Source: Rebecca billardiae RCC1528 (taxonomy: Eukaryota; Protista; Haptophyta). From it: DNA of 64,000 nucleotides. The notes beneath the pieces are model-generated. The model did no database searches. It was not told where the DNA came from and worked only from the letters and a program-made list of their open reading frames with translations. Numbering within the stretch: the first letter of the stretch is position 1; the number at the start of each line of letters is the position of its first letter. The position numbers and the translations under genes are program-made. Shown one piece after another: positions 1-64,000 of this stretch. The stretch spans positions 2,728,001 to 2,792,000 of the forward strand of contig OZ251225.1 in the NCBI GenBank assembly GCA_965240325.2, given 5' to 3'.

Positions 1-679
1 TGGGGTGCCTCTCGGCGTGCAACTTCATGTCGCAGGTGGCGTGGTCCGCGCCCGGACAGCCGAAATCCCGCTGGGTGGCCGACCGCCGCAGATCGCAGAA
101 CCAGACCGAGGGCACAGGCGGCACGCAGCCAGATGAGTCGACCGTCACGTCTGAGGATGTCGCGCGCACGTGCTGCGAGTGCGGCCACGGCGCTGACCGA
201 GGCATCTGCCCCGCGCCGAGGGTCATGCCGGGCGGCGAGGTGCGCGCGCGCGCGCGCGCTCGCGCCACGCTCGCGCCGCCTGCGCGCGCCAACGGCCTGC
301 GCGTGCTCACGCACGACAGCCCGCCGCCGCACCCACCACGGTGTCGCCGCCATCCACGCCGCAGGTGATCTGGCCGCCGCCCAACGACGCGTGCATCGCC
401 GGCTGCTCGCCTTACGCCAACTACCCCAAGTCGTACAAGAAGACGATGTGCACGCTCGGGCAGATGCCCGCGATCAAGTTCAACGAGCGCACGAGCATCG
501 AGCTCAGCCAGGTGCAGAAGATCTTCAAGGACTGGGCGCCGGAGGCGTACTCGTGGCAGTTCGACGACATGTCCTCGACCTACCTGTGCGAGGGCGCTGA
601 CTTCAAGCTCACCTTCTGCCCGCGCACCAAGAAGCACGACTCCGACAAGCACGGGGGCAGCGGCAAGGGCGACAAGTGA
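1..679 (+). CDS. Thaumatin-like (PR-5 family) protein, 3' part; join(<3..239,365..679)
   Basis: Frame 3 reads GCLSACNF. Removing intron 240-364 (GTGCGC...CGCAG) joins ...MPGGE|VIWPP... The C-terminus IFKDWAPEAYSWQFDDMSSTYLC...FKLTFCP matches the thaumatin terminal signature FKxxCPxAYSYxxDDxTSTFTC...xITFCP. The 5' end lies outside the window. Confidence 0.75.
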
Positions 680-885
680 GTCCTATGCGTGGCCGCGCGC
701 TGTCGAGGCGGGTGCTTGGCAGCGCTGCCATAGTGGACCGATCACGCCGATGCATGTGCTCGCGCAGGATATTGCCCGCACGAGACGATTGAAGAAGCTT
801 ACGAGTTACGGCGGCTACATACAGCCTCAGAGCGCTATACTACTGTCATCGATAATATATTAGTACGTACTGTTGCCAACTTTGA

Positions 886-2010
886 TCATCGTGCGTCAGT
901 CATAGTGAGTGAGTCATGCGGCGTGCTCCGAGAACGTAGCAATATAGGGGGGTCTGGATCCAGTTCAGCTTCGGAAGGGGGGCAGCTGCGGGCACGGAGG
1001 GACGCGCGCTCTTGCTCCGCCTCAGCTGCTGCGCCCTTCTTGGTCTCGGCGGTGCAGAGCCCGGCGGCAGTGGATGCGATGATGGTGGCGCCACCGCACA
1101 GCGTTAAGATGCCCACGTGCCGCTCCTCCGCCGTGCGGCCGAAAGCAGCCTGCAGGCTGATGGAGCCTAGCACCTCCGCTGCGATGAGGAGTACGCCAGA
1201 CACCGCTGCGTCCATCACCGCCATGCCCGACGCCATAAGCGCCTGCGTGCAGACCATAATGCTTGCGAAGGATAGCAGCGAGGCCCACGCCCAAGGGCTC
1301 CCTTCCCCCAAGCCACCGGCCAGTGGCAGCGACAGGCTCGCAGGGACCAGGAGGCCGCACGCGGGTGCCGCGGCGATGAGGCCTAGCGTCTGCGTGAGGA
1401 CGAGGGCGTGGAGAGGGGTATTCGATCTCACGTGGAGTACGCGCACTGCTGCGTAACCCACCGCGACGATGCAGGCACCGACGAGGGCGGCGGCAATGCC
1501 TCGGATCCGCATGATGTGCCTTGGAGCGTCGCCGTGATGGACGCCAGAGTTTGCAACGAGCCCCACGCCGACGACGATGCCGACACCGGACCAGACGCGC
1601 ATCGCGCTGATTGGCTCGCGCAGGAAGAGCCAGCCCAATGGAGAGGACCACAGGGCGACGGAGGCGAGCAGGATCATCGCGTCGGCGAGGGGTAGAAGCG
1701 CAACTGCCGTGTATGACAGCGCCGTGCCGAGGCCCGCGCCGAGCGCTCGCACGATGAGCCAGCCCCACGGCCGCGGGCTCGGCCCGAGCCACGAGCGCAC
1801 TGGCACGCCGCGCGCCACGAGGAATGCGCAGAAGAGCGCGAGCTGAAGACAGCTGCCGATGAAGATCATCTGCATGGGGCCCATACCGAGCGTCTGCGCT
1901 ACCTGGATGAGCAGCGACTGCACCGCGAAGCCCAAGCCGGCGAAAGCCGTACCGAGCACGCCGCGCCAGGCGGGCAGCATGCCGGCAAGCGCATTGATTC
2001 CAGCCATCAT
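886..2010 (-). CDS. EamA/DMT-family (SLC35G-like) membrane transporter
   Basis: About 10 hydrophobic helices. YTAVALLPLADAMIL...GWLFLREPIS is typical of EamA. Start placed at ATG 2010; the ORF stays open to 2163. Confidence 0.8.
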   Translation of the reverse strand: MMAGINALAGMLPAWRGVLGTAFAGLGFAVQSLLIQVAQTLGMGPMQMIFIGSCLQLALFCAFLVARGVPVRSWLGPSPRPWGWLIVRALGAGLGTALSYTAVALLPLADAMILLASVALWSSPLGWLFLREPISAMRVWSGVGIVVGVGLVANSGVHHGDAPRHIMRIRGIAAALVGACIVAVGYAAVRVLHVRSNTPLHALVLTQTLGLIAAAPACGLLVPASLSLPLAGGLGEGSPWAWASLLSFASIMVCTQALMASGMAVMDAAVSGVLLIAAEVLGSISLQAAFGRTAEERHVGILTLCGGATIIASTAAGLCTAETKKGAAAEAEQERASLRARSCPPSEAELDPDPPILLRSRSTPHDSLTMTDAR

Positions 2011-2216
2011 CGACGTCGAGGCGGGCCGGGCCGTACAGTATCCATACTTGCCATCCGATCCACCGCCAGACGCTGCGGCTGGTGGTGAGCACCACTGCAC
2101 CAGCTGCCTCGGCAGCAGGCGTGCGGGATCCAAGCTCGCGCGTCCCGGACGAACCGTCAGCAAGGGTGGTCAGGGTCGCCGACTCCAGTGGCGTCCGCAA
2201 TGCTTCTCAAGTGACC

Positions 2217-2304
2217 TTTTTTTCTCGGCGCCAAAAAAAGTTTTCTTCCGCGCGAAAAAAGTTTTCCTTCGCGCCAAAAAAAGTTTTCTTCGCGCGAAAA
2301 AAAG
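2217..2304. repeat. Four tandem ~22-bp units (TTTTCTTCGCGCGAAAAAAAG-like), each with an E2F-like site on the - strand
   Basis: Four T-tract / CG core / A-tract units read directly, upstream of the EamA gene. Confidence 0.75.
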
Positions 2305-2953
2305 TTCTGCTCCCGTTCGGTAGTTATGGATTGGCTTATGGCCGAAAGCGTGGTGCCTTGACCTTGTCATGTTTGGGCCCTGTTCACCACGGTGTTTTCA
2401 CTGTGAAATGGCAGAGGTCATATCTCACGAACCACAGACCGTAGCAAGCTCGGGATGGTTTTGCCGCGTTCCTAGGCGTGCTTAGAAGTTTATTTTTAAA
2501 GCACGAACAAGTTTGAGGCTGAGCGCCGTATCTAGCTTACAGCTACTTGCGCTCGGTCGCGGCGGCCAAGATTTAGTTAGCAAGAAGGTGCTCCGCGGGC
2601 TGGGAGAGCCAGGTGTGGCCAAATGCAAATCCACCGAACGATATAAGTAATATTAATATATATTTTAAAGTGTATATTTTAAAACTTATTTAAAACCCGC
2701 GGGCTCACGGTCCACCCCGTAAGTGATTAGTGAACCCAGTTGGGCACTCCAGCGGTAAAATCGTAAATGCGGTTGCCGGCGCCAGTCGTCATTACTCATT
2801 GCGCCAATTGCGGCCCCGTTGCGGGCGGCACGGACGGCACGGTGACCGTGTGACGACGACAGTCGACTGCTTGTCCGTGTCGGACAACTTGTCATCGTTG
2901 AGTAGCAGGATATTGTCCGCCTATTGAACTCGTATTATCATGGAGAACTGGAT

Positions 2954-4082
2954 TCATGATGATGAGTGCTGCTTAATCGTCGCCGACTTTGGCGCAAACT
3001 CGTCAGCCAGGAGCTCGCGCACGAAGATGGCGTCCTGCGCATGCGGCCGGTTCCCCTCCTCGAAGGTGTACGATGACGCCACGGCCAAGCGGCGCCCGTC
3101 GGGCGAGAAGCCGAGCGAGGCGATGGCGGCAGGGTAGCCGCTCCATTGGCACAGCCGCTTCTTGTGCGCGCCATCCCACGCGTTCACGGTGCCGTCACAG
3201 CCGCCCGAGGCGAACGTGCCGTGGACGGGGTGAAAGGCAAGCGCATTCACGGGATGCGCGACGTCCATACCATCCTCGCCTGTCGCGGTGTGGGAGGGCG
3301 CGCCCGTGCAGGGCGTCAGTGTTTCGTGCTGCGCGTGAGCACTGACCTGGGGCGCGCACACGGGCGCTCGCGGCGGTGCGCGCACTGGTCGAGCGATGGC
3401 ACTTGAACGCGTACTTGCGCGCCTGTACTTCGGGGGATGCGTCGATGTACTCCATGGCCACCCGCCCTTCCACGGAGCCAAGAGCGTAGCCTCCGCCGTC
3501 GATGTGGCAAGCGACACACCGCGTCTGGGTCTTGAGTGATGACTCGCGGCGCTGCAAGGGCTCGGCCATGTTGCGCGCGTCCAGGATCAAGACGGCTCGC
3601 CCAGCGGTGGCAACCACGACTATCGGTGCGCTGCTCAGCTCGGCGGTCGCGAGAGCAAACACCTTGTCTGGCTGCACGAATGTGCCCTGGCACGCGGACG
3701 GTGCACGCACGTCCCAAAGCTTGACGCTCCGGTCCCAGCTGCCACTCACGAAGCTCGTGGCGCCAGGGAGCGGTTCGATGCAGCGAATTGGCGCGTCGTG
3801 CACTCCCAACACAGTCTCCGTCCCAGTCACCCAGTCGTGCGAGCGAAGCTCACGGTCCACCCCGCCCGACAGCACCGATGTCGCCGAGATCGGCGCGACA
3901 TCCAACACAGCCGCGCGGTGCGCGTAACGCGCGCGCAGCGTATTGCCCACGGCGTCATAGAGGTAGACGTGCGAGTCCCATGACGAGGCGACGACCGTGT
4001 CGTTCGATGCAAAGCGGACACAAGTGACGCCGTCCGCGGGCGCGTTCGCGAGCGCGATCTGGGGAGAGGTGCGGCCCCGCAT
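2954..4082 (-). CDS. BUB3: Mitotic checkpoint WD40 protein BUB3; join(4082..3386,3279..2954), 340 aa
   Basis: [34 protein letters not shown]. Removing intron 3280-3385 gives [36 protein letters not shown], then [12 protein letters not shown]. Confidence 0.93.
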
Positions 4083-4250
4083 TGTTTTGAATTGCGCGGA
4101 AATCAGCCGGCCGTGGGTCCGGGCGCGCAGACCTTTCACTGCTGCTGCTTTTTAGTCCGGTGCACCCGTGCGCATGGTTCTGATACTGCTAAAATGCTTC
4201 GGTGAGTTGAGGGCCGGCCGGGCACCTCCTCAGTCCTCACCGGGTCAATA

Positions 4251-5408
4251 ATGGCGGCGCGCCTACTGGTGGCATGGCTGTTGGCGGCAAGCATCTGCGC
4301 GCTAGGTGACGACGCGTGCGACGACCCGAGCCGTGCGCCCGAGCTCGTAGCCGCATACTACATCAACCGCGATCGGGACGTCGAGCGGCACGAGTTCATG
4401 AATCGCACGCTCCGAGCTGCGGGCATCAGGCCGGTGCGCGTACCCGCCATCGAGCCACCCGTCGAGAAGATACGCACGCTGCTCTACGATAGCTCGCTCG
4501 CGTACGAGAACACGTCTTTGGTGAAGACGATGCGCTCCCAACGCCACTGCATCGCGGCGACGCGCCCCAGCCGCCGCGGGCAGTCCGAGCGCCCGCTCTC
4601 GCGCTGCGTGCACCCCATCGCGAGGAATCCAATGGGCTGCGTGCACCTGAACGCGTACGGCCCCAACATGACGGAGCTGGTGCATGTGAGCACGAGCGTG
4701 AGCAGCAGCACGTGCGGCCGACTGATTGCGAGCTACTTGAGTGCGCTCAAGGCCGTGCGCAGCATCCACGACGACTCCGAGAGCTCACGACCCACGCGGC
4801 GGAAGGGAGGCACGCGCAAGGCGGACCAGACGCGCGCGCCGCGACCCGACGAGCGGTACTACCTGCTGATGGAGGATGACTCGATGATCATCCCCGAGTG
4901 GCGCCAACGCCTCTGCCGGTTCCTGCGGATCTCGCCCGCGCACACGTGGGACATTGCCAAGGTCGACGTGGACGAGGCCGACCAGAACCCGCGCGTGCAG
5001 GTGCAGCGCAAGCGTGTGGGCAACCTGTACACGCGCGAGGAGCTCGCCGTGCTCCGCGCCGACCCGATAGCGTGGGCGAACAACCGGCACGTGAGCAGCA
5101 AGCGCGTGCCGTTCGCGTACGGCATGGCGGCGGTGCTGCTGCGCGAAAGTGCCGTGCCGCACCTGCTCGCCCTGATGGAGGATGACCACATGTTCGTGTT
5201 CGACTTGCAAGTGGCCAAGTGGAGTTACACTCGCGCCCTGCGCGTCGCACTGACGAGAGACCGGATGTGCGACCCCAACTCCCCGCTGCAGCGAGTGACG
5301 ACCCTTGGAAAGGCCAGGCCGAGTCCGGGCGGGAACGAGGGAGCCACTCCACCCAGAGCCACGCGCGAGGGCTCCAAGGGCCCCACGCATCGCGCGCCGC
5401 GGCGCTAA
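4251..5408 (+). CDS. Glycosyltransferase family 25-like secreted/Golgi protein (paralogue 1)
   Basis: Signal peptide. YYINRDRDVERHEFM resembles the GT25 N-terminal motif, and LLMEDD is the acidic motif. Clearly homologous to the genes at 40209 and 43510. Confidence 0.65.
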   Translation: MAARLLVAWLLAASICALGDDACDDPSRAPELVAAYYINRDRDVERHEFMNRTLRAAGIRPVRVPAIEPPVEKIRTLLYDSSLAYENTSLVKTMRSQRHCIAATRPSRRGQSERPLSRCVHPIARNPMGCVHLNAYGPNMTELVHVSTSVSSSTCGRLIASYLSALKAVRSIHDDSESSRPTRRKGGTRKADQTRAPRPDERYYLLMEDDSMIIPEWRQRLCRFLRISPAHTWDIAKVDVDEADQNPRVQVQRKRVGNLYTREELAVLRADPIAWANNRHVSSKRVPFAYGMAAVLLRESAVPHLLALMEDDHMFVFDLQVAKWSYTRALRVALTRDRMCDPNSPLQRVTTLGKARPSPGGNEGATPPRATREGSKGPTHRAPRR

Positions 5409-5703
5409 GAATACGATGAAGCATTAGCAGGCGTTAGGCGCTACGACTCGGCTTAGGACGATGGCGGAGAATTCCAGTGCTGCCATCACCTCAGCAGAGA
5501 TCAGCAGTATAGGGTCCTCTGATTACTACTGAGTATGATCGATGAGGCGGCCCGAGTGCGCGCTCACTCGCGTCGCATCCGAGAGTGCATGATCACACTG
5601 ATCAGTAACGACGATGTCGATGCGCATATATATGAATTCATGACTCTGCTGATGGCGGTTGATCGGCGACTCCGACGATACGACGGCCTAGCTAGAGCTC
5701 TTA

Positions 5704-5707
<4 letters not shown>

Positions 5708-5738
<31 letters not shown>
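5708..5738. repeat. (TA)n microsatellite
   Basis: Read directly. Confidence 0.95.
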
Positions 5739-5741
<3 letters not shown>

Positions 5742-6036
5742 TATAGCACTATTAGACCGACTATAGTTATAGAAGTTTACTACGACGACTATTATTAGTC
5801 TATTAGACCGACTAGTTGAGAAGTTTACGCGACTACTATACATACATGCAGTCGTCAGTATATTCCTCCTCAGCAGCATTTGTCATCATCATCAAAGCAT
5901 CTGATGCTTATCGTCACTTTTATAGACCGACTACTACTTAGACGAATAAGAATACTATACGCTAGCTACGACTAAATTTCGTCGCGCAGTATATATATAT
6001 ATTGGCATCAGCAGCATATATTGGTTATCGCGGTCA

Positions 6037-8148
6037 TCAAAGCATCTGCTGGCGAATAAGTAGAGTAGTGGACGGGCGCGACGACCAGTTGGCCGCCGAT
6101 GCGGCCGTCTCGTGATGATGACGGCTGAGCGACGGAGCAGGTGAGGCTCTCTTCTGCGATGAGGTGGCCGCAGAGCAGTGGCCTCGATCCTCGTCGCGCG
6201 GCTTGCCGCCAGTGGCACTAGCCACTGCTGCCTCGTCAGCCGCCTTAGCACCGGCGCCATGAGCGCTCTCGTCATCATCGTCGACGTCCGGAAGGCACAG
6301 CACGCGCCCCGCCCATGCGCAGCCTCTTCCACGCAGGAAGGGCAGGAAGAGCGTCACCAGCACTGGGGTGAGCAGGCTCGTGCCGAGCAACCAGATGAAC
6401 AGCGCGCGCGCGTCGCCCGCCCACCCCGGACAGGCGGGGCACGAGCTCGGGCAGTCGCCGCCCAGCCCGCCGTGCGCGAGCGAGGTTGCGAAGCCCTCGC
6501 CGGCGCAGACTGACGAGATCGAGCGGCACGCTGCCAGCCCGGCGCCGGCGCCGGCATCACGGCTGGCGCAGAAGTGGCCTTCGGCGTCCCGGCAGCGCGT
6601 GCAGTTGGGCGAATACGCCGCGAGCAGCACGCCGTTGAGCGCCGCGGGCAGCCTCGAGATCACCTCGCGCATCATCCCCGCGCCGGCGAGGAAGATTGCC
6701 TCCCGCCCGCGCGGCGCGAGCGTGGCCAGCCACTCGAAGAAGCGCGGCGCCCACAGCACCTCGCCCGCCGTCTGCAGTGTCATCCAAGCCGCCGCGGCGG
6801 GCACGCTCGGCGCGAGGACGAGCGGCAGCGTCGAGAGCGCCATCAGCCACATGCCCGGTAGCATGACGCTAAGCGACTCGCGGTGCGCGCTCAGCGCCGC
6901 CACCACCGGCGGCAGCGTCGCGCAGCCCCACAGGTTGATCGAGTGGATCCTGAAGATGGGCACGCCCTCGCCATAGAAGCGCTCGAGGTACGCGGGGAGA
7001 ATCGTGTCCATATCGACCCACAGCTTGGCGAGCGGCGCGACCATCAGCGACATGGCCACGGCGCGGCCGAAGGCGCGCAGCCGGAGCAGCTCGCGCGCCG
7101 AGGCGCCCACGGCGCGCGCGTCGCGGCACAGCGCTCGTGTGAGCACCGACACAGGCCACGTGCGCGGCCCGGCTGCTGCGGGCGTGTGCGAGCCAGGGGC
7201 GTCGGCGGCCACTGCTGCCGCGCCCACTCGGGATGGCACAACCACGTACCTGACGGGCTGGGGCTCGGGCTGGGGCTCGTCCTCGCCATGGCCGGGCCCG
7301 AGTCCGCCGCGCGAGGGCAGCGAGTGCGACCGCTGCGGCGCCACGGGCGGTGGCTCCTGCTGCGGCCGCGACGGCACAGCCGGCAGGTCAGAGCCATGCG
7401 CGCCCGCGGCAGCTGCGTCCGCGAGCACGGGCACGAGCTCAAGGTCGTGCACGAAGCACGCCGTCGCGCCGAGGCACACCAGGGTGAGCACCCAGGTGAA
7501 CACGACCCACGTGCGCAGGCCGCTCCACAGGATCGGCTGCGCGCCGCCGAGCGCGGCGGGGAGCGGCAACGTGAACTCAAAGTTGCGCGTGCGCGTCAGA
7601 TCGATCCCGAGATCCACAAACGCGCCCGCGAGGTTGTGCAGCGCGTACTGCAGCGCGAAGACGATGGGGCGCGTGCCCGAGTGCGTGAGCTTCTTGAGCG
7701 AGACGCCATACAGCCCTGTGGTGAGCAATGCCTCGCCAAAGGGCGTGAGCGTGAGCAGCGTGAGCGTCGCGACGGCCGGCGAGCGCGTGAACGCCACCAT
7801 GCCTCGGCTCACAGCCCCAACGCTCAGCGCGACGAGTGCGACCATGCGCACGCCGATGGTGTCGACCAGAAGCGCGCCTACAACGCCAAAGCCCACGTGA
7901 AACCAGCTCTGGATGCCGATTACGAGTCCAGCGCGCTCGTCCCTGATCCGAAATTCTGTCGTTAGATACGTGTACTGCACAAACGACATGCCAAACGAGC
8001 GGCCCCTGTCCAGCACGCAGATGACCAGCACGACGACAGCTTGGCGTGGGATCGAACGGGCGGCTGCCCACGACTCAGCGAGCCGCCGAGCCCACCCGAC
8101 TGGGTCAGGCGATCTCAGGGAGTCGGCACTCAGCGCGTCGGCAGCCAT
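6037..8148 (-). CDS. MFS transporter (POT/PTR-like), ~12 TM, with a central Pro-rich loop and a Cys-rich C-terminal loop
   Basis: Two bundles of hydrophobic helices. GALLVDTIGVR resembles MFS motif A, and QTAGEVLWAPRF..APRGREAIF resembles the POT-type C-bundle. Start placed at ATG 8148. Confidence 0.75.
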   Translation of the reverse strand: MAADALSADSLRSPDPVGWARRLAESWAAARSIPRQAVVVLVICVLDRGRSFGMSFVQYTYLTTEFRIRDERAGLVIGIQSWFHVGFGVVGALLVDTIGVRMVALVALSVGAVSRGMVAFTRSPAVATLTLLTLTPFGEALLTTGLYGVSLKKLTHSGTRPIVFALQYALHNLAGAFVDLGIDLTRTRNFEFTLPLPAALGGAQPILWSGLRTWVVFTWVLTLVCLGATACFVHDLELVPVLADAAAAGAHGSDLPAVPSRPQQEPPPVAPQRSHSLPSRGGLGPGHGEDEPQPEPQPVRYVVVPSRVGAAAVAADAPGSHTPAAAGPRTWPVSVLTRALCRDARAVGASARELLRLRAFGRAVAMSLMVAPLAKLWVDMDTILPAYLERFYGEGVPIFRIHSINLWGCATLPPVVAALSAHRESLSVMLPGMWLMALSTLPLVLAPSVPAAAAWMTLQTAGEVLWAPRFFEWLATLAPRGREAIFLAGAGMMREVISRLPAALNGVLLAAYSPNCTRCRDAEGHFCASRDAGAGAGLAACRSISSVCAGEGFATSLAHGGLGGDCPSSCPACPGWAGDARALFIWLLGTSLLTPVLVTLFLPFLRGRGCAWAGRVLCLPDVDDDDESAHGAGAKAADEAAVASATGGKPRDEDRGHCSAATSSQKRASPAPSLSRHHHETAASAANWSSRPSTTLLIRQQML

Positions 8149-8227
8149 TTCTACGCCGTCCACGCTCGCGGAGGCCCGGAAATTTTGGTGCCCGTGCAGG
8201 TGCCCGTTGGTCATCTGTACGGTGGTC

Positions 8228-10444
8228 ATGCACTTGCGCGCCGCCATCGCGCTCGCGGGCGTGCTGACGCTGGTCGGCGAGCCGCGGCCGTGGAGCTCGA
8301 GCGGCGCGCCTCCGCAGACGCTGCCGCGCGCGCTCTCTCCGTGGGGCAACTGGACGCCGCCGCCCGATCTGCGTGAGCGCGAGGTGGCATTTGCCCAGGA
8401 GCTCGAGAAGCACTCCGACTGGCTCATCGCGGACCGGGGGTCGCGCCCGCTCGACTTTCAGCGGAGCTGCGACATGTCGCACATGGCCAACTGCTCCTGG
8501 TGCCCTGTGCAAGACGCTGCGCTCGCCTCGGCGCACGCGCGCGCCGAGCCGGCAACGCTCTTGGCGCACGGGCCGCTCACAATGATTGACGACCGGCTGC
8601 TCGCCTCCTGGGCCGGCCTCGTGCGCTTCCGCCGGCCGCCGGAGGTGCAGCGTCTCGAGGGCGTGAAGGGACGCGAGCAGTGGTGGCTCAACGGCTTCGA
8701 CGCCTACTGCCACGCCTCGTGGGACGCGCCCGCGCGCCGGTTCGTCTTGGTGCACCGGCAGAGCGTGTGGACGAGCTTGGACGGGCTCTCGTGGGCGAAG
8801 GCGCGGCCGCTGCAGCCGGTGGAGCCGCCGACGGACGCGGAGAACCCGGAGAGCTCGATCGACGTGCCGGGCGAGGACGCATGCCTGTCGCGTGTCGAGT
8901 ATGCCGCGCCGGACGCCGACCTCGCGCGCGCGCCGGACGGCGCGCGCGGGCCGGCCGCCGGCCCCCGAGCGCCATCGCCGCCAGACGCCACGTTCGTCAT
9001 GTCTGCGCGCGGCTTGCACTGCGGCAGCTCGATGCCCCGCCTCTTGGCGGTGCTCAACGGCACGCCGGGCGCGTCGGGCGCGCGCGGCGCCTCCCTCGCG
9101 CACGTGCCCTTCGGCGCTGCGCGCAGCGTGCCGCCACCCGTGTGCCCGCCAGACCCCGCCAGCGTTTCGCGCGCGCTGGCCAAGCCTGCGCCGACGAGCC
9201 AAACAGCGAGTGTCGCCCGCCGAGCGCTCCTGAGCGCGGCTGGTGACGTGTGCAGCACGCTCCACCACGCGCCCGCGCTGGGCGCGGACGTGCTGCTCAC
9301 GCGCGCCAACATGTGCTTCCACGTGCCCGACGTCTCGCCCCGCTGCACCGACGTGCACCATTGCATCCGCTGGCGAGAGATCCGCGCGCTCGAGGTGCGC
9401 ACGGGGCGCGCGCGGCTGGCGGCCGAGCTCTCGCGCGAGCAGCGCTCCGCGGACGACGCATGGCCGCGGCTGCTGCGCGCGTACCTCGACCTGGACGGCA
9501 AGGCGGATCGGTACCGGATGCAGCTGTACTCGCTGCATGCCGGGCTCTACCCGGCATACCCGGCTGCCGCCGCTCCGCCGGCAGACGGCTCGGCGCCGGC
9601 ACGTCCGGACCCGGCGCCGCTGCACGTCGGCGTGATGACGGTTCTCAACTACGCCAAGACGATGCACTACCGCGCCCGGCTGGACATGGAGAGCTTCGCC
9701 AGGCACTGCGCGTCGCTCAGGGGCGGGCACGCGCTGTGCGAGACCGTCGACGTGCACCTGGTCAGCTCGCGCGACGGCGCGCACTTCGACGCGGGCTGGG
9801 CGTACGCGCGCGAGCCGCTCGTGCAGCGGCCGGTGCGCAGCGCGCGCAAGGGCGGGATGATGTTCCCGTGCGGGCCGCCCGTGTATGCCCTCGGGCAGGC
9901 GTGGCTCTTCCTCGCGTACATCAAGTCGACGCACTTTGAGCGCATCCGCTTCGGCCGGCGCGACCCGAACCGCGTGGAGCCGCGCGTCGCGCGCTGGCCG
10001 CTGCATGCGATGGTTGGCCTGCGGCCGGCGGAGAAGAATGGAGCTGGGAAAGGCTCGCTCGTCACCAAGCCGTTCGCCGTGCCCGCCGGGCGGCGGCGCT
10101 GGGTTGGTATCCTCGTTGGGGCGCTCGCCCCGAGTCCGGACGCGCCCACTGACGGCGTCAGGCTCCCACTCGTTGTCGCGAGCATCCGGCCGCGGCGCGG
10201 CGCCCCGGCGAGGGGCATGCCCACAGCCGTCGCGCGAGTGCACCCAACGGCGACGCTGTGCGCCGTACACGTGTGGGTGCCGCAGCGCGCAGAGGAGAGC
10301 GCGCGCACGGCCGCGGATGTGGTCAGCCTGCACCTCCGCCTGCGCTCGGCGAGTGTGTACGCCGTCGAGCTCACAGACGCCCCAAAGTGGTTGGGCGTGC
10401 CTAGCTGTGCGGCCTTATCGCGTGGTCCGCCCAGGACATTCTGA
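8228..10444 (+). CDS. Secreted protein with Asp-box-like motifs, possibly a beta-propeller glycosidase-like fold
   Basis: Signal peptide MHLRAAIALAGVLTLVG. WTSLDGLSW and VSSRDGAHF resemble the Asp-box SxDGxxW/F. The C-terminus is beta-rich (SLHLRLRSASVYAVEL). Confidence 0.55.
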   Translation: MHLRAAIALAGVLTLVGEPRPWSSSGAPPQTLPRALSPWGNWTPPPDLREREVAFAQELEKHSDWLIADRGSRPLDFQRSCDMSHMANCSWCPVQDAALASAHARAEPATLLAHGPLTMIDDRLLASWAGLVRFRRPPEVQRLEGVKGREQWWLNGFDAYCHASWDAPARRFVLVHRQSVWTSLDGLSWAKARPLQPVEPPTDAENPESSIDVPGEDACLSRVEYAAPDADLARAPDGARGPAAGPRAPSPPDATFVMSARGLHCGSSMPRLLAVLNGTPGASGARGASLAHVPFGAARSVPPPVCPPDPASVSRALAKPAPTSQTASVARRALLSAAGDVCSTLHHAPALGADVLLTRANMCFHVPDVSPRCTDVHHCIRWREIRALEVRTGRARLAAELSREQRSADDAWPRLLRAYLDLDGKADRYRMQLYSLHAGLYPAYPAAAAPPADGSAPARPDPAPLHVGVMTVLNYAKTMHYRARLDMESFARHCASLRGGHALCETVDVHLVSSRDGAHFDAGWAYAREPLVQRPVRSARKGGMMFPCGPPVYALGQAWLFLAYIKSTHFERIRFGRRDPNRVEPRVARWPLHAMVGLRPAEKNGAGKGSLVTKPFAVPAGRRRWVGILVGALAPSPDAPTDGVRLPLVVASIRPRRGAPARGMPTAVARVHPTATLCAVHVWVPQRAEESARTAADVVSLHLRLRSASVYAVELTDAPKWLGVPSCAALSRGPPRTF

Positions 10445-10589
10445 CGGCCGGGCTGGGCCAGGCCCAGGCGGGGCGGGATGACGATTTTGACGTTGTTTGA
10501 GTGCCAGGATGGATGACGACAGCATCATCAGCAGCGCGCGCATCATCCACGCATCATCGTCAGCATAACCGTATAGAGAGAGATATCCG

Positions 10590-10618
10590 TATGTATCTAT
10601 ATCTGTTATATATCGTCT

Positions 10619-10649
<31 letters not shown>

Positions 10650-10840
10650 TATCTATCTCTATCTCTATCGTCTCTATCTTTATCTCTATCTCTATCTCTA
10701 TCTCTATCTCTATCTCTATAGTAAGCTAGATCGGTAGATATATATGTACTCATATAGATATATATAGACATATATATAGATAGATACTAGGTTAAGATAG
10801 ATACTTAGGTTAAGATAGATAGATAGATAGATAGATAGAC

Positions 10841-10877
<37 letters not shown>

Positions 10878-10930
10878 GATAGATAGATGATCGATCGATC
10901 GATCGATCGATCGATCGATAGATAGATAGA
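10590..10930. repeat. Compound microsatellite: (TCTA/TCTATA/TCTATC)n, then (GATA)n and (GATC)n
   Basis: Read directly. Confidence 0.9.
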
Positions 10931-11467
10931 CGATATTGAATTCGCGTCGTATACTGTAGTTCAATCGTGCGTGATATCACAGAATTCACAGGTCAGTCAT
11001 CAGCGGCGCGCATCGTCGTCATCATCATTCATCATCATATGATTCATCATGTAGTTAATCATCATGATAGATCATCGTCGTCGTCACGCTCACGAAGCAT
11101 ACGTGCATGATGAATAATGAACCGTCTTAGCAGTACCGTTGTCAGGTAGTCAGCACGAATGACTCGGCTACGATACGCGAGATATGATATGACGCGACGC
11201 AATGATGATGATGACTAAGCTGTACTGCTGATATGTGGCCAGCATCGTCAGTTATCGGTATCAGGCGGCTGTCATATATCCGCATCTTGATCTGATGATG
11301 CTACAGCTTGCTGAGTCTGACGCCTGCCCGTTGCATGCCACGACGACGTTCAGTGAATGTATCCGCATCAAGTTCAAAGTCATCAGAATCGTCATATCAT
11401 CGTTAGTAGCCGCCGTCTTCTTTTTGCTGCAGACAAATCATTGTCGTGAGGTCGATCTGATGATCAT

Positions 11468-11794
11468 TGTCAAAGGGTGAAGAGAGCGACAGGGCCGTGA
11501 GGCCCGAGAGCGTGACGAGGGGGGCGAGGATGCCCCGAGGGACGGATGTTCGACTGATGCAATGCGAAGCGGTACGAACTGAACGAGCCGGTCACTAGGG
11601 GGGCATCCGACAGTCCTAGGACCGTGTAGGAGGCACTGATAGCCATCAACGGGTAAGTCGTGAAATGAACCATGATGGGAGTAAGTGTGATGCCGACCTG
11701 ATAATGAGAGTCGGCGTATGTGGTGTCCAGTGACGGTTGGTGATCCGGGTGTGTACGCACAGGAGAGCGAGTCCGGTAACGTTGGATCTTGACA
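11468..11794 (-). repeat. 3' LTR of the copia element
   Basis: No difference from 17817-18143 found by eye. TG...CA termini. Confidence 0.95.
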
Positions 11795-11803
11795 CCCCCA
11801 CCC
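11795..11803 (-). promoter_or_regulatory. Polypurine tract (GGGTGGGGG on -)
   Basis: G-rich run immediately before the 3' LTR on the - strand. Confidence 0.8.
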
Positions 11804-12060
11804 AATCGCAGCGGTGGTCGTACGAAACCTGGTCGACCCGAAGGGACTGGGTGTAGACGTGTGACCATCGTGTGATTGTAGATGATGCGATGTTGCCGTA
11901 TGGGATGCATGCGTCGGAGCGGTTGTCCGAGTAGACGATGTAGAAGTCGGGCGAGTCGGTGCCGGCAGCGTCTCCGTTCAGAAGAGACAGCGTGAGGTCA
12001 ATGTGCGTCCGACGAGCGGCGACCGATGTAGCACTGGGACTTCGTGTGTGCGGCGAGGCC

Positions 12061-15000
12061 TTACATGCCCAGGATCTGAGCACGAAGTTTGAGGAAGGCG
12101 GCCGAGCCGAGCGGCTTGGTCATGATGTCGGCCGGGTTCTCGGTGCCGGGGATCAAGAAGAGCTTGAAGGTGCCGGCGCGGGCGTGCTGACGGTTCCAGT
12201 GGTACTGGATGTCGATGTGCTTGGTGCGGTTGTGGTACTTCTCGTTGTCCGTGAGGTCCACCACCGCCTTGTTGTCCTCGAAGAGCTTGGTCGGCGCGAG
12301 CTGCGGGTAGCCGAGGTCGGTGAGCAGCTTGCGCATGAAGATGATCTCCTTGCCGGCGGAGGTGACGGCCATGTACTCAGCTTCGGTCGAGCTCAGAGCC
12401 GTCGTGCGCTGCTTCTCGCGGCGGCCGCTCACCGTCGAGCCGCAGAGGTGCATCACGTAGCCGGTGACAGACTTGCGCTCGTCGTGGAGGTCGTTGGCGT
12501 AGTCGGCGTCCACGTACGCGATGAGCGTGACGTCCGAGCCCGAGCGGAAGAAGAGGCCGTGGTTCGGCGTGCCGGCGAGGTAGCGGATGACGCGCTTGGC
12601 AGCCTCGAGGTGCTTCTTGCCCGGCTTGGACATGAAGTGGGTGAGCGTGCCGACGGCGTAGGCGATGTCCGGGCGAAACTGCGTGATGTGGATGAGCGAG
12701 CCGACCACGGAGCGGAAGAACGTCGTCGTCTCCGCGTCGAGCGCGTCTGACTCGGAGCACGGGCCGAGCTTGAGGCCCTCGGTCATCGGCGTGTCGGACG
12801 TGTTGCAGTTCATGAAGCCCGTCTTCTCGAGGAGCTCGAGGATGTTCTTGGTGACGGTCACCATGATGCCGTCCTTGGATCGCGTGAGCGTGGCCGACAG
12901 GTAGCCGTCGATGTCGGCCGTGATGGTCATCTTGTACGAGGATGTGATCTTCGAGATGAAGTTGTCGCAGGCGGTCGGGTCGTCGCTGTCGTCGAGGATG
13001 AGCATGTCGTCCACGTAGATGCACACGGCGATGATGCCCGACTGCGTGTTGAGGACATAGAGGCACGGGTCGGCCTGGCTCTGCGCGAACCCGTACTCCT
13101 TCATCCAGTCGTCGATCATGAGACGCCAGTTGCGGCCGGACTGCTTGAGACCGTAGAGGCTCTTGAGGAGGCGCAGCACGACGTCGCCCTTCGTCTTCGG
13201 CTTGTACCCGAGCGGCAGCTCGAGGTAGATCTCGTAGTCGATCGGCGCGTTGAGGTACGCCGTCGTGAAGTCGCCGTGGAAGAGGCGGCGCTGCTTGGCC
13301 GCGGCGATGGCGATGATCATCTTGAGGGTCTCGTAGCGGACGACCGAGGAGAAGGTCTCGTCGTAGTCGATGCCCTCGATCTGCGTGAAGCCCTTGCCCA
13401 CGACGCGGGCCTTGAACCGCTTGATGTTGCCCTTCTTGTCGCGCTTGATGTTGAACACGGGCGCCGCCTTCAGCGTGCGCATCCCCGGCTTGCGCGGCAC
13501 CTCCACCCACGTGTCGTTGGCCAGGATGGAGGCGTACTCGGCGTCGAGAGCGGCGGCGAACTGCGTCGCATGCGGGCCGCTGAGTGCTTGCACCGCCGTC
13601 GGCGTGTCCGAGAGTCCGATGGCGAGCAGGAGCGCGTAGATGCGCGGCAGCTTGGAGTAAGTCGGCGACGCGACCGAGTTGACGTGTGCGCGCGCGCGCG
13701 TGCGAGATGAGGGCGGGTCGTCGTCGTTGAGCGCGTTGCCGACATCGAGGGAGTCCTCGGCGCCGGCGGCGTCGTCGTCAGCGTCTCCGACGTAGGCGTG
13801 CGGTGCGTCCCCCACCCGCTCAGCGTGTCCGAATGCGCCGGCGCCATCGCGGCGCCGGACGGCGCCGTGGGAACTTCCCCCATTACCCACATCGGCAGCA
13901 TGGAGGTCGAGCGGCGGCGGCGTCGGCGGCAGCTGCGGCGCGGCGGCGAGCGGGTCGCGCGCGATGTGAGCGGCGTCGGGGTGGTCGACGTAGAGCGTGT
14001 CCTCGTCGAAGCGCACGTGGTGCGAGATGATGAACATGTCCGGGACGATCTGGCCGTCGCCGGGCACGCGCACGATGATCGCCTTCGTGTAGCGCGTGCG
14101 GTTCTTGGGCGGGACGTTCACCATGTGGCCGTCGTCGCCGTGGCCGACGTAGACGCCCATGACGGCGCGCGGGTCGAGCTTCTTGAAGTGCGTGTTCGGC
14201 GGCACGACGTAGGCGACGCAGCCGAAGACACGCAGCTGAGCGAGATCTGGCGGGAAGCCGCGCAGCAGCTCGAACGGCGTCTTGTCGAACGTCACCGGCG
14301 TGGCGATGCGGCGGATGATGTACGCGGCGTGGCGCAGCGCGTCCTTGGCGTAGGCGTCGATGCGCAGCTTGGAGTGGAACAGGATCGAGCGCGCCGCGTT
14401 GAAGAGCGTCTGGATGAAGCGCTCGGCGATCGGGTTGTGCTGCGGCGTGTCGGGCGGCGTGACCTGGTTGGGGGCGATGCCGTGGGCGCGGCAGATGCCC
14501 TCCCAGTCGGTCGAGTTGAGCTCGGGGGCGCCGTCGACGCGGAAGCGGCTGACGGTGTGGCCGTAGACCGACATGTCGTCGATGAAGCGTCGCATCGCCT
14601 CCGGTGCGTCCGAGCGGCGGTCGAGGAAGTAGATGAAGCCGGCCCGGGTGTAGTCGTCGACAAACACGATCACGTAGAACTTGGCAAAATCGTCCGGGTT
14701 CACGATGAACTTGCCGTCGACGTAGCCGGCGACGTCGACATGGACGAGCACGAACGCCTTCTCCGAGCGGGGCGACGTGGACGTGAACGAGTTGCGCTTC
14801 ATCTTGGCGAGCGCGCACGAGCAGTCCGACTTGAGGTTGCGCGCGCCGAGGTGCTTGGATGCGGCGAGCGTGCGGTTGACGGCAGCGGCGTGAGCGTGGC
14901 CGAGCCGGAGGTGAGCGACGCGCGAGAGCTCGTCGGTGTCCTTGAACTCGACGCAGCACTCGTCGCAGAACGTGTCGTCGTCCGGCGCAAGGTCGGCGGT

Positions 15001-17817
15001 CTGCGAGGCCTGGTCCATGGTCACGATGACGAGAGCGCCGTCGGACGTGGGCGGCTGCGCCGGCGGCGGCGGCAGCGAGGACTGGAGCGGGGCGGGCGGC
15101 ACGTGGAGGCCGGACGCGGCGATGGTGGGCGACGGCGAGTCGTCGTCCGGGATGAAGACGGCGCATGCGAGATCGCGGCCGTGCAGAGGAACGAGCTTGT
15201 CGCCGTACAGCAGGTACCGGCCGCCCTGCGCGTGGATCGGGGTGGCGCCGGACATGAAGGTGGTCGGCGCCGCGAGCGAGATGAACGAGATGCCGAGGCG
15301 GGTCAGCCAAGTGTCGCTCATGTAGAAGCCCGGGACGTCTGGAGAGAGCGGGACGTCCATGAGCGGCAGCGTGATGAGGTCGCCGTCGATCGAGCGCATG
15401 CCGAGGGCGAACGAGGCCGAGGTGTTGATCTTGATCCGCGTGCCGTTCGCCGCGCGCGCCTCCGAGAACTGGCGGAAGGACTTGGCGGCAAACCGAGAGA
15501 ACGCGGTCGAGGCGATGGTGGTGTCCGCGCCGGTGTCGATCATGATCGAGATGCTCGCCTGGGCGATGTCGCCTGTGAACGGCGTGCCGATGGCGAAGGA
15601 GATCGTCGAGTGCACGTTCTCAATCTCCTCCGGATCGGCGAGCAACGGCTGCTGGATGCAGGTCGGGTTGATCGGGTCAAACGAGCGGGAGACGCCGCAG
15701 ATGATGGGCGGGCCGGTGCGGGCGCAGCAGGTGACCGCGGTGAGGATCGAGATGATGGCGAGGACGGCGAGCGCGACGAGGAAGAGGAAGGCACCGTGCG
15801 AGGACTTGAAGAGCGCGCGGAGCCGACCCTCGTGCTTGAACCGCGGCGGCGGCGGCTCGTACCGGACGATCAGGTCATCGATGTAGGCGCCGGCGTCACC
15901 GAAAGACCGTGCGCGATGGATCTCGGCCTCGGCCGCGGCGGCTGCGGCGAGGAACTCGTACGGGCTGAGCGTGAGCGGCTCTCCGGCGAGCTGGCCGAGG
16001 TGGCCGAGCGGGTAGGTGTAGTTGCCCGCGGTGGAGACGTCGTCCAGGCTGGGGCAGTCGTCGGACGTGTCCGAGGCCGCGTCCGAAGCCGAGGTCGTGG
16101 ACGAGGGAGTGCACGGGACAAGGTCCGGCAGCTCATCGTCCGTCTCCGAGGCCGAGTCGGAGGCGGAGTCGTCGCGGTCGTCCGGGGGGTTGGCGAGACG
16201 GAACGGCTTGAGGTGGAACGGCTCGTAGGAGGCGGGCTTGCGGATGGACTGGCGCAACGCCATGATGAGCACATTCTGGCCGCGCTCGAGCTCGGCCGCC
16301 GTCGCGAGCTGGATCGGGGAGCCGGCCTCAGACGCCGGCGGCGACGGCGAGTCGACCTGCGTCGGCGGCGACGGCGGGCCGAAGGGCGGCGGCGGCGAGC
16401 TGGCCTGCGTCGGCGGGTCGAACAGCGGCGGCGGCGGCGAGTAGAGCGCCGGCTGCTGGTCGATGAGCGACAGCGCCGGCTGCTGCGAGTCGGCGGGCGG
16501 CGGCAGCGGCGGCGTGTTGGTGAGCGCCGGCTGCGAGTTGGAGTGCGCCCGCGACAGCTGCGAGTCGGCGGGCGGCGGCGAGTTGGCGGGCGCCGGCGGC
16601 GGCGGCGGCGCGCCGGCGGGCTGCCGCGACGACGGCGTGAGGACGAGCGTCGGCAGCGAGTTGAAGCGCGCCCGCGACAGCGGCGAGTCGGCGGGCGGCT
16701 GCGAGTTGGCGGGCGGCGGCGGCGGCGCGTCGGCGTCGGTCGCCGCCGGCTGCGAGTTGGGGCCTGACGCCGAGCCCGAGATGGAGATGGCGTTGAGCGT
16801 CGGCGTGCCGTCCTGGATGAGCCGCACGCGCGTCGTGGTCGCCGACGGCTTCGCCCGCTGCGGCGTCGGCTGCGGCTGCGACTGCGAGGGCGCGGAGGGC
16901 ACGCGCTGGAGCTTGTTGGACTTGTGAGTCGGGCGGCGCGCGCCGCCGGAGCGAGCGTCGGCTGCGGGCGTCGCGCCCGAGGAGCGCGAGGTGGACGTCT
17001 GGGGGCGGTTCGGGCAGTCGCGGTTCCAGTGCATGCCGCCGCAGTACTTGCACGGGGTAGGAGGCATGGATGCGCCGGGCTGGCCCTTGGAGGTGAGCGC
17101 GTTGACGGCCTGGCGGTTGGGGTTCGTGCCGTTGGCGGCGGCGGCGACGCGGTCGAGATCGTGCACGCGCTCGATGAGATCCTCCACCGAGATGGGCTGG
17201 TCGTTCATCGTCGCGATCACCGAGCTGACGAAGGACGGGTTGCGGCCGTAGAGGTTCACGAGGATCACGACGAGCGTGAAGATGTCGTCCTTGATCTCGA
17301 CGCCGCGCAGCTCCGTGGCGTTGGACATCACGCGGGCAGCAAAGGCGTGGAAGCTCTCGCTCGGCGACAGTTTGATCGAGAGCAGGGCGTACAGCTTGGC
17401 GACGAGCGAGGAGGGGCGGGAGCTGTTGCAGCGCACGTTGAGCGCGTTGACGAGATGAGACAGCTCGAGCCCGAGACCCGAGTGCTGCAACTGCGCGATG
17501 ATCGGGTCGAGGATGCGAGGAGCGACCGCCTTGAGAAGCAACTGCACGATGAAAGCCTGCGTGCGCAGCTGCTTGGCCTGGATGGTGGCGGCGGCGGTGG
17601 ACGGGGGGCAGACGATGGGCTTGTCCGCGCCGGTATCGTCCTTGCCCGGCTCGAGGGGCGAGGACGGGTTGGAGAACGCGAGCGCGACGTCCATGTCCGG
17701 CTTCGACGTGACCATGACCACAAGAACGGAGATGGCCGTGCGGAGGTCCTGCGGCTTGAGGACGAGAGCTCGCGGCGGGAGCTGGTCACGCATGTCGCCA
17801 CCCGGCGGCTCCGCCAT
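12061..17817 (-). CDS. Copia gag-pol polyprotein (up to 1918 aa)
   Basis: Zn knuckle CKYCGGMHWNRDC; protease IDTGA; HLRLGH..CSC; integrase VHVDV, VDDYTR, RVDGAPE, NPIAER; RT KARVVGKGFTQIEGIDY, LYGLKQSGRNW, YVDD; RNase H DADYA, SSTEAEY, EDNK, RTKHID, ADIMTK. The order IN-RT-RH is copia. The true start may be the second Met (~17793). Confidence 0.96.
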   Translation of the reverse strand: MAEPPGGDMRDQLPPRALVLKPQDLRTAISVLVVMVTSKPDMDVALAFSNPSSPLEPGKDDTGADKPIVCPPSTAAATIQAKQLRTQAFIVQLLLKAVAPRILDPIIAQLQHSGLGLELSHLVNALNVRCNSSRPSSLVAKLYALLSIKLSPSESFHAFAARVMSNATELRGVEIKDDIFTLVVILVNLYGRNPSFVSSVIATMNDQPISVEDLIERVHDLDRVAAAANGTNPNRQAVNALTSKGQPGASMPPTPCKYCGGMHWNRDCPNRPQTSTSRSSGATPAADARSGGARRPTHKSNKLQRVPSAPSQSQPQPTPQRAKPSATTTRVRLIQDGTPTLNAISISGSASGPNSQPAATDADAPPPPPANSQPPADSPLSRARFNSLPTLVLTPSSRQPAGAPPPPPAPANSPPPADSQLSRAHSNSQPALTNTPPLPPPADSQQPALSLIDQQPALYSPPPPLFDPPTQASSPPPPFGPPSPPTQVDSPSPPASEAGSPIQLATAAELERGQNVLIMALRQSIRKPASYEPFHLKPFRLANPPDDRDDSASDSASETDDELPDLVPCTPSSTTSASDAASDTSDDCPSLDDVSTAGNYTYPLGHLGQLAGEPLTLSPYEFLAAAAAAEAEIHRARSFGDAGAYIDDLIVRYEPPPPRFKHEGRLRALFKSSHGAFLFLVALAVLAIISILTAVTCCARTGPPIICGVSRSFDPINPTCIQQPLLADPEEIENVHSTISFAIGTPFTGDIAQASISIMIDTGADTTIASTAFSRFAAKSFRQFSEARAANGTRIKINTSASFALGMRSIDGDLITLPLMDVPLSPDVPGFYMSDTWLTRLGISFISLAAPTTFMSGATPIHAQGGRYLLYGDKLVPLHGRDLACAVFIPDDDSPSPTIAASGLHVPPAPLQSSLPPPPAQPPTSDGALVIVTMDQASQTADLAPDDDTFCDECCVEFKDTDELSRVAHLRLGHAHAAAVNRTLAASKHLGARNLKSDCSCALAKMKRNSFTSTSPRSEKAFVLVHVDVAGYVDGKFIVNPDDFAKFYVIVFVDDYTRAGFIYFLDRRSDAPEAMRRFIDDMSVYGHTVSRFRVDGAPELNSTDWEGICRAHGIAPNQVTPPDTPQHNPIAERFIQTLFNAARSILFHSKLRIDAYAKDALRHAAYIIRRIATPVTFDKTPFELLRGFPPDLAQLRVFGCVAYVVPPNTHFKKLDPRAVMGVYVGHGDDGHMVNVPPKNRTRYTKAIIVRVPGDGQIVPDMFIISHHVRFDEDTLYVDHPDAAHIARDPLAAAPQLPPTPPPLDLHAADVGNGGSSHGAVRRRDGAGAFGHAERVGDAPHAYVGDADDDAAGAEDSLDVGNALNDDDPPSSRTRARAHVNSVASPTYSKLPRIYALLLAIGLSDTPTAVQALSGPHATQFAAALDAEYASILANDTWVEVPRKPGMRTLKAAPVFNIKRDKKGNIKRFKARVVGKGFTQIEGIDYDETFSSVVRYETLKMIIAIAAAKQRRLFHGDFTTAYLNAPIDYEIYLELPLGYKPKTKGDVVLRLLKSLYGLKQSGRNWRLMIDDWMKEYGFAQSQADPCLYVLNTQSGIIAVCIYVDDMLILDDSDDPTACDNFISKITSSYKMTITADIDGYLSATLTRSKDGIMVTVTKNILELLEKTGFMNCNTSDTPMTEGLKLGPCSESDALDAETTTFFRSVVGSLIHITQFRPDIAYAVGTLTHFMSKPGKKHLEAAKRVIRYLAGTPNHGLFFRSGSDVTLIAYVDADYANDLHDERKSVTGYVMHLCGSTVSGRREKQRTTALSSTEAEYMAVTSAGKEIIFMRKLLTDLGYPQLAPTKLFEDNKAVVDLTDNEKYHNRTKHIDIQYHWNRQHARAGTFKLFLIPGTENPADIMTKPLGSAAFLKLRAQILGM
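17801..17816 (-). promoter_or_regulatory. Primer-binding site TGGCGGAGCCGCCGGG
   Basis: Starts with TGG directly after the 5' LTR. Its complement CCCGGCGGCTCCGCCA has the form of a tRNA 3' end. Confidence 0.7.
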
Positions 17818-18143
17818 GTCAAAGGGTGAAGAGAGCGACAGGGCCGTGAGGCCCGAGAGCGTGACGAGGGGGGCGAGGATGCCCCGAGGGACGGATGTTC
17901 GACTGATGCAATGCGAAGCGGTACGAACTGAACGAGCCGGTCACTAGGGGGGCATCCGACAGTCCTAGGACCGTGTAGGAGGCACTGATAGCCATCAACG
18001 GGTAAGTCGTGAAATGAACCATGATGGGAGTAAGTGTGATGCCGACCTGATAATGAGAGTCGGCGTATGTGGTGTCCAGTGACGGTTGGTGATCCGGGTG
18101 TGTACGCACAGGAGAGCGAGTCCGGTAACGTTGGATCTTGACA
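17817..18143 (-). repeat. 5' LTR of the copia element
   Basis: No difference from 11468-11794 found by eye. Confidence 0.95.
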
Positions 18144-18448
18144 ATCATCATCGCGATGATTGTCGTCGTCGCGTCATAAATCGTAGTCGTCATCTGCTGC
18201 TGCTAGCAGTAGCAGCTAGATATCGTCGTCGTCCTCGTCACGTCCTCATCATCAGATGACTGTCTCAGCATCACTTTAAGGACATATGAGCATATATATA
18301 TATATATATCTTTCTAAGCTGCATCATGTCCGCATGTCGTCGTATCATCATTATTATTTATTTATTGCTGATGAACAGCATCAATGATACAATGACGACG
18401 GTCGATCGCGCAACCGCTGCCCCTGCGCGCTGTATTAATAGTGATGTC

Positions 18449-18449
<1 letters not shown>

Positions 18450-18530
<81 letters not shown>
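18450..18530. repeat. (TA)n microsatellite, ~40 units
   Basis: Read directly. Confidence 0.95.
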
Positions 18531-18532
<2 letters not shown>

Positions 18533-19801
18533 TGGCCCGCGGTGCAGGGCGGAGCGCGCAGCGTGGAGCCCGCACCAGCGGGCCCGAACCACGTTTCAAA
18601 AAGATCTTTGATCAAGAAAAAAGGGACGGGGGGCGATTTTTAGGGCTGGCGGAGACCGAGTTTCGAGTTTTTGAGATCGCATAGAGAGGTCTATTAGGCC
18701 GAAAAACACCGCATCCACGATATTCCCTAAGTAATAAAGTGCGATCTGGACGTCAGCCGGACGTGACTTTAGCGTAACGGTTCGTTACGAGCGAATCGTA
18801 TTCGTCGTCCCGGATCGCGTGACGTCCGGACTGGGCCACATCCGGATCCGCGGGATCGTCGGAGGTGACGTGCCCCGGCACGACTAGTGGCGGATGCGGG
18901 ACGGCGCCTGCACGTGCCTCCGGACCCGCCTCCCGCTTGCTGCTCACGCAGTCAGCTGCGACCGTGGCGCATGATCGCAGAAGCAGTGCCGGCAGTACGG
19001 CCTGCATCAGCTAGTGCCGCGCCGTCGTGGCGCGCGCGGTACGGTTGCGCGTTTGCAGCGCTCGCCGGCTCGGCGACGGCACGCGCGTGCGGCTCAGGTG
19101 TGTCAAATGCGGTCTCGTCGGCGCGCTTTCGCCTGCCACCTCGTGCACCCGTGCCGCCAGTTTCATCGTCTTCATGAGGACTGCTGCTGCTGTCGCCATC
19201 CGCTCTCCATCACCCCGAGTCGCGCGGCGCGCGCGGTAGGCACTAGGGCAGGGCGTACGGTCACTCACCCGTGCAACGGGTCAAGTGGCCAGAGTACGTC
19301 TGGTCGTTGGCTGGCACGAGCCGCAGCGCTAAAGCACCCTGCTGTCACACCCGACTCCTTCAGTACTCCGAGCTCCGCGGCACGACTCACTCGGCACGAT
19401 CGCGGACGGGTCGGATATCCGAGCTGATCAGCCAGAGTTGGACACATAAGTTTGGCAGCTGCTACTAGTAGTAATTCCGATGCCGATGGCACGATCGCGG
19501 ACGGGTCGGATCCGAGCTGATCAGCCAGTTGGACATTTGGCAGCTAGTTGTCAGACGGACGTCCGATTTGACGACCGGTGCCGGGTGCGGTCTCAGGTCC
19601 GCTGCTGTGATTGTGTGAAGTGTGTTAAATGAGTCTCGCGGTCGCGCAGGCAGGGCGACGGTCGGACTAATAGCTTCAGTCATCTCAGAACCGACTTCAA
19701 CTGGCGAACTGCCACTACGGCGGAGAGCCGCGATTGCACGGCCACCGCGGGCCCCCAACTGCGTTGATTCTATGCAGAAAAGGACCGCGGAACGCGGTCA
19801 T
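18531..19801 (+). mobile_element. Non-autonomous Helentron/HINE-like element, family 2
   Basis: 5' subTIR GGCCCGCGGTG at 18534-18544 and its inverse CACCGCGGGCC at 19743-19753. Then CAACTGCGTTG, a terminal hairpin GACCGCG-GAA-CGCGGTC (19783-19799) and AT. Same layout as the 36207 and 55287 elements. Confidence 0.6.
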
Positions 19802-19997
19802 ATACTCGATCAGTATGACCAGCAGCGTGCGCAGCTGCTAACTGATACGCATCAGACTTCATGAGTTCAGACTGTTCAGAGTGCTTTCAGATATGAGTCG
19901 CTCGTGACGATATATCGACTACTGCTGCTGATGAGCCTGATGACCCCCGCCTTGTAGCAAGGCCAAGGGTTCGGCACGACCAACACTGGCAGGCTGC

Positions 19998-22900
19998 TCA
20001 CGGAAGAAATAGCATACTACTACCCTCGGCGCTCGAGCGCCCCGACTCACGCGCCGACTCCTCTTCGGCGCTTCGCTGCACCGCGGGCAGCAGGTCGCGC
20101 ACGACAGAGTTCACCAGTGGCGCGCCCGCGAGCTCGACCGCGTGGAGGAGCGCGCGCAGCCCGTCGTCCAAGCGCGACGCGCTCGCCGAGCTGCGCAGCG
20201 TGTCCGCCACGTGGAACGCGTCGAAGGCCGCGACCGCGCTGCGCCGCTCCTCCTCGGTGCGGCCGATCACCATCACCTCCACGTCCTCGACCGAGCCGCC
20301 CGTCGCGCGCCACGCGAGCAGCCCGCCCACGCACGCGAGCCGCTCGGTGAAGCTCGGTCCGACGACGCACAGCAGCCGGGCCGAACGGCACATCGCAACC
20401 ACGCTGTGCTCGAGGGCTTGCTGCCTGTCCAGGCTCGGGTCGGCCGAGATCGCGTCGAACCACACGCGCGGCCACGCGCCCGTGAGCGCGTGCTGCCGCC
20501 GCGCCCACAGCTGCAGCGCGCGCGCGCGCTGCTTGGGGTCATCCCGGTGCGAGTGGAGAATGAACACGCCGATCCGCTCCGGCGCGAGCGAGCGGTCTGC
20601 GGTCGGGTCGACCCGGGTGGTCGAGAGACTCATGTCGTACACCTGCGCCCAGTGCGGCGAGATGGTGCTCGACCTCGCGGCCCTCGTGGCGGAGGGGATG
20701 GAGGGCCACGCGAGGAGGCGGCACGCCGAGCGCAGCGGCTGCACGACCAGCGAACGGAGCAGCGGCCGGAGCCGCCAGCAGCGGCGCGGCTCGGCCGCCG
20801 TCGGCTCGAGCAGCTGGGCAACACCACGCTGCCGGCCGTCGCTCCCGTCGGCCACAGCAGTGGGCAGCTGAATCGTGCGTAGCGCTTCGGGCGAGAGCTC
20901 CGCGCCGCGCAGCACGCGTAGCTCCTGCGTGACGAGCAGCCGCGGCGCCCGCACCGCGCCGCCCTCGCCGTGGCCGATGAGCGGCGCCAGGGCCGCGCCC
21001 AGCCGGTCGGCCTCGGACACGGCCGCCGAGCCACACGCCGTGCGCGTGAGCATGGCGTGCGCGCGCGCGCGCGAGTCTGGCATTGCGTACAGCCACAGCA
21101 GGCCGAGCAGCAGCAGCCAAAAGATGGCGATGGCGGGCAGCATGGCTGCCGAGTCCGCTACGCCTTGGCGCCGCTCGTCGATGCACCGACCGAAGATGAA
21201 CGTCGCAGCGGGCATGCTCATGGTATGCGCGGTCAAGTGCGAGCACCACCAGAGCGCCTCGATGCGCAGCGTCTGCGAGGGCACCGGCGCAAGCTTACGA
21301 GTGCGAGCCCACACGTGCGCCAGCCCGAGCGCGAGGTACACAGCCACGCAGTTGTACACGATGAGCCGAACGCCGTTGGCCACGTGCATGGCGTCGGTGG
21401 CGGTCGTGCCGCAGAATTGGATGGAGCCTGGCTCGGCAGCGAGCATGCGCGGGATGAGCGGCGTTGTGATCATCAGTGTCGTGCCCAGGGCGATGAGAAG
21501 CAGCACCGTGTACACGGTTGTAGGGAGCCGGTGCGACTCGGTCGGCTGCAGCGCGAGTGTGATGAGCGTGTGCGAGAGCTGAGCCACCGTTGCAGTGGAG
21601 AGCCCGAACACGCCCCATGCGCCGCGCAGCCTCCCGGTCGCCGAGACGAACGCGTACCCACCAAAGACGAGCACGCTCAAAAGCATGCCGCTCAGCGCGG
21701 CCACGCGCGTCACGTACTCCAGGATCGCTCGCATCGTGAACACCGAGCTCTCGAGCAGCGCAATCATGTGCTCGGGGGATAGCACGCCGCTGCCAGCGTC
21801 GTCGTTCGGCCCGGCTGCCCGCAGGCCGCTCTCGCGGCGGCGCGCCCGTTCGGCAGACCTGCTCGCGATATTGGGCATGCCTTGCGACGTGCGCAGCTCG
21901 TGCTGGTCGTGCCGCTCGATCCTCGCCGTGAGCTGGCGCTGGAATGAGCTCGACGGGAGGCGGCGGCGGCTCGTTGCATCTGAAGGGGCAGCCGTGGTCG
22001 ACGCCGTTGCCCTGACCACATCATCTGCCAAGCAGTGGCGGCGCGGGCGCAAGGGCCGGCAGCACACGGCAGCGCAGGGCGCGAGGTGAGCCGGCGGCCG
22101 CGCGGAGGGCTCGCACGAGCGCGCGTCGCGCGCCACGGCGCCGCGCGCCCGCAGGCCGCACGCACGATACACGTTGCGCAGCAGCTGCATCACGAGCTCG
22201 ACGCCGACGGAATGCTCGGCGGTCAGGAAGAGCGCGTGCGCCGTGGCGGGCGTGCTGGGTGGCCTTCGGATGTCCGCGCGCGGGACGCGCGCAAAGGTCT
22301 CCTCGAGCCGCCCCGGCAGAGCGGCCATGAGCGCGCACACGTCGTACGGCTTCACAAAGCTGTGATTGTGATGAACACCGGGCACCGCGCGCGCACGGCG
22401 CGGAGCGCGGGGCAAGCATGCTGATCAGACAGGCTCGGCATGACATGCAGAGAGGTGCGGCGCATGCCGTGAGGGCGTGCGCGCGCCGGCGCGTGGCGGA
22501 GACCCGAGCGCTCGCGCGGCGCGCACCCGTTCAGGTGCCTGAGCATGTTCTCATCCGTGCCCAAGCCGTCGAGGCCGCGCGCCTCGAACTCGGCCGCGCC
22601 CACGCCGCAGAAGGTCTCAAAGTACCACTGCTTGGTGCAGCGCGCGGGCAGCTTGCCCGCGCACAGCCGCTGCCAGAGGCCCTCGAGGCCGAGGAACTGC
22701 GCATTGGCGAGGTAGGCCATCACCTGCGCGGCCAGCGATGCGCGAGTCGTGCCGTGAGAAGCAGTCCGGTCGTGAAATCACGGTGAGGGCTGGCTGATAA
22801 GTGTACAACACTCGCCATCGTCGACGGCCGCATGACCCACGGCCGCAGTCGAGAACGGGCGCGCGCGGGACGAACTGGTGCGCGCGCGCGGCGCACGCGC

Positions 22901-23568
22901 GCGCGCACCGGTGAGTTCGTGCGCTCGGCGAAGGATCGCGCGAGCTGCATGGGCAGCAGCGGCACCGCGTGTCGGCTCACGGCGGTGAGCGGCATCCCAT
23001 GCCAGAAGCAGAACGAGTACACGTCAGCGGCTGCGTCGCGGTCGAGCTCGTTGTTGGCGGACGAGTCGGGCTTCCAGCTGCTCGTGGCCTCGTCGTACGT
23101 GAGCCCGGCCTGCACGACCACGCGCGCCACCTTGCGCAGCACCAGCGTCCGGTCCGCCAAGATGGCATCCGCCAAGTCGCGCAAGCTCGAGATGCACACG
23201 ATGTACACTGACCCATTGCTCGCGGACTCGAGCGTGCTCATCAGAGCGCCGTGGCCATCGGGCTCGACGCGCGCTCTGTCGACGGCATCGAAGCCGGGAA
23301 GAGCGAACTCGTGCGGGGCGGGCTCGTACGCCGTCCCTTCCGAGCCCGCAGCCACTGGCACGGCGTGCGAGCCGATCGCGTCGAGCAGGCAGCGCGCGAG
23401 CTGCGCACGCCGCTCAGCCTGGCCGCCTCCGTTCGCGATGACGAGCCGCAGGTTCACATCGCCGCGCTTGTGCAGCGTGCCCGCGATGAGGATGGCCTTG
23501 ACGTCGTCGGGATCCGGGCCGGGGTCCGTGATCAGCACGATGTTGCGCGCGCTCTTCGCGGGCCACAT
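19998..23568 (-). CDS. Fusion protein: nucleoside-hydrolase (IU-NH)-like domain, ~5-6 TM, TIR-like domain; join(23568..22909,22723..22527,22359..22166,22024..19998), ~1025 aa
   Basis: N-terminal IVLITDPGPDPDD, LVIANGG, ISSLRDLA, ANNELD, PYD. Three GTGCG..AG introns keep the frame (3078 nt in total). Hydrophobic helices follow, then VFILHSHRDD...PRVWFDAIS...RSARLLCVVGPSFTERLAC, which is TIR_2-like. Confidence 0.7.
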
Positions 23569-23874
23569 CCTCGAGAGATGGGGCAAAGGAATCAAGGGGG
23601 GTGATGACTTGGGGTGATGTTGATCAGGTCATGAACAGGTCGATCGAGGATCTTCTCAAATCGCCTCGCTGATGATTCCCGGAGCACATACTTGATGATG
23701 ACGAATCTGCAGTGATTAATATGTCTGGCCTAAGCCTCGTGGTATGTTCGTACCCGCCTCGCTATTCACCAGCTATCATACCTGGTAAGTCGATCTTACA
23801 TGGGCGATTTGACAGCCCCGCCCACGCGCCACACCCTCATGACTCATCACCGTCAGGACCCCCACTCCCACTGG

Positions 23875-26498
<2,624 letters not shown>

Positions 26499-26719
26499 TG
26501 TGCCCGGGGCTGAGCCACTGGCCGGGGTCGACGAGCGAGCCTGGGCCGCGTGTCGGTGTGCCGGAAGCACGCGGCGTGCGCCGGGTCCGGAGCCCGTGGG
26601 GATTTTCCCGCCCGAGAGCGGGCGCGCGCCCGGCGCGAGGAAAAAGAAAAAAAGAAATGCCGCCGTGTCGAAAACGCGCGCGCCCGGATGCATCCGCGGT
26701 TGGCCCAGTGCGGATCGCG

Positions 26720-29700
26720 ATGCAGGCGCTGGGCGACAACCTTGGCGCCCTCGCCGGCGCCGTCCAGCCGCTGCTGAGCGGGCTGTGGCGCTCAGAGGAG
26801 GCGCGCCGCTTCGACGCGCTCTACGCGGAGGACTCCCACCGGCCTCTTGGCTGCACCATCCGCCAGCTCGAGCGGCGCAGCGTCTCCGTCAGGCGGCTGC
26901 GCGCCGCGCTCGCGTGCGCGCGCGCGCTGTGTGAGGAGGAGCTCTGGGTGTCGGCCGCGCCCGGGCGCAGCGGCGAGCCGCTCGAGCCGGGCAGGCTCAC
27001 CGTCCGCGACGTCGAGCACCACCTTTTCCGCCCGTGTACCAAGCAGCGCCGCCTCTCCTTCGCCGAGCAGATGCACCACTTTCCGCCGTCCGAGCCCGCG
27101 CTCTGGTGCGTCTCGTACGCAGGCGACTGCCCGATGGAGGAGCTGGTGGACTGCGTGGCCCAGCACGCGCACGATCGGCGCATCACCGAGGAGGCCGCGG
27201 TGTACTGGGTGCGTGCCGCGCCGCGCCGCGCGCGCCGCGCCACCCGTGCGCCGCCGCGCGCCGCGCCGCCGCGCGGCCGCGCGCCGCGCGCCGCGTGCCG
27301 CGCCCGCACCGGCCACCCTCCCCACCGGCCGGCCTCCCTCCTGCTTGTCCGCGCAGCTGTGGGCGTGCGCGTCGAACCCGTACGACAAGTTCGACCTCGA
27401 GTCGTACGTGACGGGCGCGCGCGCGCTGCGCACGCTCCCGTTCGCGCGCGCGCTGCGCACCGCTGACGGCGCGCTCAGTGTGCTGGACGGCCGAGGCGCT
27501 GCGCTGGGCCGCGCGTGGTGGGCGGTGGAGCTGGCCATCGCGGTCGGCCCGGATGCGGACGTGGACGCGGCGCGGCCGCTGGTCTCCAGCCGCAACGTGC
27601 TCACCGTCGACGCGCTCGCCACGCGGCGCAACTCCGCGCGCAAGGCGGCGCCCTCGCGACTCGAGACGAGCGGTCGTGGCCGGCGTCGGCGCGGCAAACA
27701 CGCCGCGGCGCGCGAGCGCGCGGAGGCGGAGGCCGCGGAGTTGGCGGGGCGGGCAGACATGGACACGACGCTGGCGCTGCTCGAGAACCCGCGCGCGCTG
27801 CACGACGTGTACGCGCCGATCTCCGAGGCCGACTGGGGCATGCGCGCCGTCGGCGCGCTCGACGGCCTTGGCCCCGTTGACGGCGGGCTCGAGCCAATCA
27901 AAGCGCAGCGCGAGCGGAGGTTTCCGCGAACGCTCGCGGCGCGCGCGCTCGACTTCGAGTGGGCGGCGGCGCGCGCGGGCGACGGCGGGCCGGCGGGGAA
28001 GCTCGACGAGAAGCGCGAGCTCTCGCGCCTCGTCGGCGACGAGGGCGCCGTCCGTGCGCTCGAGGCCACCGTCCGCGCGCGCGTCGCGAGTGTGGTTCTG
28101 CCGCGGCTGCTCTCGGCGCCACTGCCGGAAGGCGCGATGGCGCGGCGGATGGCGGAGGTGGGCGCGGAGGTGGACGCGCGGCGCGCGGAGGCGGGGGAGG
28201 ACGGCGGCGCCGAGGCGCGCGTGCTGGGCGCCACGCCGCCCGGCGGCGGCTGCGCGGCCGCGGCCTCGCGCCCGCCGCCCCCTGACAAGCTCCTTGCCAC
28301 CGCCATCGCCTTCGAGCTCGGTCGCTCGCGGCTGCGTACGGTGGCGCTTGGCTTCGAGCGGCACACGCTGCTGGGGCCGGCGCCGAGTACGGCGCTGGGC
28401 GCGGCGAGGGGCGGCTGGCTCCCCGGCGCGACGCTGGAGGAGCTCAGCATCACCGCGCTCGCGCTCCGCGGCCCCGCGCTCCGCGAGCTCAAGCGCGCGC
28501 TCGGCGCGTCCGCCGCGCCACTCGCAATCCTACGACTGACGCACTGCGGCCTTGACCCCGCGCACGCGCGCTCGCTCGGCAAGGGCATCGGCCGCGCGAG
28601 CTCGCTCAAGCTGGTCGACCTGCGGTGCGCGCCGCCGGAGCGCGCGCCCTTCCCCTCTTTGCGCGCCCGCGCGCGCGCCCGCTGCTGCGCTCAGCCGCGC
28701 GCCCTGCCCAGGCTGTCCGCAGCTGGACAGGGTGTGTGCGCAGGTGTGAGCCGCGCGCGGAGCTCACACACGCGCACACCCGCCCGCGCCGGGGCGCGCG
28801 CGCGCAGGAGCAACCGCATCGGGGACGCGGGCGCGGGCGCGGTGGGCGGCGCGCTCCGCGCGCACCCCGCAGTCGAGGTGCTCAACCTCGAGTGCGCGCG
28901 CGCCGCCCACCACGCCCGCGCCCGCGCCGCCGCCGCGGTTGCGCCGGCGGCTCCCGCGCGGCTGCTGCCGCCCAGCCTTGGCGCCTCTGCCACTCGCGCC
29001 GCCGTCGCCGGCCGCGCGCGCGCCACGCGCGCACTTACGCGCGCACCGGCGGCGCTCGCGCACGGCCGGCCGCGCGCGACCCGCGCAGGGACAACGACAT
29101 CGGCGACGGCGGCGCGGCGTCGCTCGGCGCCGCGCTCGCGTCGAACAGCGCGCTGATCGTCCTCGACTTGAGGTGCGCCGCGTGCGCCGTCCCGACTGGG
29201 CCGCGGCCGCGCGCCGCGCGCCGCGCGCCTGCGGTTGTCTGTGGACGATGTGCTCGCGCCCCTTGCATTCTTCCTTCTCGTGAGCTCAAGCATCATCTGC
29301 ATGGGCGTCCGTGTCACGCGGTGTCGGCCGGCGCCGCCGCTCTCCGAACCCGCCCGCTCGCCCTCGCCGTGCGCAGCTGCAACCGGCTGGGCAACAGCGG
29401 CGCGGCGAGCCTCGCGCGCGCCCTCGCCGCGCCCGCGAGCGCGCTCGAGGTCCTCGTCCTCGCAAACAACCGGATCGGCGACCCCGGACTCGAGGCGCTG
29501 TCCGGCTCGCTCAACGACTCGGCGACTCTTGCCGAACTCGACCTCCGAGGCAACAGACTGCTCGACGAGGGCGTGTGCGCGCTCGCGGACGCGCTCGTGG
29601 CCAACCGCACGCTGACGAACCTCAACCTGTCGTGCGCGCGCGTGCGCGTGCGCGCGCGGCGGCGGCGGCGGCTGCGAAGACGCGCGCGCCGGGAGGAGTG

Positions 29701-30664
29701 GGCGCGCCGAGCGCTCGGCGGACGGTGCACGCTCTGCGGCGCCGCGCCGCGCGCGCGCGCTGCCGTGACGCGCGCGCGCGCGCCGCGGTCCGCTGGTGCG
29801 CCGGCGCGGCTGCGCAGGGACAACGGCGTGGGCGACGAGGGCGCGCAGGCGCTGATGGACGTGATGCGCCGCACGGGCGGCCAGTCGGTCATCGCCTCCA
29901 TGTGCGCTGCGCGCGTGCGCGCTGCTGTGCGCCGCGGCCTCGCGCGCGCGCGGCCCCGCACGCACATGCGCTGACGGCGTGCGCGCACGGCGCGGCGCGG
30001 CGCTGCCTGCTGCTGTGCTGCCCTGTGGCTGTGCGCGCTGTTGCTACCCACCCGGCTGTTACCCACCCGGCTGCTACCCACCCGGCTACTACCCGGCTGC
30101 TGCCTACCCGGCTGCTACCCGGCTGCTACCCGGCTGCTACCCACCCGGCTGCTGCCCACCCGGCTGCTGCCGAGCAGGGTGAACATGTTCGGCGACCCGA
30201 CCAAGGAGCCGGCGCCGCAGCTGCGCCGCGCGGGGAGCCGCTCGAGCGCTTCGCTCGTGCGCTCGGAGAGCCGCACGCTCACGCGCTCGGAGAGCCGGAG
30301 CGCGCAGCAGGAGCTGCGCCGAACTGGCAGCCGCTCGGGCGCCGAGGGCGCGCGCCGCTCGCACGAGGTGCGGCGATCGCAGGAGAGCCGCAACGGCACG
30401 GAGAGCGTGGGCCGCTCGCAGGAGAGTCGCATGTCGTCCGAGTCGGCGGCGCGCGCGCCGCTCGTCTCGTTCAAGCTCACGCAGCCCGCGTCGGAGGAGG
30501 CGGGCGGCCTGCCGATGGAGCCGGCGGCGGGCCGGCCGCGCGGGCGCAGGGCGCGCACGCTCGTCAAGCTCAACCTGCGGTACAACTCGCTGACGGTCGG
30601 CGCGCAGAAGGCGCTGCGCACCGCCTGGCGGAGCTCGGGCCACCTGAGCGGGCTCTCGCTCTGA
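26720..30664 (+). CDS. TIR-like domain plus RNI-type LRR protein; join(26720..27208,27357..28624,28808..28891,29089..29172,29377..29631,29818..29901,30178..30664), ~916 aa
   Basis: WCVSYAG...YWLWACASNP...LSVLD...RAWWAVEL, then 28-aa LRRs (LxLxxNxIGDxG). Six GTGCG..CAG introns keep the frame (2751 nt in total). Confidence 0.75.
30042..30170. repeat. Intronic minisatellite, ~15-bp unit GCTACCCACCCGGCT and variants
   Basis: Read directly; lies inside intron 29902-30177. Confidence 0.85.
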
Positions 30665-30914
30665 GCGCCACGTTGAACGCGGCGGTGCAAAGTAGGAGCA
30701 CTGTCCTTTGCTCTTTGCATCTGCAGCGGCCCCGACGGGCGCCGAGCCGCCATCGTCAGAAGACGTCAACAGTTGTCGACCGGTCCGGACTTGTCAGGAG
30801 CCAGTCCGGCGCGCTGCAACAGCTAAAGCCGCCCCGCTCGGTCTGGGCGCGAGATGCAGCAGCACGCACGTCAGCGTGAGCGTGCCCCGACAGGCCTCGG
30901 TGCCATCTGCCGAG

Positions 30915-33900
30915 ATGCGTCGCCTCGGCGCGAGCGGCTCGCGCTGGAGCGTCGAGTTCCCACCGCCGCCCCCGCCGGCGCTCCTTGGCGCGATGCAGCC
31001 CTGGCTCGCCGCCCCCGACCTGCCCATCTCTGCCGCGGGGCGCACCGCCGCCGAGCTCCGCGCGCTGCTCCTGTCCTATGTCGACTGGAAGACAGCAATG
31101 GCCGCCGCGCCGCCGAGCGCGCGGCGGCGGCGGCGGCGGCTGGCGGCGGCGGCGATGCGGCGGTGGTGGACGCGCGCGACGCAGCGCCGTGTCTTCGTCG
31201 CCAAGCGCGCCGCGGCCTCCGCCGCCGGCCGCGTCGGCGACGCGATGCGCGCGTGGGCTGGGCAAGTGGCACGCGCGCGCCGCGCGTCGGCCGCGCGCGC
31301 GCTCGGCGACACGCGCAGCGCGGTGCGCCGGCGCGAGGCGCTGAGCCGCTGGCGCGCGGGCGCGCGACACGCCGCGCCCGCCGCGCGCCTGCTCGCCACC
31401 GCCTTCGCCGCGCGCCGCCGCGCCAGGCTCGCGCGCGGCGTGGCGGCGTGGCGCGTGGGCGGCGCGCGGCGCGCGGCCACGGCCGCGCGCGGCCGCGCGG
31501 CGCTGCGCGCGGCGGCGGCGGCGGCGCGCGGCCGCGCGGCGGCGCTCGTCGCGCGGTGGGACGCGGTGTGCGTCGGGCGCGAGCGCACGCGCGCCGCGCT
31601 GCGCACCGCCGCGCGCGTGCAGCTGGGGCGGCAGTGGCGTTCGCTGGTGACTGTGACCGCGGCCGCGGCCGCGGCGTCGGCGGATATGCGCGCGGCGGTG
31701 GAGGGCTCGGCGGCGCGCGCGCGGCTGGCGGCGGCGCGCGCGCTGGCGAGCTGGGCCGCGCGCTCGGGCGCGCAGCTCCGCGCGCGCACCGCCCTCGACC
31801 GCGGCCTCCGCCTCGCCGCGTGCCGACAGCTCGCGCGCGCGCGCGCGCACCGCGCGCCGCCGGCCGCGCCCGTGCCACCTGCGGAATGGCAGGCAGCGGT
31901 TGCAGCGGAGCTGCGGCTCGGCGCGCGGCTGCGGCCGGTGACGCGCGCGCGGCTGCTCGCGGCGTGGGTGCCGGCGTGGCGCGCGCTGCGCCGCGCCGCC
32001 GACGCGCGCGCGCGCGTGCGCGCCGAGCGCGCCGCCGCGCGCGCGCACGCGGCCGGCGGCGCGTGCGGTCGCGCGCTGCGCCGCTGGCAGCGCGCGCGGC
32101 GCGCGGCGCGCGCGGCCCTCGCCGATGCGCCGAGCGTGGCGCGCGCGGCGGTGCTCGGGCTGCAGGGCGCGCCCGCGGCGCTGCGCGCGTGGCGCGGCGC
32201 GCGCGCGCGCCGCGTGCGCCGAGCGCGCCGCGCGCAGCGCGCCGCCGAGCACGCCGCGGCGGCGGCGCTCGCGCGCGCGCTGCGCACGGCGCGCGTGCGC
32301 GGCGCGTGGGCGGCTTGCATGGCGACGCTGCGCGCGCGCGGCGCCGCGTGCGCGACGGCGCGCGCGGTGCAGCGGTGGGCGGAGGCGGCGCAGGAGGCGG
32401 TGGCCGCGGCGGGCGGCGACCCCGCCCTCGCCGCCGCGCGCGCCGCCGCCGCCGCGCGCCGCACCGCCGCGCGCCGCGAGCGCGCGGCCGCGGCGCGCGC
32501 GCGCGCGGCGCGCGGCGCGCGCGCGCGCGCGCTGCGCGCGTGGCGCGCCCGCGCGGCGCGCGGCGCGCGCGCGGCGGGCGCGGCGGCGGCGTTCGGCGCG
32601 CGCGCGCGCTCGGACGCGCTGCTCCGCTGGCACCGCGCCGCGAGCCTCTCTGCCGCGTGGCGCCGCGCCTTCGCGCACACGCGGCGCATCGGCCAGCGCG
32701 CCGGCGCCGCGCGCGCGCTCGGCGCGTGGGCGGCCGCGGCCGCGCGGCGCGGCGCAGCCGAGGCGGCGGCGCGCCGCGCGGCGAGCGCCGCGTGCGCGCG
32801 CTGGCGGTCGCGCGCGAGCGCGGCGGCGGTGGACAGCGCGCGCTCGCAGGCGACCACCGCGACCGCCATCGACGCCGCCGTGCGCGCCGCGCTGCGCACG
32901 TGGCGCGGCGGCTGCGCGCTGCGCGCCGCCGCCGCGCGCGAGCGGCTCGCGCGCTTTTCGCGACGTCGCGAGGCGCGCGCGGCGCGGCGCGCGCTCGGCG
33001 GCTGGCGCGCGCGCGCGCGCGCGGCGCGGGCGGAGGCCGCGCGCGTGGCGGGCGGCTCGCGCGTGCTGGGCGTGCGCCGCGCGGCGCGCGCGCTGCGCGA
33101 GTGGCACGCGCGCCGCGCCGCCGCCGACGACGCCGCCATCACCGCCGCCGAGCGCGCGCGCCGCGCCGCGTGCGCGCGCGCCGCGGCCGCGCTGCGTGGC
33201 TGGCGCGCGTGCACGGTGCACACTGCCACTCGGCGCGAGGGCGCGCGCGCGCTCGCGCGCGCGCGCGCGGCGCGCGGCGCGATCCGGCGGTGGGCCCGCT
33301 TCGCCGACTACGCCGTGTACGAGCGCCGCGTCTCCGCGCACCAGCGCGCCATCGGCGCGATACTGCATGAGCGGACGCTGCAACGCGCGCGCGTCGCGTC
33401 GCGCGCGCTCGACGCCGCGGCGCGCGCCGCCGCGGCCGCAGGCGGCGGCGGCGGCGGCGGCGAGTGGGGCAGCGGCGAGTGGGGCGGCGAGCTGGGCGAG
33501 TCGGCCGAGTCGAGCTGCGGCGGGCCGCTCGCCGCCGCCGCAGCCGCCGCGTCCACGCTCGCCGACCTCGCCGGCGGCGCCGCGCCGCGCACGCCTGCAA
33601 CCGCCGCGCACGCGCACGCGCACGCGCACGCGCCGCCGCCGCCGCCGTCGGCGGTTTTGGCCCGATTCGCGCCGCAGTCGGCCGTCGCCGCGTCGACCGC
33701 GGCGGCGCACGCGGCGCTGAACGCGCGCTCGCCGCCGTCGCGCGCAACGCCCGCGCGCAACGCGCGCACCGCCGCGCACGCCGCGCGCACACCATCGAGC
33801 GCTGCGCGGTTGTCGCCGCCGCTGCCGGCGCCGCCGGCCGCGGCGGGCGGCAGCGCCGCGCTGGCGGAGTTGGCGCGCGCGGCCGAGGCGGCGCGGCGCG

Positions 33901-35966
33901 CGGCGGATCTGGCGGCGGCGGAGCGCATGCGGAACGAGGCGGAGGCGGCGGAGGCGGCGACGCGGCGGCGCGAGCAGGAGGCATTGGCCGCCGCCGCCGC
34001 CGCCGCCGTCGCTGACGCGGAGGCCGCGGCGCGCGACGCGCGCAGCCGCGCAGCCTCGGAGCAGCGCGCGGCTGCGGAGGCGGCGGCGGCGCGCGGCGCC
34101 GCCGACGCGGCCGCGGACCAGGCGCGCGCGGAGCTGGCGGCGCAGGCGGCGGAGGCGGAGCGGCGGCTGCGCGTCGCGCTCACCGCTGCAGCACAGGCTG
34201 ACGCAGGCGCCGCTGAGGCGGTCTCGCGCCGCGCAGCCGAGGAGGAGGCGGCGGCGGCCGCGGCCGCGGCGCGCGACGCGGCCGCGGCCGACGCAGCCAC
34301 CGCCGTTGCGCGATTTCGGGCGACGGCGGAAGCGGAGGCGGAGGCGGCGAAGGCGGCAGCGGCGGCGCGGCAGGAGGCGGAGGCGGCGGCGGCGCGCGCG
34401 CGCGCGGACGCCGCCGCGGCGCAGCGTGCCGCAGCCGCCGCCGCGGCCAAGGCGGCGGAGGAGGTGGCGGCGGCGAAGGCGGCAGCCGAGGCGGCGCGCG
34501 CCCACGCCGCCGCCGAGGCGGAGGCCGCCGCGGCCGCGGCCGCGGCGCGCGGCGCGGCGGAGGCGGAGGCGGCGCGCAGCGAGGCCGAGGCGGCGGCGGT
34601 TGTGCGTGTCATGGGCACGCCGCCGCCGCCGCAGCCGCCGCCGCAGCCGCGCCCGACCCACGCCGAGCACCGTCACTCGCCCAACGCTCGCCCGTCGCCG
34701 CCGCCGCCGTCGCAACCGCCGCCGCCCTCGCGGCTACCGCAGCCGCCGCAGCCGCCGCGCGCCGCCGCGCGGCCAGCGCGCGCGCCCGCGAGCGCCGCGC
34801 CGCGCGAGCCCGCTGCCGAGGTCGCGGCCGGCGCGGCGGCGCGCGCGCGCGCCGACGCGCTCAATGCCGCCGCCGACGCGTTCGGAGCCCGCCCGCGCTC
34901 GGACTCGGGTGGGGCGGCCGCGGCGGCTGCGGCCGCGCCGGGCGGCGCGCCGAGCGGCGCCCCGGGCACGCGCGCGGCGTGGGAGGCGCGCGCGGCCGCT
35001 GGCCCCGCATCGGCGATGGCGGCGCCGCCGCACACGCCGGTGTCACGCGCCCGCGAGTCGACACTCTCACTCCCTCTCTCCGCGCCGCGCGAGCCCGCGC
35101 CGCCCGCGCCCGCCACGCGCCTGAGCGGCGGCGGTGCCGCCGGCGGCGCGGCTGAGGCGATTGCGCCGCCGCCGCCGCCGGGCGGCGGCGGTGCGGGCGG
35201 CGGCGGCGGCGGCGCGGCGCACGGGGCGAGCACGCCCGCGACGCTCAAGCCTGCGCACACGGCGCTCGCGCACGCCGCGCTCAGCGGCACAGTGCCCCGC
35301 CCGCCCCAGTGGCTCTCGACTCCGCGCTCGGAGCGCCAAGCTGCCCTCGCCGCGCTCGCCGCCGCCGGCTCGCCGCCGGCCGAGCTGGCGACGCGCGGCC
35401 GAGTGCTCATGGCGGCGCGCTGGGCGCACAACGCGGCGATCCACCGAGAACTGGGTCAGGTGGCACAGGAGGTGGAGAGCGCGGAGCGCGAGCTCGTCGC
35501 GGCGCTCGCGCCCACGCCCGGCGCGGCCGAGGCCGACGCGCACGCCGCCCCGGCCGCACTGGGCTTGCCACGGCAGTGGGCGCCCGCGGCCGCGCACGCT
35601 AGCGCGGGCGCGCCTTCCAGCGCAGACGCGCCCGCCGCGGCGCGCGCGAGCGCGCTGCAGGCGTGGCGGCAGCGCTTCCACGCGGCGACGGAGCTGGAGG
35701 AGCGCGCGCTGCGGCACTACCTCACCGTGCACGCGCGCGCCGAGCGCCGGCGCGCGCTCGTCCTGTGGCTCGTGCGCACGGCGGAGGCAAAGGCCACACG
35801 CCGAGAGCTCGATCTCGAGCGCGCGCAGGGCCACCGCGCACCCGGCTCGCGCTCGGGCTCGGTCGGCTCGGGCTCGGCGAGCCGGCGCAGCAGCGCGCCG
35901 CTCTCGCCCGACGCGCAGTCGGCGGCGATGCCGCAGCTCGGCGCGGAGTACACATTCGTCGTGTGA
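30915..35966 (+). CDS. Large Ala/Arg-rich helical protein with Sfi1-like LxxW repeats, a coiled coil and a Pro-rich region
   Basis: Many periodic L-R-x-W-R/H motifs (LRRWQ, LRAWR, LLRWH, LRTWR, LREWH, IRRWA), then an AE-rich coiled coil. Start uncertain (30915 or 30993). Confidence 0.55.
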   Translation: MRRLGASGSRWSVEFPPPPPPALLGAMQPWLAAPDLPISAAGRTAAELRALLLSYVDWKTAMAAAPPSARRRRRRLAAAAMRRWWTRATQRRVFVAKRAAASAAGRVGDAMRAWAGQVARARRASAARALGDTRSAVRRREALSRWRAGARHAAPAARLLATAFAARRRARLARGVAAWRVGGARRAATAARGRAALRAAAAAARGRAAALVARWDAVCVGRERTRAALRTAARVQLGRQWRSLVTVTAAAAAASADMRAAVEGSAARARLAAARALASWAARSGAQLRARTALDRGLRLAACRQLARARAHRAPPAAPVPPAEWQAAVAAELRLGARLRPVTRARLLAAWVPAWRALRRAADARARVRAERAAARAHAAGGACGRALRRWQRARRAARAALADAPSVARAAVLGLQGAPAALRAWRGARARRVRRARRAQRAAEHAAAAALARALRTARVRGAWAACMATLRARGAACATARAVQRWAEAAQEAVAAAGGDPALAAARAAAAARRTAARRERAAAARARAARGARARALRAWRARAARGARAAGAAAAFGARARSDALLRWHRAASLSAAWRRAFAHTRRIGQRAGAARALGAWAAAAARRGAAEAAARRAASAACARWRSRASAAAVDSARSQATTATAIDAAVRAALRTWRGGCALRAAAARERLARFSRRREARAARRALGGWRARARAARAEAARVAGGSRVLGVRRAARALREWHARRAAADDAAITAAERARRAACARAAAALRGWRACTVHTATRREGARALARARAARGAIRRWARFADYAVYERRVSAHQRAIGAILHERTLQRARVASRALDAAARAAAAAGGGGGGGEWGSGEWGGELGESAESSCGGPLAAAAAAASTLADLAGGAAPRTPATAAHAHAHAHAPPPPPSAVLARFAPQSAVAASTAAAHAALNARSPPSRATPARNARTAAHAARTPSSAARLSPPLPAPPAAAGGSAALAELARAAEAARRAADLAAAERMRNEAEAAEAATRRREQEALAAAAAAAVADAEAAARDARSRAASEQRAAAEAAAARGAADAAADQARAELAAQAAEAERRLRVALTAAAQADAGAAEAVSRRAAEEEAAAAAAAARDAAAADAATAVARFRATAEAEAEAAKAAAAARQEAEAAAARARADAAAAQRAAAAAAAKAAEEVAAAKAAAEAARAHAAAEAEAAAAAAAARGAAEAEAARSEAEAAAVVRVMGTPPPPQPPPQPRPTHAEHRHSPNARPSPPPPSQPPPPSRLPQPPQPPRAAARPARAPASAAPREPAAEVAAGAAARARADALNAAADAFGARPRSDSGGAAAAAAAAPGGAPSGAPGTRAAWEARAAAGPASAMAAPPHTPVSRARESTLSLPLSAPREPAPPAPATRLSGGGAAGGAAEAIAPPPPPGGGGAGGGGGGAAHGASTPATLKPAHTALAHAALSGTVPRPPQWLSTPRSERQAALAALAAAGSPPAELATRGRVLMAARWAHNAAIHRELGQVAQEVESAERELVAALAPTPGAAEADAHAAPAALGLPRQWAPAAAHASAGAPSSADAPAAARASALQAWRQRFHAATELEERALRHYLTVHARAERRRALVLWLVRTAEAKATRRELDLERAQGHRAPGSRSGSVGSGSASRRSSAPLSPDAQSAAMPQLGAEYTFVV

Positions 35967-36206
35967 CTGTGACGGCCGGACGATTTGGCTGCTGCTCGCC
36001 GGTCGTGCTGACAGCTGAGGCCCGTGAGGGTGATGGCGCACGCGGACGGCAACTACTAAACTATAGTGATTCGGCCGTTCGGCGAATCCCGGCCGTCAGT
36101 CCCCGCGGGCTGGCAGAGCCCGCTCAAAACGTACGAGTACGATGAACGAATAAGCGCGACTTCGACGATCGATCTCGTCGATCCGTAATAATATATATAT
36201 ATATAT

Positions 36207-38078
36207 ATGATCGGCTACGCCGATCTTCGGGTAGTGAACAACGAAGTTGAGGGCGCACGGCCCTAGTGGCTAGTCACCATCACGCAGCTAGTGAGCTTGT
36301 GAATGTGAGCAGCAGCCGCGGCTTGTGACGACACGGTCGGACGGTCGGACGGTGCCGGTGCGGCGGGGGCAGCGGCGGCGCGACGGCGTCGGCGGTGGCG
36401 CGCTCGTACAGCGTCTGCAGCACGTGCGCAGCGTGACTGCGTGTGCAGCAGCGCGCCGCTCAGCTCCCGCCGCTCCACGCCGCCGCAGCGGCGCGCGCGG
36501 CGCGCGCCCGCCTCGGCCGAGGCCGCGCCCGCCACCATCCGTCGCGCCGCCGCCAGCTGCTGCGCCGTCGGTGACGGCGGTGGGTCGAGTGCAGAGAGGA
36601 GGTGGATGAGCCAGTGCAGCCCGGACTGCGTGACGTCCACGTCCACCACCGCGTCCTCCTTCGCCACCGCCATCTCCTCCGCCCGCCCCGCCCCCCAGCG
36701 GCGGTCCCACCACTTAGTAGGCGGCGACCGCGGCCCGGCGCGTCACGCCGCGCGCGCCCGGCGAGCGCTCGGATGACGAACCGGCTGGGCGGCAGCGTGG
36801 GCGGCGAGGCGACGCGCTCTCCGCCGCTGACGGAGGAGTTGACGGAGGTCGTGCGCGCGAGGTCGGCGGCGGTGTGCGCGGCGGCGCTGGGCGAGTGCGC
36901 CAGCCTCTCGGGCAGCACTGTCACTGAGCACATGCCCCGCCGCGCGCCCGCCGCCGCCCAGGCTCCCGCGCTCGGCCGCGCGCCGCGCCGCCGCGCTGTC
37001 CGGATGGCGCACCTCCCTCGACTGCGCCGCCACCATCGCCCGCGCTCCCTGCAGTCGCCGCCCCCGCCGCCTGCCGTGACGCGCCCGCCGCGCGCCGTGG
37101 GCGGCACTCGCGGGCGTTGTCGTCGGCTGAGAGCGGGCGGCGGTGACGCGCGGGCGGCCGCCGATGGCGAGGGTGAGGACGGACATGCCGTTCGGCGCGC
37201 CTCCCTCGTCCTCGGTGCCGCCACCACCGCCCTCGCTCCCTTCAGCCGCCGCCCCCGACGCCTCCGCTTCGGGCGCTTCCGCTGCACGCCGTCGCGCCCC
37301 ACGCGATCGCCCCACGCGATCGCGCACGTAGTGCCGGCAGTTGGCGACTGTTCGCGACCAGAGAACCCAGAAGTGACGGTTCGTTAACTCGTACCATAAA
37401 ACTTTCCCTACAATAGGCAGAATCAAAGCCGATCGCTGCCCTTTCAAGTTGTCCAGGACACACTCGTTTTCAGAGAGCTGTTAATCCTCGCAGATAGAGA
37501 TGTCGAATCCCACCCGCATGAGCAAGTCAGTAGCTCGATAGCCGTATGATATGAGAGCGCGCGGGAACGTCGGTTCGGACTACCCGCGCAATAACATCTT
37601 TGGTTCGCTTTATGCAGAATCTCGTTTCAGTTGAATGGCGGGCGATCGTCTTTCGTTGAAACGGTGTTTTTGAAGCGCAGTTCTCTTAAGAGAAGAGGGA
37701 TGCGTCTAATCTAAAACGCTGTTTTTCAGAAGCGCGTGAATCAAAGCTGACGACCCAACCTCTCTTTTCTATGGTTGGCGAGCTGTTTCAGGCTCTTACA
37801 ATTCAGGCATCTTACTATGACGGAATGTTCTAACACACGGCTGGTGTTATGTGCTATTCCACCCTGCATTCCCCTAAGTGTTACTATCGTTAAAATTAGC
37901 ATCTACTACAAACGCAATCATTGCGGCAGCGATATCCACTCATACGCGGTGGCCACCTACCGAAAAATCCCCAAAATCCTGCGCGCATCCTCTTTTTGAT
38001 TTTGCGGAGCACGTGCGCCGCCCCCCCCCCGGCTTTCGCTCACGCTCAGACCTTTCGGGGGGGGCCGTGCGCCATAAG
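36207..38078 (-). mobile_element. Non-autonomous Helentron/HINE-like element, family 1, copy A
   Basis: Both ends are the reverse complement of the ends of 55287-57333. subTIRs GGCGCACGGCCC at 36252-36263 and 38062-38073, terminal hairpin at 36209-36225, (TA)n on both flanks. Confidence 0.75.
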
Positions 38079-38292
38079 CATATATATATATCGGTCATCG
38101 GATTATTACTAGATTCCTCCGCGCGCAGCGCATCAGTGTGACACTGATGTTGCTCAGACTCATTCTATGATATATGATTTATTAACGACACAGGTAGGAT
38201 CGACGGCGCAGGTAGTCTCCTGACCGCCCACAATATAATATATGTCGTCGACGAGCTGCGACAGCTTATATATATTCTAGCTGATGTCCCGT

Positions 38293-38324
<32 letters not shown>

Positions 38325-40208
38325 TTGTTATTTGACGTGTCGTCTGGCAAGGCCAAGACTGACTCACTACTGAGTGAGGCGAGACTGGACTCCGAGACCA
38401 AGGGCGGTACCGCCCTTGGGCTTGCCGAGACCCAGTCTGTTGTCCTAGAAGTCGTCAATGTCATCGTAGTAGTTCATGAATACGATTCATATCAATCACG
38501 TGGCGCCTGGCCGCCTGCCGCCTGGCCACCTGCCTGGCGGAGACCGGAGTGACCTGGCGAGGCAGCCACGCCTGTCGTATTATATAGTAAAGCCGCGGCC
38601 GATGAACTTTACGAATAAAGCCAATATAATGTCTGATGCCGTGGCCTTTGCGCACGGTAAAAAAGCAGCGCGAGAGCTTGATTATCGAGCGCTCTGCGCT
38701 GCTGCGCGCGGCGTCGCGTTGGCAGCAGTAGCAGCGCTGGAATCATCAATGCTGTATCTTGCCTATCGTCTCATATTCTGCTTGGCGGCGCGCACTCATG
38801 ACGCCTCGGCCGCCGCCACGCCACGCGCGACTGCGCATGTCGCCTTCAATTCATTCGGACAGCGCGCACGCCCATGCAAGCGCACAGCCGTGAAGCGCCG
38901 AGAGCGTCCGTTGCGAGCACAGCGCCCGAGTGGGGTGCGTTGCGTACAGTAGCTACTCAGGAACGCTACCTAGCGCGTGCGCTCCGCGCCGCGAGATTGT
39001 TCGGCGCTGAGAGCAGTCATGACCACTGAACGTGAGGATGGCATGCCCGCATGGCGGCCGTGAATGAAATGCATGTGAGCAGTGCTAGTGAGTGCTCATC
39101 GTAGCTGCTACCATGGTCATCATGCCTGGCACATGCCAGGGCGCGAGCACACGAGGGCACACGGATAGCCCTGACAACGCATCCCACACGGGCGCCGTGC
39201 TCGCGACGGACGCTCTCGGCTCTTCACGGCTGTGCCCTTGCATGCAGCAGGCGTGTGCACTGTCTCCATTGAAGAATGAAGGCGACGTGCGCGGTCGCGC
39301 GTGGCGTGGCGGCGGCCGAGGCGTCATGAGCGCGCGCTGCCAAGCAGAATGGGCAAGATACATCCAAGCGCCGCTACCACTACCAACGCGACGCCCTCGC
39401 AGCACTCACCGGGATCGCGAGGAAGCGCCCTCGCACGCCCAGTTCTTACCGTGCGCAAAGGCGGGCCCCGCCGCCGCGCGGCAGACATTATTGGCTTTCG
39501 TACAAGTTCGGCCGCGCGGATTTACTACAATAGGCGTGGCTGCCTCGCCAGGAGGCGAGGCAGGCGAGCGTCTGCCTCGCGCGCACTGGCGCGATCTGCG
39601 TCGCCGGAGCAAGGGCCGAACACCGAGAGTGCGGTGGTCGCGCGCCTCGCGCGGTCTCGCCGCAGGAAAGTGAGACGACGACGTATCTTTACGTTCTCTG
39701 ATCTGCTTAGTAAACTGTACAGTTTACTCATCAGAATAAGACTACTTATACAGTTTACATGAGCTGTGTCTCTTATTCGAATCAACAGCAGTATAATTAT
39801 GCTCAAGGCGCCTGCGACCATGAGCCGAGTGTGCGCAGAAAAACTGATGAGTAAACTGTATATAGGGGTATTTTGCGTATCGTAAGGGCCCTTATAGTTC
39901 ACCGCCAACGCTTATGATAATGTCATTCGGAGCACGTCCGGTTGGTTCTTATCTACAGAGGGGGTCGGTCGTATGAGGCTGTACCCCCATACTTTGAACC
40001 TGATGCCGTAGAAGCAGCGCGCGGCGCGCGCTGAAGAACTCATCGGGGCAGGGTGCGACTGAAGTCAGCGTCGGCTGTGTGGGCGCTGCCGCCTCGCCAC
40101 CCGGCCTCCCGTGACGTCTGGCGAGCGGCCCCTGATCGCCACTTTCGCCAGCCACAACGACAACTGCTCGGTACAACGTTCACAGCCCACGCCCAGCACT
40201 CAGCAGGC

Positions 40209-41477
40209 ATGGCGGTAGGCCCTCGCCTTACCTCCAGCACCGCGATACAGTGCGTGTCGCAGAGGCTTCTCGGCCAACTGCTGCTGCTGCTGGTGGTCAT
40301 GGCGCTCGCATCCCAGACGGCCGTCGGCGCGGGTGCAGACCCCCCGCCTCAGCTACGCACCGCCGGGAGCCAGCCGCTCCGCGCAGCGCCGTCGTCCTCA
40401 TCCGCGCGTCTCTCTTCACACGCAGGCAAGAAGATGAACTCGACCTCGGCTACTACTCACGACCTGTGCGCGTCGTTTCCGTCTCGGCCAAGCATCAGCA
40501 AGGCGTACTACATCAACCGCCGCAAGGACTCCAAGCGCCGCGCCTTCATGGAGAAGAGCCTGGCCGCGGCGGGCATCCCGAGCGTGCGCGTCGAAGCGAT
40601 TGAGCCGCCGGTGACCGACGTGCTCCCGCTGCTCACCAAGGCGGGAAAACTGCCGCGCTCGGCATTCATGGAGACGATGCACTCGCAGCGACGCTGTGCC
40701 CAGAAGACGACGCCCTGGTGGCCTGGGGGCGAGCGCCTCCCGCCCACGCTGTGCGTCAACGCAATCCTGCAAATGCCGTTCGGTTGCCCGCACTGGTCTG
40801 CGTACGGCGCAAACTTCACAGAGCTGGCGCGCACCGCCGGCATGAGCAAGTCGATCTGCGGTAGTATGATCGCGAACTTCCTGAGCGGGCTCGTGGCGAT
40901 CCGGCGGATCCAAGACGACCTCGCCGCGCTGCGCGCCGCCGAGCCGCATGCCGCGCGCTCCCCGGCCGACCGCTCGCCGCGGCCGGACGAGCGGTACGTG
41001 CTGCTGCTCGAGGACGACTCCAAAGTGCTTCCGGACTGGCGGCCGCGGCTGTGCCGCTTGCTGCGCGAGTTCCCGCCGCACACGTGGGACGTGGCGAAGG
41101 TAGACATTGACGGCACCAACAACACGAGCGTGCGCGCGTGGATGCAGCGCTTCACCGCGCTGGCATCCAAGGAGTCCAAGCCGCTGTACACGTCGGCGGA
41201 GCTGGCGCGCATGCGCGCGGACCCGATGGCGTGGCAGGCGAACAGCGAGGTGGACATGCTGCGCGTGCCGCTGGTGTACGGCATGGCGGGGGTGCTGCTC
41301 CGCGAGAATGCCGTGCCGACGCTGCGCAATCTTATGGAGGAGAGCGAGATCCAATTGACCGACATGCTCATCGGCAGGTGGGCGAAGCGCCGCTCGCTCC
41401 GCGTGGCGGTTGCAACCGAGCGGCTCTGCGACGCGGACAACGACATCCAGCGTGCATCCACCCTCAACGGAGCCTAG
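40209..41477 (+). CDS. GT25-like glycosyltransferase (paralogue 2)
   Basis: N-terminal hydrophobic anchor, AYYINRRKDSKRRAFM, LLLEDD. Confidence 0.65.
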   Translation: MAVGPRLTSSTAIQCVSQRLLGQLLLLLVVMALASQTAVGAGADPPPQLRTAGSQPLRAAPSSSSARLSSHAGKKMNSTSATTHDLCASFPSRPSISKAYYINRRKDSKRRAFMEKSLAAAGIPSVRVEAIEPPVTDVLPLLTKAGKLPRSAFMETMHSQRRCAQKTTPWWPGGERLPPTLCVNAILQMPFGCPHWSAYGANFTELARTAGMSKSICGSMIANFLSGLVAIRRIQDDLAALRAAEPHAARSPADRSPRPDERYVLLLEDDSKVLPDWRPRLCRLLREFPPHTWDVAKVDIDGTNNTSVRAWMQRFTALASKESKPLYTSAELARMRADPMAWQANSEVDMLRVPLVYGMAGVLLRENAVPTLRNLMEESEIQLTDMLIGRWAKRRSLRVAVATERLCDADNDIQRASTLNGA

Positions 41478-41636
41478 CAGCAGCAAGCAGTGTCAATATC
41501 GCCCATTCGAATCATCATAGCATCGTCAGATGGCAGTATACAGCTCCCCCGGGCAACGTCAATAGAGCGCGCTCTCTCTCGCTCTCTCTTGCTTTCTCTC
41601 TACTCATCTCTCTGACTCTCTCTCTCTCTCTCTCGC

Positions 41637-42173
41637 TCATCGAGGCCAAGCTATCGGGGATTGAGGGATGGGATTTGAGCAACGAACGACAGCGGGCGCT
41701 GGCAGCAGCGTGGCGGTTGAGCTGCTGCCCGAGGTCGAGAGGGCGCCCGCGAGTCGTCAGTCACTGAGCGAGGTCGATTAAGCGGCTGATGGCTCGCTGA
41801 CACAGTGCGCGTATGGAATCCATTCCATATCCGCCAGAGGGTGGGCGGGCGGGCAAACGATGCCGAATCGTGCGGGTTGATGCAACAGCGGCGAGAGCAA
41901 GAGGGCATTGCATGAGGGGCGACGCGGCGAGGACACGGATGATGTAGTCGCGCCGCCGAACGATCAGGCGGGGAGCCAGGCCACACGGGACAGCCAGCGA
42001 CCTACCGAGCAGAGGGGCTGCTGTCTCCGGTGCACCTCCGTGGAGGAGAGTCAGAGTGCACCTGAGGATCCGATGCAGGCGACCCCCCTGCCCAGCTCGG
42101 CGCCTTCGTCGCAAGCAGCCCATGCGCCCCGCGAGCCGGCGGAAGCTTGGCCCCGATAGCTTGGCCTCGATGA
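41637..42173. mobile_element. MITE-like element with perfect 23-bp TIRs
   Basis: TCATCGAGGCCAAGCTATCGGGG at 41637-41659 and its exact reverse complement at 42151-42173. No clear TSD. Confidence 0.65.
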
Positions 42174-42446
42174 CGAACGAGTAACAAACCGAGTGAGTGG
42201 CGAGTCCTGCAGGTGTCGCCGCTGCGGGCCGGATTGGCAGCGGCACCACTCACCAGCACTCACCAGGACTCCTGCGCGCGGCGGTGCGCGCGGGACAACG
42301 CTGGATGCCATGCGAGCCGGATTCTTGATGGCGTTGCTCATAGACACTCAGTTATAGATTTTCTATAACGCCCCATATATATAGAGCTATATATATGACT
42401 ACATATAGCTCTATATACCGCTATATACCGCTATATATCGCTATAT

Positions 42447-42449
42447 ACA

Positions 42450-42542
<93 letters not shown>
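42447..42542. repeat. (CA)n(GA)n microsatellite
   Basis: Read directly. Confidence 0.95.
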
Positions 42543-42545
<3 letters not shown>

Positions 42546-43396
42546 TCTGACTTCTTCTCGTTGTCTAGTACCTCGTCGATGGTCTCAACTAGTTTTGGCG
42601 TCACGACGGGCTGCATCTGAGTCATCACAACAGGGAGATGATGGCTCTTGTGCTTACAGTATGGCCCGTGATGTCTGATGAGCGCGCGCGCTGGGGCTCG
42701 AGGGTGCGCAACGCACGAATGGGATAGTGCTGCCTAGAAACGCTGCGGACCGCGCCCCTTGTCGAGCATGTCGTACGCCACGCGGGCGCTCCAGGCCTCG
42801 CGTGCCTGTGCCGGCATTCCATCGGCGGCATGCGCGTGGCCCGCGTGTCCTCCAGGTGCGGAGGATCCACAACATCCCCGGCAGCAGTATGAGCGTCGCG
42901 CCGCCTCTGTAAGGCTGTGAGCAAGCATGGCGGCCAATGCTGTTCTTACTCCGCGTGCCCCCTGCCCCCCCCCCCCCCCCCCCCCGGCCCCGTCCCCCAT
43001 CCGTGTACCGCCATTGACCCCGGCCGGCCACCCCCCTCGCTGTCGACGCTGTCGAGTTCGTCGCATCATTCAGGCGGAGGAGCGCCACTAGCTGTCCGGC
43101 TGGGCCGCGGCGCTGGTGTCGGCCGGGCAGGGTGCGCCGGAGGGCAGGCGCAGCGGAGGTGGGCGGCTGCGCGATGTGTGCTGCTCTGCCCGGTCCCAAA
43201 GGCGCAGTCCGCCTCCGAGCGTGCCTGCCTGCAGGCGCGGACTGCCAAACGCACCACTCCCGTCACGTCGGCCATCGCCCCCGGCCAGGTGGCCCCGACA
43301 ATATGTACAGTTTACTCAGAATAAGAGACGCACACAGACAGTACAGCAGTACTACTAAAGCGAAAGCGCATGCTTACACTTATGTACCGTACAATA

Positions 43397-43441
43397 CAGT
43401 TTACTAAGAATAAGAGACGCACACAGCTCAGGCAGGCGAGA
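43397..43441 (+). repeat. 45-bp TA-flanked dispersed unit CAGTTTACTAAGAATAAGAGACGCACACAGCTCAGGCAGGCGAGA
   Basis: Other copies at 43308-43337 (+, partial) and at 55254-55290, 57378-57422, 57425-57473, ~63471-63510 and 63665-63709 (all -). Degenerate copies at ~39708-39860. Confidence 0.85.
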
Positions 43442-43509
43442 TAGACGCCAGTAGCAAGGGTGGTCGAATCGCGCCCGCCGCGCGGAAAAGACGCTCTCCA
43501 CCAATTTCC

Positions 43510-43570
43510 ATGGCGGCAGGCCCCGGCCCCGCCTCCACCGCGATGAAGCGCGTGCCGTGGCTTCCCAGCC

Positions 43571-43602
<32 letters not shown>

Positions 43603-44760
43603 ATCGCGCTCCCAACCCTTACGGCCGTCGGCGCGGGTGCAGAACCCCCGCCTCAGCCACGCACCGCCGGGAGCCAGCCGCTCCGCGCAGCGCCATTGTC
43701 CTCATCCGCCCAGAGCGACGCGAGGAAGAACTCGACCTCGCCCGGCGACCCGTGCGCGTCGTTTCCGTCTCGGCCAAGCATCAGCAAGGCGTACTACATC
43801 AACCGCCGCAAGGACTCCCAGCGCCGCGCCTTCATGGAGAAGAGCCTGGCCGCGGCGGGCATCCCGAGCGTGCGCGTCATGGCGATCGAGCCGCCGGTGA
43901 CCGACGTGCTCCCGCTACTCACCACAGCGGGCAAGCGTCCGCGCTCGGCATTCATGGAGACGCTGCACTCGCAGCGGCGCTGCGCCCAGAAGACGACGCC
44001 CATGTGGCCCCAGGCCTCCCGCCTCCCGCCCGCGCTGTGTGTCAACGCGATCCTGCGCATGCCCGTCGGCTGCCCGCACTTCTCCGCATACGGCGCTAAC
44101 TTCACAGAGCTGGCGCGCACCGCCGGCCTGAGCAAGTCGATCTGCGGTGGTCTGATCGCGAACTTCCTGAGTGGGCTCGTGGCGATCCGGCGGATCCAAG
44201 ACGACCTCGCCGCACTGCGCGCCGCCGAGCCGCATGCCACGCGCTCCCCCGCCGACCGCGGTCACCGCACGCCGCGGCCGGACGAGCGGTACATGCTGCT
44301 GCTCGAGGACGACTCCAAAGTGCTTCCGGACTGGCGGCCGCGGCTGTGCCGCTTGCTGCGCGAGTTCCCGCCGCACACGTGGGACGTGGCGAAGGTGGAC
44401 GTTGACGGCGCCGACCGCACGAGCGTGCGCGTGCGGATGCAGCGCTCCGGCACGCTGTCCTCCAAGCCGCTGTACACGTCGGCGGAGCTGGCACGCATGC
44501 GCGCGGACCCGATGGCGTGGCAGGCGAACAGCGAGGTGGACGTGCTGCGCGTGCCGCTGGTGTACGGCATGGCGGCGGTGCTGCTCCGCGAAAGCGCTGT
44601 GCCTACGCTGCGCAATCTGATGGAGTGGTGCGAGATCCAGGTGACCGACATGCTCATCGGCAGGTGGGCGAAGCGCCGCTCGCTCCGCGTGGCGGTCGCG
44701 GCCGAGCGGCTGTGCGACGCGGACAACGACATCCAGCGTGCATCCACCATAAACAGCTAG
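43510..44760 (+). CDS. GT25-like glycosyltransferase (paralogue 3, recent duplicate of 40209)
   Basis: Poly-Leu (CTG)n signal/anchor. Closely similar to paralogue 2 along its whole length. Confidence 0.65.
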
Positions 44761-44974
44761 CTAGCATACAGCAGTAGCATGCATGATACAGTGTATAGCC
44801 TCATCGGTCTCAGCAACATACTCAGGCTCATCACGAGTTTATAACACTACTCCGAGTCCCAGCATATAATTTAATCTGCATATATTATAATCGGACTGAA
44901 TGACGAGCTAAGCCTAAGTAACTAGCGCAGCGTCGTATATCCCGCATTCGTCGAGTCACATTATTCAATCGTCA

Positions 44975-45786
44975 TCAGACTACGACATGTATGCATGGCG
45001 GCTCCGGCTTCGGTTCGGTAACCGCGGTCGGCGTCGCAGAGGTCTGAGCTGCTGCGCGCTGCGCGTCGGATGCGGCCGGCCGCCGGCGGCGGTCGTCGGC
45101 GAGTGCCATCTGGAGGCCGCGGCTCTCTTGCAGGGTGGGTCCAGTGGCGCCATCTCGCAGGCCCGAGTGGTGGATGTGGAACGGCGGCAAGCCGAGCAGC
45201 CGCCAGCTGCCCTCCTCCGCGAGGCCCAAGAAGACGCCGCGTACCCAGACGCGCTCGCCGGCGCGCATGCCCAGTGGCATGATCGGGCTCCGTAGTCGAC
45301 CCAGCCGTACCCGCCGATGCTCGTGTGCGGGCCGACGCGTACGAGGAGCGTGGTGAGCCCCGCGCCCTGCTGCGCGCACTGCTGGTACGTGATCGCGCGC
45401 GGCGGCATGTTCGCCCTCATGCCGGGATCGCCGACGCCCGGCGCGACCTGGAGCGTCACGCGCTCGCGCAGCGGGGCGTCGTCTGTCCACGATGCAGCTG
45501 CGCCTCGACGTGGGCGGCGCGCGCAAACGCCTCCGAGAGCGGGACGATGTAGGCGCGGCACCACGCGCGGTAGTTCTCGTGAGCGTGTCGCGGCGCATCG
45601 CTCGGGCGTCTCCACCACCGAGAGCCCGCGGCTGTCCACTGCGCAAATGGCGCCGGCGGCGCCGAAGAGCAGAGGAGCGCCTGCCACACCCCCGTCCGCT
45701 TGGTCTGCAATACGTGCAGTTCGCAGCGAGCGGGGAGACAGGCCGCCGCGCGAGACCGCGGGCAGTGGGGCGTCATGAATCAACAC
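44975..45786 (-). pseudogene. Probable frameshifted or truncated gene remnant
   Basis: Coding-like blocks LLVRVGPHTSIGGYGW and VWVRGVFLG...LLGLPPFHIHH lie in different frames with no room for an intron (~45290). A stop follows soon after. Confidence 0.35.
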
Positions 45787-46009
45787 CCAGAGGAGAGCTG
45801 CCCATCCTCGGCGTCGAGGGGCGACTGCCGCAGCCGCGCGATCCGGCGGTACTACGTCTTGGCAACGCGGGCCTTGCTGCCGACATCTTACTCGGTACTT
45901 GTATCATTCGGAATAAATTGCTTCGACACAGTCCGGAGGCTCAACTTTCCGCCGCGACCCGCCCGGGCCGGCCCGGCGCCCACCGCCCTCGCGGCCCGAA
46001 GCACGCGTG

Positions 46010-48156
46010 ATGCTCTCGCGCCGCTCGCTTGTGCTCGCGCTGGCGGGGCTCGGCGCGATCATCGGCGCACTTCTGCTCTTTCAGCCCGACGGGACGTCTT
46101 CCTCCCCTCTGCAGCTCGGAGGTGGTGCGAAGCCACTGTTCGTGCCCGTCGCTGTCTCCTACCAGGGCGGCGGCTGGCGCGCCATGTTCGCGTGCATGGG
46201 CGTCACGCGCGCGCTCTCGCGCGCCGGCGTGTTCGGGCCCGAGTACGCGCGGCAGCTGCAGGTGCTCTCCTCCAACTCGGGTGGCTCGTGGTTCCTTAGC
46301 CAGCTCGCGTACTCCGAGTCGTTCTACGGCAACGTGACGGGCGAAGAGCACCAGGTCGCGCAAATGGTGCATGACTGGATGGGGAAGCAGCGCTCGCAGC
46401 TGCAGCCACCGTCCGAGAAGGTGATCGAGAACCTCAAGCAGTGGCTCGGCTCCACGTCGCTGGAAGGGCGAGCCCTTGTCCTCATCTTCAAGCTCGTCGA
46501 CTGGTTCCGGAAGCGCCCGCTCCTCACCTCGCTGCTGTGCTGGTCTGTACGGAAACAGTGGGCCGCATGTGAGCTCATGCTTAGCGCTACTGTGGGAGGC
46601 ATCTCGCTCGGCGCGGAGACGCAGGGTAGCTGGTACGTGTGGGCAGTGGCGCGCTCGGAGCAACGCCCATGCGCACCACGCTTTGCCCGCCCGCCCACCA
46701 GCAGCAGTCCAGCACTCCTGCCCGGCTGGCAGCTGCTGCTGCTGCCCGTCCTTACTCCCGACCACCCTGCTGTGCCCACACCGCTCACCGCCACTGCAGG
46801 CACCTCATGATCGAGCGTATGCTCAACACAGCCGACCCGACGTTCAAGGACAAGACAGCCACCACCAAAGATCGGCACGCCAAGCTCACCGGCCCCGAGC
46901 TGCGCATCCAGATTGCCAATATGACGTCGAGCTTTGCAAACTATGACGCGCGCAAGCAGACGAGCCTCAGCTGGCGCCTTACAGACGCTGGCGGGCCCGC
47001 CTCGATGATGGCAACGCCGATTACGTGGAGCATCGCCGGCGCAGCTGACGCGCGGAACGGCTGGGTGTCCGAGCCGATCTCGATCAGCGAGGCAGCCAGG
47101 TCCGCTGTGAACTCGGCTGCATCTGGCGGCTGGCAGACGGCACCGCTGCCGCCTGTCTGGCTCGGGACGGATGCACCGCCAGTGAGTGCCGTCGCCGCGC
47201 TCTCTTCGGCTGCGGGCGCGCTGCTTGGCTCGGCAAACTGGACGGTCGCCATGGCCCGCAGCTTCATCAACGGTCTCGAGCAGGCTGCACCTGACTCTGA
47301 GCCTGGCGCTGACGCAATCTGCTCGGCCGATGACAAGGCTGAGATGGCGCAGGCGGCTGAGGAGCTGGTCAACCTGCTCGAACTCTCCAATCCCAGCAAG
47401 GAGGTTGACAGCTACTCGCAGGAGTGCCAGGATGTCCTCGATAACTACTGCAAGAAGCTCTACCCGCCTTTCGAGGACCCCATCCATTTTGTCCGCAACT
47501 TTGCCCAGTGCGTGTTTGGGCTGTTGTACGTGTGCACGTATGAGGACTACCTCACTCCAGTGATCACCAAGTTCCAGGACATGGCACCGTGCGTGCAGGA
47601 GCCGAGCGCAGACGTGCTGCCTTGGGCCGAGCGGCGGTGCGAGTTCCCTCACGTGCGCATGGCTGACGGTGGGTACGTGGACAACACTGCCGTCGCAACC
47701 GCCATAGCAGGCATGCAGGCCCAAGCGCAGAGCCAGGTCAAGAAGCTCCGTGTGGTCGCCGTGGCAAACGACGACTGCACGCCGCCTCAGTGTGTGCACG
47801 AGTCGCTCTCGATGCTCTTCCGCTCGGACGACCCTGCGCAGAACCCGGTGGAGCCGTCACCCCCGCCCCTGGTGTTTGACCTGTCGTGGTCAGACGTGCG
47901 CCTGGAGACAGTGCCTGGCACGCAGTACGTCTCTATCGGCCAGGCCTCGACCATGACGCTCGAGAACGAGTGGTACGGCGTTGAGGGCGGCTGGCCTGTC
48001 GAGGTGCTGCTCATCTCGGTCGACGCGCCAGTAAGCATCGTGGTGGGTGTCTCGACGGACAGCACCACCATCAACAAGATGGCTGATGCGTCGCAGGAGG
48101 CAAGCTCGGCTGGCGTGACAGCCTACATCCAGGCATGGCTCCGCAGCACTCAGTGA
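46010..48156 (+). CDS. Patatin/lysophospholipase-like lipase with an N-terminal anchor; join(46010..46546,46625..46632,46800..48156)
   Basis: GGGWRA oxyanion loop, SNSGG nucleophile elbow, DGGYVDN catalytic Asp. Intron 46633-46799 is needed to keep the frame; intron 46547-46624 is in-frame and optional. Confidence 0.75.
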
Positions 48157-48493
48157 GTCACAGTCTGATCGCTGCTCCGACGAGCGCCTTGCCGACCACT
48201 TCCAGGCCAAGCTCACCGAACTGCCCACCCTTACGAATAACTCCCTACTACTAGTAGTAGTACTACTCAGACCTGACCTGGCCACTACAAGCCTATGACA
48301 CTGCTGTGCGGCAGGAGCTGCTTGGACGACTCTCTTCTAGATCTGGAAAGCACTCCGGGCGGAGAGTTCCACAGTCATCGGGATCGCTCGGGATCTCTCG
48401 TCCGCCAGAATTTGCGCGCCTTTCGCCCAATTTGCTGCTGGCATTTTCCGACGTTCAGACTGCTGAGCGGCCCCGTGTCATCACGCGATCAGC

Positions 48494-50533
48494 ATGCTCG
48501 CTCGCGCGTTCGCCGGCCGCTCGCGCCCCTGGCGAGCCCCGCCGGCGATGCGGCCGCTAGCCGTGCGCTCGGCGGGGGCTGGGCTGCGTGCGCTTCGTGC
48601 CGCGAGCCTATCGAGCCAGAGTGGCGTGTCGCACGCGGACCGGCACGGCCGATCGCTCGCGTTGCGCGCGGAGGAGATGTCGGTGCGGGGGCTCGCGGCC
48701 GCGCTCCGCGTCAGCGAGAGCGAGCTGCTCGAGATGATCGCGGACCTCGGGGAGGACGCGGCGGATCCGACCGCGCCGCTGGAGCTCGAGGTGGCGCAGC
48801 TGCTCGCGCAGGAGCACGGGGCTCACCTATCGCTCTCGCGCGCGAGCTCGACCCGCGCCGACCCTGAGGACAGCCCCGACGCAGCGGCAGAGGCGCACGA
48901 GGCGCAAGGGAAGTCGGCGTCGAGAGCGGTCGCGGCCGAGGTGGACGAGGACGACGAGTCCGCCCCGCGCCCCGCCGTCGTGGCGGTGATGGGCCACGTC
49001 GATCACGGCAAGACGTCGCTCCTCGACGCGCTGCGCTCGACGTCGCGCGCGGCCGGCGAGGCGGGCGGGATCACACAGCGGCTGGCCGCGTTCTCGTCGG
49101 GCGGGCTGACGTGGCTGGACACGCCGGGGCACGCGCTGTTCACCGCGATGCGCGCGCGCGGCGCCGCGCTCACCGACGTCGGGCTGCTCGTCGTCGCCGC
49201 CGACCAGGGCGCGCAGCCGCAGACGGCGGAGGCGGTCCGCGTGCTGCGCGAGGGGTCAGTGCCGTTTATCGTCGCGCTGAATAAGATGGACAAGCCCGGC
49301 GCGGACGCGAACGCGGCGCGGCTGAGCCTGCTGGAGCACGGCGTGGTGGCGGAGGAGCTCGGCGGCGACGTGCCCACCGTCGAGGTCTCCGCCTCCAAGC
49401 GCACCAACCTCGACGCGATGTGCGAGCTACTGCAGATGCAAGCTGAGCTGCTCGAGCTGCGCGCGCGGCCGGGCGCGCCGGTCGGCGGCGCGGTGCTGGA
49501 GGCGGACGTGACGCCGCAGCGGGGCGTGCTCGCGACGGTGCTGCTCTCGCAGGGCACGCTGCGCACCGGCGACATCGTCGTCGCCGGCATGGCCTGGGCG
49601 CGCGTGCGCGCGCTCACCACGGACGACGGCCGCTTGCTGAGCGAGGTGGGCGCGGGCGTCCCTGTGAGTGTCGCGGGCTTCCGCTCGGTGCCCGCCCCTG
49701 GGGAGCGGCTGTTCAGCGCGGCGTCGGAGCGGCGCGCGCGACAGCTGGTCGGGGCGCGGGAGCGCCGCTCGGTGGACGCGTCGGCCGAGGAGCAGCGCGC
49801 CGCGCGCCGCAGGCGCACCGCCGCCAAGGCCGCCGCCATCGCGCGCGCGTCCTCCGACGGCGCGGCTGAACTGCTGGAGTCCCTGCCTGTGCCTGTCGTG
49901 GCAAAGGCGGAGAGTGGCGGCGGGCTCGAGGCGCTGGTGAGCGCGCTCGCGACGATCCCGGCGAAGCGCGCGCACGCGCTCGTCGTGCAGGCCTCGGTCG
50001 GGCAGATCGGCCCCTCCGACGTCGAGCTCGCCGAGACGTGCGGCGCGGCTGTGCTGGGGTACGCGGTGAGCGCGCCGCCCGCGGTGCAGGCGGAGGCGGA
50101 CAGGCGCGGCGTGCGGATCGCCACCTCGCCCGTGATCTACACGCTCGTCGACGACGCGCGCTCGGTGCTGTGCGACGCGCTGCCGCCGGACGTACGCGAG
50201 GACCGCGTGGGGCAGGCGGAGGTGCTCGCCTCCTTCACCATCACCGCCACGCCTGCGCTCGTCGCCAAGGGCGCTCCGAAGCGGCCCACCGTCGGCGGGA
50301 TGCGCGTGGTGACGGGCGAGCTGCGCGCCAAGGCGCACCTGCGCGTGCTGCGCGCGGGCGCTGTGGTGCACGAGGGCGCGGTGCTCTCCCTGCGGCACTT
50401 CAAGGACGACGTGACGGAGGTGTCGAAGGGCTCCGAGTGCGGCGTCATCCTCGAGGGCGGTTGGGCCGACTGGCAGCAGGGAGACGAGGTCGAGTGCATC
50501 CACTTCACCGAGACGCGCCCCACGCTCGAGTGA
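48494..50533 (+). CDS. infB: Organellar (probably mitochondrial) translation initiation factor IF-2
   Basis: GHVDHGKT, EAGGITQ, DTPGH, MRARGAALTD, NKMD, SLRHFKDDVTEVSKGSECG. Arg/Ala-rich N-terminal presequence. Confidence 0.93.
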   Translation: MLARAFAGRSRPWRAPPAMRPLAVRSAGAGLRALRAASLSSQSGVSHADRHGRSLALRAEEMSVRGLAAALRVSESELLEMIADLGEDAADPTAPLELEVAQLLAQEHGAHLSLSRASSTRADPEDSPDAAAEAHEAQGKSASRAVAAEVDEDDESAPRPAVVAVMGHVDHGKTSLLDALRSTSRAAGEAGGITQRLAAFSSGGLTWLDTPGHALFTAMRARGAALTDVGLLVVAADQGAQPQTAEAVRVLREGSVPFIVALNKMDKPGADANAARLSLLEHGVVAEELGGDVPTVEVSASKRTNLDAMCELLQMQAELLELRARPGAPVGGAVLEADVTPQRGVLATVLLSQGTLRTGDIVVAGMAWARVRALTTDDGRLLSEVGAGVPVSVAGFRSVPAPGERLFSAASERRARQLVGARERRSVDASAEEQRAARRRRTAAKAAAIARASSDGAAELLESLPVPVVAKAESGGGLEALVSALATIPAKRAHALVVQASVGQIGPSDVELAETCGAAVLGYAVSAPPAVQAEADRRGVRIATSPVIYTLVDDARSVLCDALPPDVREDRVGQAEVLASFTITATPALVAKGAPKRPTVGGMRVVTGELRAKAHLRVLRAGAVVHEGAVLSLRHFKDDVTEVSKGSECGVILEGGWADWQQGDEVECIHFTETRPTLE

Positions 50534-51027
50534 GCACTCGTCTGCCGCCGTCTCGGCGTGGTCTGGGTCTGCTCAGTGGTCTCACTGGCCGCTGCTCATC
50601 ACGCGTCGTCACGGAACACGCGCGTGCGTAGTTAGTCCCATATCATTCATCAGCAGTCCTATCGTCATTCATCAGCAGTACGTATCATGTAGTGCCGGCC
50701 GCGCGCGCCAGCAGCAGCCTCGATTGGCCGCCTGGGGCGGCCTGGGCCATCACCCACCATGCCGCATGCGGTCAGCGGTGAGTGCCCATCATCATCATCA
50801 AATCAGTGATGACGATGAGCGTGAACATTGATAAATCGTGATCAGCACTTGATCGCATCATCACGCCGCGGGCTGCGCAGCATGCGCGCCGCCCGCACGA
50901 GCTGGTTCGGCGTGATCCGTCGCAAGCGGGGAGCCGGGAGGATCGGGCGTCGCGGGTGGGCGGCGCACCCTGCGCGAAGCCGCACGACGGCGACCGTCGC
51001 GCATCGCCACCATCACCATCAGGGGCA

Positions 51028-52389
51028 TCACGCAATCGGCGCTGGACGAGGCGGCACCACTGTCGGCAGGATGACCTTGTCAGCCGGGCGTGGCATGAAA
51101 GTCGTGAGCGACTTGGCAAAGTCGAAGACGACCAGGTCGACGAACAGGAAGCCGATGGAGCCGAACATGAAGCTGTCCGGCGCCTCTTTCACCAGCCCCT
51201 CGTCCATCGGCCCAAACTCGTAGAGCTGTTTGAGCTGGTCGACTGCGATCGGGAGGCGAGAGACCGAGCCTCCCGGGCCAGCCATCACGATGTTGACAGT
51301 CCCTCCGGCGAGCGCACCGCCCCAGCCCGCACGCAGCGCCTGCATGAAGGCGGACGGAAACTTGAGCGACGACGCGCCCGTGTCCAAGATCGAGTTGTGC
51401 CCCGTACCCAAGACGCGAAACTCCTTGTTCACCACCGCGGCCCCGTCGACGACGACCTCAAAGCCCGTCACGTTGAGGACAAAGTAGCCCGAGAAGCTCG
51501 ACAGCACCGGGCCGATGCGCGCCTGCGGGTCGAAGTGCTCGTTGTCCTCCGCGGCGTCATCGAGGTACATCTGCCCTGCGCCCTCGCCGACGTGGCCACT
51601 CCAGTGCAGGGCGAGCTTGGAGAGCGTTGGGCTCCCCGACATGAGATCTCGCAGCGGATTGGGGCCGCCTGTCTCCATGCGGATGTAGTTTGGGCTCGAG
51701 TAGTCGGCGCAGTTGGCCAGCGTCACGAGCGAGTCGTCGCGGTAGAACTTGAATCGCGTGATCTCCCGGCCGCCGATCCCGAAGATGCCGTTGAGCCAGA
51801 CGCCGCCCCCCGCGGTGAAGCCGTCGTCGGAGCAGAGCATGAGGGCTGACTCCTTCATCACGCTCAGGAAGCCGCCCGGGGAGAGCGCGACCGAACCGCC
51901 GTCGGTGCTGGGCACGCTCGTCTGGGCCATGTGGAAGTAGTAGCCCCACCAGCCGCTGAGCCCAGAGCCATACGACAGGCAAGCGATGGCTGGCCGCATC
52001 TCGCCTTGGACCTCAGCCTTGTAGCGCCCCTCCGGCGCGTACTGCGCGAGCGGCTCGAACGGCTTCCGCGAGCAGAAGGCGAGATTCGCCGAGCCGGCGT
52101 CGACCATGGTCCACTGCGGGGAGGTGCTCACTGGAGGGGAGCCCGCGCTGGTGGTCACCGGCACGAGGAAGGCCCAGCCCCAGAAGTCGGCGCCGGGCGT
52201 CGTGATCGCCTGCGGCGGGATCCACATCGGCTGCACGTTCATCGCGATGTGGAGGCTCCCAGGGCCGGACGCCGCGAGGCGCGAGGGCGGATCTGAGCGC
52301 GCGCCGCGCAGGGCCACCACGCAGAGGACGGTCGCTGCCGCGACGGCGAGCCCCGCTGCGCAGGACGCCGCTGCGCGCGGCAGCGCCAT
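51028..52389 (-). CDS. Pepsin-like (A1) aspartic protease with an N-terminal anchor
   Basis: VDAGSANL and ILDTGASSL are the two catalytic lobes. LSYGSG flap and NGIFGIG. Confidence 0.75.
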   Translation of the reverse strand: MALPRAAASCAAGLAVAAATVLCVVALRGARSDPPSRLAASGPGSLHIAMNVQPMWIPPQAITTPGADFWGWAFLVPVTTSAGSPPVSTSPQWTMVDAGSANLAFCSRKPFEPLAQYAPEGRYKAEVQGEMRPAIACLSYGSGLSGWWGYYFHMAQTSVPSTDGGSVALSPGGFLSVMKESALMLCSDDGFTAGGGVWLNGIFGIGGREITRFKFYRDDSLVTLANCADYSSPNYIRMETGGPNPLRDLMSGSPTLSKLALHWSGHVGEGAGQMYLDDAAEDNEHFDPQARIGPVLSSFSGYFVLNVTGFEVVVDGAAVVNKEFRVLGTGHNSILDTGASSLKFPSAFMQALRAGWGGALAGGTVNIVMAGPGGSVSRLPIAVDQLKQLYEFGPMDEGLVKEAPDSFMFGSIGFLFVDLVVFDFAKSLTTFMPRPADKVILPTVVPPRPAPIA

Positions 52390-52749
52390 CGGGCCGACCG
52401 ATCGGCGGCGCGAAAAGCGAGCGGGACTTATTCGACCAAAGTCCAAAGGACGACCATATTATCAAATCTCCAAATCAACTAATCAAGCAAGGGCCGTGAT
52501 CAAATTGAAAATACCCACGATGGCTTGATGAGGCTGTCCGCCCGGTTGACCAAGGCCCTTGGGTTGACAGTCTCCTCGGTACCTCTCCGACTCAGACGGG
52601 CTTTGCCGAGGTTGTCGAGGTTTGTCGAGGTTGCCGAGGTGGCGAAAACGTAGCAACCGACCCATCCGACCTCAAAGGTATTCATGACAGTCTTGATCAA
52701 TGACTGACGGGTCATCGTCAAACTCAAAGCAGTGGGAGCTACTGCGGCG

Positions 52750-54804
52750 TCACTCGTAGAAGGCAGCGTCCACGTCGGGCGGCACGGGAGCAAAGCCGCC
52801 GAGCTCGTGCGACGAGAGATCCACAGGCGCCCAGGGCCCGGCGGCCCGGCCACCCGCCGGCCCCGTGCTCGGCCGCCGGAGCGGTGCGATCGCCGAGCGC
52901 GCGCCACTTGGCGGCCGCCCTGGGCGCGACGGCTCCCGCGCCGGCTCGCTGTGCTGCCCGAGCTGCCCGCCCAGCGCCGGGCATCGATGGGCGAGACGCA
53001 CGACCGAGCCGCGCGGCCCGACGGCCGAAGGGTCACCGGCCAGCCCGTCAGGGATGACGGAGGGCGTGAGCGGCGGTGCGGGCACCCCGCTCACCCATCG
53101 CTCACGCGGGACGATGTTGGACTCTCGCGCCCCCGCAGCCGCGCGGGCTGCGGCTGCGCTCGAGAAAAGCCGTGCCCGCCCGCGCGCCGGCGCCATCGGC
53201 GGGGGCAGAGCCCCGGCCGTGGCTGGTCGAAGCGCATCGAGCGGCGAGACGACCGGCGGGCGCACGGCACGGCTGGCCGAGCGCGTCTTTTGCCTCGACA
53301 GGCGCGCGGCCACCACCCCGTGCGTACCCGCTTCGGCAGAGGCGCGCGTGAGGTGCGCGGAGCCCACGCGCGACGGTTGCAGCGACGGGCCCACAGACGT
53401 GGCCCGGGAGGGCGCGGGCGGCTGCAGGTACGGCTCGATGAGTCGCTGCAAGGGCGGCCACGTCGGGAGGGGCACGGTACCCTCGCCCGGCGTCGCGGCG
53501 AGCGGGATGAGCTCGTTCGCGACGAGTCGCACGAACGATGGCTGCTGCGCCGCGGTCGCGGCCGATCCCTCCGCCTCGACCGCCAACAGCTGGCGGTCGT
53601 CGGCGCCGCCCGCATCCATCGCGCTGGCCGCGCGGCCGACGCTCTCAGCGTGCGCGGAGGGCGAGGCCAGCGACGAGCCGGCGTCGAGCTCGCTCAGCTG
53701 CTGCACCAGCCGCTGACGCAGCGCGTCGTTCGAGAGCACCCGCGGCGCCGAGAGCTTGGGCCCGCTCGGCAGGAAGGCACGGTGCGGCGCGCTGCTCAGC
53801 CGCGAGAGCTCAGCCTCGAGCGCGCTGCCCTCGGCCGAGTCCGCGCGCGCCGGCCACCACTGCGAGCCGCCGCGAGCGTGCGCGCGCACGCGCTGCGCCT
53901 CGCGCTCCTCTCGCCGCGAGAGCGCGACGTACATGCCGAACGGGCTGAGCGACGGCCCGCCCAGCTCGGACGGCATCACATCGCCCAGCCCGGAGTGATG
54001 GGCGCCGCCGCTCGTCGCCGGCCGCGGGCCGTCGACCGCCGGCGCCAGCGGGAGCGCGTGCTCCGCATCGGCGTGCGCGCGCACGTCCGCCGGTGCGGAC
54101 GTGGCTCGTGCCGCGAACGCATCCTGCGCATCGATCGCCGCGCTGCTCGCGGCGCCCGACGCACACGCAGCCGGCGGCGGAGAGCCGGCGGCGCCTAGTG
54201 CCTCAGGCGAGTGCAAGTGCACAGGGTGGCCGCCAGACATGTGCACGCGCGGCACCGTCGGGATGGGGACGGCGGCCCTGCCCGGCGGTCTGGATGGTGA
54301 GAGCACGCGCGAAGACGAGCGAGACGGACGCTGCTCCGGCGGCGGTGGCCCGCGCACTGCGTGCAATGCTGCGCCCGTGACCGCTCCTCGCGTGGCCAGC
54401 TCGTCATCCTCCTCCTCGTCGCCGTCGTCATGGATGATGCTCCGAGCTAGGCCGCCGAAGGCCGCCTCGACTTTGGCAAGCTTGCCGTGAGCCGCCTGCA
54501 GCTCGCGGCGCAGCTGGTCGCGCTCGTGGTTCGCGTGCTGCGCCTCGAGCAGCGTGCGCTGCAGCAGCAGCCGGCCCATCTCGACCTGCAGCTGCTGCGT
54601 CTCCAACTCATCGTGCTGCTGGCCGAGCTGGGTGACGAGCGCGTCGCGGTACTCGCTCAGGTTCTCGACCTGTGCGCGGAGCCTCGACGCCTCTGCGCGC
54701 GCATCCTCGCGCCCGGACGATGCTGTCGGCCGGGCGCCGAGGGACGGCGCCACCATCTCCCGCTTGCGAGCGGCTTGGGCTACGAACAAAAGCGTGATGC
54801 CCAT
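52750..54804 (-). CDS. Hypothetical protein: N-terminal coiled coil, disordered remainder
   Basis: 684-aa ORF with a heptad-rich segment LRAQVENLSEYRDALVTQL...LAKVEAAF. Confidence 0.6.
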   Translation of the reverse strand: MGITLLFVAQAARKREMVAPSLGARPTASSGREDARAEASRLRAQVENLSEYRDALVTQLGQQHDELETQQLQVEMGRLLLQRTLLEAQHANHERDQLRRELQAAHGKLAKVEAAFGGLARSIIHDDGDEEEDDELATRGAVTGAALHAVRGPPPPEQRPSRSSSRVLSPSRPPGRAAVPIPTVPRVHMSGGHPVHLHSPEALGAAGSPPPAACASGAASSAAIDAQDAFAARATSAPADVRAHADAEHALPLAPAVDGPRPATSGGAHHSGLGDVMPSELGGPSLSPFGMYVALSRREEREAQRVRAHARGGSQWWPARADSAEGSALEAELSRLSSAPHRAFLPSGPKLSAPRVLSNDALRQRLVQQLSELDAGSSLASPSAHAESVGRAASAMDAGGADDRQLLAVEAEGSAATAAQQPSFVRLVANELIPLAATPGEGTVPLPTWPPLQRLIEPYLQPPAPSRATSVGPSLQPSRVGSAHLTRASAEAGTHGVVAARLSRQKTRSASRAVRPPVVSPLDALRPATAGALPPPMAPARGRARLFSSAAAARAAAGARESNIVPRERWVSGVPAPPLTPSVIPDGLAGDPSAVGPRGSVVRLAHRCPALGGQLGQHSEPAREPSRPGRPPSGARSAIAPLRRPSTGPAGGRAAGPWAPVDLSSHELGGFAPVPPDVDAAFYE

Positions 54805-54899
54805 GCACGCTCGCGAGGTCGGCTCAGCTGCCAGTATACGACGAGTAACAGCAACCTCACCCTCATTTATTTTTATTTATTCCTCAAACGCGACAATCA

Positions 54900-55118
54900 G
54901 CAGCCGCGGCTGCCGTCTGCCGCAGCTGCTCGCCGCTAGGTCGGCGGGCGGCGACATTGACTACGACCTCACCCTCATCCAAGTGCTCCGGACGGCGCTC
55001 GGCCGCGGCGGCATCTGCCGTCGCCGCCGCGTGCCCCAGGCCGAGGCGGTGCTCCATCCCGGCCCTGCTCCCTCAGAGGGGCAGGGCTGCGGGTGGCGCA
55101 TTGCCTGACCTGGTTGGA
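54900..55118 (+). repeat. ~220-bp dispersed repeat with an inverted copy at 60385-60612
   Basis: Both copies translate as QLLAARSAGGDIDYDLTLIQVLR(T/K)ALGRGGIC. Confidence 0.85.
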
Positions 55119-55286
55119 AGGCGCGGCGGACGCATTCTATGTGTCTGCTGCACTCTGAGCCTGACGCTTGCCCGTTGCATACCACGTCGTTATATATATG
55201 CGACGCGATGATGACATCTTTTTTTTCGTGCGTAGTCAGTCTTTGCCCTATAATCTCGCCTGCATGAGCTGTGTGCGTCTCTTATT

Positions 55287-57333
55287 CTTATGGCGCACGG
55301 CCCCCCCCCCGAAAGGTCTGAGCGTGAGCGAAAGCCGGGGGGGGGGCGGCGCACGTGCTCCGCAAAATCAAAAAGAGGATGCGCGCAGGATTTTGGCGGG
55401 GATTTTTGTGGGTGGCATTAGGTGTGAGCGTACGTATGAGTAGATATCGCTGCCAATGATTGCGTTTGTAGTGGATGCTAATTTTAACGATAGTAACACT
55501 TAGGGGAATGCCGGGTGGAATAGCACATAACACCAGCCGTGTGTTCGAACATTCCGTCATAGTAAGATGCTTGAATCGTAAGAGCCTGAAACAGTGAAAC
55601 AGCTCGCCAACCATAGGAAAGAGAGGTTGAGTCAGATACTAATAGAACAATTCCCTCGCTGAATAGCACGGCCTTCTTGGCCCAATGCGGGTGGGATTCG
55701 ACATCTCTATCTGCGAGGATTAAGAGCTCTCTGATGAAAGAAGTGTGGTGAGTGTGTCCTAGACAGCCTGAGCGGAAAGGGCAATAATTGCGATTGTCAT
55801 TCAAGATTCCTCACCCCTTATTGCAAACTGATTCCGAAGCCAATGCGGGTGTGATCGACGCGTTGTGCTATAAGAGCTCGTCTCGATCATTACAGTATTG
55901 CTACAAAAGGCGCTGCCACTGCCTTGGCCACTGGCCACGCAAACTCGACGCGGGCTCGCGAACAGGCGGGCAATGCACGCGATCGTTCAATCCGACAAGA
56001 CTCAGCGCAGGTGCGCGCAGATCTGCGGCGGGTCCCAACGGCCGTCGGCATCGCATTCGTGCCTCGTTCACCCCGCGCGCCCCGCCCTGCCATGCCTCTT
56101 CGGCCCAGTGCGTTTTCCAACCGAGCACGTCGTCACTCGGTCGCACGAACGCGGCCGTTGTCGACCGGCTCGTAGCTGACCATTCGCGCGCCCGCGCGCG
56201 CCACGCCGCACGCCGCGCAGCTGAGGCTCTCGGCATGTTCAGAAGTCGCTCGCCCAACCCTCACCGCTCACGCTCGCGCCGTCCATGACCATGGCCGAGC
56301 TGTGATGGCTGAGCCGCGTGCGGCGTGCTGACGGCTGCGCATGGCGGCGCGGCAAGCAGCGCGCAGATCTGCGGGCGACGCCGACGAGGCTGGCCGCTGG
56401 GCGAGTCCTCGCAGCACGAGCTGGACCGCGCACATCTATCTATTTTGCTCGCGACAGAGGCTGGGCGAGTCCTCGCAGCACGAGCTGGACCGCGCACATC
56501 TGTTTTGCTCTCGTCCGCCGGTCTCGAGTCACCATCCACGGCTTGACTGGCGCATGGGCGGGCGTTTGTTTGGCGCGCGAGCCGCGCGCTGACCGTGAGG
56601 AGGGGCTCTGGCGCTCACTCGACGGATGCCTGACCGTGCCTGACACGAGAGCCACAGGCTTAGATCTGCGAGCGGCGAGCCCGCGATGATGGCGAGTTGG
56701 CATATGCTACGGGCGACGCCGTGCTCCCCTCTCCGCGGGCTCTCGCCCGTGCTCGCAGTAGTCCTCGCGCTCCGGGCCGTCGGCCGACAGCACCCGCGGC
56801 GGCACCGACGCGCACAGCCATGCAGCGGCCCTCGCACCGAGTGCATCGACGCGGCGGCGAGGCTGACAGACAAAGGCGTGCAAGGAGCGGCTACTGCGGC
56901 TGCGGGAGGTCGTAGATAGACAGGCTCGAGCCGCGGCTGCTCGCGACGCTCTTCCCCGCAGCGAGCTCGTCCGACGCTGCGCCGATCCCGCCGAGCGCGC
57001 GAGGCTGTGCGAGGCTGAGACGGGCGAGCTGCCGAGTGCGATCTCCGCGCTGCGCGCGGCAGCGCGGCCACAGACAACAGGGCTGCCCGATGCGCACCGG
57101 GCGGAGGCGCTGCGGCTGCTGCGCGTCGAGTTCGACAGGCGGCGCAGCCCCCCGAGGCCCGGGCCGTCGACCGCGTCGATTCACGATTACTCGCGCCCGC
57201 GCCTCCTGCACGGCGACGTGCCGGGCGCAGCGCATCGTGATTCGGTGAAGAACGCGACGACTATTGCATACCAGTAGGGCCGTGCGCCCTCAACTTCGTT
57301 GTTTACTACCCGAAGATCGGCGTAGCCGATCAT
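55287..57333 (+). mobile_element. Non-autonomous Helentron/HINE-like element, family 1, copy B
   Basis: Starts CTTAT then subTIR GGCGCACGGCCC (55292-55303). Inverse subTIR at 57277-57288 and hairpin GATCGGC-GTA-GCCGATC at 57315-57331. Shares about 480 bp of 5' end and 60 bp of 3' end with copy A. Confidence 0.75.
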
Positions 57334-57594
57334 TATAAGTGCTATCTTTTTTCTTCATACGTCAGTCTTTGCCCTAGTCTCGCGTGCCTGAGCTGTGTGC
57401 GGCTCTTATTCTGAGTGAACTGTATCTCGCCTGCGACTGAGAGCTGTGTGGGTCTCTTATTCTTAGTAAACTGTATACACTCACACTGCTGATCTATCTA
57501 GCTTACAATAAATGTAGCATCTAAGCTATTATCTTCGTTCGCGATGACTCTCATCGACTGCTTGTACTACTACTATTGCTTCCGGATACTGTGT

Positions 57595-57684
<90 letters not shown>

Positions 57685-57700
57685 ACTACTACTACTAACT
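57595..57700. repeat. (CTA)n microsatellite
   Basis: Read directly. Confidence 0.95.
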
Positions 57701-58579
57701 AAGCAGTACTCAGTAGTTCGATACTAATGCGATCGTCTGGCAGACTGCTGCATGGCAGACTCTATCTACTCACTACTCTATCTACTGGCCTACTGGATAC
57801 GACGGGAACGTTGTCTGAAGTCAGCTAACAGTAGCTACAGCACAGAATAATACGCGCGCGGTCGTGTAGTACTCTATTCGGCATGATCATGGACCAGGCA
57901 TCGTCAACTATATATATACATACACATATATATATATGTATATATATATAGAGAGAGATGAATAAAGCGCTCGGAATACAGACAGCACTCAGCAGCAGTG
58001 ACGATAGTCGATACTGACTATGATGAACAGCAGCGTCCAAAAAGCAGCAGCCGATTCCGATGTCTGTCCGCCTGCTATGACTACGAGAATGTATGACGAA
58101 CTGAGCGTCATCTAAGCTCTGTCTGTAAGCAGACACGCCGAGACGTCACTTAGAAAAGAATCAGCATTGGCAGTGCGAGTCAGCTTAGCGTGACTTAGTC
58201 CGACAGCGGGGCAACGACCGGCGGCCGCTGCTCATGCTGAGCTCAGGCTCGGCGACGGCTGACGCGGGTGTTGCATGTGCAGCAGTCCGCCTGCATCAAT
58301 GTATTTGTTTAAAAAAACACTCATTGACTAGCTACCCCATACTCATTCTATGATTTAACGACACAGGTAGGACGACGCGGGTCTCCTGATTCGTCGGCGG
58401 CAGTGCCCGATCGTCGAAACGAAGTCGGCGTTGGTGGCAGAGTCTCCGCAGAGCATAGCCCGCACCGCGATCGTAAAGCTACAGTACTACTACACTCCGC
58501 CGGTAACGTGACTGTAATATGTATTACAAATTACAATAAAAATCAACGTAGTACCCCCAGCATACAGATGAATGAATGG

Positions 58580-58626
<47 letters not shown>

Positions 58627-58667
58627 TATATATATAGATAGATAGTGTGTGTGTGTGTGTGTGTGTG

Positions 58668-58706
<39 letters not shown>

Positions 58707-58733
58707 TGTGTGTGTGTGTGTGTGAGTGTGTGT
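58580..58733. repeat. Compound (GA)n/(TA)n/(TG)n microsatellite
   Basis: Read directly. Confidence 0.95.
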
Positions 58734-58857
58734 AACATATATCTGCTCATTTTTATATTCGTTCATAATAACCGCGTCCGATCTAAGCTATACTGCCGAA
58801 GACTATGCAGTAGTTAAATACTGACTCGGGCACGCGCGGCGTCCTAGCTCGACCTCA

Positions 58858-60270
58858 TCACAGAGGCAGCTTCCACAAGCCGAGCACCCTCATGAAGTGT
58901 TCGTGTGGGCCAAATCGAGCCTGGGCCTGCGCGCTGTGGTTGAGCCGCCACTGCCAGCGATCTGCGTCCGGATCTGGGTCATCCGGTGCGGGCCCAGGCT
59001 TCTTCACGTCCAGCTGCATGTCGGGCGGCAGCGTCTCGTTAAGGATACTGCCGTCGTAGCCTATCGCGAGGATGGGCGGGCGCAAGGAGTACGGCTGGTC
59101 GAGAAGGTTCAGTTGCCAAAAAGAGCCAAAGCCCCTTCCTGGGATGAAGCCCTTGGCGGATTTCTTGTTCGTGCCGTACGGGAAGAACGTGGACAGGAAG
59201 TACTTGGCGCCCGACGCGTTCACCGCGCGCAGCACCTCGCCGACGCGCTCAGGCGAGAAGTGGAAGAGCAGGTCACGCATGATCACCAGGTCGGCCGGCC
59301 AGAGCCGCTGCTTCGCCACGTCAAACGGCATGAAGGAGACGCGGCCCGGCTCGCCAAAGACGCTGTCGAGCGCGTGCACGAGCTCGGGCACGAGGTCCAA
59401 CCCCGTGTACCGCACGCCCATCCGGCGCATCCGCGCCGCGCCAGGCGTGCCACTCGAGCTGTGCACCAGGCTGCGCATGTAGGAGAAGTCGCCGCACGGC
59501 ACGTCGACGATGGAGCGGATGCCGAGGCCCTCGACGATGGCGGGCAGCGCCGTGCGGATGCCAAAGGTCGCAAGCAGCGTGCTGCCCGGGCCGCTACCCG
59601 TCCAGAACGTGTTGCTCCCGCCATACGCCTGACTCGCAGACAGCCCGCTGCTCCGGGCGCGCGCCACGAGGTCCCCGTAGTACCTGGCGTACTTCTGTTT
59701 GGCATACAGAGCGTCTGCCGTTGTGTTGCGAGTAGCGCGGGTGGCGCGCAGCGCGAGCTCGTTGTCCACGCTGCAGTCCGCACCGCCGTAGCGCGTCAGG
59801 GGGTGCTGGCCCTGTTGGAGCGCGCACGCACACCGACCCTGCGACGTGCACACCCCGTGCTTCGGGCCAGAGCATGCATTCGGGTCACTCGGCTCGCACG
59901 TGCGCCGCGACGCTCGGTGCGGGCGCAGCAGCGACTCGAGCGATCGGCACGTGATGGCATCTCGCTCCAGATCACACGTCGGCACGCGCGTCTGCATGCA
60001 CGGAGAGCCATCACGCGGGCTCCGTGGGGCCACTGCCGACGAGTCGGGCGCGCACTGCGCCATGAAGGCCGCGCTCGTGGTGGTCGTCAACCGATTGACA
60101 CGCGCCTTCACCCCGGGGTCCCGGCACGCACCATCGAGGTGCGTGCTCATGAGCACCTGCCCGCGCACGAGCACTGCGCGAAGACGTTCGCACTCCTCGG
60201 CCTCGCCGGCAGCACGCCCGTTGGGCGTGCACGCGAGCACCGCGAGCAGCACCAGCGCCGACCGCCTCAT
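58858..60270 (-). CDS. Secreted EGF-like plus class I SAM-methyltransferase-like protein, copy 1 (470 aa)
   Basis: Signal peptide MRRSALVLLAVLAC. EGF-like CSGPKHGVC..GRCAC..YGGADC. SGPGS, IVDVPCGDFSYM (motif I), YTGLDLV, DLVIMRDLLFHF. Confidence 0.75.
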   Translation of the reverse strand: MRRSALVLLAVLACTPNGRAAGEAEECERLRAVLVRGQVLMSTHLDGACRDPGVKARVNRLTTTTSAAFMAQCAPDSSAVAPRSPRDGSPCMQTRVPTCDLERDAITCRSLESLLRPHRASRRTCEPSDPNACSGPKHGVCTSQGRCACALQQGQHPLTRYGGADCSVDNELALRATRATRNTTADALYAKQKYARYYGDLVARARSSGLSASQAYGGSNTFWTGSGPGSTLLATFGIRTALPAIVEGLGIRSIVDVPCGDFSYMRSLVHSSSGTPGAARMRRMGVRYTGLDLVPELVHALDSVFGEPGRVSFMPFDVAKQRLWPADLVIMRDLLFHFSPERVGEVLRAVNASGAKYFLSTFFPYGTNKKSAKGFIPGRGFGSFWQLNLLDQPYSLRPPILAIGYDGSILNETLPPDMQLDVKKPGPAPDDPDPDADRWQWRLNHSAQAQARFGPHEHFMRVLGLWKLPL

Positions 60271-60384
60271 CTTCCTGGGGGGGGCGATTCCGGCGCCCAT
60301 GCGGATGCACGATCGATCGGATCGATACGTGTATGCTGGATTATTGCTGGTCGGGTTTAACCGCCTTCGTGTATTCCCGTGAAA

Positions 60385-60612
60385 TTCCGACCAGGTCAGG
60401 CAGTGCGCCATCCCCAGCCCTGCCCCGGCCCTGAGGGAGCGGGGCGGGATGGACTGGAGCACCGCCTCGGCCAGGGGCACGCGGCGGCGACGGCAGATGC
60501 CGCCGCGGCCGAGCGCCTTCCGGAGCACTTGGATGAGGGTGAGGTCGTAGTCGATGTCGCCGCCCGCCGACCTAGCTGCGAGCAGCTGCGGCAGGCGGCC
60601 GAGCCGCGGCTG
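60385..60612 (-). repeat. Inverted copy of 54900-55118
   Basis: Reverse-complement alignment by eye. Confidence 0.85.
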
Positions 60613-60829
60613 TCGCCCGTACTCCGTAGCTCACAGCCGCGCCCGCGTGGGCGCCTGGAACGGCCTGGATGAGGATTATGAGGTCGTAGTACTCGCGCCG
60701 CCGCGCGCCCGCGGCCAAGCGGCGCGCAGCTGAAGAAGACGAGGGGCTTAAGTTAATAAACATTGAAATCATCGATTAGCGTCTAGCCAACACGCGCGGC
60801 GGCGCCTCCATGGCTCGTCATCACCACAG

Positions 60830-62242
60830 TCACAGAGGCAGCTTCCACAAGCCGAGCACCCTCATGAAGTGCTCGTGTGGGCCAAATCGAGCCTTGGCCT
60901 GCGCGCTGTGGTTGAGCCGCCACCGCCAGCGATCTGCGTCAGGATCTGGGTCATCCGGTGCTGGCCCCTGCTTCTGCACGTCCAGCTGCATCTCGGGCGG
61001 CAGCGTCTTGTTGACGACACTGCCGTCGTAGCCTATCGCGAGGATGGGCGGGCGCAAGGAGTACGGCTGGTCGAGAAGGTTCAGTGGCCAAAAGGAGCCA
61101 AAGCTCCTCCCTGGGATGAAATACTTGGCGGATACCTTGTTCACGCCGTACGGGAAGAACGTGGACAGAAAGTACTGGGCGCCCGACGCGTTCACCGCGC
61201 GCAGCACCTCGCCGACGCGCTCAGGCGAGAAGTGGAAGAGCAGGTCACGCATGATCACCAGGTCGGCCGGCCAGAGCCGCTGCTTCGCCACGTCAAACGG
61301 CATGAAGGAGACGCGGCCCGGCTCGCCAAAGACGCTGTCGAGCGCGTGCACGAGCTCGGGCACGAGGTCCAACCCCGTGTACCGCACGCCCATCCGGCGC
61401 ATCCGCGCCGCGCCAGGCGTGCCACTCGAGCTGTGCACCAGGCTGCGCATGTAGGAGAAGTCGCCGCACGGCACGTCGACGATGGAGCGGATGCCGAGGC
61501 CCTCGACGATGGCGGGCAGCGCCGTGCGGATGCCAAAGGTCGCAAGCAGCGTGCTGCCCCGGCCGCTACCCGTCCAGAACGTGTTGCTCCCGCCATACGC
61601 CTGACTCGCAGACAGCCTGCTGCTCCGGGCGCGCGCCACGAGCCCCCCGTAGTACCTGGCGTACATCTGTTTGGCATACAGAGCATCTGCCGTTGTGTTG
61701 CGAGTAGCGCGGGTGGCGCGCAGCGCGAGCTCGTTGTCCACGCTGCAGTCCGCACCGCCGTAGCGCGTCAGGGGGTGCTGGCCCTGTTGGAGCGCGCACG
61801 CACACCGACCCTGCGACGTGCACACCCCGTGCTTCGGGCCAGAGCATGCATTCGAGTCACTCGGCTCGCAAGCGCGCCGCGACGCTCGGTGCGGGCGCAG
61901 CAGCGACTCGAGCGATCGGCACGTGATGGCATCTCGCTCCAGATCACACGTCGGCACGCGCGTCTGCATGCACGGAGAGCCATCACGCGGGCTCCGTGGG
62001 GCCACTGCCGACGAGTCGGGCGCGCACTGCGCCATGAAGGCCGCGCTCGTGGTGGTCGTCAACCGATTGACACGCGCCTTCACCCCGGGGTCCCGGCACG
62101 CACCATCGAGGTGCGTGCTCATGAGCACCTGCCCGCGCACGAGCACTGCGCGAAGACGTTCGCACTCCTCGGCCTCGCCGGCAGCACGCCCGTTGGGCGT
62201 GCACGCGAGCACCGCGAGCAGCACCAGCGCCGACCGCCTCAT
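60830..62242 (-). CDS. Secreted EGF-like plus methyltransferase-like protein, copy 2 (470 aa)
   Basis: Same length as copy 1 (1413 nt) and nearly identical. Confidence 0.75.
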   Translation of the reverse strand: MRRSALVLLAVLACTPNGRAAGEAEECERLRAVLVRGQVLMSTHLDGACRDPGVKARVNRLTTTTSAAFMAQCAPDSSAVAPRSPRDGSPCMQTRVPTCDLERDAITCRSLESLLRPHRASRRACEPSDSNACSGPKHGVCTSQGRCACALQQGQHPLTRYGGADCSVDNELALRATRATRNTTADALYAKQMYARYYGGLVARARSSRLSASQAYGGSNTFWTGSGRGSTLLATFGIRTALPAIVEGLGIRSIVDVPCGDFSYMRSLVHSSSGTPGAARMRRMGVRYTGLDLVPELVHALDSVFGEPGRVSFMPFDVAKQRLWPADLVIMRDLLFHFSPERVGEVLRAVNASGAQYFLSTFFPYGVNKVSAKYFIPGRSFGSFWPLNLLDQPYSLRPPILAIGYDGSVVNKTLPPEMQLDVQKQGPAPDDPDPDADRWRWRLNHSAQAKARFGPHEHFMRVLGLWKLPL

Positions 62243-62819
62243 CTTCCTGGGGGGGGCGATCCGGCGCCCATGCGGATGCACGATCGATCGGATCGATGCT
62301 GGTCGGGTTTCGTTGTCTAATTTCCGGTTTTACCCGCCTTCGTGTATTCCCGTGCAATACACTGTCTGCTAGTAGTAGCAGTGCTACTATTTCACTCGGG
62401 CCGATCGACAACAGCCCTGCTCAGGCTGGTCCACTCTCGGAGCAAAGCTGCATGGCGAGCTGTGTTGCCACCGGAAGGGCACCGGGCGCGTGCACGTTCA
62501 CGAATAACTACTGCACACCTCCGAGCGCCAAAAGCGGCGCGGCTTCAGGCTCAACTCCGGCTGTGGTGATAGCAGTTACTCAATGAGCTGATAGCAATTA
62601 TTAGCAGTTACTCAATAACTCATTAGCATGCTCGGACGGACAACGTGATCGATGGCTGAGTCTAGTGCGTGCATCAGTCGCGCGATATCACTTCTCTTGC
62701 CGATCTTCCGCGAACGGTATACATGGCTTACATCGCGCCTACAGTTTACTGTGATTTTATTTTTAACGTGCACACTTGGTTAAGGCGTGATTACGTGCTG
62801 ACGACTGTATTCTGCTGCT

Positions 62820-62823
<4 letters not shown>

Positions 62824-62867
<44 letters not shown>
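62824..62867. repeat. (TA)n microsatellite
   Basis: Read directly. Confidence 0.95.
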
Positions 62868-62870
<3 letters not shown>

Positions 62871-63844
62871 CCGACGACCCATTCAGCCACTCCGCCAGCA
62901 CGTCGGTTCCGAACAGAGGTCGAGATGTGCGGTATTCCGATGGCGGAAAGCCTGCGTTTCATGTCATGCTCTCTCTCTCTCCGTCTCTCTCTCGCTCGCT
63001 CGCGTTCAAACTTAATCTGCTCATCTCGTAATCGTCTCATCTCTGTAGCACTTGAGAGCCTGACTACAATCGGGCGGTAGGAAATTAGCAGAGTCTGAAC
63101 TGCCTTGCCTTACCTTACCTTACCTTCTTCACGGCGGCGGCGTGGCGGACACCTATTTGGAAATACGCTTCACAGGTAAGATTCCGTCCGAAACCCAATA
63201 CGAGCCGTCGCGTTTGCGGCCTAGCGGGGCGCATCTCTTTGTTGGCAGCAAAACACGCTTCACGCGCCGTTTTGCGGTTTTCGATGGGCCTTGACTATGG
63301 GGCGGCTCCAACTTGGATTCCTCAACGGTGCTCGTGATGCTCTCTGAACATGCAACGAAAGTACTCACACTGAGTCACAGCCGCTCCTAGAAGTCCTAGT
63401 CTCAAAAATGACCAAAAGCCCCAGAACTCAGAACTCACAAGTCACAGAAGGCGCCGCGCGTGAATACTGTCCTGCCTGAGCTGTGTGCGTCTCTTATTCT
63501 TAGTAAACTGTAGAGTGTAGTGCAATGCGACCAGGTGGTCAGTACAGAGTAGTCTCTTCTTAATTAAGGGAAACGGTTCGGTGCTCGCCGTCTCGCCTAA
63601 TCCGAAATGTCCGAATCCCGGTGGCTGAAAGGCGGAAAATCCGCCAGGTATAACGAACGGACTATCTCGCCTGCCTGAGCTGCGTGCGTCTCTTATTCTT
63701 AGTAAACTGTATATCGTTGAATCATAGAATGAGTATAAAGCGGCAAAGCACGGTGCCTGTGGCTGTGACTTCACGGACGGGCAGACCGAGCCGTCTCGTC
63801 CGAGCGTCTAGTCAGACACTCGCGCGGCCGGTCCATGCTCGTCA

Positions 63845-64000
63845 TCACCACAGAGGCAGCTTCCACAAGCAGAGCACCCTCACGAAGTGCTCGTGCTCGT
63901 GATATAGAGCAGTGCCCTGAGCGCTGTGGTTGAGCCGCCACCGCCAGCGATCTGCGTCAGGATCTGGGTCATCCGGTGCTGGCCCCTGCTTCTGCACGTC
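63845..64000 (-). CDS. 3' end of a third methyltransferase-like copy, running off the window
   Basis: Translates as DVQKQGPAPDDPDPDADRWRWRLNHSAQGTALYHEHEHFVRVLCLWKLPLW*. Confidence 0.7.
   Translation of the reverse strand, partial: DVQKQGPAPDDPDPDADRWRWRLNHSAQGTALYHEHEHFVRVLCLWKLPLW

Follow-up and report, generated by a model that had tools for sequence, protein, structure and literature searches.

The window, by which we mean the whole 64,000-nucleotide stretch analysed from the haptophyte Rebecca billardiae, carries on its minus strand a four-exon gene (Table 1). The exons join into a frame of exactly 1025 codons (220, 65, a split glycine codon, 64, a split histidine codon and 674), which opens with an ATG at 23568 and closes with a TGA at 20000–19998. 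Each of the three introns has a GTGCG donor and a CAG acceptor. A sequence-only reading of this DNA had joined three ORFs through three GTGCG..AG introns into a frame of about 1025 residues, and that frame is borne out by the exact codon count and by the ORFs of relatives that cross its junctions. Its view of the locus as one gene in three parts also holds: a nucleoside-hydrolase-fold domain (41.1 bits to PF01156), a multi-pass membrane block and a domain with a TIR fold (Z 11.7).

Table 1. Features of the gene in window coordinates, in order of transcription.
Feature	Positions	Strand	Description	Basis or remark
Exon 1	22909..23568	-	220 codons, with the ATG and the initial two thirds of the XopQ/HopQ1-like nucleoside-hydrolase-fold domain	
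DPGPDPDD motif	23503..23526	-	Predicted calcium/ribose-binding motif, of the non-canonical DxxxDxDD type known from HopQ1-like proteins	Translation, alignment to XopQ
Intron 1	22724..22908	-	185 nt, GTGCG..CAG	Retained form runs into a stop at 22720-22722
Exon 2	22527..22723	-	Hydrolase-domain segment YLANAQFLGLEGLWQRLCAGKLPARCTKQWYFETFCG	
Intron 2	22360..22526	-	167 nt, GTGCG..CAG	Retained form runs into a stop
Exon 3	22166..22359	-	C-terminal part of the hydrolase domain, including KPYD	
Intron 3	22025..22165	-	141 nt (47 codons), GTGCG..CAG, in frame and stop-free	
Exon 4	19998..22024	-	674 codons and TGA: linker, membrane block, linker, TIR-fold domain	
Membrane block	21084..21710	-	Exon-4 residues about 105-313; hydrophobic helices, four of them strong and two weak	Hydropathy scan
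TIR-fold domain	20043..20576	-	Exon-4 residues 483-660	AlphaFold2, Foldseek, VIA-align
Gly codon	20322..20324	-	Position of the TIR catalytic Glu	Family LWCVxEL, window LACVGGL

The splice positions are supported by homology to the ORFs and transcripts of relatives, which run colinear and uninterrupted across all three junctions and include a complete Pavlova gyrans transcript. The junctions at intron 1 (SP|VMAYLANAQ) and intron 2 (LNG|FVKPYDV) agree with these relatives, and the spliced reading at intron 3, NVY-H-DVVRATAS, corresponds to TYH[ED]VVLAT of the family. One relative (P0050) reads 'RTDCPVMTYLANAQ', 'LLDGFVKPYDV' and 'AYHEVVLIT' across the junctions and another (P0038) reads 'TYHDVVLATAS'; the 47-residue insert that intron 3 would add is absent from every relative compared. 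Family HMMs built with the window rows left out match exons 1, 2 and 3 in colinear order (E 7e-93, profile 5–224; E 8e-34, profile 217–286; E 9e-12, profile 281–350 of 355). Since intron 3 is in frame and stop-free, the tail of the hydrolase domain and the membrane/TIR part share one ORF regardless of splicing, and exons 3 and 4 indeed sit inside a single 805-aa entry of the ORF list. Comparison with the relatives confirms that the four predicted exons form a single gene, for a predicted integral membrane protein of 1025 residues.

The N-terminus has no signal peptide and opens directly with the hydrolase domain. Exon 1 matches Pfam IU_nuc_hydro (PF01156) with an E-value of 2.2e-10, above the gathering cutoff of 34.2 bits, and XopQ is the best match for the domain in both NCBIfam (1.3e-18, profile 53–254) and the PDB (3e-11). 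Exon 2 continues colinearly with exon 1 (NCBIfam XopQ 3.7e-4, profile 277–314) and matches residues 252–288 of the XopQ chain; a single-sequence PDB search with exon 3 gave chance matches only. With 66.9 bits for exon 1 and 19.4 for exon 2, the 500-bit cutoff of the XopQ equivalog NF041355 is missed, and the domain is, on these scores, a clade relative of XopQ and not its orthologue. The family profile matches XopQ structures at 1.1e-40 over about 300 positions (profile 8–309), compared to 2.5e-10 over profile positions 11–184 only for the best canonical hydrolase; the C-terminal half of the domain is matched by XopQ and not by canonical hydrolases. Judged by these profile matches, the domain belongs to the XopQ/HopQ1-like (HLP) clade and not to the classical IU-NH enzymes. 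Metagenomes scanned with exon 1 as query yielded no confirmed locus.

The acidic motif TDPGPDPDD, which the earlier reading had singled out, lies at 23503–23529 and aligns with TDPNKDPDD of XopQ. Its assignment to the classical IU-NH type was mistaken: the canonical DxDxxxDD is absent, and the window reads I-T-D-P-G-P-D-P-D-D, which is the non-canonical DxxxDxDD of HopQ1-like proteins as defined in PMC11685791. We infer that the second Asp of the motif is equivalent to XopQ D120 and HopQ1 D105, the residues changed in the catalytic mutants D120N and D105N (bioRxiv 10.64898/2026.06.15.732069). The Asp of KPYD in exon 3 (22341–22343) aligns with the Asp of XopQ 'LYD', with the family profile 'fvkPydVvalltalp' lying over XopQ 'LNLYDPLTLLAALPGT', and by this alignment we read it as the D384-type residue of HopQ1. 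The window copy and most relatives retain both DxxxDxDD and KPYD, and the predicted metal- and ribose-binding aspartates are all present in the window copy. Where XopQ has the Tyr of RAYNNATD, the family consensus has Val and the window (SSANNELD) shows Ala or a gap. Alignment mapping would make this Tyr279 of XopQ, which we take to be the tyrosine reported as functionally important, and because the position differs from XopQ, substrate specificity may differ as well.

The same preprint reports that XopQ hydrolyses an O-glycosidic bond of the TIR product 2'cADPR to give ADPR and, reviewing earlier work, that XopQ and HopQ1 are inactive on standard nucleosides. The 'nucleoside-cleaving effector' of the sequence-only reading is therefore probably the wrong chemistry, since the members of the clade studied did not cleave ordinary nucleosides and since 2'cADPR is reported to be cleaved by XopQ. 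Hydrolysis of the O-glycosidic bond of 2'cADPR, as reported for the bacterial XopQ homologues, is a candidate activity here.

The helices predicted in the membrane block agree with the five or six noted earlier. The block is probably a six-helix transmembrane unit with both ends facing one side; the count is five or six, and whether the two end domains face the same side depends on it. Four to six hydrophobic segments lie between the domains in relatives. The middle part is poorly conserved, with a mean identity of 19% over its whole length, and has no family in Pfam or NCBIfam; its Atlas look-alikes are unnamed haptophyte clusters only (0.79–0.85), and iterated searches with it inside the fetched relatives returned almost nothing. 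We conclude that, as far as hydropathy and conservation indicate, the block is an anchor under little constraint and not a channel of any recognisable kind.

The AlphaFold2 model of the C-terminal domain, based on a 55-sequence alignment, has a pLDDT of 95.3 and a pTM of 0.89. The best 50 PDB matches of Foldseek were all TIR, as were the best 50 of VIA-align, where Z reached 11.7 with 146 residues aligned (TIRs of RPP1, RPPT and RUN1), and Atlas gave TM values of 0.55–0.63 to TIR_2, TIR and ThsB_TIR clusters. The modelled domain has a flavodoxin-like TIR fold, as had been anticipated. From the single sequence, AlphaFold modelled the last 213 residues poorly (pLDDT 50.7), and that model was dropped for the alignment-based one. 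At the sequence level, no Pfam family, the TIR models (PF01582, PF13676, PF08937 and others) included, matched exon 4 at E≤1 or the domain itself at E≤0.1; TIR_2 was reached by three of 55 relatives (best 0.0081), and the SIGIRR TIR by the domain profile against the PDB (0.075). A single-sequence PDB search with the domain produced chance matches only, a BFVD fold search generic viral TIRs only, and a family HMM run across the window no second copy of the domain.

The motif RLACVGGL, in which the catalytic Glu had been noted as missing, lies at 20319–20342 and has Gly at that position. The equivalence of this site to the catalytic Glu would follow from the motif and from the helix position in the model, not from a superposition. 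The window also has Ala where relatives commonly have Trp or Arg in the WC motif. The Glu is kept in 124 of 175 relatives (71%), with about 17 gains or losses over 156 tips, and in both the 55-sequence and the 156-sequence alignment the window copy alone has Gly there. All nine of the nearly invariant positions of the domain are kept in the window copy, which is placed in a small Glu-less clade. Its nearest relative, P0001, is also Glu-less at 53% identity over the matched stretch (support 0.98), so the Glu-less state has persisted across substantial divergence. Within this clade the hydrolase motif of P0100 is degenerate and P0048 has no motif region, which hints at relaxed constraint in the subclade.

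Searched exhaustively by phmmer, exon 4 has 318 relatives at E≤1e-3. A word-index protein search with the same exon found nothing, a blank that reflects the sensitivity limit of that search, given the 318 relatives. Both domains, with four to six hydrophobic segments in between, occur together in at least 48 database proteins, and the named carriers of this architecture are all Pavlovophyceae; the family includes the complete P. gyrans transcript and a 1072-aa ORF that fills a 3288-bp contig. On this evidence from sequence, the gene belongs to a large, fast-evolving and uncharacterised family of pavlovophyte haptophytes. The literature searched held no description of a fusion of a XopQ-like domain, a membrane block and a TIR. 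The earlier statement that no characterised protein has this architecture stands to that extent, but the architecture itself is not unique. Both end domains are of known kinds; it is their union in one membrane protein that the literature searched did not contain.

In the reading that we favour, and hold to be on balance probable, the four-exon gene encodes a calcium-dependent glycohydrolase of the HLP clade, an anchor of about six transmembrane helices and a TIR domain, which together handle NAD-derived signals of the TIR type. We infer this function, the membrane-anchored handling of such nucleotide signals, and with it the substrates, topology, immune role and division of labour. The poorly conserved helices would act mainly as an anchor and, if there are six, the TIR-fold domain would lie on the same (cytosolic) side as the hydrolase domain. 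In the family, the TIR domain would make or consume NAD-derived nucleotides, for example cyclic ADP-ribose isomers, and the attached XopQ-like domain would bind or hydrolyse that kind of product. A TIR-type signal could then be made, and also ended or processed further, by one membrane-bound polypeptide, in a pathway that is probably one of immunity or stress. This maker-plus-breaker logic cannot run within the window protein alone because its TIR has no Glu; here the TIR domain would most likely be only an assembly or regulatory module, pairing for example with Glu-bearing paralogues, and the hydrolase domain would stay the active part. The earlier idea of a non-catalytic TIR that controls the hydrolase could hold only for the Glu-less subclade, since most members keep the Glu.

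Two alternatives question whether there is one intact gene at all. GC-rich DNA yields long chance ORFs in all frames, and the continuous frame could be an artefact of chance GT..AG sites that link a soluble XopQ-like hydrolase (exons 1–3) to an independent membrane/TIR gene. We give this almost no credence, as exon 3, the hydrolase C-terminus (9e-12), lies within the same uninterrupted 805-aa ORF as the membrane/TIR part, 48 relatives (complete transcriptome ORFs among them) have both domains in one protein, the 1072-aa ORF filling its contig carries both, and three of three junctions agree with the relatives' ORFs to the residue. It is also distinctly improbable that the gene is a decaying paralogue, functionless or nearly so, that has lost the Glu and the Trp of the WC motif and is drifting towards a pseudogene. 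No stop interrupts its 1025 codons and its three splice sites are clean, the hydrolase motifs and the nine nearly invariant C-terminal positions are intact, and P0001 shares the loss of the Glu; such decay would nevertheless suit a Gly found in no other copy, the Ala at the Trp/Arg position and a clade with degenerate hydrolase motifs.

Other alternatives accept the gene and dispute its function. Membrane-anchored nucleoside salvage, with N-glycosidic cleavage as in classical IU-NH enzymes and a flavodoxin-like tail that is structural or regulatory and unrelated to TIR signalling, is improbable. The assignment to IU_nuc_hydro by Pfam, the predicted calcium- and ribose-binding aspartates and the absence of the catalytic Glu from the window domain would fit it, but XopQ is far closer than canonical hydrolases (1e-40 compared to 2.5e-10), the motif is the non-canonical DxxxDxDD, the preprint, in reviewing earlier studies, gives XopQ and HopQ1 as inactive on standard nucleosides, and the C-terminal domain has TIRs for all its best structure matches and keeps the Glu in most relatives. 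A HET-like cell-death or self/non-self module, in which the C-terminal domain would act as does fungal HET, a TIR relative that carries out incompatibility cell death, and the hydrolase domain would sense a triggering ligand rather than remove a signal, is unlikely. The HET motif is WIDxLCINQ, or of the type WxDxxC..Q after the second strand, and VWLDxLCAD of the family resembles it, with VWFDAISAD in the window. Two of 55 relatives weakly match Pfam HET (best 0.0036), an Atlas look-alike cluster is automatically named HET fragment (0.95), and the family is multicopy and fast-evolving, as its Glu gains and losses attest. HET is moreover regarded as a remote TIR homologue that is sufficient for cell death (PMC10197012). 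Against this, the window copy has no match to Pfam HET (PF06985), matches to TIR_2 are as frequent as those to HET (three and two of 55), and the conserved catalytic residues of the hydrolase suggest catalysis over mere binding; the fold matches contained no solved HET structure and so cannot separate HET from TIR.

Under the favoured reading of membrane-anchored signal handling, the recurrence of a XopQ-clade/TIR fusion in dozens of proteins of a single algal class argues, on comparative grounds, for one shared pathway of the two activities. It also suggests TIR-type nucleotide signalling with built-in turnover in haptophytes, a phylum in which the link between TIR genes and virus resistance is very recent. 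The window copy, its TIR Glu lost and its hydrolase motifs intact, is useful for separating scaffold from enzyme roles. A bolder version, possible though doubtful, is that pavlovophytes have an endogenous membrane-bound module in which a TIR signal producer and a XopQ-type signal hydrolase form one polypeptide. Cleavage of 2'cADPR by XopQ-type chemistry would in that case be an ancient means by which eukaryotic hosts regulate TIR signalling, and not a bacterial invention. Copies without the Glu, the window copy among them, would be specialised to terminate the signal or to act as decoys, in assemblies with active paralogues. As independent 'Rosetta-stone' evidence for the XopQ–TIR link, the fusion would also suggest that a chromist alga uses cADPR isomers in immune signalling.

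Among known systems, the type III effectors XopQ, HopQ1 and RipB (Xanthomonas, Pseudomonas syringae and Ralstonia) and the HLP clade are the best sequence match of the N-terminal domain, and the clade and the window have in common the DxxxDxDD calcium motif and the C-terminal Asp. Unlike these effectors, the window gene belongs to a eukaryotic host genome, its product is not a secreted effector and has no type III secretion leader, and its hydrolase domain is joined to a membrane block and a TIR-fold domain. Its 66.9 bits also fall far short of the 500-bit XopQ equivalog cutoff, and the Tyr of RAYNN is not conserved. An algal HopQ1-like clade (Aureococcus, Thalassiosira and Emiliania) is recognised in PMC6019455, whose passages on it trim the algal sequences to the hydrolase domain and mention no fusion.

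The C-terminal domain shares its fold with the TIRs of plant NLRs (RPP1, RUN1 and RPS4), SARM1, AbTir, SPARTA and Thoeris ThsB (Z 9–11.7, 120–147 residues aligned). The TIR motif SxWCxxEL with its catalytic Glu is mirrored by LWCVxEL in the family, most of whose members keep the Glu, whereas the window has Gly there and no Pfam TIR match. In sequence it lies nearer to a family that is specific to haptophytes and has HET-like motifs, and the domain is fused to a hydrolase and lies C-terminal to a multi-pass membrane block. TIR genes of Gephyrocapsa huxleyi, from the same phylum, respond to EhV infection and are proposed to produce immune signals (PMC12489294). Some haptophyte TIR proteins described there carry several transmembrane helices on the N-terminal side of a TIR in which the Glu is conserved; by that paper's own statement the TIR genes encode no additional domains, and it mentions no nucleoside-hydrolase fusion. 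The window family, by comparison, is documented only in Pavlovophyceae.

Fungal HET (PF06985), a remote relative of TIR, resembles the window family in its motif and in being multicopy and fast-evolving, but the organism here is not a fungus, the partner domains are others, and weak Pfam HET matches occur in two of 55 relatives and not in the window. Ring nucleases fused to CRISPR type III effectors are signal-degrading enzymes built into signalling immune systems. Although their folds and organisms are unrelated to those described here, and action of both domains on a shared molecule is a candidate only, the proposed logic would be the same: one system that makes or responds to a nucleotide signal and also destroys it.

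The four-exon, 1025-codon model put forward in the sequence-only reading was reproduced exactly from the sequence, and its junctions are backed by colinear homology of relatives. The spliced frame comprises 220 + 65 + a split Gly + 64 + a split His + 674 codons and closes with a TGA. Were intron 1 or 2 retained, the frame would be closed by a stop (ORFs 22720..23595 and 22352..22723). As intron 3 is in frame and free of stops, exons 3 and 4 share a single 805-aa ORF (19998..22415), and the end of the hydrolase and the membrane/TIR portion are thus physically one frame, whether or not intron 3 is spliced. The window is very GC-rich (0.53–0.87 in 2-kb bins); the coding region has a GC content of 0.68–0.71, compared to ∼0.55 just beyond both gene ends (18000–20000 and 23570–23800), and these drops mark intergenic flanks.

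Positions and properties of the gene's elements and of neighbouring ORFs (family HMMs were built without the window rows)
Feature	Window positions	Strand	Properties	Family HMM E-value; profile range
Exon 1	ATG 23568 to 22909	minus	220 codons, open frame	7e-93; 5-224
Intron 1	22908-22724	minus	185 nt, GTGCG..CAG	
Exon 2		minus		8e-34; 217-286
Intron 2	22526-22360	minus	167 nt, GTGCG..CAG	
Exon 3		minus		9e-12; 281-350 of 355
Intron 3	22165-22025	minus	141 nt = 47 codons, GTGCG..CAG, in frame, without stop	
LACVGGL	20319-20342	minus	Gly codon 20322-20324 at the Glu position	
Terminator	20000-19998	minus	TGA	
Upstream neighbour	24186-26693	minus	WD40 + Utp12 (Dip2/Utp12) protein, ∼32-glycine run	
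Proposed second TIR-like domain	26342-27463 / 26720-27540	plus (26342-27463)	∼3 kb from the gene	
LRR ORF	28625-29971	plus	RNI-type leucine-rich repeats, Pfam LRR_6 3e-12	
Ala/Arg-rich ORF	30708-35966	plus	1752 aa, GC 0.79-0.87	

The junctions were assessed exon by exon through homology to relatives, with the transcript evidence coming from these relatives and not from this locus. Exon 4, used as the query of an exhaustive phmmer search, returned 318 relatives; the hydrolase part of one of these, P0050, retrieved 36 long proteins in a word search. When the three hydrolase exons were aligned as separate rows with the hydrolase domains of 20 relatives (alignment A2), they fell end to end, and their family HMM matches are in colinear order. 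Across the three junctions, the stretches ‘RT.CPVM.YLA.AQ’, ‘LNGFVKPYDV’ and ‘TYHEVV’ are uninterrupted in the relatives, and the 47 residues encoded by intron 3 are absent from all relatives aligned in A2. P0050, an ORF of 1072 aa, lies on a contig of 3288 bp and is, therefore, uninterrupted; another relative, P0161, comes as a complete ORF from transcriptome MMETSP1466 of Pavlova gyrans. At the level of sequence homology, all three splice junctions are confirmed as real. A further relative, P0163 (ENA, 1325 aa), carries a ∼40-residue Ala/Arg-rich insertion between ‘FVKP’ and ‘YDV’ (A2 columns ∼370–408), which resembles an intron left unspliced by the gene call, a few codons from the position of intron 2.

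The proposed nucleoside-hydrolase-like character of the N-terminal domain holds insofar as exon 1 exceeds the gathering score of Pfam IU_nuc_hydro (41.1 against 34.2 bits), but its best matches are to XopQ and its motif is not the classical one. XopQ is the sole NCBIfam match (exon 1, 1.3e-18; exon 2, 3.7e-4; colinear profile ranges), and the PDB structures closest to exon 1 are those of XopQ (4kl0, 4p5f and 7jlu; 3e-11), compared to 6e-5 or worse for canonical hydrolases. The family profile matches XopQ at 1.1e-40 over ∼300 positions, and the best canonical enzyme at 2.5e-10 over the N-terminal half only. TDPGPDPDD of exon 1 reads as DxxxDxDD, the non-canonical calcium motif diagnostic of HopQ1-like proteins, in contrast to DxDxxxDD of the classical enzymes (PMC11685791). 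The Asp of FVKPYDV, which opens exon 3, aligns with that of ‘LYD’ in XopQ in the family profile. Inactive HopQ1 carries D105N and D384N (bioRxiv 10.64898/2026.06.15.732069); in our mapping, these residues would correspond to the second Asp of DxxxDxDD and the C-terminal KPYD Asp. The DxxxDxDD motif and the KPYD Asp are lost together in two relatives, P0100 (DPGPGPDH/RPFA) and P0026 (AGGPDPDS/RPYG), and kept in the rest of the family, which is consistent with the two sites acting as one catalytic unit. A label of XopQ orthologue is disfavoured, since the window exons score far below the NCBIfam XopQ equivalog cutoff and the Tyr of XopQ RAYNN is replaced by Val in the algal family and by Ala or a gap in the window copy. 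The 2018 HopQ1-like protein paper already reported algal members (Aureococcus, Thalassiosira, Emiliania) as a separate clade, from sequences trimmed to the hydrolase domain (PMC6019455).

No Pfam or NCBIfam model matches the C-terminal domain of the window copy. An AlphaFold2 model from a 55-sequence alignment of this domain (A1) has a pLDDT of 95.3 and a pTM of 0.89, and its best 50 Foldseek matches in the PDB are all TIR domains. VIA-align gave a Z of 11.7 with the RPP1 TIR (146 residues, rmsd 3.7) and 9–11.6 with the TIRs of RPPT, RUN1, AbTir, SPARTA, MyD88 and SARM1; ESM Atlas returned TIR_2/TIR/ThsB_TIR clusters at TM 0.55–0.63. Sequence matches are marginal (TIR_2 in 3 and HET in 2 of 55 relatives; SIGIRR TIR at 0.075 with the family profile), and one Diacronema lutheri cluster member is named ‘TIR domain-containing protein’ in UniRef. 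The TIR ‘SxWCxxEL’ motif has its counterpart in the family consensus ‘...RLLLLxGPxxxxxLxCVxELYxW’, and all nine nearly invariant positions of A1 are retained in the window copy. The family motif VWLDxLCAD also resembles the motif of fungal HET domains. These domains count as remote relatives of TIR (PMC10197012). The modelled domain has a TIR fold, and fold and sequence matches do not separate ‘TIR’ from ‘HET-like’.

The catalytic Glu was correctly read as missing, its position being occupied by Gly; 32 of the 55 relatives in A1 keep Glu, as do 124 of 175 in a larger set. Judged by this residue, the window TIR cannot have Glu-dependent enzyme activity. In a FastTree of 156 domains, on which Glu/non-Glu changes number ∼17, the window copy groups with five Glu-less members (support 0.83), namely P0001 (Arg), P0029 and P0048 (Asp), and P0100 and P0021 (Leu). 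P0001 is its sister (support 0.98), with 53% identity over the matched stretch and 49% in the domain alignment.

The two domains are separated by a membrane block, with four strong and two weaker helices in a hydropathy scan of exon-4 residues 105–313, and 4–6 hydrophobic segments in relatives. Among 24 complete relatives, the hydrolase is the best conserved part (mean pairwise identity 51%), ahead of the C-terminal domain (34%) and the middle (19%), and no named family or look-alike of the block was found in Pfam, NCBIfam, ESM Atlas or iterated searches among fetched relatives. Our reading is that this block serves as an anchor under weak constraint. The protein lacks a signal peptide, the hydrolase motif already beginning at residue 15; six helices would place both domains in the cytosol, with which the loop charges are roughly consistent.

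The upstream neighbour is apparently a housekeeping gene of rRNA-processing type and offers no hint that the fusion gene sits in an immune cluster. A second TIR-like domain, with Glu retained, had been proposed nearby; the one long ORF translated there is without a Pfam match at E≤0.01, and a scan of the whole window with the C-terminal family HMM revealed no further copy. The LRR ORF may be part of an LRR protein named in a neighbouring note. The Ala/Arg-rich ORF, opposite which lie equally long ORFs, may be a genuine gene of low complexity or mere noise of base composition.

According to a 2026 preprint, 2′cADPR, a main product of TIR domains from plants and some bacteria, is hydrolysed at its O-glycosidic bond with high efficiency by XopQ and homologues, and XopQ blocks TIR-based immunity both in plants and in type VI Thoeris (bioRxiv 10.64898/2026.06.15.732069). 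In Gephyrocapsa huxleyi, TIR genes are linked to virus infection and resistance, and some encode multiple N-terminal TM helices (PMC12489294). The repeated natural fusion of an XopQ-clade hydrolase to a TIR domain suggests that both share one class of NAD-derived nucleotides as their substrates or products. The family polypeptide would be either self-limiting, as maker plus breaker, or a further processor of the TIR product. For the window copy, a scaffold or regulatory TIR on a still-competent hydrolase would be the most economical reading, and this TIR perhaps assembles with Glu-bearing paralogues; as the RAYNN Tyr is missing, the substrate may differ from that of XopQ.

That two genes or an artefact underlie the fusion is very unlikely, given the one ORF of exons 3 and 4 and the uninterrupted relatives. 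A membrane-bound salvage hydrolase of the classical type is unlikely, given membership of the XopQ/HopQ1 clade. Decay of the window copy as a paralogue is possible, but we do not favour it, as frame, splice sites and conserved positions are intact and the sister P0001 is also Glu-less. Also possible is a HET-like death module, with a hydrolase domain that senses a ligand and so sets the module off; this is partly compatible with shared nucleotide chemistry of the two domains. We consider the structural statements on the gene, taken jointly, nearly certain; the mechanistic reading is tentative, its chances falling somewhat short of even.

Hydrolase (complete or cut) and TIR-fold domains occur together in 48 fetched proteins, and every organism-named member belongs to the Pavlovophyceae: Diacronema lutheri (at least nine loci), Pavlovales sp. 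CCMP2436 (at least six) and Pavlova gyrans. The window gene shares 50–60% identity with its best-matching relatives, and its genome, probably pavlovophyte, is hence from none of these annotated species. Both hydrolase motifs and the TIR Glu are intact in 20 of the 35 proteins with a complete hydrolase domain. In a full-text literature search, no paper found described this fusion; PMC6019455, from 2018, treats the hydrolase half, and PMC12489294, from 2025, the TIR half. As far as searched, this architecture is new, and so is its confinement to a single algal class; both domains are of known kinds.
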